Assembly: GCA_964016885.1 (NCBI GenBank)
Contig: OZ024746.1
Location: 65,410,001-65,474,000 of the forward strand
Source: Eledone cirrhosa
Lineage: Eukaryota
Length of the DNA: 64,000 nucleotides
Direction of reading: 5' to 3'
The notes under the pieces are model-generated. The model was not told the DNA's origin and made no database searches. It saw only the letters and a program-made list of their open reading frames with translations. Shown here one piece after another: positions 1 through 64,000 of this stretch. Position 1 is the first letter of the stretch; every line of letters starts with the position of its first letter. The translations under genes were made by a program, and so were the position numbers.

Positions 1-489
1 CACATTTTATAAGATAGTGTTTCGGATAGCTAATTTGTTTAAACAAACCTGCAGCACTCATTTTCTTTCTTTCACTATTTCTGTATATACATATCTAACT
101 ATCTATCTAATATTATCTCTATGTATCAATGATACACTCAAACAAACTAACACACACATTCACCACACATATACACACACGTTGCAGCTTTTTGAGAGAG
201 GAAGACCTTCGAAAAATTTAAAGAGCCCAAGATTCCACCAATACCTATGAGTTGATATACGCACGTATGCATGCCTAATACATGGTGGCTGCAAACTAGT
301 TTTCGAGTACGGCCACTACTTTATATCCATGTAGGAGAACCCCCACCGATGCGCTGAACGAGTATGACTTATTAGTCCAGCAAGCGACTTGAAAACTCTG
401 GTACGAACACTACACCTGTGACAATTATTGACACATAGTGCTAGGCCCATGGTACCATGTGACGACAAGTGCAAAGAGATCTCCAGATA

Positions 490-888
490 TAAAGCAATGC
501 CTGTGCCGTGAAGCTTTTATAGTGAGCAAAGGCACTGCACAAAGCCAGTCCCACTCTCTTAACCAATATGATATTTACCAAAAAGAAGAACAAGTCGACA
601 TCATTGGATACCATCAGGGTTGCAGGTGTTATATCAGAGTTTTCCTTCTCCTAGAATTCTGCCTTGACAAAGGCTAAGGGGTCATCTCTCCCGGTGATTT
701 TGGATGGCCATTGACTCTTAAGAGCTCTTTGCCCTTTGACAGGTTTTGTTTTTAGTCCTGCAGGATGTCCAAAGTCAGCCTCCTCACCAAGAAACCTTGG
801 TGGGGTTGCCAGTTTAGTCGCCAACGACCCGACCATGAGACAGGTTGTACTGGGATACATGTTACCAGTAGCACCAACTGGTGACCTG
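490..888 (-). mobile_element. Interspersed repeat, probably the 5' UTR region of an RTE-type LINE, abutting (ACAT)n
   Basis: Visible similarity to 1945-2185 (tgtgcgtgaag...gcaggt..tatatc.gagtt...ccttctcctagaa...gacaaaggcta) and to 57985-58130 (tggatggcc.ttgactct...tttgccctttgacag). The RTE assignment is from recall of similar 5' UTRs. Confidence 0.45.
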
Positions 889-977
889 ACATACATACAT
901 ACATACATACATACATACATACATACATACATACATACATACATACATTCATACATACATACACACATACATACATA
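889..977. repeat. (ACAT)n microsatellite
   Basis: Directly visible tetranucleotide run. Confidence 0.95.
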
Positions 978-1037
978 GATGATGGCTGCCCCCTCAATAT
1001 CGAGTATGGCCATTGCACGATATACCATTATTAATAA

Positions 1038-1920
1038 CTAGCAGTAAAGCCCGGCGTTGCTCGGGGTCGCTCAGTAGCTGTGTTAAAGTTACAATGTTAA
1101 GTTTCTTTCTTGGCTTAAAAACTGTAGTGTCTACTGTGCAGACTTGCATGTGGTGTTTTTGATTAATATTCCCTCAACCAACAATATGCCTTATGAAGTT
1201 AAGAAAACATAACGATAACCCGAATGTTATAACAAAAGAGGATGCTGGGGATAGAAACTGCACTGGTTATTTATTAACAAAGATCGAAAATGTAAACACT
1301 GCAACGCAGAGAAAAACATTAGCGTAACCAAATTATCAGTTATGTCTGTCTGCACGCCTATATCACCTCTCTGCACGACTGTCTGTCTGCACGCCTATAT
1401 CACCACTCTGCACGACTGTCTGTCTGCACGCCTATATCACCTCTCTGCACGACTGTCTGTCTGCACGCCTAACGACGAAATATTTGCTTGTTTTACGTAG
1501 TCTTTAAATAGACTTGTTTTCAAGTAAAAATATTGTTTTAAAATGCTTTTAAATGGAAATGAAGCAAAACGGAAGCTTAGTGTTCGAACTGATGAATTTT
1601 GGTGGCTCGACAACTGTTCGTTCGTGTATTGTGTTAATGTCATTTTAAACGCTGAGAAAGCCAGCGTAATTTTTTACGTAAGACGCTCAATGTAAACAGA
1701 ACAAAGGGAAATAACTGATAACTTACGCTCAAAAATCGATACATTATATTCGATTTCGTCACATAGGGTGGGTCAATTTGAAATTTTTTTTTCCGATGTC
1801 TTCGCTAGGGCTCAATGTACAAATATAGCAATTTCGGTGCAATTCCGTGAGAGATTCTAAGAGGAGATGTGTGCCAAAAATCGATAGACAGACAGACAAC
1901 CACAGTTTTATATATATAGA
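1038..1920 (-). mobile_element. Non-autonomous Helitron
   Basis: On the minus strand it starts TC (TCTATATATATAAAA..., then (TCTG)n), has a subterminal hairpin CCCGAGCAACGCCGGG and ends CTAG. It sits between A and T with no TSD, the canonical Helitron termini. Confidence 0.8.
1343..1471. repeat. 37-bp minisatellite (~3.5 copies) inside the Helitron
   Basis: Unit tgtctgtctgcacgcctatatcacctctctgcacgac. Confidence 0.9.
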
Positions 1921-1944
1921 TTATTAATTAATTCTATCGTACAA

Positions 1945-2185
1945 TGTCTGTGCGTGAAGATATTTTCTAAAGTGAGGAAATACTGTGCACTGAGCCAATT
2001 CCACTCTCTGAGCGACAGTAGCTATAACTCGAAAAGAAGAAAAGATCAACATTATCGGTAACTACTGAGCCGCAGGTTTTATATCGGAGTTATCCCAGTT
2101 TCCTGAGTTGCCTTCTCCTAGAAGAATGCACTGACAAAGGCTAGAGGTCCTTCACACCCACTGGTTTAACCGCGCGATCTTCTAA
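1945..2185 (-). mobile_element. Diverged relative of the 490-888 repeat, also followed by (ACAT)n
   Basis: Shared blocks with 500-680. Confidence 0.45.
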
Positions 2186-2332
2186 CATACATACATACAT
2201 ATATTCACACATAATTACCTACATACATACATTCCTAGATGGCGACACGAATGGACCTGTTTTTTCCCCGAATTAATTTTTTTATCGTTATTGCCACTGC
2301 ACACACACCTCTATCTTTCTATTTCACATTCT

Positions 2333-2369
2333 ATTTTATGATGAAGGGCTAGCATCCGAAGCATAAAAT
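2333..2369 (+). ncRNA. Degenerate hammerhead-like remnant
   Basis: atttt-ATGATGA-AGGG-ctagcat-CC-GAAG-ca-taaaat; both core boxes carry a substitution. Similar to the 62760 motif. Confidence 0.3.
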
Positions 2370-2439
2370 CTCTTTTCCCACTATATCAAGCGTAAAAGTA
2401 ATATATTTCTTTATTGTACTGTGTTATTTGAAATTAGTG

Positions 2440-2620
2440 ATCCTGGAGAAAATAACTTAACATATAGAAAGGGGTTAAGAGAAATGGAGAAAACAAATTC
2501 CCCACCCTTGGTTAGATGGCATATCTCAGCAGCGCCCCTGGACAAATTAACAAAAGCAATGCTGCAGAGAACAGCCCTTAGTCTCTTTGGTACAATCTTC
2601 CCGATTTTGCGGAGTTAGTA
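2440..2620 (+). mobile_element. Decayed 3' end of an R4/Dong-like non-LTR retrotransposon
   Basis: Translation ...RKGLREME...MLQRTALSLFGTIFPILRS resembles the R4/Dong C-terminal LQKTALLGTARILR motif. Confidence 0.3.
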
Positions 2621-3726
2621 TGTTGTCCGGGGATCGAATACAACAGAGATCCCGACGCCAAGATGCATAAAAACGAAACGTTTGACCAAAAGCCCGTAAT
2701 TAGTTATCTTTAATTCGTCTAAATTATTGGAGGGTGTGTGCTCAGGTTTGTGATTGAGGCAATAAGAGTAGCATAGGAGAACATATCTTAACATGTAGCC
2801 ACTCAGTTTAGTTATTTATTCCACTCGTAGGTGGGAGGTTTTAGCCCGCCTGGGATCCTACCATCCCGTGATCGTTGCCAACACACACCAATTTAAACAG
2901 TAAATGGACCACGTCATGTACCTTCTGATAACGTCTTTCAAAGCAACCTGCCGAGGGAACCAACTTGGATTCCGGTGATACGATAGCTGCATAGAATATA
3001 AAACGAACCTTGTGTTGTTGATTCTTTCCTCTGTAATAATTAATTTGCATGCCTGTTCTTGACAGAAATAGAAATTATATGAATAACAAATTAGTTTCAT
3101 TTTCAATGTGTTAAATCTGAAATTTCATAATGTTCGCTTTGTAACTCTCATATTAAAATTCTTTATAAAACAAGATGACTTTAGATATCGTGGCGAATAG
3201 AATTAAACATGAACCGACACGCACATATAAATCAGCTAAGCTATCATAATCCTATTAATATTTTACTAATAGCTGCTCAGGTCAAAATTCTTATAAAATA
3301 CAATTCCAAGCTATATTTAATCCACAGATCAATGTCATTATTCCTTCTTCTTTAATGCTTAAATGATAGATATTTGGGTATTAAGCTGCGATCCTTGATT
3401 AATAAGGCGATTTTATTGGAAATAATATAATAAAGACGTTATTTTATTATGTAGAAGCAGATGAAACTACTGACTGTTCAATGAATGTCCAGTTCTCTAT
3501 TACCGACAGGTATGTAACTCGATGCCAAAATATATGAAAGATTGTAAAGATTTTGAAAATGTAAGTAATTTTAAAAGTACATCAAGATTAACTGATATAA
3601 TAGAAAATGACAAACTTTTTTTATCTATACCATACAAGCAAATTTGAAGGAGAACAGGTTTTTAATACAGTGGTTTCATTCATTGTTATGTACAGAAACA
3701 TACCTTAGTGTTAAGTAGAAATAACT

Positions 3727-3941
3727 ACTTCTGATTTAAGCACAAGGCCAACAATTTGAGGGGAGGGGAAAGTCGATTAAATCGACCCCCAGTGTATCAC
3801 TGGTGCTTTATTTTATCGACCCCGTTAGGATGAAAGGCAAAGTTAACCTCGGTGGAATTTGAACTCAGAATGAAGAGGGCTCTAACTATATGCCGCAAAC
3901 ATATTGTCAGACGCTCTACCGAAACTGCTAATCCGCTGCCC
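3727..3941 (-). mobile_element. tRNA-derived SINE, family 1 (octopus-type)
   Basis: Minus strand has the B box GAGTTCAAATTCC followed by GAGGTTAACTTTGCCTTTCATCC...GTCGATAAAATAAAG; more than 10 copies in the window. Confidence 0.85.
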
Positions 3942-4244
3942 TTGAGTAAAAATATTGAGGAAGTTAATAGACGCAAAATAATTTTTCGCATTTACGTAGC
4001 TTTAGTAAATCTATAGATGTGTTAGAGATTTTAATAACAGCGTTCCATCATTGTATGATAGAAGCTGGGGCTATAGATCCAGCACTTTGTCAGTGATGTG
4101 GGCGATTTTCTAAGCGAATATTCCAATATGTTTGATTACGAACACTCTGTGCAAGAATTCATGCATATGTATAAATCAATGTCTTTGAAAAGTGTAAATG
4201 AATTAATTCTATATTAGAGCTATTTCATGAACTTGGTTACGTGT

Positions 4245-4435
4245 CCACAATATCCGAAACTATTATACTCATTTTAATATTCCTGGCTATCCTTGCAATT
4301 TTAGAACTCCAGCTGCAATCTTATAAATCTTCGACACATTTCCATCATTTGCAAGACGCTTAATGGTTGAAGAACAGTTGTGTCTACCGACTCGTATTTT
4401 TACCGAAAAACACATACCCATTGATATAGAAATAC
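4245..4435 (+). mobile_element. Possible fossil hAT transposase C-terminal (dimerisation) region
   Basis: RRLMVEEQLCLPTRIFTEKHIPIDIE weakly resembles the hATC RSTMxEERLxxLxxxxIExxIxID motif. Confidence 0.25.
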
Positions 4436-4881
4436 AAGAGGTCTATTACACGAGATACAGGAATTTGGCACAAAGCCAAGCCGCTTATAAAAAATTAAAC
4501 AATTTTACTTTTTCATATGGGATTGTTGTGCTCGTTCCATGTAAATGTATCACTGATTCTACTACAGGAAAGACGTTCACATGATTTTATTTCAGAAATG
4601 ATTGAAAATTAAGGAAAAAAAATATTGTGTCTTTTCTGTAATTCGCTATATTTTTCTTTGTTAAATAGATATAAAAAATAGGTCATATAAGATATCCAAC
4701 ATATTAAAAAAACATAGATATACAAATATCATTTACACGAATTATATTTTGATTCAGTTAACTATGAAGCAAGAGGATTTAAAAAATGGGTAGATGAGTT
4801 TTAGATACTCAAATCCTTAATTGTACAGCGACTAAGTACTTTTAAAGCATGTTACAATTCTGAAATACAGACGAAACTGAT

Positions 4882-4989
<108 letters not shown>

Positions 4990-5008
4990 CTCTTGTATTA
5001 TATATAAT

Positions 5009-5217
5009 ACAATATATTAACAAATGGAAACTATATTTATAAAACCATATTTATTTCATTATACATAGCAAATTATGATGTGCTTTCATCAGATAAAATA
5101 TAATATAGATCAGTTTTATAAACAAATATTGACATACCCTTAAAGAATGCAACCATGTCGGTTGTATCCCATGTTGTAGCCCATGTTGTTGTATCCCAAC
5201 AAATTAAATATAACTTC

Positions 5218-5220
<3 letters not shown>
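5009..5220. mobile_element. HHR family A element, rearranged (minus-strand body with partly deleted HHR plus plus-strand tail)
   Basis: Matches 28529-28700 and the tail at 28942-28978. tcatcag is retained but the GAAA/stem II arm is deleted. Confidence 0.75.
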
Positions 5221-5291
<71 letters not shown>

Positions 5292-5319
5292 AATAAATAA
5301 ATAAATATATATATATATA

Positions 5320-5377
5320 CTATTCGGATTTAGCTCTCGAAACGACTGGAGCTCAGCCGTCGGGGTCCTGAATCTTT

Positions 5378-5428
<51 letters not shown>

Positions 5429-5518
5429 AATAAATAAATAAATATATATATATATATATACTATTCGGATTTAGCTCTCGAACGACTGGAGCTCAGCCGT
5501 CGGGGTCCTGAATCTTTT
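5320..5518 (+). mobile_element. Two tandem fragments of family G (half-hammerhead element) in (TA)n
   Basis: tattcggatttagctctcGAAACGACTGGAGCTCAGCCGTCggggtcctg at 5320-5378 and 5461-5518, duplicated together with the flanking microsatellite. Confidence 0.7.
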
Positions 5519-7625
5519 TATATATATATATAATTCATTAAACTATTGAAAAAGTGACAACAATTGTTTCCCTAGGTACAACATAAGAAGCCTGTTCCAC
5601 TGACAATAGCCACTTGTTATATATATATCGTGAATGAGAAATGGGGTGCCGATTTAATTAGGGCATCAGGTTATAAAATTCCTATTGTATATTATTTTAA
5701 AATCTGGTCTTGCAAAAATACTAAATATGTCATAAAATTCGTTTGATTATTTGTCTGAAGTTTGCTTGCTAATATACCTCCCAAACATAAAACCTGGCAA
5801 CATAGATATTTTCAACAATACGCTTCATTTACATTACGCCTAATACGAAAAATGTTCGATATAATGCTGGAATTTATTCTATATAATTTTATATTCCCTC
5901 GTGTGTAGATGTTACATCGATATTTAGAACAATATTTATAGCTCTTTTAATGTTTTTCATTCATCTCGTAAATATTGAATGATATTAATCTAATGCAGTT
6001 CACAACTATTTTATTATAATTTATATTCTCATGATTTATGAGCCAAGATCAGCACGATATTCCCTTTTGCCGAAAGAAGTAATTTCCTCACTTATGATAA
6101 ATAGTCATCTTTTCAAGTCGATCACACAATGAGCTAGAAATGATGACAGTAAAACAAATAATTACCTTTGGGTAGTGGTTAACTATTAGTTATTACTGAC
6201 TTCGGAGTGTGTCTTCAGTTAATCTAGACAATAGTAAAATCATGAGCTAATATTGAGGACACGCACAACCTAAGGAATCATAGATATAACCAAAATGAGA
6301 AATTTTATGTCAGATTTCTTGAATATAGTTATAGCAATTGTTTAACTTTACAAAGGTTGAGCAGACATATCATCAAAATCGTTCCATCTGTGACCATCCT
6401 GTCTATATTTTCAGGAATATTATATCCAAAATTAAATCGTATAATGTATAATTTATTTTTGTAAGACAATTTCCTACTGTATATATATATATATATTACT
6501 CTTTTACACGTTCCAGCCATCCGACTGAGGCCATGCTGGGGCACCGGCATATATATATATAGAGAGAGAGAGAGAGAAAGAGAGGGAGGGAGAGAGAGAG
6601 GCTTCGATGCTTATTGTAGAAATTAGATATATGTAGAAGCATCCTCGTTGACACGTTGGTTATTAGAACATTGATGGGAAAAGAAAGTTCAGCAGCTGTT
6701 TAAAATATTTGAATATCAGAATATAATACTTAAAATAGGAGGGATCGTTCTCAATAAATAGAAAATATTCACAAAAGCGAAATTTATTTTGGTGGTTCGT
6801 CTAGAATGTTTTACATCACCTATGATCGTCTGAACCTACATATTTGTTTGAAGCACACTGGAATCGGTCCTAATTAGAGACAGTCTCATACACATTATCA
6901 ATAGAACTACTGTCTAAACAGTTAATTTTAGATACAGGCTTCATGCAATATGATATATAAAAAGTCATTTTGTTATTCAGAACAAATGGTATTTAATTAT
7001 TCCTTTAATCGATTTGTCTCGAGTGATAAACGTGGTTAATTGTTCTTTTGAATAGTTACATGTTGACGGCTACAAAAACAATGTAAAAGGGGTGACGTTC
7101 TGGCAGAAATGATTGGCCGTGGTGGTTAATGCAGGACCTACAATGGAGAGGTTATAAAACATGGTTTATGAGAGGAGTAAAATACAATATTCCTCTTACC
7201 TGAGTTGGCATGAGACCAGCAACACAGAATTCGCAGCAGAAAAGGTAGCGAGCGAGAAACATAATGTGTTGGGGAAACGCTGGAGATGTGTTAGTGAGCA
7301 TATTTATGCATATATGTTGGGTGGTAATTTTTATGCATTTAGAAATATTTCACTTTATCAAACGAAGCTTATTGTAGACAGATATTTTGAAGTTCTTGCC
7401 CATGAAAAAATACGAGAGAGAAAGAGAGGAAGCTAGAAAGGAAAATTGAGAATATATGAATAAAAGTATTTCCCAGAGAAGGATATTCCTAAAATGAAGT
7501 TTACTTGACACAACTCTGTTTAGGTATTAAAATTAGATATCTCTTGCCCTAATGATTTGTGTGAATCGTGATCATTAATGATTGGATGACAGCAAAGGGA
7601 AGCAAGCTGATATAGAGCAACATAA

Positions 7626-7672
7626 ATGTATACAAGTATACAAGTATACAAGTATACAAGTATACAAGTACA
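7626..7672. repeat. (AAGTATAC)n octamer repeat
   Basis: About 5 tandem copies visible. Confidence 0.9.
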
Positions 7673-8422
7673 CAGTGAGACAATATACAGGTCTTTAGTC
7701 CGCCAAGACAATTATAATTCCGTATGCACCGTAGACGTAAACGTGGATAACTATTTAATATAAAATACGTCATGTTCTCCAAAGGAAAAATAGTTTGAGA
7801 TATCATAACCTAGTATTCGGTTATAATACTTGGAAGTAACCTACAGTAGTATCATTTATCAAATTCACTTACCCCGACAAATAGATATAATATAACATAC
7901 CGTACATACCTCGTGTGTAGCCTGGGAATTTTACCAGTTTGGGTATAGTCATGGTGTCATTTTTCTTTAAACTGAAGATGGATAAATATAACTTACGATC
8001 ATGAGCAGAATACCCTAACCATTACGTCCCGTGTCTTCACGGAACAACGAAGTACCAATAAGAATAATAGTAATTTTGATTCTAACAACAGTATTAGATC
8101 CTTTACTGAGTGTATACAGGTTACCTACATAATTGATACGGTATGCTTGATTCTTCCTTCCAGTTGAATCTGGTCAGTTTGCATGATTCTACATCTCCTG
8201 ATAAGAAATATGTTTCATTCATTTTGACTGAAGAATATACGAATGTACATTAGTGCATTGTTATAAGGCTATATAATCGTTATTGTAACAGAGCACTGGA
8301 TGTACTACATACACACCAATACCGGGCTAAGATCTATGCATGCACATATGCGCAGCAACATATATCAGTTCATTCTTTTTGTTGTTGTATAAACTCAAGT
8401 TGCTAGAGCGTCATATATATAT

Positions 8423-8774
<352 letters not shown>

Positions 8775-9072
8775 ATAAACTAAAGTTAACGGAATTCTTT
8801 GATAGATAACATTAGAATTTTGCTATAATGGTATAATTCCAAGTGGAATACTTCATTTTTCACTTATATAAACTTTCTTTCGATGTTTATGGAAACTAGA
8901 TAAAATAAAAAGTTATGGCTGCATCGTCGTTGTTTTTTTCCCACAAAAGCCATATGTTACATTTTTCTGTAGTTGCATTTCTGTAATTTCTGTTCATCGG
9001 GTGTTTTGTGAACAAGTTCAAATCACGTCTTCTCATTAATGTAAAACCATTAAAGGTGAATGTAGAAACCAT

Positions 9073-9388
9073 GAAGGCGCTTGTGTTTCTGGTTAGACTA
9101 TTCTGTTTACGATCGTAAGGTCATGAGTTCGATTTCCGGCGGCACTTTGAGCCCTTGAGCAAGACACTTATTTCCCGTTGTTTCAGTCCACTCATCTGGC
9201 AAATTGTACATGTAATTCGAAGGGCCAACCGTGTCACATTCTGTTTCATGCTAAATCTCCCTGAGAACTACGTTACGAATAACCGTGTTTGTAGAATGCT
9301 CAGCCATTTGTACGTTAATTTCACGGGCAGGCTGTTCCGTTGATCATATCAACAGGAATACTCACCGTCGTAACCGACGGAGTGCCAT
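9073..9388 (+). mobile_element. tRNA-derived SINE, family 2
   Basis: tRNA-like head with GAGTTCGATTTCC, then cttgagcaagacactt-atttc, which is shared with 59742-60003. Confidence 0.7.
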
Positions 9389-9539
9389 CTATTTAAGTAC
9401 ATCTCATTGTTATCAACACGACAGTATGTTGAATCCATCGTCGTTATAGATGACTGATTATTTAGACCCCCCCCCCGTTTTACTACCTTAGTCATGAACG
9501 ACACCACAATGAAGGAGGAGTATAATTGTTGTATGGAAC

Positions 9540-9755
9540 ACGTGGGGTCACAGAACAGGTTGAGTTAGGAGGTTGGACTGGACTTTTGCTGTTCAGAGTT
9601 TGGCTAACATGGAAGTAGGTGTTGGAAAAGTTGTTGACCGATTGTTGGAGTTGAATTGAATGGCAGCGAAATGCGTCATCATCTGCATATTGTGAGGTGA
9701 CAAGCAGTTATGAACGAAATCTGGCTGTGTTGAGGGATTGCTCTATCGGGGTAAC
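9540..9755 (-). pseudogene. Fossil RTE/BovB-like reverse transcriptase fragment
   Basis: Minus strand reads LVTSQYADDDAFRCHSIQLQQSVNNFSNTY...LNSK; YADD at 9678-9689. Confidence 0.6.
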
Positions 9756-12093
9756 AATTTGTTTGGATGCTTGGAAATTTATATTTAATACATACATGAT
9801 TAACTTGCAATACTGAGTACAAGTGAGAATATGGGTTCAGAAATGGCTGTTGAAAGAGACTTCTCTAATTATGCTTACACCTGAATTTTCAATCAACCTG
9901 TGGATTTTACCATTTAAATATGGGTCTTACTCTTATACAAACTACACAGACTCCTCTTCACATAACTGTCAAGTAACCCACTTGGCAATGATACTTTACT
10001 CAATGGATGTGAAGACAACCTGTAAGTGCTGCTTTAAATTCACGGTTATAGTAACAGTTATTTAAACAACTGCACATGTTATAGTTATGAAATAAAAAAA
10101 ATGAATACTTTTAATTTTTGTCACATCATAGTTGTTTTACTGGATTGGTGTGGACTGTAACCATGATTGCTGTAGGCTTCCCGAATTTGAAAAGCCCGAC
10201 GCGACACAGTTAATATTTCTTCTGCACTTTTACAAGTCTAAGGCCGGAGAAAACTGTTTGCAAATCGAGAGCTCAACATGCTTTCAATTCCCAGTTAGGA
10301 GCTTCACTGCCTTCATTCAGGCCAAACGAAAACAATTATTATAACATTCAATTACGTGCATAAAAATGATAATAACACTCCTGTAAACTACGTTGCAAAG
10401 TTCGCAAAAAATATAGAATTTTTATGGGCAATTCATGTGGGTGAGTATTTCATTATACCATGATTTCCTGCAGAGGATAATATGTTATTTTATATTACTG
10501 ACATTAGATTACCCATACGGACAGAGGAAAGAGAAGGTTGTGATGGTATATACATATAGCAGTGTGTGTATGTGTGTGTATCTGTGTGTGTGTGTGAATG
10601 TGTGTGTATGTGTGTGTATGTATCTCTGTGAATATGTGATTGTCCGGTGTTGCGTAAATGCGAAGAACTCTTTCGTCTAGGGATTAGAGAATTTGCGAGA
10701 GATATCTTGGATGTAAATTGAAATTTGCTGAGTTCAAAGACCTGCAAGATAGAGGGAACTGTGTATACTTGTGAAACACGTAACTTTGCTTCGAAGAATC
10801 TTTATTTTCATAATTACTTTCTGTACCAGCATTTTCCCTCATTCACATTATCTACGATAAAATTACTCCCCAAATATTGATCTAAAACAAATATATTTAC
10901 AAAACATCTAAGCTTATTAACTGAATGCATTCTTTTAAACGTTGAAGTGAATGAGTGCTAATATGGCTATCTGTTTAGCAATTTGTTCACGAGAAAAACA
11001 TTATAGGTAGCAAATAGATATGATTAGCAATACTTGGAAAGCTAAATACATGGCGTAGTCATGACGAAGATGCTTTACCTATGAAATGCAGAAGCCCAAC
11101 AGAGACTAGTAAGGTTAATAAGTTTGCTGATATTTGTAAACATTTATAAGTGGACATATGCAGCAAATAAGTGGGGAAGAAGAAAGGTTCAATGCGTTGA
11201 AAGTATGAAAATAATGGCTACTGTGTTATCGGTGTGGGAGAAATGGTATGGTTGATGAGCGGCGGAGAGACGTGAGTCATTGGTGTGTTTGGATGAAGGT
11301 ATGCAACTATCAAGTTCAAGAAGGGCCGATCAGTCGTGATTGAACGTGGGAAGAGTGAGGAGACACTATGTAAATAAAGTTGATTGCATAGTGTATATTT
11401 GACCATCAGTCGAACGGCTTATATTTAGATAGACTGTAATACTTGAGACTGCGAGCATGTGTAGTTATATGAATCTGGCAAAATACAGAACAAAAGACGA
11501 AGCACACATAATACAGAGATCATTAAATTTTGCAACCAGTAATAATTATACTCTGAGGAAAATCAACATTCGTCATTGTCTATGGTTCCTTTGGAAAGTT
11601 ACAAAAGATAATTCCAAATAACGACACGTTTGGTTTAAGTTGAAACCACTTGATGAGCAACAGAAATCTGTGATTTATATTCTAATTATAATCCCGATTT
11701 GATCCGATAGAGCTACATCAAGAATTTTGTGGTTTATTTCAGAGAACAGTGTGAGAAGTAACTGATGGATGTTACATAACCTTGGGATCCATTACGGGGT
11801 GAATAACTATCTTTATATATAAACAATTTAACGATTTTTTTTCTTTGAAATTACATTTCAGAATGATAAATTCAATTTATAATAAAAAGCAAATTCAGGA
11901 ATGTTTCTTTTATATGAAGAATTGCTTCGAACGTACCAGATTATATGCATAAAATATTGCTCTGCTGTTAATGAATATATAGATTGTATGCTTTCATAAA
12001 TCAAATTCAATAGAAGAACAACAAAAAACACAGAATCGGGATTGTAAATTCTTCTCGTAAACTTATATCTTTCCCAACATTTCACTGTTATAT

Positions 12094-12559
<466 letters not shown>

Positions 12560-12578
12560 ATATATATAAATATATATA

Positions 12579-13040
<462 letters not shown>

Positions 13041-13789
13041 TATCTTGTACTCGATTAAAGCAACTGACTCGGGCATGGCCTGGAAACAATGGAGATAGTT
13101 CCTCTACCTTTAGCTGATTTACACATTTTAAGACAATCTATGATATTCGGTGTCGAACTTGTCCATAAACTAATTTTCTGAAAGCAACGAACAGTCTTCC
13201 ATCATTATATATCCTAAACAAACATAGGTTCTTTGCAAGTTGACGGGACGGAAATATAAAACTATATATAGAAGTCATGCGCTATTTATGTATGTGAACA
13301 CAATGCAACACGACAATGCTTAAGAGAAGCTCACTGCATATAAAAGTGTATATATAAATAGAAATTCGCAAAATAGCGCGAAATAGCGCAAAATAGCGCA
13401 AAATAGCGCGAAATTTATTACACTTATTGACCAACCAATCAAATTACTTCTCTAAAAACCTGGCGTTTTGAGCCACTTTTTTCCATATAAAACAAGTAAC
13501 ATTCAAAGACCAACCAGATGTGAGAAAAACCACAAAGCCCCCATCTCAACTCTACTTTTGAAAAGCAGAAGAACTGCGAAACCGGTAAAAGAACCAAATA
13601 AATATATATTTTTTTTAAAAATAAGACTCCAGTTGCATTTTCGATTTCATCTTTTTTTCTTTATATTTTCACTCGTGTAGGACACCTCGGTTATTTTTCA
13701 TTTTGTAAAAGAAACCTCACTTTCTAATATATATATATATATATACATGTGTATATACATACATGTATATGTACATGTATGTATATATA

Positions 13790-13966
13790 CTTCCAACAGA
13801 AATGGTCGCATTCTTTAAGGGTATGTCAATATTTATTTATAAAACTGATCTATATTATATTTTATCTGATGAAAGCGCACCATAATTTGACTTGGTGTCC
13901 TTGAAATATGTATAATGAAATAAATATGGTTTTATAAATATAGTTTCCATTTGTTAATATATCGTA
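13790..13966 (+). mobile_element. HHR family A single arm in TA-rich sequence
   Basis: Homologous to 28714-28890. Confidence 0.8.
13858..13922 (+). ncRNA. Type I hammerhead ribozyme motif (family A)
   Basis: TATTTTAT-CTGATGA-AAGCGCACCA-TAATTTGACT-TGGTGTCCTT-GAAA-TATGTA-TA-ATGAAATA. Confidence 0.8.
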
Positions 13967-13995
13967 TATATATATATATAAATATATATTCATTT

Positions 13996-14025
<30 letters not shown>

Positions 14026-14026
<1 letters not shown>

Positions 14027-14120
14027 ACTAAGGAGGTGTGGGGTAAGGAACCAGATGGACCATAACGCACCAGAGTACTCAATACTTAGGGTAGTAGAGT
14101 GGGTAATAGGAAAACATTTT

Positions 14121-14125
<5 letters not shown>
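14026..14125 (-). mobile_element. Family G element, collapsed to tail plus a tiny hairpin (taggaaaacattttccta)
   Basis: Reverse complement of 16341-16431; flanked by (TA)n. Confidence 0.75.
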
Positions 14126-14158
<33 letters not shown>

Positions 14159-14980
14159 TATGAGATATGTAGTTGTCCATATGTTTATATGCACGTGCAT
14201 GTTATATGGGTGCATAAGACTGCAAACATCATACATGTATGTTTGAACGTGGATATTTTGTATCTCAATATAGAAAACTGTACATCCGTATAATATAGAG
14301 CAAAGTATTTCACTTTTCGATCTTATGAAAGAATTAGGAATGTTCGTCAGAGATCATATTTATCAATATGAGTTGCCATGTGCAATATCACGCAACGTGA
14401 TTCATTGCTTATACTTTATAAACCACATAGAATGTCTAGTCCCATTTGCTATTCATCTAATTTCTTTACTACTTCAGTATATAGATGTAAATATCCGTAT
14501 ATCTTGGTAGGTGGGAAATAGGAAATATTAATATCCATACATTTCTCAAGGCTACTGAACATATCCAACTGTCTTAATCATAATATAGCTCTCCTCATTT
14601 GTGTTAGACTCTTGTAAATCGCCAATATAAATAAATCAGTCAGTTGCAATGTTGCGTATTCAATTCTTTTATCAACTCAACGTCCACATCGTTTACGTTT
14701 TTCTGATGCCGAATTAATATGACACAATATGACAAGGTAGTTCTTTGTATTAGAGGTACAATCTACCTGGCCGACATCCACATATTTTTCGTTTACATAA
14801 TCTCACCCAGAAGACATGGATCGATCCCGGTACCTTAGGATTGCAAAGAAAATTTATTTTTTAAATAGTCAGCCATAGTCAGCCATACCATCATCCAATG
14901 TGATAGCACAAAACCTATAATACAATATATCTAATATAACATTTTCTGCGTTTCTTATATGTCACATGCGTTATGTTTTA

Positions 14981-15039
<59 letters not shown>

Positions 15040-15049
15040 ATCTATCTAT

Positions 15050-15714
15050 CTAAGGCGGGTAAAATTCCCGAGATCCATGGACGAGTTCTCTCCAGCGGTC
15101 TCTGTCCCTCATTATCGCTGCCATATCCTGCATCTCCAACAGACCAGTGTCTGTCCTTAGGGCATCAACATATGTTAACCTTGGTCTTCCTCTTCTAGTG
15201 TGTCCATGTAGGGGCTCCCAAAGGAGCACTGAGTGCAATGTCAACTCTGGATGTCGGTGAGCATGTCCAGCCAACCTCAGTCTTCTCTGTGTCACTTTTG
15301 AGCTGACTTTTGGGATGCTCCCATACAGCTCTGAGTTTTTCATCCTCAGTGTATACTGATTAATGTTCAGAGCCATCCTCAGCATTCTCGTGTAGCACCC
15401 ATCCACCATCTGAGTGAGTCTCTTGGTCAGTGTCCAAGTCTCAGACCCATACAGCAGCACAGACTCCACTACAGCAATGAAGAGGCGGATTTTCAGGTCT
15501 CTACGAAGGTCCGACTTCCACACCGATCTCAAGCTGTGACACGCCGCCCAGGCCTTGCTCTTCCTCTCAACCACATCATCTTCCGTATGAGAATGAATGA
15601 GACTAAAACAAAATATCTGGTAGAGAATGTTGAGAAGCCAGAGGGGATCACTAATGTAGGCGGGAAGCCGCTGGAATTGGTTGAGGACTTCCTGTATTTG
15701 GGAGCAAAGATTGG

Positions 15715-15718
<4 letters not shown>
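15050..15718 (-). mobile_element. 5'-truncated RTE-clade LINE with 5' inversion, inserted in (TA)n
   Basis: Minus 15590-15050 encodes ...KIRLFIAVVESVLLYGSETWTLT...RRLRLAGH...GRPRLTYVD...DRDRWR, then TAG and an (ATAG)n tail. Plus 15588-15718 encodes the upstream piece RMNETKTKYL...LELVEDFLYLGAKIG. Confidence 0.9.
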
Positions 15719-15762
<44 letters not shown>

Positions 15763-16051
15763 TAGAGAGAGAGAGAGTGTGTGCCATCAATAAAACAGTG
15801 AAACCACCAGTGTATAGAATCTATAACCTATGGAAGGCAGGGTAGACACACAATAATTAAAAATATAAATTAAAATGCGAATACGCACTTCTATAACTAT
15901 ATAACACACACGTACAAATCCAAAGAGATCTGTTTCGCCAAGAAATTATTGACTGAAATGGAAGCGCCTATGGTTCATCAGACAACTCTAAGAAAATATA
16001 AGATAACCGTCCTGCAACACGCGGCAGAGAGATGTGACAGCGTGCATCTTG

Positions 16052-16138
16052 TACTCTCAGTCGCTTCTCTCCATGAAACCGGGATAAGCACCGGTCAAAC
16101 GAGCCTTCTGGCTTAAGACAGACTTTAGACTTTTAGAT
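16052..16138 (+). mobile_element. 3' tail fragment of SINE family 2
   Basis: Near-identical to 59927-60005 (ctcagtcgctt...ccatgaaaccgggataagcaccgg...agacagactttaga). Confidence 0.75.
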
Positions 16139-16158
16139 ATATATATACATACATACAT

Positions 16159-16225
<67 letters not shown>

Positions 16226-16230
<5 letters not shown>

Positions 16231-16431
16231 AAAAGTATGACCCCGACGGCAGAGCTCAAGCCGTTTCGACGGTTATTTCTGGACGAGAAATAGTCCAGAA
16301 ATAGCAGTCGAAACGGCTTGGGCTCTGCCGTCGGGGTCATACATTTTCCTATTACTCACTCTACTACCCTAAGTATTGAGTACTCTGGTGCCTTATGGTC
16401 CATCTGGTTCCTTAACACAACTCCTTCGTTA
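16226..16431 (+). mobile_element. Family G fold-back mini-element with half-hammerhead arms
   Basis: Arms of about 55 bp (GGAAAAGTATGACCCCGACGGC...CTGGAC / GTCCAG...GCCGTCGGGGTCATACATTTTCC) plus an ~80-bp tail, between (TA)n runs. Confidence 0.85.
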
Positions 16432-16642
16432 TATATATATATATATATATATAACACAATATATTAACACATATATATTCCTTAGCACAACTCCTTCGTT
16501 ATATATATATATATAGGAATATATATGTGTTAATATATTGTGTTAAGTATATATATTCGAGGCCCATGGGTAATCTTCCGGCTGGACAGGATGGAAAAAA
16601 AAAACAGTCACAAGACGTAGCTCAATATTCAGGTTGAAATAA

Positions 16643-16820
16643 TTGTTTCTACTTTAGGCACAAGGCCAGCAAATCACCAGTGTATTACTGGTACTTTATT
16701 TTATCGACTCCGTAAGGATGAAAGGCAAAGTAAACCTCGGCGGGATTTGAACTCAGACTGTAAAGGGACGTAACTATGCTGGAAAGCATGGCGTCCGACC
16801 CTCTACGATACTGTCAATCC
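16643..16820 (-). mobile_element. tRNA-derived SINE, family 1
   Basis: Near-identical to 18325-18511. Confidence 0.85.
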
Positions 16821-18039
16821 AATACGTTAAAATCCTTAATTGATTGTGTGATTACTCTGTGCGGCACATTGAATTATCGATCCGTGTGTGAACCTTATTT
16901 AGAACTCAACGCCGTAAGTACGATTCCCTAGATCGTATCGTTGTCGACGGAGTATTAATATAGGAATTAAAACGAAGACAGGAGGTTAAGGTTCATATTC
17001 TATTTTGTGATATATATTCCTATTTTTGAACTTTTCCATTGCGCTTGTACATATCGATGTATCACTCAGGTGTCATTTTAATATATACCTGGCGTTGGCT
17101 GAGTAGGATTTTATAAAATAGTTGTGATTTCTAGTGATAAGTGTTTGTGGGTCCTGAGTACGTTCTATTCGCCGTGTACTACGTTTGTTCATTGTGGTGG
17201 GAGGGTGTTTCTGTTTCCCGACTTTGATTGATGTGTGAGGTTATGAACTGACGGTAATAAACATATACTTTGGCCGTTGCCAGAGTTTGTCGCCAACTGA
17301 ATGACATGAGTTTATGATACTTTACCGATGTTGGCATTATCTATGACAGGAATTTGCTAGTTAATAGCGCATATGTGGAATGGGAGATGCTACGTTTAAT
17401 AAAACTATATTATCTTGTGTAGAAAGGTTAAAAAGTATACATTTAGTCCATGGAGACACATAAAATCAACAAAGGTATAGATAATGAAAACACAACTAGG
17501 AGAATACGTGTAAAAAATAACGAAATAAGAAAATATATTAATATGATGAAACAAGTCAAGAATTGGATAAAAAGAATCAGTGGATGGATAAAAAAATAAA
17601 CATAAAAAAAGTGAAGAAGAATAATGAATGTAATAGAATAAGGTAAGTATGAGGACTTTTTATGAGTAGTAACAGGATATTCGTAGAATAAGGATAACGA
17701 AATAAAAGTAGCGAAATAGAGATAACGATGTAAAAAACAAACCACCATTCTGGGAATGAAAAATGAAAACATACATATCTAATATTCGGGAAAAATCTGG
17801 TGAGAAAGTATTTAATAAATTAAGGGGAGTTATTTGATGAGAGATATGGTAGTAATATGGTAAGGCGAGCAGATAAACACAGGACTATACATATAGGACT
17901 AATTATATACATACATAAATCGATTGACAAGATCGTAGACTTCATCCGCTTACTGAGTGGGGTAAAACTTGGTCTTTCCATTGCTGCCACTATCTCCCAG
18001 TTGCAATTCTCTTTACTAATGTCCAAATTATTTTAATTA

Positions 18040-19250
18040 ATAGTTGTTAAGGTATCGGTCATCATAAATGAAGTCGCTATCCTTATGATATGTTTAGTTC
18101 ACTTAGTTACTTTAAATTTAGAGTGACGTGTTAAATTGATGTTATATGTTTACGAAGGAATCTGGGTTTGTTAACAGTCTTTTAAGAATTCTACCAGTTT
18201 GACGGATATAAAATAATTTTTCCTGATAGATAACATAGAATTGGTATAGAGTCGATTAGTAACTGTTAAGGCACTTGTTTATTTAGATTCTTCGGTGATT
18301 AGACCTGGGTATTTACTAATAAATAATTGTTTCTACTTTAGGCACAAGGCCAGCAATTACTCAGTGCATTACTGGTACTTTATTTTATCGACCCCGTAAA
18401 GATGAAAGGCAAAGTCAACCTCGGCGGGATTTGAACTCAGATCGTAAAGGGACGTAACTATGCTGGAAAGCATGGCGTCCGACCCTCTACCGATACTGCC
18501 AATCCACCGCCGTTTATTTACTAATAAATTATTTACTTTAGGCACAAGGCCAGCAATTACCCAGTGCATTACTGGTACTTTATTTTATCGACCCCGGAAG
18601 GATGAAAGGCAAAGTAAACCTGGGCTCGATTTGAACTCAGATCGTAAAGGGACGTAACTATGCTGGAAAGCATGGCGTCCGGCCCTCTACCGATACTGCC
18701 AATCCACCGCCGTTTATTTACTAATAAATAATGAATAGCGATCTGGTTGTTGTAAGATGAAGGTTTGAAATGATTGATCACTTTTGGCCTATTATGATTT
18801 TATATCATGGGAATTTTATTTGTGGAGTCGTAAGAATATTTTTGATAATGTGAAGGTGACAGGTGTCAAAGAGGTCACAATTGTTATTTATTATGCTAGG
18901 TTCGTTTTTATCTAATAATCTCCATGCCTTCCTCTATGCATATATTGTAAATGTTGTCCCTTCTGTTGTATGGATAGGCTGATGTAATTGTTGACAATGA
19001 AAGAGAGGATTCTGAGTGTTTCAGTCTGAATTGTCAGATTAAAACGTATAAAGCTGTGCTTCACTTCTATCATATTTTTTTAACGTATGGCAATGTTTAT
19101 ACCGTTTGTCCTTAAAGTGAGTCGCAGTCGCGGCTATATACGCATATGTTCTACCCCTGCTATATTTTTACGCTATATGCCTAATTAAACATTGGTTCTG
19201 TAGAGGATATTGTTGAAGATTAACTACTTTACATAACGTACTGAGAGGAT
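18040..19250 (-). pseudogene. Possible heavily decayed Penelope-like element interrupted by SINEs
   Basis: Minus strand YIRQTGRILK at 18189-18210 resembles the GIY-YIG YIGQTGR motif; other motifs are only vaguely visible. Confidence 0.3.
18325..18712 (-). mobile_element. Tandem pair of family 1 SINEs (18325-18511, 18533-18712)
   Basis: Two near-identical copies; atttactaataaat occurs before, between and after them. Confidence 0.9.
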
Positions 19251-19292
19251 ATTCCTTTATATATAGACATTAACATACATATATATATACTC

Positions 19293-19346
<54 letters not shown>

Positions 19347-19350
<4 letters not shown>

Positions 19351-19915
19351 AGTGTAATTTACTACACAAAACGAAGGTTATAGAGAAAATTGAGGTTGGT
19401 AATGGCACATGGAATATATAAGAGACAGAATACTTTTTTGTGAAAAAACATATAATTTTATAAGGTAAGGAAATAATAAAGGGTATAAAAAATGACCGGT
19501 TTCGATGGGTCTGCAAAAGCCATCTTTTCAAATGTTGATTAATATTAAGAAAAATTAATAATAAGAAGAGTTAAAATTTGAGATTTGAAAATTCAAGTAT
19601 AGAATTCATTGTGGGATTTCATAGTAGTTTTCATCTTGGTAGCAACTCGTTGCTACCAAGATGAAAACTACTATGAAATCCCACAATGAATTCTATACTT
19701 GAATTTTCAAATCTCAAATTTTAACTCTTCTTATTATTAATTTTTCTTAATATTAATCAACATTTGAAAAGATGGCTTTTGCAGACCCATCGAAACCGGT
19801 CATTTTTTATACCCTTTATTATTTCCTTACCTTATAAAATTATATGTTTTTTCACAAAAAAGTATTCTGTCTCTTATATATTCCATGTGCCATTACCAAC
19901 CTCAATTTTGTCTCT
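19347..19915. mobile_element. HHR family B fold-back element (261-bp near-perfect palindrome)
   Basis: Arms 19386-19646 / 19649-19909 with a 2-nt centre; mirror ORFs 19531(-)/19764(+) confirm the symmetry. Flanked by (TA)n. Confidence 0.9.
19759..19806 (+). ncRNA. Degenerate hammerhead motif (family B; mirror copy 19489-19536 on minus)
   Basis: aacat-TTGAAAA-GATGG-cttttgcagac-CCATC-GAAA-CCGG-TC-atttt. Palindromic stem III and GUC site intact; CUGANGA box altered. Confidence 0.5.
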
Positions 19916-19916
19916 C

Positions 19917-19947
<31 letters not shown>

Positions 19948-20405
19948 ATGCATATATATAATATATATAGCAAATTCGATATTACAGATAAACTTAAAAT
20001 TAAATGATAGATTTATATACAAACAAGATATGACAAAAAATATGTGATTTTACTGTCTGTTAGAATCAATTCGCAACTACTGTAAACAATTCAATTTGTG
20101 TTTTGCCGATAAGAATTCCAGTTGTTCGAAATCAATGTATAAGTGACTCGCTTCCACATTCTGTTATAAAGTAGACCATTTAAATTAGAGGTACAAAACC
20201 TTTGGCGAGCTTCCAAGCAGTTTCCCTCAACCTAATTCCACCCATAAAATATTTGTTGACTGGAGGCTACGTTAAATGAAACTAGATCAAGTTTCCTTCG
20301 TAGATTCCTCTGCTAGTCGAATTATATGATCTGGTTTCGGAATTCGGGTTTACCAGCATATTGTTATATATTTTACACGTACACACACATGAATAGACTA
20401 AACTT

Positions 20406-21110
<705 letters not shown>

Positions 21111-21390
21111 TTTGTGTGTGAGGTGGGTGTAGGTATGTGGATGGGTGTATGTACAGATAACCGTCTCCTGAAACTAATGCGAATATTGTAAAATTGATAA
21201 CAATTGTACAACCTCGTTTGTGATTTTCAAAATAATCCTAACGTCACGCCACGCACTATGCTAACATGGTCTAATAACATGTCCTTTAGAGTGTACATTT
21301 TTTAAATCACCGACTTTACGATATTTCACGTTATAAAATTTACATATGATAATAACTTAATGATTAGTTTGACTTACAACGTAAGGGGTT

Positions 21391-21454
<64 letters not shown>

Positions 21455-21457
<3 letters not shown>

Positions 21458-23010
21458 AAAGAACACAAGAGCGTTTACAACATCAACAAATTTTTTATTA
21501 GCTTACAATATTTCTTCCTTACGTAACCGTAGGATCCTTCAGAGCTATAAAAGGGGTTTGATTGGTTTAATGGACTCTACCAACCAAACATTCAAGAACA
21601 AAGAGTAAAGAGAGTAAAGAGCAAAAGCAGGGGACAATAAGTCTAATTTAGGTGCGGGAGGGTGGGGTGTGGGTCCTTGTTTACTAGCTGTGGTCATATT
21701 CATTCCCGGGACTCGAGTGGTTAGTCGAGCCATAGATGGGGTGGCATTGATAGTAGGGTGCAGAGGGTGTGCAGAGGCTACACACACACAAAGGGCACAT
21801 AATATATATATAACGGAGGAGAAAGTACATGAGGTAATTAGAAATGGAATAAGAATAAGAATAATTTATAGTTAATAATGTATAATAAGGCATATGGAAG
21901 ATTACACTATAATAAGATATAAAAGTAAGAATAAAATAAAATATAAGGAGGATAAAAATGAAAATAAAAATAAAAATAGAAAATATATAAAAAATATATA
22001 GAGAATATATAAAAAAATATAAGCAAGTATCAGAAGGGGAAAGACACAATGTAAAAAAACAGATTTTGTTAAATAAGAATATTATAAATATGGGGGGAGA
22101 AAACGGGAGAGAGAAATATAATCAATAGTTGAGAGAATATAAGATGATAATAAGTGTGTCAAGTTTATACATCTTAATAATAAATAATATGTATACTAGA
22201 GTTACACATCTTTCAGTGCACTTGCAAGTCCAACCCATAGATCGTAGTCCATCGCTCATCTGTGCGGTCGTGTGTGCTTGCGCTCGACCTCACAACAGAT
22301 CCACAAGTTCATATATTTCAATGCAAATAGAATTCTATTTGTGCTTACCCGGTCATTGACGGAGCATCCAATATTCCTAGTTCGTTGCTGTTATTTTGGT
22401 CGCATAAATCAGTCACTTGGTTCTATATTATGGAGCATGGTTTTCTGGTCTTCGATACACTATCAGTGGTCGTATTTCTCAAAATCACAAGGATCAGAGT
22501 ACTCCAGTTCGGTTTGATTATCGGTCATCCAACTATGTTGTCGGTGGTTGGATTCAAATCTATTGCCCAGAACGTAGAACTTTGGTGTTGATTGAACATT
22601 AACGAGGCAGAGTGAAATCGCATCTGTGGTAAATAACGGTACGCAAGGAAATTCTTCGTCTTCGTTTCATCCGGGTCTAGCAGTCACGTGCAAGAACTGC
22701 TACGTAGTAACTGTGAGGGCAAGCGGTCAAGATAGCAACTGACCGAAAATTCTCCTGGGAATTCGGTCAGGCATGACATGTACATCTAGGTCACCAGTTT
22801 CCTCGTGTGTACGTGTGTCCAATACACACAGACACACATCTATATGTATTTCAACGCGAACAAAATTCAATTGATGCCCTTATTGAAATTATATCTGATA
22901 TTCCTAGATCTCTGTTGTTCCGATGTCCATGTTGTGATGTTTAGGTCGTATTTACCAGTCACTGTGTTTTGCCTTGACCTTGGAGTGTGATGTTTTGGTC
23001 ATCAATATAC
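21455..23010 (-). mobile_element. Probable PLE-derived element (3' UTR/pLTR with HHR) of unknown family
   Basis: Minus-strand HHR-like motif near the (TA)n junction, long T-rich 3' UTR-like segment, and an internal diverged duplication. The upstream boundary is uncertain. Confidence 0.45.
21499..21547 (-). ncRNA. Hammerhead-like motif, variant core
   Basis: TAGCT-CTGAAGG-ATCCTACG-GTTA-CGTAAGGAA-GAAA-TATTG-TA-AGCTA. Confidence 0.55.
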
Positions 23011-23182
23011 ATACCCCCCCTTATATAAGGAGGCAATTGTAGTTTACTTGAAGCATTGCGTAATGAGATATAAACGTTTGGAGTTAGAAAGCCAAAACAA
23101 TGCAGATATGGATATAGAATATAAATACAAATGCAAAAGATATTGCTGACAATTAGTCTTTTACCTTAAATTTATTTTAATA

Positions 23183-23220
23183 TCCTTAATTTTCGAGATA
23201 GTATCTCTTCTTCGGAGGGA
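23183..23220 (-). ncRNA. Degenerate hammerhead in the Penelope pLTR
   Basis: ccct-CCGAAGA-A-GAGAT-act-ATCTC-GAAA-AT-TA-agga. Confidence 0.55.
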
Positions 23221-23625
23221 AGTAAAGGGGTTAATCCAGTGTTCTAATTAGCTTGCCAAGTCATGCTGACAGGAAATGGTATAGAAATTCCATTCTATTT
23301 CTAATGTCAAAGAGTGATGGTTAGGTGGATAAAAGTTGTCTCCCTTTAAAAACGGTTTGGACATGTATGTCTAAGTGTGTGTGGAAGAATACGTGAAGGT
23401 GTAAGCATGCGTGTGTATGTGTGTGTGTGTGTGTGTGTGTATGAGTGTGAGAGGATATGTTTATATGTGAATGTGGGGGCTAGATGCTCTATCATGTTGA
23501 AACTGGTCTTTGTGTGTGTATGTGTGTGTGAGAGAGAATAAGTGGAGTTGTAAGCGTGCGCGTGTGTGTGTGTGTGTGTGTGAGAGAGGGTACGTGGAGG
23601 TGTAAGTGTGGGGCTAGGTGCTCTA

Positions 23626-24130
23626 TCATGTTAAAAATTGGTTGTTGAGTTCTAGTCTGTTATTGATTGGTGGGTACGTTTTGTCTATAATCAGTGCTTC
23701 TTTAATTCTAAGATTGCCGAACGTTCTTTCCTTAGCTTCTATCCTAACTATTATGTTTTTGCATTTCACTAGGTGTTTCTTAAATGAGGAAGCGTTAGTG
23801 TTGAGGTGTTCTTTTATTCTTATATGAAGTGGTCTGATGGTCTATGTAGAAATTGCTGCATTTGTCGCACTCTAATCTGTATACGACGTAAGCCTGGTGA
23901 CATAGGTCTGTGTCGTTGATGGGGCAGTTGGCTAGCCTGCAACAGCTGTCATGTCTGGTGGAGTGTCTTTTGGTTAGCTGTCCGCGTAGAGAAGGTCCTG
24001 AGTGAGCTAGCTGGATATCTAGTCCCTCTCGTCTGACAGCTCTGCGGATGGCTGTTGTTGTTTCGTCACTGAAGTGTGGGAGCTTCAGGAAGCAGGTGTT
24101 AGTGCCTCGGGTGTGGTTTTCTCTGTTGTT
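23626..24130 (-). pseudogene. Penelope GIY-YIG endonuclease C-terminal fragment (inverted copy)
   Basis: ...VVYRLECDKCSNFYI...RPLHIRIKEHLNT...NLRIKEALII...PPINNRLE...FLT*; preserves the C-terminus that is lost from the plus copy. Confidence 0.85.
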
Positions 24131-24262
24131 TAAGGATATTAAAATAAATTTAAGGTAAAAGACTAATTGTCAGCAATATCTTTTGCATTTGTATTTATAT
24201 TCTATATCCATACCTGCATTGTTTTGGCCTTCTAACTCCAAACGTTTATACCTCATTACGCA

Positions 24263-26660
24263 ATGCTTCAAGTAAACTACTATTTCCTCCTTTCCTTACG
24301 TCTGAGCCAGGCCCAGCTTACAACTGTAAAGAAACTCTTCCATCTACCTGAAAATCGCGCCAAAGCCGGCTGCCAAACAAACTTCCTCAAACGGTGCCTG
24401 AATAACAACATTACCCCAAATATTATCAAAAACCTGCACCTACCAACATGCTTCAAATCACCAGGCCTCAAACGATCATACAAAAATTCTGACTAAGAAA
24501 ACTCATACAACACCTACTCCGCACGCTACAACAACACATACGGACTATTTCCAGCCAAGTACCACAACTCGCTGAAACCTCAGAACCTCTGCTCAGAGTA
24601 ATTTCCGCCGCTATAGACACGTCATACCACCATCGCCGAGATTACGAGAAAATACGCCTAAAGCAAACATTTCTCCAACTCAGCACGGCTGACCGTCTTA
24701 ACAACAACCCAACTCTAAGCACCAACAGAGGCGAACAAGACGGTACCAACATCGAACCTAGCGGCGCCCCGACCAACAACACACCTGACGCAAAACACCT
24801 CGTCACAGACTTGACAGGATCTCTCTCCCGAGATGAACTAGACCTCCTCAGCCTGGGTCCCAAGTTCATATTGAAACAGAGACTGGACGACAAATTATGG
24901 CTCAACATAGAAACGAATTTCTGTCGGGCCGCCTACTAACTAAAATGGATATCGACCCTCGGCAACAACACCACGGAATCTAACACAACTAGATTCCCGA
25001 TATACCAACTGGACCGCCCAATCTGTCCACCACCTGCCAACCGCGAGCTGGAAGAAGTATTTAATATCTTACGGAAACAGAAGAAGATAGTCCCAAACCT
25101 CTTCAGGACGCAACAACTCGCCCTGAAGAACCTGCGGAATAGGGAACTCATATACTTACCATCCGACAAAGGTAAAGAGTTCTCTGTCATCTCTCAAGCC
25201 ACATACAACAAACTAGCCTTTGAACACTTAAGCGACAACGAACTGTATACAAAGGTCCCGGACATAACTGCAGCCCAGATCGAAAAACAGGCCAACTCCA
25301 TCTGGTTCGATATCTGTAGTAGAAGACAACTCCCAAATAAATTTAAGTTCAACTACACCACTAGAAATAGCAGACTGCCCACTTTCTATCACCCGATAAA
25401 GACCCACAAGAATAGTACTAAGACACAAATAAGACCCAACGTCTCGAGCATAGAAGCGCCCCTATACAAAATCTCCTGGCTCCTCTCCCAGGTCCTTAAA
25501 CCTCTACTCTCCACCTTTCCCGGGCATGTCAGTAGCTCCGACCAGGTCATACGTAGACTACACCAACTCCAGCCAGAACAACTTAAACTAAATAGATACG
25601 CCTTTAGCCTCCACGTTGTCTCCCTCTACACTACAGTCCCCGCTTATCCAGCTGTCGATTTATTGATGGAGTGCGTGGTCGCAGAAGACGTCCACTGTTA
25701 CGGCCTCCATCCGACGGACATACACCAGCTTTTGTCCTTCACAGTGGACAACACGTACTTCACCTTCCCCCACCACATATACAGTCAGACAACAGGATTA
25801 CCCATGGGATCCAGCCTATCGGGCCTGCTGGCCATCACTTATATGAACCAGCTAGAATGCCGAGCCCTCAACACCTGCCATTCCTACACCTTCTTCACCC
25901 GATATGTAGATGACATACTCATCCTTACATCATCCCGTGAAGAAGCCGATAAAATATACATGGACGCATGGACGCCAATATAAAGTTCAGCATGGAACAC
26001 CCTGATGACCGCGGATCCCTATCCCTATTAGAATTCCAACTCAGGGTAACAGAGGAAAGGGACATCCACACCTGCTTCCATAAAAAAGCCACCAGTAGGG
26101 ACCTGTTCGTACATTTCAGATCGGCCCTCCCAGTCAGCGCTAAGTTCGGATACATAAGGAACGAACTAACACGTATCCGCAACAAATGCACCGACGGAAG
26201 AGATCGAGACACACCACACATTTCCTGGAAGAACTTAAACTGAACGGATACCCGACGTCCACGGCGAACGGTGCCAGAAACAACAGAGGACACCACACCC
26301 GAGGCACTAACACCTGCTTCCTGAAGCTCCGACACTTCAGTAACGAAACAACAACAGCCATCCGCAAAGCTATCAGACGAGAGGGACTAGATATCCAGCT
26401 AGCCCACCCAGGATCTTCTCTACGCGGACAGCTTACCAAAAGACACTCCACCAGACATGACAGCCGCTGAAGGCTAGCCAACTTCCCCATCAACGACACA
26501 GACCTATGCCACCAGGCTTACGTCGTATACAGATTAGAGTGCGACAAATGCAGCAATTTCTACATAGGTAGCACCATCAGGCCACTTCACATAAGAATAA
26601 AAGAACACCTCAACACTAACGCTTTCTCATTTAAGAATCACCTAGTGAAATGCAAAAACA
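24263..26660 (+). pseudogene. Penelope-like RT + GIY-YIG ORF, frameshifted with stops
   Basis: Motifs LPSDKG, FSLHVVSLYTTVP, QTTGLPMGSSLSGLLA, RYVDDIL, NGYP and VVYRLECDKCSNFYIGSTIRPLHIRIKEH. Confidence 0.9.
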
Positions 26661-27139
26661 CCGTACTAAGAGTGAGAAATGGAATTTCGTTTCATTTTTT
26701 CCGTTTATCGTTTTCCGTACCCCGGCCGATTAACTCACTCGATATGCAAATTAGGCTGCTCAGCCGTTAATATGCATAAGGAAAGTATATACTTTCAGAC
26801 GTTCAACCATCTGGCAGGAAGGTATACGTTGCTGACGATAGCTAATAAGCTTGAAACTAGTACAGCGTTCCTTTGTCAGTGTTGAACAAATGAGCAACGA
26901 TGGTTGCTAGACACTGTACCGCTTAATTCGGGATGTTTGTTTACAAACACACCGAGCATTATAATAAATGTTCGGTGAATCCATACGTACATATATATAT
27001 GTGTGCATGTATGTATATATATATGTACATACTACTGTACGTCTGTATACATATATGTATGTACGTATACATACTTATATTTAAATAACAGCCGTACTAA
27101 GAGTGAGAAATGAAATTTCGTTTCATTTTTTCCGTTTAT
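26661..27139 (+). mobile_element. HHR family I retrozyme-like element, 431-bp unit with 48-bp terminal direct repeat
   Basis: 26661-26708 is repeated at 27092-27139. It ends in (TA)n and truncates the Penelope ORF; second copy at 41755-42360. Confidence 0.85.
26826..26868 (+). ncRNA. Minimal type I hammerhead ribozyme (family I)
   Basis: ACGTTG-CTGACGA-T-AGCT-AATA-AGCT-T-GAAA-CTAG-TA-CAGCGT; 6-bp stem I, palindromic stem III ACTAGT, GUA site. Confidence 0.85.
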
Positions 27140-27211
27140 ATATATATATATATATATATGAATATCAGTCTCTCTAAATATATATGTCTGTGTGTGCATA
27201 TGCCAAGAGAA

Positions 27212-27244
<33 letters not shown>

Positions 27245-28019
27245 CTTGGGGTAGAGAAAAAGAGAAAGCTTTAAACACAAGTTATACTCCAATCTGCATT
27301 GTGCTGTCAAAGTTGTGCGATTATCTCTCTTATTTAGAATTTTATATATTGCTCCGTAGTAGTTAAAATACTGCTCTCACTAAGTATCAATCCTTACCCA
27401 TGTTAATGAAATTAATCCCCCCAAATGTTTAATGTGTTGCGTAACGTGCTGACTATGCCACTAAACAATAACTAATAATTTCTAAACAACTTTGAAAATT
27501 GTACGGAAGAATTGATAGATCTCTATATTTACAAATGTTTGCAATTCAAATATCAAATAAAAAGAGAAGGGTGCCTTCGGCCTATTTCACATGTATATTT
27601 CTTAAGGTGTAAATATTTGTTTCAGGTCGAAATTGAAGCTAATATTTTCCAGAAATGTTTGTCTAGGTATCCTACTCATTTCTTTTTAAATTATACATCG
27701 GTGATATTTTCTATTCAAATTTATACATTTGAAATTTGTTGAGGTATGCAATAATTTATAAGCATGCTTTATCTCCTACTTGCCGGGATTGGATTTCTAA
27801 AAAGCATCCGAGAGCAATTTATTTTAGATTAGTATTCAGCTGAAGGATTTGCCTATCAATAACAGATAACGACATGTCATCAGAAAGAGGCGATTGACTG
27901 AATTTGACATATCATTTTACGGTTTCTATCAACGACTATTTAAAGAAAATTGTCCACGTCGGTTGCAATAATGTTTGCATAGATATCTACATATGTTGGA
28001 AAACATGACAATCTCATGA

Positions 28020-28529
<510 letters not shown>

Positions 28530-28568
28530 GATATTAATAAATGGAAACTATATTTATAAAACCATATT

Positions 28569-28633
28569 TATTTCATTATACATATTTCAGGGATACCAAA
28601 TTAAATAATGGTATGCCTTCATCAGACAAAATA
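28569..28633 (-). ncRNA. Type I hammerhead ribozyme (family A, left arm)
   Basis: Reverse complement of 28782-28846. Confidence 0.8.
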
Positions 28634-28781
28634 CAATATATAACAGTTTTACAAATAAGCTTTGACGTACCCTTTTAAAATGCAACCATTATTTTTGGAA
28701 GCCATACGGATAGCTTCCAAAAATAATGGTTGCATTTTAAAAGGGTACGTCAAGGCTTATTTGTAAAACTGTTATATATTG

Positions 28782-28846
28782 TATTTTGTCTGATGAAGGC
28801 ATACCATTATTTAATTTGGTATCCCTGAAATATGTATAATGAAATA
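28782..28846 (+). ncRNA. Type I hammerhead ribozyme (family A, right arm)
   Basis: TATTTTGT-CTGATGA-AGGCATACCA-TTATTTAAT-TTGGTATCCCT-GAAA-TATGTA-TA-ATGAAATA. Confidence 0.8.
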
Positions 28847-28974
28847 AATATGGTTTTATAAATATAGTTTCGATTTATTAATATCGTATATCTACTCCAA
28901 ATACTTGTCGAGTGCTTTATATCAGTTATAAAAATATTTACTTGTTGTATCCCAACAATTTTAAATAGAACTTT

Positions 28975-29061
<87 letters not shown>

Positions 29062-29720
29062 ATATATGAATATAAATAAATATATATATAAACGCGCGCA
29101 GGTGCAGTTCTGAATTGGAAGGAAAAGGGAGGATGAGAAATAGAAACAAGGAGCCATTATTCTCTGCTGTACTGCTTGTATTTGAGCTGAACAAAAAGAT
29201 TCTGTAATTGCATATCATATTAAACATATATTTAAAGCGACTTTGAATAAATACAACAAAATCAATGTTTTACGTTTTGCTTCTTTTATTTGTTTTGTAT
29301 TTGTTATTTAATGGTAACAATACATGATGTCAAACCGACAGATGTAAATACATCTCGGATATCCAGAACACAATCACATATTTGTACAAATTGAGAAAGA
29401 TTAAAAGAAATAGTAAAAAAAAAACTCGAGAAATATGATTGATATGCTTCAATATATTTGTTCCCTCGGTATAAAGTTCTATGGTCTTTCCCCAGAATTC
29501 AACGTCTGATTTATTTGCGTTCTGGCTGATTGCACGTCATTGTCCATGTATAAAGAAATACAAAGAAACACACTTGACTGTATCTTGTTTGGCGTCAGGA
29601 ATGGTCTAAGTTCAACAAAAACCATGAACTTCTAATCGAATCATCGTGACACACGGCAGAGACACTTTACATATGGGGAACATATTCTCTTTCAAGTTTG
29701 GAACACAGTTGATTTAGCTC

Positions 29721-29787
<67 letters not shown>

Positions 29788-29796
29788 ATAATTTGA

Positions 29797-29952
29797 TTCC
29801 AGTATTCTACTAATACTTATTTATCGACTTCGAAAGGATAAAGAGCAAAGTTGATCTCGGTGAGATTGGAACTCAAGAAGCGCGGAGAACCGCAACAAGT
29901 ACCGCAAACCTCTTTATCTGATGTTCTAACGGATGTACTAATTCGCCGCACC
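29797..29952 (-). mobile_element. Old family 1-like SINE
   Basis: tttatcgac..cgaaaggat.aa..gcaaagttga.ctcgg...ttggaactca pattern. Confidence 0.65.
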
Positions 29953-31109
29953 GATTTTGTCTCACCTCATGAACATTAGACTGCGACCCAGTTATTAAAG
30001 TATATATACTTCAGAACATCTGATTCATATCTATGGTGGAAAATACAACATAGAATGACGTCTAAACACGAAATAGTATATCATTTTCGAACTCTGAACA
30101 AATGCAAAGTTTTGAGTTCATATTATATTTACTCAAAGTCGTAATATTAATTAAATAATCTATTATAATAATATTGAACCAATATTTCATTATAGCCTAC
30201 TGTTATAGGATTTTGCACTGCACTCATATAACAAAGAAATCCAATTTTGTTGCTGATGAGAATAGTATTGCTGGTAATGTTATGCTAAATATATATAATT
30301 GACATGTGTTTTAATCAAGTATAGCAATTATTAACTATGTTCTGATAGAAATCAAATTTGGATTAAAAGTAAATCAATTATAGCAAATAATATTTCTGGA
30401 TTTAGAGTTGATGAGACTCAGAGTCTAAGCGATATAAACTAAAACAATTTTGTCACACAGTCTGAAAATATATATGCGTTTTAATTATTTTTTTGCACCT
30501 GTATGTGGTTGCTTCACGTACTGAAAAGAGTCACAGTAGATAATATAGTTCTAGCTATTCGTAAAAGGATGGAGCGTGTGTCACAAGAATAGCTTTTGAA
30601 TCATAAGTCTGCTCTGTCGGTACTGATTAGGAAGTGAAGATCAAAATACATATATTAATTTTACGTTCTAGTAGAATAATCAATGGAAAGTATTATTCTC
30701 ATCGTAGGACAGCAGGATATGTTAATTCATTTGTTTCTAGCATATTAGAATAGCTGAATTATTAAGATATTATGTATATAGATGTGACATAGTTCGAAAG
30801 AATTTCGCTGCGCCATCTTAATAAGTAATCTTTCATCTTGCTCATGTAAAATGATTATGGCATCTGTAATGCAACGTAATGTTTTAAAGTTGCTGGTGTA
30901 GTTGTTTAGCAAAACTTCATACCTATTCCAACAGATCTATAATCAATAGTATTCAAACAATGTTGTCCATAAAGACCAATAGAATTTAAAGAACTTAGGA
31001 ACTTTGTATTTTCGAATAATTGTTCTGCAGTTATTTTAACGCTTCAGTATAATTGTAAAATATATAAATGTTTCAATGTTCATCTTATCACCAATATTTT
31101 ATTTCTTAG

Positions 31110-31258
31110 TTTGCTAAATTGGGATTAGTGCATCACGACAGAGAAATGAGAACCATGTGGTAGAATGGCTAGTACATGGGATTTCGTTGGCTGTTCTTTG
31201 CAGCAACTATGTCAACATTTTATCCGTGATTCTTTGCTGAGATATGCTATCCGACCAA
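31110..31258 (+). other. Candidate host exon (unverified)
   Basis: ttttatttcttag acceptor, ATG at 31165 in an AGAATGG context reading MASTWDFVGCSLQQLCQHFIRDSLLRYAIRP, and donor AA/gtatgt. No recognised homology. Confidence 0.2.
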
Positions 31259-33560
31259 GTATGTAGAATTTGCCTCTGCCCTCTTTATTTGTTCTTTGTT
31301 CTCGTTTTGTTTTTAATCTCACTTCTAATTGTGTTTTATGAATTGAAAATATATTCTTTCAAATTGTATTCTTGAGCAAAGACCAAAGTCCATTAATGAG
31401 TTAACTTATTAGACAATCAAAACATTAGTTTCATTTGACTGACAAACATATTTGTATTTTAAATAAAACTTGGTTGTTTTGAAGTCCGTGTATTTTCCAG
31501 TTCCATTAGTATTTTAGGTGAGGTGCAATTGGATGTCTTGAAAAGGACTTGGAAAGCGAATTGAATTTTCTTTGCAAACATACGCATGATCAAAATTATT
31601 TCACCCGTGAAGAAATTTTAAGTGTATCTAGAACTGCTTTTAAAAATATTTTACTGTTTGTAAAAATATTTTCAAATGTGGGAAACGTTAAAAGCAAAAT
31701 TCTTGTAACGGTAAAACGCCAGCTCATAGCTTAACAACTCGAATAAGCAAGATCATATGTCAGATTTGATGTTAATATGTTATTTTGATTAAATATTAGA
31801 TATTCTTGTATGATAACTCATCGTATTTAAACTAACAGGAATAAATTATACGGGGATTTAATGCTTTATTTTCCATGTTTCAGATTAGACTGATAATAAC
31901 CCTTCTTTGAGAGTTAAGCTACTTGCTAACAAAGAATTCAACTCGCTTTCCATCCCATTTTGAAGCCACTACATGTCACCTCTCGTATACAATGTAATCG
32001 GATTTTCCCTTATAAGAAAATATTTTGTCACATAACATAAATAGTTTAGGTTATACCATTACCGGTCATATATTGTTTACGTGGAAAATTGTGGATGGAA
32101 CAATAAGGTGAAATTTAGAAAAATATTTGAAGAAATCGCAATAACTTAGGATTATTTTCCAGCAAAATTAGATCGCAAACCGGTTAATAATTAAAAATGC
32201 TTTTCAAATCGCAGATGTAAAGTAAATACATTTTAAAACAAGAAACTAGCTTAAGAAGGAATAAGATGGCAAATTGCTTATGACGGAACCATGTGCAGAG
32301 TCTATGAAAAAATTAGTGAAGCAAAACTATTAGTTGAGAAAAAATGGTGTTTGTTTTCTACCTTGTATTTTGGTTTAATTCATTGAAATAATCTCAGTAA
32401 ATCAATATGTATGCTGCAGGGTTTGTCCTGGAAATGGTTTATAATGGTATTCCTTGTATAACAATTATTAGGTAATAAAATCATGTCTGTTCCTTTCCAA
32501 ACAAAAATACACGATCGTCTATCTAAGTAATTTTCTGTAAAATATCTAAACCCATTTTAATAGTGATGGAAAATCTTTCAGTGAAACAAGTTCATTGACT
32601 TTCAGAAACTGTTGATTCACTAAATACTTTTTTCTACCGTATTTTGATAATAGTTACAGGATAGATGCAAATTATACTAGATGTTTAAATCGGATTTTAG
32701 CAACCGTTCATTTAAATGCGTTTGCAATGTTTTAAAAATGTACGAAAATCAATATTTTAGATTTTAGCAGTAAACAAATTCTTAACACAACATTCACTAT
32801 GATTAGGCAAAAAAGGTTCGAAATTCTAGTAGAGCACGGCAGGGCAATAAACCGTCCATGTATAATGATATGAAATTATTTTAATCTGGGGTGAATTAAC
32901 ACAACAATGAACTTTATAGGTTTTAAAAGACTAAGTTCCCTGTACAGTGCATGCAATTCCACGCTGGGTTTATATTTGTATTACATATCACGGAATTCCA
33001 ATAAAATATAATCATCTATCATGTAAAAGAATTTATATAACCTAATGTAGCACTCACGCTTATATTTATAGCTATGTTATATAACCTAATGTAGCACTCA
33101 CATACAGCAATGTGCTAACGTAAAACAAAATCAATATAAAATATATTAGACGAGCATAGGAAACTTTTGGTGAATCCTCGAATCTTTCCACTTCGTTTCA
33201 AATGTACATAAGAAATAAATGAGCGACACTAGGTCTCCACATTCCATTTCACATCAATGTAGGGGTATTTCTTGAGAAAATATAAATTAAAGTTAATCAA
33301 CTCTAATCTTATGATTATGTATCAAGCAGGCAGTCACGCTGAAAAAATACCCCTCATTAAATACCTTGAATATCCAGATGTCATTTCGTTTTGTTTTACA
33401 TTCTCTTGGTATCGATAACATAAAACCAAATTTGTAGTGGAATATAGCAGAATCTAAATATTATTTAAGCAAATGAACAAGTCAGGGCTTATTTACTATG
33501 TTGTCGCAACTTAGTACACAAACATTAAATCCACTCTTACATACGCAATTAAATAAACGC

Positions 33561-33640
<80 letters not shown>

Positions 33641-33642
<2 letters not shown>

Positions 33643-33800
33643 CGAAGGAAGTTTGGTAAGGAACCAGATGGACCCTAACGCACCAGAGTACTCAATACCC
33701 AGGGTAGTAGAGTGGGTAATAGGAAAATGTTTAACCCCGACAGTAGAGCTCAAGCCGTTTCTGGACTCCAGAAATAGCCGTCGGGGTTAAAATTTTCCTA
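33641..33800 (-). mobile_element. Family G fold-back mini-element
   Basis: Reverse complement of the 16300-16431 arm/tail plus a short inverted arm gccgtcggggttaaaattttcct; (TA)n flanks. Confidence 0.8.
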
Positions 33801-34371
33801 TATATATATATATATTGTTTGCTATTCTGTCTTCATTTTTTCTACGAAAACACCCTGGTAGAGTGCTTCTGGCATGATCATTTCGTTTCAGTTTGAATTC
33901 CTCTAAACTGGTCAGGCTTGGCCTATTTTCCCCACCTTGATGATACATATGATTATACGATTATTCATATAGAAAATCTTAGATAATACCATCCTTACTT
34001 AAGTTGAAATAACAATGTTTGACAGAACTATGTATAGAATAGCTTAATTGATGCATTTATTACAGACGAAATCAAAATTAGGTTACACGCCTATAAGCAT
34101 TAGCATAATTTTCCACTGCTATATTATAAATGATTATAGAATTAATTTTTGAGAATTTAATTAGATGTACAGAATTATGCGTTTAATCAGATAGTATAAA
34201 TTGTTATTACCAGAATAATACCCGAGAATGATAAATGCAACTCATATTTATGCAGTATTTCAGATAATATAACTATGGATTTTCCCCGAATCTAAAGCTA
34301 ATCCAATTTTCATCCAATGACTTAGATTGTTCTACTTCAATACTAGTATATGGTTTTAATGGTGAGTTCTA

Positions 34372-34520
34372 AAGGTTGTGGATTGGCAGTATGGATAGAG
34401 CAGCAAACAGCATACTTTGCAGCATAGAGGTACGGCTGTTTTCGTTCTGAGTTCAAATCACGTCGAGGTTACCTTTACGTTCATCCGTACGGAGTTGATT
34501 AAATACGTACTTTACTGGTA
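34372..34520 (+). mobile_element. Family 1 SINE, diverged
   Basis: ggattggcagtat... ctgagttcaaatc..cgaggtt. Confidence 0.7.
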
Positions 34521-36672
34521 AATGATCCAGACTTTATTAATTAATTACCTACCAGGTTTCTTTATCAAACATACCATACACACTCGAAAACATTGTTTGG
34601 TTTTGAAATTAAAGCACCGAGGCTGGGATAAATAAACGTACAACACAACTGCCATGACTATGCCTTTTCCACATTTTTATGCCTTATTCAAAGACTATTG
34701 TAACTCATTTTGCCTACCATTCCTTTGATGTCCGTAGAATAAGAGCCAATCAGGACTATTTCAATATAATATTCTATAAATAAATACATTGCAATTATAT
34801 CAATCAGATATTGAAACTGTGTCGAAATTTCGGTTAGAATTAGGCATCTCTTATATTCAAGTAATTGTTCACAATTCGTAATACTGAAAATTCTAGTGAA
34901 GATCAATTTAGCAGAAGTAAACAACAGTCAAGCTAGGCTGAATATACCTAAGTACATGTTGCTTTTGATGCTTACTCCTATATAGTCTCTGATCTAGCTG
35001 ACATGTGATCAAATGATTTCCAGTCGTGACGATCCCGTCTCTAGTATTAGGCGATATATTAGTCAATCCTTCCAGATTTAAAGTGTTATGGTTTGATTTG
35101 TGGATAATGTAGCTACCATTTCTTGCATGGTCGTACAACTGCACAGAATCTTCTGTTCAAATATAGTTAAGTATATATTAGTGGTACACATAAAAATACT
35201 GTAACTATTAAAAGAGCATGACGAATCAATATACAGTTTGACATTTACTTTAATTTCCCAGCCGTTATTTTCTTTAACATACTATATCCTGAAGTATTAT
35301 AGAAAAAGGGTCGCTTGCTCTGAAATGTCGTAAAGTAAGTTTCTTCTAATGAGTTTATAATCGTTAGTTCAGACAAGATTGTAAAACTATATTTTCAGTA
35401 AGGGAAATTAGTTTGGTTAAATTTATGCATGCAAACATATGTGCATCTGGCTCTTTCACTATGTAAGCACCATGTGGTCTGATATGTCAGTCAGGTTTCC
35501 GAATATAACACATTAAATTTCGTCTACCTTATGGGATTTCTGAATATATTTGAATGTTCATATAATATCGGCAATCTATATAGAAACCTATTTATATCTA
35601 ATAATTTTATTTTTATTCTAGTAAATGCAAGAAAATTAGACAAAAGAAAAACTTAATGAACCTACTCCATATCCTGTTCATATCTATTTTAACAGTAAAT
35701 GGTTTTCGTCTCTATTCATTTCGTTATTTTTCATTGCAGAGAGTGAAATATTCTTGTTAGTCGCGTCGAAAAGAGCAGTACCTATTATCATTGCTTATTA
35801 CCATTGACAGTTCACATTAGTGATTAGGTTATTTCCGAACTAGTCTGTGACAAGAGGTCAGCCTATGTCATAAGATCACTCAGACAAAAACAAAGGCCGG
35901 ATTTTCTATAGCATCAGACAATCTGGTGGGCGAAACCTGTTCAAACTGAAACATTTGTACGACTATATGCATATTTACTTACACTACCATTGCTACCACT
36001 ATAATATATCACATGGTATATACTGTGTATGTAAGTCAGCTATAAATACATGTCTTTTGACGATAGGATTGCAGCTGTTGTGTAATATTCAGCAGTTACT
36101 TTGTGGCGTTAGTCATTACTCTGTCATTGGTATTATAATACCTTGATCTAGGGGAGATGGAATTACAAAAATGTTAGATGCCTTGCGGTAATATTTGACT
36201 TCCATTTAAATTATAAGTTCAAACGGCACCGTAAGAGCTAATAAAATGTTATATATTGGGGTCTACAACAATTTTCGTCTTCAACCTCGTGGCCACCTGC
36301 AAATATAATAAACTATGCTATCCAAAATGTGTCATGTAACGTTTGATATTACTACAATTGAATGTTGGTAGATTGCCAGAATCTGTCAAATGACAGGCTT
36401 AATGCTTTGCAATATTTTGTTACTGCCTCGATGGGTCTGCAACCTATCCTGGGAGACGTGGGATCAATGCACAAAGGTTGCGTATCCCGAGACCCGAAAG
36501 AGGGCCCAGAAGGGAGAAAACCAGTTGGAACCTCGTACATTCTAAGTTCCAATCCCATTGGAGTCAACTTTATGTATCATAACTTCCGGCTTTCTACATT
36601 ATGTCACTTATGAAATTTTGTTAGAACTTGATATTAATAGCACTATATCTGACATTATATTTACACCCACTA

Positions 36673-36860
36673 AAGGCGGTGGATTGGCAGTGTCAGTAGA
36701 GGTTCGGATGCCATACTTTCCAGCATAGAGTTACGTCCCTTTACGGACTGAGTGCAAATCCCGCCGAGGTTAACTTAGCTTTTCATCCTTACGGAGTCGA
36801 TAAAATAAAGTATCTGTAATATACTAGGTAATTGCTAGCCTTGTGCCAAAAGTAGAAACA
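36673..36860 (+). mobile_element. Family 1 SINE with 19-bp TSD
   Basis: attatatttacacccacta at 36654-36672 and 36861-36879. Confidence 0.9.
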
Positions 36861-37106
36861 ATTATATTTACACCCACTATACTCTAAATATACATGAATT
36901 ATTGCCATCCAAAACAACATGTCCCTCCTGCTTCATTAGGAATCTGATACATTTAGAATTTGCAATTGTGTCTAATGTCTATTCATAATAATTCAAGTTA
37001 AAGAAATTTCATACTAATTGACTTGAATTGTATTGATATCAATGTTCTAATGTTAGAAATTAGGTGATATTTCCCTTTTTCTTTTGTCATTTCGTGTTAA
37101 TAATAA

Positions 37107-37204
37107 ATGTTTCTACTTTTGGCACAAGGCCAGAAATTACCTCAGTACATTACTGGTACTTTATTTTATCGACCTCGTAAGGATGTAAGGCAAAGTTAAC
37201 CTCA
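37107..37204 (-). mobile_element. Family 1 SINE 3' fragment
   Basis: Matches 18325-18425. Confidence 0.75.
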
Positions 37205-37311
37205 GAACACCGAGTTGAGCGAGGCGGAATCTGGCAAAGCCAAAGGGCGCAAAGAGTGAAGGGTAAATCATTGCATCTACATTCTAAATTCGTCTTCTAA
37301 CAAAAGAGGAT

Positions 37312-37368
37312 CTTCTTCTTCTTCTTCTTCTTCTTCTTCTTCTTCTTCTTCTTCTTCTTCTTCTTCTT
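37312..37368. repeat. (CTT)n microsatellite
   Basis: Directly visible. Confidence 0.95.
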
Positions 37369-37977
37369 TCGTAAACAATCTATTAAATTTGATTTTACTC
37401 TACCTTATTATGTCAAGCCCGTTTTGTACTCCAAATACAGAAAAATATCTTTTTCTCTTCCCCCGACGTCCCCTCTTCCCATATCCCTCTCTCTCTCTCT
37501 CTAGCTTTCTCCATCTCCTTTTCGCTCCTCCACTCTTTCCCTCTATCTCTGTCTCCTCTTCATTCTCTCCCTATCTCTCCTTTCCTCACATCTCTTCTCC
37601 TTCCCCTCTCTCTATCTCTCCCTCTCTCGCTCGTATTGCATTAAAAACTGGGTTTTTTTTCTAACCCTTAAAAAGAATTAACTGGTGAACTAAATGTTTT
37701 TTTTTTTTTAATTAGAAATGTTTAAAACAATTATTTTCACCCATTATTAAAGTCGTTCTATAGCTGGCATATTGATGTCTCCTTAACCACTTGGTCATTC
37801 CTTCTAAAGAAAGGTAAAGTCGATCATGATGACAAAATACTTAAATGTTCCTTACATTATCGAACCCTGAATGACAAAAAACAAAGAAGCCCACATCCTC
37901 TCCGGGTCTGAACATAACAAGTTTCTTCCAGCGAAGGAGATAAATTAAGATAAATGAAGTGAAAAAGAGAGATTGTA

Positions 37978-38102
37978 CTAGACTGGTACATTTTTATCGA
38001 CTTTGAAAAGGTGAAAGGAAAATTTGACCTCTGCTGGATTTGAACGCAGAGAGCAGATACCCGCAACGAATACCGCAAATATTCTATTCGATGATCTAAC
38101 AA
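37978..38102 (-). mobile_element. Old family 1-like SINE
   Basis: actggtac...tttatcgac...gaaagg...tgacctc...ggatttgaac. Confidence 0.6.
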
Positions 38103-38329
38103 TTACTATTACCTATTAGCCGAGATTAAAATAAACGTGTTTACAAATACGTCTTTACGATATATTTGCTATTTCTGACGCTTAACCTATGGCGAATGGT
38201 TTTGGTATATATGATCAAAACTTAACAAATATCAAAGGAGAAATTTAAGCATTAATATTTACTTTAAACACATTTTTAATATAAATGTCAACAACAAAGA
38301 ATCTATTCGTAGAGACTATACTGTTTTGG

Positions 38330-38368
<39 letters not shown>

Positions 38369-38964
38369 AGTGTGTGTGTATTTTTGTATGTGTGCTTGTG
38401 TGTGTAAAACGAGAGAAGGGTTAGAGAGAGATCAAGTATAAAGGTCAGACAATTTCTTATTAATAGTAGGATATATACACATTGAAGCAAACTTTATTCC
38501 AAATGCTACTTATACTTATACACATAAACACACATGCACAAATAGACACACAAACAGCACATATGTATGTGTGTGTGTGTGTAAGTTTGTAAAATGAGAC
38601 GGATGAAGAGCGTGAAAGAGATGGAGAAAGATAGAGACGAGGAAAGATATCAACTAATCACGTATAGGTTTTCAGTGTAAGAAGTGTGTGATGCTATGTG
38701 CCACTGGATATCATATCGAGTCATTTAGAAATTGATATTTTATTTCTGTAAGTTCGAATTTCCTCTTTATACATCTAGAAATACGGAAAAGATAAATGCA
38801 GTAACTTATTCGGATGTAATATTAAATATAAGTTTTGAACATAGTTCAAATGATATATTATGGTCCGTTCAGTCGACTGTAGCCTCTTCTGTATACAACT
38901 TTGAAACGGGTCTAAACATAGACTACTGGTTTTAACACTTCTTCCAGTTGTTGCCTTCCTGTTT

Positions 38965-39132
38965 CTTCAACAACAACTACAACTGTACGCGATGGGGCCC
39001 ACCCACAGTCCCGGCGGACAGAATGGGGAAGGCGTTTCCCTGGAGGATGGCGAGGGAGACGCGCTGGAAGAGCCACTCCAACCCCCGGGGCTCACACCTC
39101 TGCGGCTGGCCAGCTCAGCGCTTATGGTGATG
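38965..39132 (-). mobile_element. 3' end of a CRE/SLACS-clade non-LTR retrotransposon
   Basis: Minus strand EPRGLEWLFQRVSLAILQGNAFPILSAG matches the CRE C-terminal LFQRLSxAIQRGNA motif, followed by a (GTT)-like tail; GC-rich island. Confidence 0.7.
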
Positions 39133-39171
39133 AGTAAGGATGGTAGACTACTGGCTACGTACCATAACAGA

Positions 39172-39322
39172 GCGGCGGATGGACAGTATCGGTAGAACGC
39201 CAGACATGCTTTGCAACATAGAGTTACGGCCCTTTACGTTCTGAGTTCAAATCCCGCCGAGGTTAGCTTTACCTTTCATCCTTACGGGGTCGATAACATA
39301 AAGTACCAGTAATGCACTGGGG
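39172..39322 (+). mobile_element. Family 1 SINE
   Basis: A/B boxes and family 1 body. Confidence 0.85.
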
Positions 39323-39573
39323 TTTAGTTAACCCTTTATCATTTAAATTACTCTATATTTACTATTGTATTTTCACGGTAAACAAAATTATTCCACATAG
39401 TTATCTCACATCATATCGTTCTAGAAGATGTTGATATTATACATGTTCAGAACAATACCTTAACATAAGTATGAGCAGTCAATTATGGCCGGTTTGAACA
39501 GAATGAGGTAAGAGAATTCTGGACGGATACGGCTGGCCTTAAGCCTATAGTAGAAATCATTATTACGTAGCAT

Positions 39574-39760
39574 GGCGGTGGATTGGCAGTATCGATAGAA
39601 GGTCGGACGCCATGCTTTGCAGCATAGCGTTATGGCCCTTTACAGTATGAGTTCAATTCCTGCCGAGTTCAACCTTGCCTTTCATCCTTACGGAGTCGAT
39701 AAAATAAAGTACCAGTAATGCACTGGGTAATTGTTGGCCTTGTGCCAAATGTAGAAACAA
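39574..39760 (+). mobile_element. Family 1 SINE with ~15-bp TSD
   Basis: attattacgtagcat / attattacgttgcat flanks. Confidence 0.85.
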
Positions 39761-39829
39761 TTATTACGTTGCATAACACCGGCATGTTACTTGAAACAAA
39801 ACAAGCAATGTTGTTTGTTGAAGACCAAC

Positions 39830-40025
39830 AGTTATCCAAGCATAGCTGTCTCCCTTCTCCACGCCACCAATGTTCTCCAACGGAAAGGCAATGGCCGATT
39901 AAGTGTGGCACCAGTGACGTCGCAACTCATTTCTACAGCTGAGTGAACAGGAACAACCAGAAGTAGTGTCTTCTGGTAATCGAACTTACCACCTCACGAT
40001 TATAAACCCAACGTTTTAACCACGA
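39830..40025 (-). mobile_element. Decayed family 2-like SINE
   Basis: Minus strand tggttaaaacgttggg...aagttcgatt...gacactac...gttcactcagctgtagaaatgagt. Confidence 0.5.
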
Positions 40026-40088
40026 ATTCATATATTATATGATATAACATAATGTATGCAATATAATATGAAAAAAAGTTTGTAAGTG

Positions 40089-40131
<43 letters not shown>

Positions 40132-40399
40132 TTAGGTGTCAATTTTTAATTTTTATGGGAATTTCTTATCCGTATGTGTATCTTTTTCATAGATATGTTC
40201 GATGCTCTATTAAGATTTTTACATATATCTAATCCCAGAAGTGCCTGTTTGTCTCAGTGTGTAATATTTCACTGACAAACGCATTAAAGTTTGGCGTATG
40301 TTTAACACATCTCAAATAACTACTTTAATATATTCTGATAATATTTTTTACTTTTATTCTTTCCTAACACTTTCTCGTTTTCTCTAACCCCTCTATACA

Positions 40400-41219
<820 letters not shown>

Positions 41220-41635
41220 CCTCTTTCTCTCCGTGCTGGCATTCAAACAGTTGGCACAATAAGATGTGAATTCCAAGCCGTATATCATGTGAAAAACAAA
41301 TAAGGTAGTATCTAAGTACAGTTTATAAATATGGCAATAACTGCTTATTAACCATTCTAAACTAAACATCAATAATTATATTTGGCATAAATTTATATCT
41401 TAAAAAGAAGATATTTTAATATTTATGTTTACTGTTATATCAAAGACAGAAACATATAACTGCGCATGAAGGAAACACACTTCAGGTTAATAGAAATTAT
41501 ACTGATAATTCGAAGAATAACGTAAATAAACTTACTTAATAAAAATACTTCGCACACACGTAATCCCATACACATACACGTAAGCAGAAAAACACACGCA
41601 CAGTCACACAGTCACACACGCGCTTATATATATAC

Positions 41636-41683
41636 ACCCTAGTATCGAGTACTCTGGTGCGTTATGGTCCACCTGGTTCTTTA

Positions 41684-41687
<4 letters not shown>
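41636..41687 (+). mobile_element. Family G tail fragment
   Basis: ccctagtatcgagtactctggtgcgttatggtccacctggttc. Confidence 0.7.
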
Positions 41688-41754
<67 letters not shown>

Positions 41755-41756
<2 letters not shown>

Positions 41757-42360
41757 AGTATGTACACGTACATACATATATGTATACAGACATACAGTAG
41801 TATGTATATATATATATACATACATGCACACATATATATATGTACGTATGGATTCACCGAACATTTATTATAATGCTCGGTGTGTTTGTAAACGGAAAAA
41901 AATGAAACGAAATTTCATTTCCCACTCTTAGTACGGCTGTTACTTAAATATAAGTATGTACACGTACATACATACATTTTTTCCGTTATCGTTTTCGGTG
42001 CACCCGGCCGATTAACCCACTCGATATGCAAATTGGGCTACTCAGCCGTTAATATGCATAAGGTAAGTATATACGTTCAACAATCTGGCAGGAAGGTATA
42101 CGTTGCTGACGATAGCTAATAAGCTTGAAACTAGTACAGCGTTCCTTTGTCTGTTGAACAAACGAGCAACGATGGTTGCTGGACACTACGGCTTAATACG
42201 GGATGTTTGTTTACAAACACACCGAGCATTATAATAAATGTTCGGTGAATCCAATCCATACGTACATATATATATGTGTGCATGTATGTACATACTTATA
42301 TTTAAGTAACAGCCGTACTAAGAGTGGGAAATGAAATTTCGTTTCATTTATTCCGTTTAT
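41755..42360. mobile_element. HHR family I element with inverted, rearranged 5' arm
   Basis: 41976-42360 matches 26695-27139; 41755-41975 consists of inverted pieces of its 3' part. (TA)n flanks. Confidence 0.85.
42100..42142 (+). ncRNA. Minimal type I hammerhead ribozyme (family I)
   Basis: Identical to 26826-26868. Confidence 0.85.
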
Positions 42361-42404
42361 ATATATATGTATATATATATATGTATATATATATATGTAT
42401 ATAT

Positions 42405-42472
<68 letters not shown>

Positions 42473-42480
<8 letters not shown>

Positions 42481-42954
42481 ATACTTTGGGAGGGTCATGT
42501 TGCCAATAAGAAAACACACGAACCAGTTGCTTTCACTCCAATTTATTATAAATTAAATTTATAAATTTAAGAATTTATAAATTCCCGGTGGCTGATTGGT
42601 TCCACAACCGGACGGTTGTTCATATATTGTCAAAGTTATTTCGTCACACATTATGTGACCTCTTCAGTGACTGGGGATTCTTTACTTTGTTTTGTACCTC
42701 TACTTTGTTCTGTCCTACGCCATCTTTTTTCTGTGTGAACTTTGACAACATATGAACAACCGTCCGGTTATGGAACCAACCAACCAACCGGAAATTTATA
42801 AATTCTTAAATTTCTAAATTTAATTTATAATAAATTGGAGTGAAAGCAACTGGTGCGTGTGTTTCTTATTGGCAATATGACCCTCCCAAAGTATAACAAT
42901 ATCGGTTTCAACACACGTTTTCAGATAAAGAATCTTGCTAAACAAATTCAGAAA

Positions 42955-42956
<2 letters not shown>
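42473..42956. mobile_element. HHR family C fold-back element
   Basis: Arms 42473-42637 / 42738-42902 with a 100-bp centre containing the HHR core; ~55-bp tail; (TA)n flanks. Confidence 0.85.
42629..42671 (-). ncRNA. Hammerhead motif (family C)
   Basis: GTCA-CTGAAGA-G-GTCACA-TAATG-TGTGAC-GAAA-TAAC-TT-TGAC; stem III weak. Confidence 0.65.
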
Positions 42957-42990
<34 letters not shown>

Positions 42991-42995
<5 letters not shown>

Positions 42996-43898
42996 GTTAT
43001 TCCGGGTTGAATCGGAGGTAACCACAGTAAGTAAGGTACTCAATACATAGCAGAGTATAACAGTTTTAATATAGATGAGATTCTACAGGACTAGAACTGT
43101 TTCATTCATTAGAAATCATCAGGAATCTGGGTATCAAAAAATAAATATGGTATTTATAGGTCTCTACAAGTGGTAGGAGAGGGTGGGGAGTGGGATGGGT
43201 GCAGGTCATTGGTTGATAGAGAAGGGAATTCATTAAAAGCTAATTCTACATAGCTATAGTTAATTTATATTTATTTATGTTTTTAGAGTAACAAAGGCAG
43301 ACAGAATTCTATAAACAGGTTCCGGAAGGCATACCATTCCTTGTCAATAAGTTTCTCTTAAGCTAGCAGATGTCTATAAAATCAGTGGGGGGTCATTCAT
43401 GCTCGATAGAATTAAAGAAAAGGGAGGTTCTTTAAAAGCTAAAGTCATTAAGTTCTGCTAAGTGACAAAGGTCTAGGGAATTCTGCAGACAGATTCAAAA
43501 TACTGAGTGCATATCTTACTATTACCTTCGAACTTCTCTTAAACTAATCAACAATATGCCAAATCAACAGACACATTCACAAAAAAACAAAAAAAACCCA
43601 AAAAACAAAAAAACAGAAAAACAAAAAAAAACAAAAACAAAAAAAAACAAAAAAACCAAAAAAACCACACCTAAAAAAACACAAAAAAACACACATACTC
43701 ACTCACACACTTACGCGCAACCATAAACACACACATAAACACATATACACACATAAAAACACACACACATATATATATATAAAAAAAATATATATAAATA
43801 TATACAGATATATATTCATGTACACGCACATACATACACACATACATACAAACATACATATATAAAATACATATACACATATACATACGCACACATAT

Positions 43899-43980
<82 letters not shown>

Positions 43981-44093
43981 AATATATATATATATATATA
44001 CACATATATATATACACACATACACACACACACACACATACATACATATATATATACATATATATATACACATACATACATATATATACACAA

Positions 44094-44178
<85 letters not shown>

Positions 44179-44299
44179 GATACACAAACACATACACATA
44201 CATACACACATACACACATATATACACAAATAAATACACTCACACGCATACATACAAACACGAGTATACATATGTATAAATATCTATACACACACACAT

Positions 44300-44362
<63 letters not shown>

Positions 44363-44399
44363 CATATACACACATACATACACACACATATACACATAC

Positions 44400-44466
<67 letters not shown>

Positions 44467-44559
44467 TATACATATATACATATACACACATACACACACA
44501 TACACACACACATATACATATATATATATATATATATCCCTCTATACACACACATACAA

Positions 44560-44596
<37 letters not shown>

Positions 44597-44738
44597 TATA
44601 CACATACATATACACATATATATATATATATATATCCATACATACACAAACATACAGATGCATACGCAGACCTATACATAAATATACACATATATATACA
44701 GAGATATAACGCACATATACACACACATATATATACAT

Positions 44739-44789
<51 letters not shown>

Positions 44790-44810
44790 CACACGCATAC
44801 ACACACACAT

Positions 44811-44880
<70 letters not shown>

Positions 44881-44951
44881 GCGTGCATACACACATACAC
44901 ACACCCACACACAAAATATATATACACACACACACATTCTCTCTCTCATGC

Positions 44952-44990
<39 letters not shown>
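42991..44990 (-). mobile_element. Probable PLE 3' UTR/pLTR (family E) with microsatellite-rich body
   Basis: HHR near the (TA)n junction; the upstream 43670-44990 compound microsatellite is TG-rich in the element sense. Extent inferred. Confidence 0.5.
43078..43128 (-). ncRNA. Type I hammerhead ribozyme (family E)
   Basis: AGATTC-CTGATGA-TTTC-TAAT-GAAT-GAAA-CAG-TTCTAGTC-CTG-TA-GAATCT; 6-bp stem I, 4-bp stem III, GUA site. Confidence 0.85.
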
Positions 44991-44994
<4 letters not shown>

Positions 44995-45174
44995 GATAAA
45001 TCTACCAAGAGTTTACGGTAGTGTCCAATCCGTATGAAGAACTCAATGTATTCCGGATATCATGGAAAGAAGAGATGTAATGAAAATCCAATTTCGGTGA
45101 AAGATAAACGGTATACAGAGTCAAGATAAAATAAATAATGAACAAACAATTCCTTATATTAAACAAAAAAAGTT

Positions 45175-45325
45175 CACTATTTAACGATCGTTTCTAGGGC
45201 ATATATGTGCTATAATTGGTATGCATATTTAACAGATCTATGTACAAAATTATACAAAATTATACAAATTATCAAGATTAAATATACATACCTAACTCAT
45301 ATATACGCCGTCTTCAGAAATAATG
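45175..45325 (-). ncRNA. Hammerhead with extended stem II (inverted pLTR copy)
   Basis: Reverse complement of 51007-51157. Confidence 0.7.
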
Positions 45326-45457
45326 AAGTATATTTATTGATAATAACAACAATTCAAAATATCAGTTCAAAATTGACCAATGAAAACACAAAGGGTTAAA
45401 AAGCAGTTTGGTGTGTGTATATACATGTAAAACCCTACACACATTTTACAATAATGT

Positions 45458-47737
45458 GTGTATAATATGTATGTGCATACTAAAAAGATGGATGCAAATA
45501 AAAAATTTTCAAGGTTAATATCTCTTTTTTATTTAATTAAACATCTCAAATTTAAAAAGTATAAATCCGTCTTTCAAAAGGACCTTGATTCTACCCTATT
45601 GGACCTAAAAAAGTCTAAAAAAATCCATGTCCACTCGGACAAAACTGGTAACTTGTATCATATGGATATTGAACATTATAATGAGTTCATATATAAAGAA
45701 CTCAGAAAAAGTTATAAAAAATCTAATAACGCGTCACTCACCAACATCAACAACAAAACACACAACATAGTAAAAAAACTAAATATTGAAGATAGAACTG
45801 AACCTTTGGCATTGAGAAGTCCACACTTTAACCTGAAAGATCACAAATCTAACTTTAACTCTAATCCTTCTATTAGACTTATATGCCCCTCCAAATCAGA
45901 TATTGGAATAATTAGCAAAAAAATTTTAGATAGAGTCATCCCACAAATAAGAAAATACGTTATTTTACCACTCTGGGAAAACACCTCCCAGGTAATTAAT
46001 TGGTTTAAAAATATTAGGTGTAAATCTTCTGCTTCTTTCCTACAGTTTGATATAGATAACTATTATTCTTCTATATCACCCATACTCCTGAACAAAGCAT
46101 TAATATTTGCTAAAAATAGATCTAATTTAACTTCGGATGACATTAACATTATTACACATGCTAGACAAACACTTATTGAATTTCAGAATGAATACTGGAC
46201 CAGAAACACTTATAGTAATCTTTTTGATATTACTATGGGTTCAAGCGATTCTGCCCAAATTACTGATCTTGTGGGCCTCTTTCTCCTTTTCAACATAAAT
46301 GCCTCTTTTCCCCACCTCAAAGGTGGTTTATATCGTGATGACTGTCTTCTTCTTTCTAACAACCTTAGCCTTTCAGAAATCGAAAAAAACAAAAAGCATA
46401 TTAGAACTTTCCTTAAGGACTATTATAATCTTAATATTACTTTTGAAAAAACAAGTAAAGTAGTAAATTTCCTAGATATAACTTTAGATTTAGCTACGGG
46501 TATATACCAACCTTACCATAAACCTAACCAAAACTTACATTACATACACTCACAATCTAATCACCCTAAATCTATCCTTAAAAACCTTGCATATAATATA
46601 TCACTTAGAATTTCTAACCTTTCTTCTAACCAAGATGTATTTGATAAAAATGCGACCTTTTATAATGAAGCTCTAGATAGAAGTGGCCACAAAAATAGAT
46701 TAGAGTATATAACTTCTACTAAAAATACTGAAAACATACAGCAAAATATTACCAACAAACACCAAATGAAAGGTACACACCTAAATGCCACCCACAGTAT
46801 ACCCCAAAATACTAAATCTTCTAATATAAAGTATAGTAACCCTCAAAAAACTACTCATCATAAGACTATAATAAATATTAATAATAAAACTCCTAATAAA
46901 AAAGATAAAACACCTAAATCTACAAATATAACTAAAAATAGTTGTGGTGAGATCATTAACATTATTCCTCCTAGTAAAAATCATGATACAACATATAAAA
47001 ATAATAAAAATAATAAACAACATAGAAACCGTAATAGACGAGTTACTTGGTATAATGCTCCTTTTAATTTACAAGTTAAGGATAATATTGCTAAAAAATT
47101 TTTTTATATCCTTGAGAAAAACTTCCCGCCAAACCACAAATACCATCAAATCTTAAATAGGTCTACAGTTAAATTCTCATATTCTACAACAAATAACATA
47201 AAACAAAATATAAGTGCATATAATGCATATAAATGTAAGAAAACTATAAGTATACCACCAGTACATCAAATTAACAATAATATCTCCTCAAATATAGAAT
47301 TAACGAAAGGATGTAACTGTAGAAATAAAACAAACTGCCCATTAAAAGGGAATTGTCTTGTTAACAACATAGTCTATAAATGTAATGTTAAAACTAAAGA
47401 TTCTATTTGCTCATATATAGGAGCTACCTCTAACAATTTTAAGACAAGGTATAATACCCACAAACATAGCTTTAAAAATGCCGCACTGGCTAATACAACA
47501 TCTCTAGCAGAAAAAATCAATAGTTATAAAAATAAAAATATAAAATATGATTTGACCTGGAGTGTGCTCAAAAGAGCCACCCCTTATCAAAATAATAGAA
47601 AGGAATGTAGATTATGTTCCCAAGAACTATTTGAAATAATGAAGTCTAGGGATATCTTATTAAATAAAAGACAGGAATTAATTATATCGTGTAATCATAA
47701 ACTAAAAAAAACATTTAAATATTATAAACCTAATTAA
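45458..47737 (+). CDS. Penelope-like (Naiad-type) reverse transcriptase + GIY-YIG endonuclease, 5'-truncated but open
   Basis: SDKTGNLY, LKDHK, RLICPSKSDIG, FDIDNYYSSI, MGSSDSAQITDLVG, GLYRDD, NFLDITL, SNHP, CNCR..CPL.G.CL..IVYKC, YIGAT, RYNTH, CRLC..E, LNKRQE..C.H. Homology starts at about 45526. Confidence 0.92.
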   Translation: MYNMYVHTKKMDANKKFSRLISLFYLIKHLKFKKYKSVFQKDLDSTLLDLKKSKKIHVHSDKTGNLYHMDIEHYNEFIYKELRKSYKKSNNASLTNINNKTHNIVKKLNIEDRTEPLALRSPHFNLKDHKSNFNSNPSIRLICPSKSDIGIISKKILDRVIPQIRKYVILPLWENTSQVINWFKNIRCKSSASFLQFDIDNYYSSISPILLNKALIFAKNRSNLTSDDINIITHARQTLIEFQNEYWTRNTYSNLFDITMGSSDSAQITDLVGLFLLFNINASFPHLKGGLYRDDCLLLSNNLSLSEIEKNKKHIRTFLKDYYNLNITFEKTSKVVNFLDITLDLATGIYQPYHKPNQNLHYIHSQSNHPKSILKNLAYNISLRISNLSSNQDVFDKNATFYNEALDRSGHKNRLEYITSTKNTENIQQNITNKHQMKGTHLNATHSIPQNTKSSNIKYSNPQKTTHHKTIININNKTPNKKDKTPKSTNITKNSCGEIINIIPPSKNHDTTYKNNKNNKQHRNRNRRVTWYNAPFNLQVKDNIAKKFFYILEKNFPPNHKYHQILNRSTVKFSYSTTNNIKQNISAYNAYKCKKTISIPPVHQINNNISSNIELTKGCNCRNKTNCPLKGNCLVNNIVYKCNVKTKDSICSYIGATSNNFKTRYNTHKHSFKNAALANTTSLAEKINSYKNKNIKYDLTWSVLKRATPYQNNRKECRLCSQELFEIMKSRDILLNKRQELIISCNHKLKKTFKYYKPN

Positions 47738-48259
47738 TAACATTATTCTAGAATTTAATTTAATTTAAATGTTAGTTAACCTATAAATTTAATTTAATTA
47801 ATATTTTATTACAGATGAGAAAATATTATGTAATCATTAATTTTGAAAAACCTTTAAATATTACTAATATATATTCAGTAATTTAATTTATAGATTAATT
47901 TTAACTTATTTTAACCTTTTATTATAATTTTTTAATTTTTTTTAATTTAGTTTAACCTTTTATTATAAAATTTTTTTTATTATAATTCTTTTACAGATAA
48001 AATATAACAAAATAATATCATGTATCCTATGACGGAGAAAGAATTTTTAGTATTATTGACCTAATTAATATACATTTTGGAAATATATTTATTATTTGGT
48101 TTTAGCTTTAATCAACCTAAAACTTTAATTTTAATTTTAATTTGCTTAAAATTAGTATCCTTGTACAGACGAATTGCAGAATTTCATGTAATCATAGAAT
48201 GGGAGGTGTTTTTGGATATATACCTAGTTTAATATATTCTGTGCAAATTTTTTGAAAAA

Positions 48260-49440
48260 GATATGTATATCTATATGTATATGTATATATGTGTGTATTG
48301 TATGTGTATCTGTATGTATATTTATGTGACTATATATGTATGTACGTGTGTATATATATGTATATATATATATATATATATGTGTATATATATGTATATG
48401 TATGTGTATGTGTATGTATATGTATGTGTATGCGTATTAATTTTGATTTTTATTTGCATATAATTATATTATGCTATTGATGAAATACAATATCTGCTTT
48501 ATGTATTGTATACCTAATTAACATATACTAATTAACATATACTATTGAAATAAATATATAATTTTTAACTTAGTTTACATATAATTTATATGCTACTACC
48601 GATGTAATACTTTATTTTATTTTTATTTGGGTTTCTTTTCCCTATTATTAACTTTAATTTAGTTATAATGTAATTAATAATTTACTATTGTTTGACTTCA
48701 TAATTCTGCTTCAAATATTATAAACCTAACTAATTTACACCTTGGAAATCAATATGTTGACTATCTTTGGTTTAGTTGACATATGATTAATGGTATACTT
48801 TTTTATTTTGTGATGCATAGATTTCGTATTTCCTGGCATTGAAAATATGTAAGAACATACATTGAATTAAGATATGGAAAAATATTATAGGTTTCTTGAA
48901 ACATATATTTACTTTGATCCCCTTCTCCAAACCCCCCCCTTTCCCCCATACTATTATCATCTGTTTTTGTAAGTGTATATGTATGAATATATGGGTAGAT
49001 GGGTTCTATATAGTTTTTTTTGGTATTTATTTCTAGATATAAAAATACATATATGAGCATGTATATATGAATGTAAGATTGAGTGTGTATATATGATTGT
49101 ACATACATATGTATGTATATGTATGTATATATATGTATTATATATGTACGTGTATGTGAATGTGTGGTATATATATGTGTAAGTATATGTATATATGTGT
49201 GCGTATGTGTATGCTTGTATATAGGAATATATGTGTGTGTATATATGTATATATGTATATGCGTGTTTGCATGTATGTGTATATGGGTTCTGTATATATT
49301 TGTATGTCTCTCTATTTATATGTTTATCTTCGTATCTATGTGATATATGTGTGTGTGTGTGCATGTATGCATATGTATGTGTTTGTGTGTGTTTGTATGT
49401 GTGTGTGTATATATATGTATGTATTTGCGCACACTCACAT

Positions 49441-49475
<35 letters not shown>

Positions 49476-49571
49476 AGTGTGTATGTGTGTCTGAATGTGT
49501 GTGCGTGTGTATATATGTGTATATATATATATATATATGTGTATGTATGTGTATGTGTGTGTATATAGATA

Positions 49572-49610
<39 letters not shown>

Positions 49611-49749
49611 ATATAGGTGTCTATGTGTGAATATATGTCTTTATTCGTATGTGTGTATTTATATATGTTTATATTTAGGTGTATGTATGTATGTGTATGT
49701 ATGTATGTATATGTATGTGTATGTATGTATATGTGTATATGTGTGTATA

Positions 49750-49792
<43 letters not shown>

Positions 49793-49884
49793 CTTTATTA
49801 TTATTGTAATATAACTTATGTGTATATGTGTATAAGTGAGGTTGTGTATGTATATATACTATGTGTATATATAAAGGTAATGAA

Positions 49885-49921
<37 letters not shown>

Positions 49922-50034
49922 CATGTCTGTATTTTATGTGTGTGTGTATATATATGTATATATGTGTATGTGTGTATATGTGTATGTATATATGCATATA
50001 TGTGTACGTGTGTGTATGTTTATATATATACATA

Positions 50035-50065
<31 letters not shown>

Positions 50066-50177
50066 CTGGATGTTTGTATGTGTTTTCATGTTGGTATGAG
50101 TGTGGGATATATATGTTTATGTATAAGTATATGTATGTGTATGTATATATATATGAGTCTATGTGTGTGTGTGTATA

Positions 50178-50230
<53 letters not shown>

Positions 50231-50420
50231 ATGTGTGTATGTGTTGCGCGTGTGTGTGTCCGTATTTTTATCTTTTTATATGTGTATGTGTATGTTCGTG
50301 TAAATGTACGTGTGTGTAGGACATTATAGGTATGTGTGTATGTATGTATGTGTAGATATCTCTATGTGCGCGTACATGTATGTATGTGTATGTATATCTG
50401 TATGCGTATGTACATTATAT
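48260..50420. repeat. Compound degenerate (TG/TA)n tracts within the PLE 3' region
   Basis: Directly visible. Confidence 0.85.
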
Positions 50421-51006
50421 TATGTAATATATTTTATTGTTTTTATTTTTTTATTTTTCATAATTTATAGATACATTTATATTAGGCTGTCTGGTCTGAC
50501 AACCTAATACTGACCCCTCCCCCCCCCTCCCACCTAATTTCTGTATCTTGATCTTGAAATGTGTGTATCAGTGTGTTTATGTGAGTGACTTAATTTCTAT
50601 TTGCTTATGATTTTATATCCACATATATAAATGTGAGTGGGGGGTGTGTGTGTGTTTGTGTGTTCGTGGTTATGTGTATATTTTTATATATATACGCACA
50701 TGTATGTGTGATTATACTGATATGTGTGAGTATGAAAAGAAAAAATATATTTATATGCTTGACTACATAAGTATCATTGCGTATTTTATCAGCGCATTAA
50801 GCTTACAGAGATATTAACCTTGAAAATTTTTTATTTGCATCCATCTTTTTAGTATGCACATACATATTATACACACATTATTGTAAAATGTGTGTAGGGT
50901 TTTACATGTATATACACACACCAAACTGCTTTTTAACCCTTTGTGTTTTCATTGGTCAATTTTGAACTGATATTTTGAATTGTTGTTATTATCAATAAAT
51001 ATACTT

Positions 51007-51157
51007 CATTATTTCTGAAGACGGCGTATATATGAGTTAGGTATGTATATTTAATCTTGATAATTTGTATAATTTTGTATAATTTTGTACATAGATCTGT
51101 TAAATATGCATACCAATTATAGCACATATATGCCCTAGAAACGATCGTTAAATAGTG
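51007..51157 (+). ncRNA. Type I hammerhead ribozyme with ~115-nt stem II
   Basis: CATTATTT-CTGAAGA-cGGCGTATAT...ATATATGCCcta-GAAA-CGATCG-TT-AAATAGTG; stem III AACGATCGTT is a perfect palindrome. Confidence 0.75.
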
Positions 51158-51198
51158 AACTTTTTTTGTTTAATATAAGGAATTGTTTGTTCATTATT

Positions 51199-51206
<8 letters not shown>

Positions 51207-51252
<46 letters not shown>

Positions 51253-51339
51253 ATATACACAGACACATACAAATACATACATACATACACATACGCATAC
51301 ACAAATATATACATATACATATACATATACATACATATA

Positions 51340-51429
<90 letters not shown>

Positions 51430-51538
51430 TACATATACATACATACACACACATACATACATACATACATACATATATACAGACACATACAAACATATAC
51501 CTGCATAAATATACACACATAAAACACGTATTCACACA

Positions 51539-51592
<54 letters not shown>

Positions 51593-51608
51593 TACATACA
51601 TACACACA

Positions 51609-51648
<40 letters not shown>

Positions 51649-51681
51649 TAAACATAAATATAAATATATATACATATACAT

Positions 51682-51752
<71 letters not shown>

Positions 51753-51832
51753 CATACATACACATACACATATATATACACACACAACACATACACATAT
51801 ACACATATACAAACAAATATATACACATACAA
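51207..51832. repeat. Compound degenerate (CA/TA)n tract
   Basis: Directly visible; lies downstream of the minus-strand Naiad fragment. Confidence 0.85.
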
Positions 51833-52009
51833 GTAAATAGGTACTCAATAAATATACGCATATACACAGGCACATAAAGACACCTCTACAGGCAGAAAAA
51901 GTAGATACAAAAGAGGTACTCACATGACCATAGTGGCCGTATTACAGGTTGAGGAGGGGTGGGGGTAGGGTGGGGAGGAGGTATAGGGGCCAATAGGGGG
52001 AGGTCGTTT

Positions 52010-52250
52010 TTAGCCATCGGGCTTTAACACTGGCTTAAAGTGTTTGAATGTTGCAAAGTTCTTGTGCATGCAGTTCGGGCAGTGTTCAGAGAGTTTGTTC
52101 AGTAGCGGGCCCTTGGCGAATAAAATTTCGTAACTCTCTGAAATACAAAGGTCGCAGCCCTTGTGTCCTCCGTCGTAAGAGCGCGCTTTCTGGAGTATTT
52201 TCCAATTAAGCGTGAAGGGGGTGGAGTTCCTTTTGAGGTCCCAAATATAT
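52010..52250 (-). pseudogene. C-terminal GIY-YIG fragment of another Naiad-type PLE
   Basis: IWDLKRNSTPFTLNWKILQKARSYDGGHKGCDLCISESYEIL...LLNKLSE...CMHK...* (not in the ORF track). Confidence 0.85.
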
Positions 52251-52316
52251 ATAAAGGTCCCATATATATATAAAGTTAAATAAAAGTCAAATGATTAAAA
52301 TTTAGCTTCGTTTATT

Positions 52317-52371
52317 ACTGCTATATATATTTCAGTGACAGCCATCTTTGGCTGTGACCTCTTCAGGCAGT
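52317..52371 (-). ncRNA. Type I hammerhead ribozyme (family D, left arm)
   Basis: Reverse complement of 53530-53584. Confidence 0.85.
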
Positions 52372-53529
52372 TTGAATTAGTATGGTATAGACAAGTACAT
52401 ATGTTGTTTAGGTGTATGATATTGTCAATACTCTGATATGCCCAGTTCCTTGTTGGGTTGTTAATTCACTGGGGAACTGGAGTCATATGCATTCAAACAA
52501 ACGAATTTTCGTGTCACAGGTCCCCTTCTCCTCTCATTGGTCAGTTATTAGAACATTCTTCATTCTAAGTGTTGTTATTGTTGGAGTTAGCTTAAAAATT
52601 GATAAATTTATTAATTTGTTATTTGTTTTCTGCCCTCTTCACTGTATCACCTTATATTTATTTTAAGTTGAGATAGATTATAACACAAACACATTGAATA
52701 TCTCATCTTAACATCTTGTATCATACCAATCTATCCAACATATTCTGACCTTGAGATTGGTTATAGCACACACACACACACTTTATCCTACATTATTTCT
52801 CACTTCTCCATATACATTATCATTACCTTTTCACCAATCTCTCATTTACTCTTTATTCTTTATTCTCTATTTATTTATTTATTTTCAAATTACACAAATT
52901 ATATTAATTATTTTATTTTATTATATTATTTATTTATTTTCTGTTTTCTTCATTTATTGCCTTATATCTCTTCATATACATGAAATAACCCCCCCCCCCC
53001 CCACCACCACTACGATGGTGGCGGGTGGGAGGAAGAGAAAACACAAACAAACTGGATACTTCTAAATTGTTAGCAGCAGCAAGATATAAGCTGACCACTA
53101 CAACAACAACAGTACCAAAATAATGGTGGAGGTCAAATGTACTGAACAATAGCAGGCAAAAACACTACAGGGAGCCTCACCCCAGAAAGAATTCTATAGA
53201 CTTCTGACTGAGGAATGCTCTAAGAACTGAACAATGGGAAGTTTGACACATTTTTTGATATTTTGTTCCTTCAAAACCTTGTCCCTTCTACCATTTTATC
53301 AATTTGTAAGCTAACTCCAACAATAACAACACTTAGAATGAAGAATGTTCTAATCACTGACCAATGAGAGGAGAAGGGGACCTGTGACACGAAAATTCGT
53401 TTGTTTGAATTCATATGACTCCAGTTCCCCAGTGAATTAACAACCCAACAAGGAACTAGGCATATCAGAGTATTGACAATATCATACACCTAAACAACAT
53501 ATGTACTTGTCTATACCATACTAATTCAA

Positions 53530-53584
53530 ACTGCCTGAAGAGGTCACAGCCAAAGATGGCTGTCACTGAAATATATATAGCAGT
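53530..53584 (+). ncRNA. Type I hammerhead ribozyme (family D, right arm)
   Basis: ACTGC-CTGAAGA-GGTCACAGCCA-AAGA-TGGCTGTCACT-GAAA-TATATA-TA-GCAGT. Confidence 0.85.
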
Positions 53585-53781
53585 AATAAACGAAGCTAAA
53601 TTTTAATCATTTGACTTTTATTTAACTTTATTTTACACTACTCCGGAGTAACCAAACCAACCTGCGCACTTCGTCGAGTGCTCCAGCCTGCATACTGAGG
53701 TGTTGGTATACAACCAACATAAACTCAAAATCTCTCTCTATATATATATATAAATATATATATATATGTATATATATGTGT

Positions 53782-53953
53782 GTAGGGAAAAGAGTCAGGA
53801 CTCCGACGGCTGAGCTCCGGCCGTTTCGACAGCTAGATCCGAACCCCGTCGGCGTCCTGCCTCTTTTCCCTATTACCCACTCTACTACCCTTAGTGTCGA
53901 GTACTCTGGTGCGTTATGGTCCACCTCGTATCTTACCACACCTTCTTTGTTAT
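53782..53953 (+). mobile_element. Family G fold-back mini-element
   Basis: Inverted arm gggaaaagagtcaggactccgacgg... / ccgtcggcgtcctgcctcttttccc plus tail. Confidence 0.8.
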
Positions 53954-54381
53954 ACATATATATATATATATGGGGTTCGACTCCTTGAAGCGGTCGATGT
54001 CAACTTCGTTTTTTTCATCTGTAAGGTTCCTCACTCTATTTTATATGATATTTTGTAACATCTCCGTACGTGAACACATCAATGTTTATAAAAAACTTAT
54101 CCCCCAGCCCTTCGTAAAAGATGGACTACGTATACACGATGTTTGTTGACATTCAATAGCGTTGATTCAGCTATCTACCCTAAGACGGTATGAGTTGCCG
54201 CGGTCCTTTCTCTTAACGGTTTAAAGAGCATAACCGGTATCTGGGAGAAAGCGGCTGATGGAAAACTTTTTTTCGTCTTTTTAATGGTCTTCACGCTATC
54301 TTATAGCATCATTGCGCATGAGCACACTACTCATGTATTTATATATACATATTTTATTAACATTAAATTAGAAGCTTCAAA

Positions 54382-54572
54382 GGGGTGGTGGATGTGCAGA
54401 ATCGGTAGAGGGTCGGACACCATGCTTTGAAGCATAGAGTTACGGCCTTTGCCATTCTGAGTTCAAATCCCACCGAGGTTAACTTTGCCATTCATCCTTA
54501 CGGGATCGATAAAATATAGTACCAGTAATGCACTGGGTAATTGCTGGCCTTGTACTAAAAGTAGAGACAATT
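54382..54572 (+). mobile_element. Family 1 SINE with ~17-bp TSD
   Basis: aattagaagcttcaaag on both sides. Confidence 0.9.
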
Positions 54573-54971
54573 TAATTAGAAGCTTCAAAGAACGTACTTC
54601 TTTTCTCCATGAAAATAGTCCAACTCATCAGGCATACAGTAAAATTAGAGAGTAAAATGTCGAAAGCATAACGCAGGAACGGGGAAAGATAAATAGACTT
54701 TCGTCAAGAATGGAGGGAGAGGGAGGATGCCGGTAAGAAGAAAGTTAGTTAATTATATATGTGAGTGAAGATGTGTGTAATGATACAAATCCAATTAAAA
54801 GGACCCAGTGAATTTAAGATGAACTATAAATATCCCTTCACTTGTTATATATAAAGTAAATAACATTTGCTATAAAATATTTCCCACACACGTATACAGA
54901 CACACACAGATATACACATAAGCGCACAGTACACGCACACACGAATACAGTCACACACGCGCTTATATATA

Positions 54972-55062
54972 TAGGAAAAGAGTCAGGACCCCGATGGCTG
55001 AGCTCCGGCCGTTTCGACAGCTAGATCCGGTTCGATTCCTTAAGTAGTCGATGTCAACTTCA
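54972..55062 (-). mobile_element. Family G arm fragment
   Basis: Matches 53784-53840 and 53974-54007. Confidence 0.7.
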
Positions 55063-55147
55063 ACCATACATCCCATTTCATAACATACATCCCATTCCAG
55101 TAATATATCCCCATATACAATGATATATTAACAATATTACTGTTCTT

Positions 55148-55322
55148 TGGCAGTATCGGTAGAGGGTCGGACGCCATGCTTTCCAGCATAGTTACGTCCC
55201 TTTACGATCTGAGTTCAAATTCCGCCGAGGTTGACTTTGCCTTTCATCCTTACGGGGTCGATAAAATAAAGTACCAGTAATGCACTGGGTATTTGCTGGC
55301 CTTGTGCCTAAAGTAGAAACAA
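55148..55322 (+). mobile_element. Family 1 SINE with ~12-bp TSD
   Basis: attactgttctt on both sides. Confidence 0.9.
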
Positions 55323-56470
55323 TTACTGTTCTTAGGCAGTGCTTCCCATGTTTGCAGTAGTCTATGCTTGCTGAAGTTGTTTCAAACTTTAGTTATAATT
55401 TACTAATTTATTTAATATTGTTTCTTTTTTTTCCCTTGCGGTGGATGATAAACTAAAATTTGTAGTGATATCGGTAATTGTAATCCTTATGGTTTTATCT
55501 GGCGGTGTTGCTCGTTCTAGCAGTAATAGCTGTGAATCATTATTGATGCTGGCAATCATGGTGATCATTATTGGGAATGTTGGGTGTAAAAGCGCAAACC
55601 AAAAGAGTTGGTTTTATATTTCATTTTGCAGCAATTTGACCTTATAGTTACTAAGTCTGATATCACATTTAGATAAGATTTTTAGTTTATTGTATCACGC
55701 TGGTCGTTTCCAAAGCATTATCTTTTATTTTCATATTTCCGATTTTTTAAACAACTTTTGCCATTCGGCTCCATTCTTTATCGTACTTCCATATTTTCTA
55801 TTATACTATCTCGTCTCATCCAATTTTTAATTTGTTTCTACTTCTACTCTTCTATATCTATCACGAATACATGGTAATTAATTTCTCCATTTCTTTTATA
55901 CATATATACAAACATCGATGGGGAAAAAAACATATGTACAATCAAACAAAGAAAGAAATACTACATATTCTATACGTATAAACACAACTGGCGTACCAAG
56001 TCTGGCTTTATTTCTAATACCATATAATTGCTGGATATTAAGTTATTTCATAGCATTATTCATCGATCCATTGTCTTGCTGGGGGAACAAATGGAGCGTG
56101 ACGGGTGAACAAGTGTTATCTCTATATAGAATTCATTTAAACATTCAATCAAGATTTCTTAAGAGGCACATACAAGTTATGTTAGTATCTTAGTCTGTAA
56201 AAAATGATATGTTGCTTTGTATCTGCGTGATTGGAATTCAAGGAAATATCTCCTTTTGAACAGTAGATACTTCGATGTGCACCACAATGCATGTCCATTC
56301 CCTTTCTATGTGTTGCTAGTTACCAAGTAAGGCTTATATATATATATTCATATATATATGCATACACACACACACATACATATATATATAAGTAGGGCTT
56401 ATATATATATAAGTAAGGCTTATATATATATATATATATAAGTAGGGGTTATATACATATATATAGGGAG

Positions 56471-56722
56471 AGAAGAAGTGATACAATAGTTAGTTCACCA
56501 TACTGAGAACAAATTTCACCTTATGCGGGTCTTTAGCTCGGGCTGGTGATGGTTATACGGAACAGATACAGCTGTTCCGTATAACCATGATCAGTCCGAG
56601 CTGAAGATCCGCATAAGGTGAAATTTGTTCTTGGTATGGTCAACTAACTGTTGTGTTACTACTTCTACCAAACTCGTCCCATGGACTGAGTGCTCTACCA
56701 CTACGGATATTACCTTCCAGTG
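56471..56722. mobile_element. HHR family H fold-back mini-element
   Basis: Arms 56471-56565 / 56572-56666 plus a 55-bp tail; homologous to 12354-12559. Confidence 0.85.
56596..56634 (+). ncRNA. Minimal hammerhead motif (family H; mutated mirror at 56503-56541 on minus)
   Basis: CCGAG-CTGAAGA-TCC-GCATAA-GGT-GAAA-TTTG-TT-CTTGG. The family consensus stem III appears to be AACAATTGTT. Confidence 0.65.
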
Positions 56723-56723
56723 C

Positions 56724-56817
<94 letters not shown>

Positions 56818-56819
<2 letters not shown>

Positions 56820-57179
56820 GCTAGGCTCTGTCTTAATAGCACCCCCACTCCAAGCTGGTTAACCTCAGTGTCACGTGATTGATTCTTTTGAATCTTGACC
56901 AAGAAGGCTTGAATCTTGACCAAGAATCTTGACCAAGAAGGCAGTGAATTTTTCAATGGCTTGGAATCTAGCCCCGCTCGCTTTTTTCCATCCACTGAAT
57001 TATTTTTATATAAGTTCCCAGTGTCCCCGCATTGCCTGGAAACTTAGCTGAGAATAGACTCCCTGATGACGTAAGGCTTCTCTATAGTTATTACGTAACT
57101 ATATTTATCCCCTTACAGAAACTAATTAGTTGGAGTGAAATTTTAGTAAGTCAATTTTCATAACTTTCTTATTTACGTC

Positions 57180-57184
<5 letters not shown>
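56818..57184 (+). mobile_element. HHR family F element between (TA)n tracts
   Basis: ~370-bp insert with internal gaatcttgaccaaga repeats and an HHR near the 3' end. Confidence 0.7.
57058..57136 (+). ncRNA. Type I hammerhead ribozyme (family F)
   Basis: ACTCC-CTGATGA-cGTAAGG...TATAGTTA-ttacg-TAACTATA...CCTTACa-GAAA-CTAATTAG-TT-GGAGT; stem III AACTAATTAGTT is a perfect palindrome. Confidence 0.85.
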
Positions 57185-57243
<59 letters not shown>

Positions 57244-57318
57244 CGGTTCTTATATATTTGATATATATTTATCCTTATCGAGCCCTCTTTGGATTTTAGT
57301 CTTTAAATTTATTATTAT

Positions 57319-57438
<120 letters not shown>

Positions 57439-57439
57439 G

Positions 57440-58130
57440 ATAAGTGTCACTCCTTTACAAAAGACGGCGATCTCTTCAACGAATCCCCTGCTATTATGAA
57501 CATTCACCAGCTACGAGCTGCCGGCCAGTTTCATGACTGAACAAGCTTTGTTTAGATCATTTCTTTCTAGACCCTTCTCATGTGGTATGTGTGAGAAATG
57601 CGTGAGAAATGCGTCCCGGAAAAGAGCTGCTCAGACGCTGAAGACTCTGCTGAATAAATTTCTCTTCTGTTTAACAGTGCAGTGACATTAGGATAAGGCT
57701 CGAGCCGCCCACATGTGACTAAGTGCTTCTAACCGGTCAATCTGCATACGTTACCACTCCACCACCACTGTGGGACTTGTGAAGAAATATCTGTACATAA
57801 AGATGGCCATGCTACTTTCTTATACTGCACACTAAGCAACCATTCTCCGCAGCTATGTGTCCTGTGATAAGCCAAGACAAAGCAACAGGACAGTTATGAG
57901 GATCGTATGTGTCATGGGGGTGTAGAGTTACTCCCTACGTTTGGCCACTTGCAGGTTGGTGAGGCTATTTAACCCTTAGTTGGAGTGGATGGCCGTTGAC
58001 TCTGTGGAGTTTATTTGCCCTTTGACAGCTCTTGTTTTTATGCTGCTGGGTTTCCACATACCCTCCTTGGGGGAGCTAGTTAAGACGCTGACCACCCGAC
58101 TCTGAAACAAGTCGTACTTGTTACAGGGTA
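57440..58130 (-). mobile_element. Diverged relative of the 490-888 RTE-like 5' region
   Basis: 57985-58130 aligns by eye with 700-860. Confidence 0.4.
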
Positions 58131-58234
58131 TGGTTATTTAAAAAAAAATAATTTGTAAAGGTTTTCCCTTAAAAAAATGTTTATAGTTTTGCCTTGTCAC
58201 TGTATTGTCCTCCATTTGTTCCCTTTTGAAAGTT

Positions 58235-58296
<62 letters not shown>

Positions 58297-59387
58297 ATGT
58301 ATGTGTATATATGAGTGTGCGTGTGTGTGTATTTTTGTGCCCGTTTAGCTACACGTTTGCAGGTGAGTATATCCCTTTCTTGTGATGTAGGAGAGCAATC
58401 CGAGAGTAGCCAATATCTTTCGTGTAATAAGAAAAGTAAAATTATAATCTGGATTAAGAAAAAACTGAATAATTGTATTTATAATAAGATAATTCACACA
58501 TATATATACACGTAAAAGTACGTTTCAGGGAAATTTATTTCTGATAAACCTTCAGGAAAATACAAACTAGTGATTTCTTTCTTTACACATTTAAATTATA
58601 TTATATTATATTTACATTTTATTTCATATCTCCTTTCGTGGGAAATTCCATCATTACTTATTATCCCCGTTGAGCCATCCACTGGGATTTCTGACGGTGA
58701 AAAGGACATTAATTAGTCAGTGACTGCTGGAACACATTTCACCCAGATAATATATATTTAGCGACAACTGTTTTTCTAATATACGTCGTTGTGCTGCGGT
58801 TCCGAAACTTATTTTGTAGCGGAACACGTATACGATGTTCCAAAACTCTTCGATTTCGTACTTACATTTTATGAACACTTCCCAACACTCCAATTCAAAA
58901 AGATATTAAATAAAACCAAGAATTGTTTTAGAGTCAATTTATTCTTAAAAAAAACAACATATTATTTTAAAATATTAAATGAGACCATACTTTACGAAAT
59001 CCCCAAATTTCTTCACAGATTTCCTTTGGGAAATATCAGTTTAAACAATACAGCAGTCTTTTTTCACTGGTTAAAAGAGAATGTCTTATGTAATGGATCG
59101 TCATGATCAGACCTACTTTAATTTTTTTCTCTTCAAATAGCCACATTCCAAGATGTATCTCTATACATAAAGATTACAATTCTATAGAGCATTTTAGTTT
59201 GATGCCTATTATTCTCTGCAGGTTGAATCGGAAATGTCACAATTGTTTCATATAAAATGTATTCTCTTGAGTTTCCCTATTACATCCATTTTCAAAATTC
59301 ATTAATAAATATATAAAATTATCTAAATTTGAAAATTGTAAAGGTGTATTTTAGTAAGGATACATTGAGTTTCTCCGATAAATGGTT

Positions 59388-59741
<354 letters not shown>

Positions 59742-60005
59742 GTGCAGGCACGTGGCCTAGTGGTAAGGCTGTTGGACTTACGATCATAATGTCGTGGGCT
59801 CGATTCCTGGGTTGCGTGTTGTGTTCTTGAGCAAAACACTTCATTTCACGTTGCTCCAGTATCCTCAGTTGAAAATGAGTACTAGCAATAGCTGGAGGTT
59901 TAGCCCTGCGATAGACTGGCGTTTTGTACGCTCAGTCGCTTCACACCATGAAACCGGGATAAGCACCGGCCAAATGAGCCTTCTGGCTTAAGACAGACTT
60001 TAGAG
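59742..60005 (+). mobile_element. tRNA-derived SINE, family 2
   Basis: A box TGGCCTAGTGG, B-like box GGCTCGATTCC, core cttgagcaaaacactt; tail shared with 16052-16138. Confidence 0.8.
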
Positions 60006-60026
60006 TTTATATATATATATATATAA

Positions 60027-62009
60027 ATGCTTATAGATAAAATCGAACAAGTCGATAACAGAATGAGATGGAACGCAATGGTTTACGATGGACTATTCAG
60101 TGCTGATACTAATGATTGTTTTGACATCAAATCCCGTAAATATCCACCTAGAATTAAAGACATGGCCAACTTCGAATTAGACCTTGTTAATCTAATTAGT
60201 GATATCAAATTTCGTAAGTACAATAATAACTTTCAAACTAAACTATCTAACGATATTTCTAATTTTAGAAATTCTACAAACACTTTTGTTCTTTCTGATA
60301 AAACTAAAAATCTCTTTGAAGTTAATAGTACTTTGTATAACCGACTTTTAACTAATTGTATTACCAACAAATAACAATTAACTAATAATAATACCTACAA
60401 TACTATCAATAAAGAAGCTAAAGAACTAGGTAGTTCTTTAAAAATAGACAACCGGATTGAAAGCCTAGCTAAGCGTAAAGAATATATTACCCTTAAAGAC
60501 CATAAATTGGACTTTACTAATCGACCTAGGTGTAGACTGATTAACCCGGCTAAATCCGAAGTTGGCCTTGCAAGTAAAAAAATCTTAAGAAAAATAATTC
60601 TCCAAATTAGAACTAACACTGACCTATCACAGTGGCTAAATACTTCCTCTGTTATTTCTTGGTTTAATAATATACAAGGTAAAAATAAGTGTAGATTTAC
60701 CCAATTTGATATTGTCGATTTTTACCCCTCTATTACTGTTTCCTTATTAACTAATGCCTTAGAATTTGCAAGACCCTTCATTAATATTTCTAAATTAGAA
60801 GAAGATATTATCTTTCATGCTAGAAACACTTTACTCTTTACTAATGAACATATTTGGGTTAAAAAGTCAAACCCTGAAAACTCTTTTGATGTTGCAATGG
60901 ATTCATATGACGGATTAGCAGTTTCTCATACCACCAACGGCCATAATCTTGATAAATTCCGTAAAGATTTAATCAATACTTTTGCTAATCTTAACCTTAA
61001 AATCACTATAGATACGAACCTTACTAATGCTAACTTTCTTGATATTAATCTTGATCTACTTACCGCCTCTTTTAAACCCTATCATAAACCTAATGAAAAT
61101 CTTAGGTATATACACAAAGAGTCTTGCCATCCCCCTATAGTTTTTATAATCTTATTCCTAACATTAGCCGTAGGATTTCTACCTTATCTTCATCTATAGA
61201 CATTTTTAATAAAGCCGCCCCTTATTATAATAAAGCCTTTAAGAACAGCGGTTTTACAGAAAAAAATTCTTATTTACCTAACCCCCCCCCGCCCCCCCCA
61301 AAAAAGAACTAACCACAATAACAGGAAAAGGAAAATTATTTGGTTCACACACCCCTTCTCTCTAACTGTCAAAACTAATGTAGGAAGGAAATTCCTTGAA
61401 CTCTTAGACAAACATTTTCCTCCTAATCATAGATATTATAAGATATTTAATAGGAACGTAGTTAAGATCAGTTACTCTTGTTGCCCATCTATGAGGTCCA
61501 AGATCACCAGTTCAAATCATACGAGAACAAATCCAGGATTCAGTTGCAGGAAGCCGGATGAATGCCCATTGCAGGGCAAATGTAACACCAAATCTGTTGT
61601 TTATGAGGCCAAAATAACACCGGTAATCAACAACCAGCCAGCCAGGAGTGAGCGATATGTCGGTATGACCCAGGACAGGTTTAAAACCAGATTTTACTCA
61701 CATGTCGCTTCTTTTGAGCACTCCGATAAACGAACATCAACGGCCCTCGCAAGTAAGGTGTGGGAATTCAAGGAGAGTAACATCCCGTATTCTATCGATT
61801 GGTCTATCTTAGACCATTCGAGGGAGTACAAAAGGGGCACAAAGAATTGTTCTTTGTGTACCACAGAAAAATATAGGATTTTGCTAAACTTGAGAGCCAC
61901 TTCCGCTTGCCTTAACTCAAAGACTGAGATCTTCAGATGCTGTCCTCATCTGAAATCACATCTGATCTGTAACTGGATTGACACTCCTATGATAAATCAA
62001 CCGCCTTGA
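60027..62009 (+). pseudogene. Naiad-type PLE RT + GIY-YIG pseudogene (stop, frameshifts, RT core deletion)
   Basis: SDKTKNLF, LKDHK, RLINPAKSEVG, FDIVDFYPSI, NFLDINL, SCHPP, SCR..ECPLQGKC...VVYEA, YVGMT, RFYSH, CSLC..EK, LNSKTE..C.H. Confidence 0.9.
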
Positions 62010-62879
62010 AATCCTTCTCTGCTCTTTACTTCTGCTACGGTTTTTTTTATTTGCTGAATCCACGTTCTGTACTCTGTTTTTTCTCCCTTATCTCCCCATA
62101 TATTTCACCTTTTCATATGTCCCGCCCCCATATATTCTTTTTACCTTACCCTTCACATACCAATATGTATGTGTATGTATGTGTATGTGTATATATATAT
62201 ATAACTCACCCACACACACACCCCAAAACAATTTTTTTTATCCACACGCCACCCACACCCACAACACGCTTAAACCACACACACGTGCTTCCCACCACAT
62301 ATTTACACCCTCAGCCCCCTGATTCCTCTCCCCCCCCCCTATCCACACACGCACAGACCCTCCGACCCCCCCCCCCCCACACACACCTTCCTGAACATGC
62401 AACCCCGTTCTTCCCCCAACCCTCACTTTCACATACACACACACACACACACACGCACACCTAACCACACACACCACCTTTAGCCCTCCCCGCTCGGACA
62501 CCCCGTCTCCCTCTCCCCACTCCACCCGCCACCACCTCTACTCACCCCACACCCTTCCACCACCTGTTTACCCCCCTTTTAATTTCAGTTTACTTTGATC
62601 ATGCCTTTATTTTTAAATTTTCTCATTCCTTGTATTTTGATCATGCTTTATTTTTATTTATTATTTATTATATTTTGTCTTTATTTGTTAATTTTTCATT
62701 CGCACCGTTTCCTTTCGCTATATGTCTCTCCACCACTCCCCTACATACCTTTTGAACTCTCACCTGAAGAAGGGCTTATGCCCGAATCGTCGTCCCCCAC
62801 CTACCCCCCACTCTCCTGAGCGTGAATTTAATAAACATTTATCGTACTGCCTCTCTGTTCTGTCCCTGTTCAATTTTTC

Positions 62880-62881
<2 letters not shown>
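62010..62881 (+). mobile_element. 3' UTR/pLTR of the second Naiad element with degenerate HHR (62760-62795)
   Basis: tcac-CTGAAGA-A-GGGC-TTAT-GCCC-GAAT-CGTCGTC (GAAA changed to GAAT); ends at (TA)n. Confidence 0.6.
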
Positions 62882-62952
<71 letters not shown>

Positions 62953-63139
62953 ATATATATGTATATGTAGATAGACCAGGCTTTTTTCATTCTGAGGATT
63001 GAAGGCAAAATTGTTTTGCTTTTAAGAAACCACTGGTGAATGGAATAATTGCCTTATGTTGCTTATTACATTACTACTATATATATGTATATGTAAGGTT
63101 CATATGAATTATCTAAGATTGAGTTTTACACACACATAT

Positions 63140-64000
<861 letters not shown>

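What the first reader, a model, noticed from the sequence alone, without database searches (positions are those of the whole stretch)
23183..24292. Inversion junctions fall next to the predicted hammerhead cleavage site
Seen: the plus-strand Penelope copy starts at ~24130 with (t)TAAGGATATT, within 2-3 nt of the predicted cleavage (GAAAAT-TA^AGGATATT) of the HHR in the inverted copy (23183-23220). Similarly, the family C right arm starts at 42738 (AACTT^TGAC) and family G short arms start at (G)CCGTC^GG (~53844, ~33777). Inference: ribozyme-cleaved RNA ends define template boundaries or switch points during PLE integration, with the few extra upstream bases coming from microhomology or stem III pairing. 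Counter-examples exist (A, B, D, H arms include the whole HHR).
Basis: partly seen in the sequence, partly recalled or inferred. Interest (0 to 1): 0.7.

Follow-up and report, generated by a model that had tools for sequence, protein, structure and literature searches.

The report
Penelope junctions mostly ignore ribozyme cut
This is an ordinary head-to-head insertion of a Penelope-type jumping gene whose joint lies within three bases of a predicted ribozyme cut site, but most genome copies are joined elsewhere, so the two arms likely come from copying uncut RNA from two start points, with at most a few percent of copies possibly recording a cut.

Summary
The coordinates are right: the plus-strand Penelope-like copy starts at 24130-24132, 1-3 nt upstream of the predicted hammerhead cut. 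The rule drawn from it mostly fails. In this family 3 of 133 arms start within -4..+1 of the cut (p=0.26), while 31 of 108 start 71-94 nt upstream (p=1e-8). Family G has no hammerhead core (0 of 25 motifs), and its 33777 example is a deletion between two short repeats. The window's family C arm carries 5 bases upstream of the cut that its partner cannot supply. Genome-wide, family C does show a small bump at -2..+1 (58 of 157 against 37 if uniform, 43-45 with microhomology), but it peaks 1-2 nt before the cut; a class ending exactly at the cut adds nothing to the fit unless an untemplated A is assumed. 25 of 29 two-armed insertions pair one short with one long 3' end, which fits two priming events on uncut RNA joined by microhomology. 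The scan has noted this pattern several times on other DNA, in this genome too.

The parts
23027..24131 (-). Left arm: inverted, 5'-truncated Penelope-like copy running from -944 (end of ORF) through the 3' UTR and hammerhead to +160
23180..23222 (-). Predicted minimal type I hammerhead with U4C core (CCGAAGA), 6-bp stem II, 3-bp stem I, palindromic AAUU stem III; predicted cut between 23187 and 23186
   Evidence: no Rfam hammerhead match
23027..23068 (-). Optional 'tail' (+119..+160) between the two fixed 3' ends of the family
   Evidence: 3' ends at +118 (70 of 181 arms) and +156..+160 (84 of 181)
24130..24132 (.). Head-to-head junction: TT shared by both arms, then one A equal to H17
24130..26660 (+). 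Right arm: copy starting at -2..0 and running into the broken ORF; cut off near 26660 by another hammerhead-bearing repeat
24940..25983 (+). Reverse transcriptase piece of the ORF
   Evidence: Pfam RVT_1 E=3e-11
26471..26665 (+). C-terminal GIY-YIG endonuclease piece
   Evidence: Pfam GIY-YIG E=7e-5, above cut-off
42477..42737 (-). Family C left arm, starting at -104 (the family's main pile-up) and holding the whole hammerhead (H17 42633)
42737..42957 (+). Family C right arm, starting at -5/-4, with tail
33735..33800 (.). Family G junction; the short 'arm' is a deletion between two GCCGTCG repeats; no hammerhead core
53786..53870 (.). Family G junction, right arm starting 4 nt before the GUC-like site after a 4-nt insert; no hammerhead core

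Best explanation
This is a head-to-head insertion of an endonuclease-bearing Penelope-like retrotransposon whose joint happens to lie within three bases of a predicted hammerhead cut site, and it likely formed when both cut ends of the target DNA primed copying of uncut element RNA at two fixed internal sites and the two copies were then joined by a few matching bases. Shown: two fixed 3' ends about 41 nt apart, one per arm; variable 5' ends; short overlaps at the joints; pile-ups of 5' ends well upstream of the ribozyme. Inferred: the priming order, the joining step, and that the upstream pile-up is the RNA's 5' end and/or a set of self-complementary sites. The small bump at -2..+1 in family C is best read as joining bias at a T/TA-rich spot, perhaps with some stalling at the folded, uncut ribozyme.
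For: 25 of 29 two-armed insertions pair a +118-type end with a +158-type end, matching the two internal initiation sites and two-strand extension reported for Poseidon in vitro (PMC11167929), where ribozyme mutants did not affect insertion and no RNA-seq reads ended at the cut. Start rate in -4..+1 is 0.38%/nt (3 of 133), against 1.2%/nt in -94..-71 (31 of 108). A genome-wide exclusion pattern gave 8 of 264 copies, 4 real truncations by eye, about 0.35%/nt at an assumed capture of 0.55. 23 of the 30 flush or overlapping joints with up to 5 nt overlap show 1-5 nt of microhomology (55 joints examined, the other 25 have inserts or longer overlaps). A class ending exactly at +1 gains 2dLL 0.0-0.3 in family C; the best extra stop is -1 or 0. 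An AT-rich stretch at +5..+12 is as enriched (32 of 100 rows in 8 nt) as -2..+1 (13 in 4 nt) (read by eye).
Against: Family C keeps an excess after the microhomology model: 58 of 157 against 43-45; subfamily C2 alone 34 of 82, p=0.005-0.02. In the unselected family C sample 3 of 68 arms start in -4..+1 (0.74%/nt, flanks 0.17-0.35). In the finding's family no arm starts in -18..-5 (0 of 130), so the 3 at -4..+1 stand out locally. The window joint itself fits a precise cut plus one untemplated A. With such an A and the most favourable re-reading of 6 rows, a cut class reaches 2dLL 6-9. One family G arm (L233) starts at +1 although no core exists, which shows how easily such hits arise.
Confidence: 0.7

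Rival explanations
1. A minority (about 1-3% of arms) are run-off copies of RNA cut by the hammerhead; an untemplated A on the partner copy, or an A/TA in the target, mimics H17 and shifts the apparent start to 0..-2.
For: Residual excess in C2, whose triplet ends in UA, is stronger than in C1 (UU); window joint needs only one unexplained base, an A; L186 range 0..+2; fit 2dLL 2.4-5.9 for C2 with added A.
Against: No excess at +1..+4 (C2: 17 seen, about 18 expected); zero gain without the added-A assumption; L012 and L187 carry TTA and the window's family C arm 5 upstream bases; the finding's family has a U4C core in 65 of 110 copies, a change reported to lower activity in vitro (PMC3088659).
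Confidence: 0.2
2. One reading: ribozyme-cut RNA ends generally set template boundaries or switch points of inverted arms.
For: Two of the window's hammerhead-family arms start within 5 nt of the cut.
Against: 130 of 133 at-risk arms read through the site; main pile-ups lie 70-110 nt upstream; family G lacks a core; the window holds 10 predicted cores whose arms mostly include them whole.
Confidence: 0.03
3. Head-to-head arms arise by snap-back of one cDNA (or self-priming of an antisense template) at short palindromes rather than by two priming events.
For: The -94..-71 pile-up covers CATG and short hairpins and is stronger in inverted arms (24 of 53) than in the rest (7 of 55); some joints are perfect palindromes; self-priming proposed in PMC3846280.
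Against: Most paired arms have unequal 5' ends and different fixed 3' ends (25 of 29), which a simple fold-back does not predict.
Confidence: 0.07

Closest known systems
Insertion units of endonuclease-bearing Penelope-like elements, Penelope/Poseidon type (PMC3846280 passages; PMC8557442 passages)
   Same: RT followed by GIY-YIG, pLTR with hammerhead, adjacent inverted 5'-truncated copy, 30-40 nt tail at one end only, insertion into (TA)n, microhomology at 5' joints.
   Different: Nothing structural; what is added here is a count of 5' ends against the cut site and the one-short-one-long pairing of 3' ends.
Poseidon of the green anole in vitro (Frangieh et al. 2024, PMC11167929, parts 1-2 of 4 read)
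   Same: Two internal RT start sites bounding the tail; both target strands extended; uncut RNA as main template.
   Different: The parts read do not explain the inverted arm or map genomic 5' ends; here that step is inferred from genomic copies only.
[quoted passage not shown]
   Same: Long stem II with a 5' bulged base, short stem I, 1-2 bp palindromic stem III suited to dimers.
   Different: The finding's family mostly has a U4C core and a 3-bp stem I; the proposed cut-and-circularise role leaves no clear peak at the cut in these copies.
L1 twin priming (recalled, no call)
   Same: Both target ends prime cDNA and the products are joined by microhomology, giving an inversion.
   Different: In L1 the two pieces cover different parts of one RNA; here both arms start from neighbouring fixed sites and overlap almost wholly.

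Membership tests
EN+ Penelope-like element | Reverse transcriptase followed by C-terminal GIY-YIG endonuclease | tested here: met
   RVT_1 E=3e-11, GIY-YIG E=7e-5; family C copy L206 GIY-YIG E=2e-4, just under the cut-off, RVT_1 weak
EN+ Penelope-like element | pLTR, adjacent inverted 5'-truncated copy, optional 30-40 nt tail | tested here: met
EN+ Penelope-like element | RT groups with PLE/telomerase RTs, clade assignment | not tested
   no tree built
Minimal type I hammerhead (finding's family) | Core CUGANGA, GAAA, UH | tested here: inconclusive
   GAAA and UA present; core CCGAAGA in 65 and CTGAAGA in 22 of 110 copies; U4C is a known weak natural variant
Minimal type I hammerhead (finding's family) | Stems I, II and a 1-2 bp palindromic stem III | tested here: met
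   stem I 3 bp, stem II 6 bp, AAUU; no Rfam match; not the lowest-energy fold
Minimal type I hammerhead (family C) | Core and three stems | tested here: met
   CTGAAGA, stem I 4 bp, stem II long, GAAA..UU or UA; no Rfam match
Hammerhead (family G) | CUGANGA core in register with GAAA and UH | tested here: not met
   0 of 25 motifs
Hammerhead (any of these) | Self-cleavage at the predicted bond | not testable with these tools
   needs an assay or RNA end data

The most novel reading that the evidence does not exclude
A small class of genomic Penelope copies are run-off copies of RNA cut by the element's minimal hammerhead, disguised by one untemplated A, and so give a fossil record of in vivo self-cleavage whose size tracks the quality of the cleavage triplet (UA above UU, U4C weakest).
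Probability: 0.2. Interest if true: 0.6.

Novelty: new member of a known kind. Interest (0 to 1): 0.27.

Why it matters
Whether PLE hammerheads cut in vivo and shape insertions is open (PMC4209133 proposes it, PMC11167929 found it dispensable in vitro, PMC8557442 calls the function unclear). These counts put an upper bound on it: in two autonomous families at most a few percent of arms can stem from cut RNA, and the inverted arms are better explained by two-site priming. If the small family C excess is truly from cutting, genome copies would offer an indirect in vivo read-out of ribozyme activity.

Tried and rejected
Rfam gave no hammerhead match in the whole window listing (best 150 of 233 shown) or on the two motifs; minimal motifs were found by my own scan. 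The repeat finder was swamped by microsatellites. The scripted partner search at family C junctions was spoilt by repeats and by loci serving as their own reference, so I used it only to confirm apparent starts. A second hammerhead near -94 in the finding's family was considered; no core precedes its GAAA. Folding of the motifs was not better than shuffles. Transcription start versus palindrome as cause of the upstream pile-up could not be separated. Paper searches listed no study that maps PLE 5' ends against the cut site, as far as I read; supplements were not read and may hold such data.

Full report
Numbering: H17 = 0, first base after the predicted cut = +1.

The locus. The window is 64 kb of a 3.0-Gb, microsatellite-rich genome. 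Self-comparison shows arms 23027-23189 and 24130-24292 as 97% inverted copies and 23754-24131 as an inverted copy of 26278-26660. So a 5'-truncated copy runs leftward from -944 through the 3' UTR and hammerhead to +160, and a second copy runs rightward from -2 into a broken ORF with RT (RVT_1 E=3e-11) and GIY-YIG (E=7e-5). This is the known PLE layout with an adjacent inverted copy and a tail at one end (PMC8557442 and PMC3846280, passages seen). The motif is a minimal type I hammerhead with 3-bp stem I, 6-bp stem II and AAUU stem III; its core is CCGAAGA in 65 and CTGAAGA in 22 of 110 copies. At the joint, TT (24130-31) belongs to both arms and only the A at 24132 does not fit the partner: the range is -2..0.

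The finding's family, genome-wide. 180 loci (partly overlapping, a subset of at least 264 copies) gave 182 arm records. I dropped 1 of low identity and 18 with a direct element neighbour (internal deletions or duplications), leaving 163. Starts per base at risk: +2..+41 0.14%, -4..+1 0.38% (3 of 133, one being the discovery arm; 1.7 expected, p=0.26), -18..-5 none of 130, -44..-19 0.27%, -70..-45 0.41%, -94..-71 1.2% (31 of 108, p=1e-8), -130..-95 0.32%. Sixty loci were fetched with queries that need +1 onward, so the bins right of the cut are undercounted, which favours the cut window. A pattern that excludes intact upstream sequence returned 8 of 264 copies; by eye 4 are truncations (-4, -2, 0..+2, and +1 or -3), 3 are one-base indels and 1 an internal deletion, about 0.35% per base at an assumed capture of 0.55. 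3' ends are fixed: +118 in 70 and +156..+160 in 84 of 181 arms, and 25 of 29 two-armed insertions have one of each.

Family C is an autonomous PLE (YIDD-type RT motif and GIY-YIG in L206) with at least 2752 copies and a canonical core. In the window its left arm starts at -104 and its right arm at -5/-4, so five bases upstream of the cut are unexplained by the partner; a cut 3' fragment could not template them. In 70 unselected loci (first 30 plus 40 regions of the listing; 91 arms kept of 103 records) 15 of 53 arms start in -113..-86 and 3 of 68 in -4..+1. For power I listed copies truncated in -12..+4: all 99 of subfamily C2 and the first 100 of 290 of C1, read by eye. I dropped 9 C2 rows and 12 C1 rows (internal deletions, local duplications, repeated junctions) and the edge class -13 (8 and 13 rows). 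-2..+1 holds 34 of 82 and 24 of 75; together 58 of 157 against 37 if uniform. By position: -2: 15, -1: 26, 0: 10, +1: 7. A simulation with uniform stops gives 38; with microhomology weighting tuned to the observed mean of about 2 nt it gives 43-45 (C1 p=0.2, C2 p=0.005-0.02), and 50-56 with stronger weighting (partner mix assumed). Fitting an extra stop: +1 gains 2dLL 0.0-0.3 with fraction 0-0.03; -1 gains 3-13, 0 gains 2-5. Allowing an untemplated A gives C2 2.4-5.9, and both subfamilies 6-9 only if six ambiguous C1 rows are moved to +1. As an inner control, the AT-rich stretch +5..+12 held 32 of 100 rows against 13 for -2..+1 (by eye; many of the 32 are ambiguous against (TA)n). So a small bump is probably real, concerns roughly 1-3% of arms (rough arithmetic), and sits before the cut.

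Family G (7433 exact hits) has no core near its GAAA..GUC motif (0 of 25). In 30 loci, 39 of 47 at-risk arms start in -47..-28, at a TTAGTC that resembles an initiator (label recalled); of 4 starts in -5..+1, two are deletions between GCCGTCG repeats like the window's 33777 case, one has a direct neighbour and one is a true inverted start at +1.

Mechanism. Shown: fixed, paired 3' ends; scattered 5' ends with an upstream pile-up; 1-5 nt overlaps in 23 of 30 near-flush joints. From literature: Poseidon extends both target strands from two internal sites that bound the tail, uses uncut RNA, and RNA-seq reads did not end at the cut (PMC11167929, parts 1-2 of 4); minimal hammerheads cut poorly in vitro (PMC4209133, parts 1-2 of 4); U4C lowers activity in vitro (PMC3088659, passages). 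Inferred: each target end primes one cDNA, each stops at the RNA 5' end or earlier, and the two 3' ends anneal by a few bases. The first part of bioRxiv 10.64898/2026.07.22.740005 added nothing on junctions. The pile-up may be a transcription start or a palindrome effect; it is stronger in inverted arms (24 of 53) than in others (7 of 55).

Verdict. Observation at the locus right, generalisation mostly wrong, one of three examples invalid; a weak cut-related class stays possible (about 0.2). Earlier notes of the scan reached similar mixed results on other DNA; they are not counted as support.

Noticed in passing
window 33642-33800, 53786-53950, 16310-16429; L219-L248: Family G: very abundant fold-back mini-elements in (TA)n with two fixed 3' ends about 80 nt apart and a hard 5' stop at TTAGTC; L221 upstream encodes a stretch that recalls the C-terminus of a Neptune-type endonuclease (recalled; no Pfam hit). 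No hammerhead core.
   Followed up: partly
finding's family, positions -94..-71 (window 23257-23280): Strong pile-up of arm starts over CATG and short hairpins; transcription start or self-annealing site.
   Followed up: partly
window 45126-51206: 400-nt perfect inverted repeat around a 760-aa open frame (45455-47737) with no Pfam match; possibly a young element of another PLE clade.
   Followed up: no
window 19382-19913, 28577-28838, 56471-56666: Near-perfect palindromes; 28577-28838 carries a canonical-core hammerhead in each arm, centred 130 nt upstream of the cut.
   Followed up: no
window 26654-27139 and 41842-42360: Another hammerhead family (H17 26862, 42136) with nested short inverted pieces; one copy interrupts the finding's ORF.
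   Followed up: no
L122, L069, L079: Copies of different PLE families sit directly against each other's tails, suggesting that (TA)n next to one insertion is a target for the next.
   Followed up: no
family C rows: Several internal deletions remove the ribozyme's stem II/GAAA part between short repeats such as TGAC (stem sequences).
   Followed up: no
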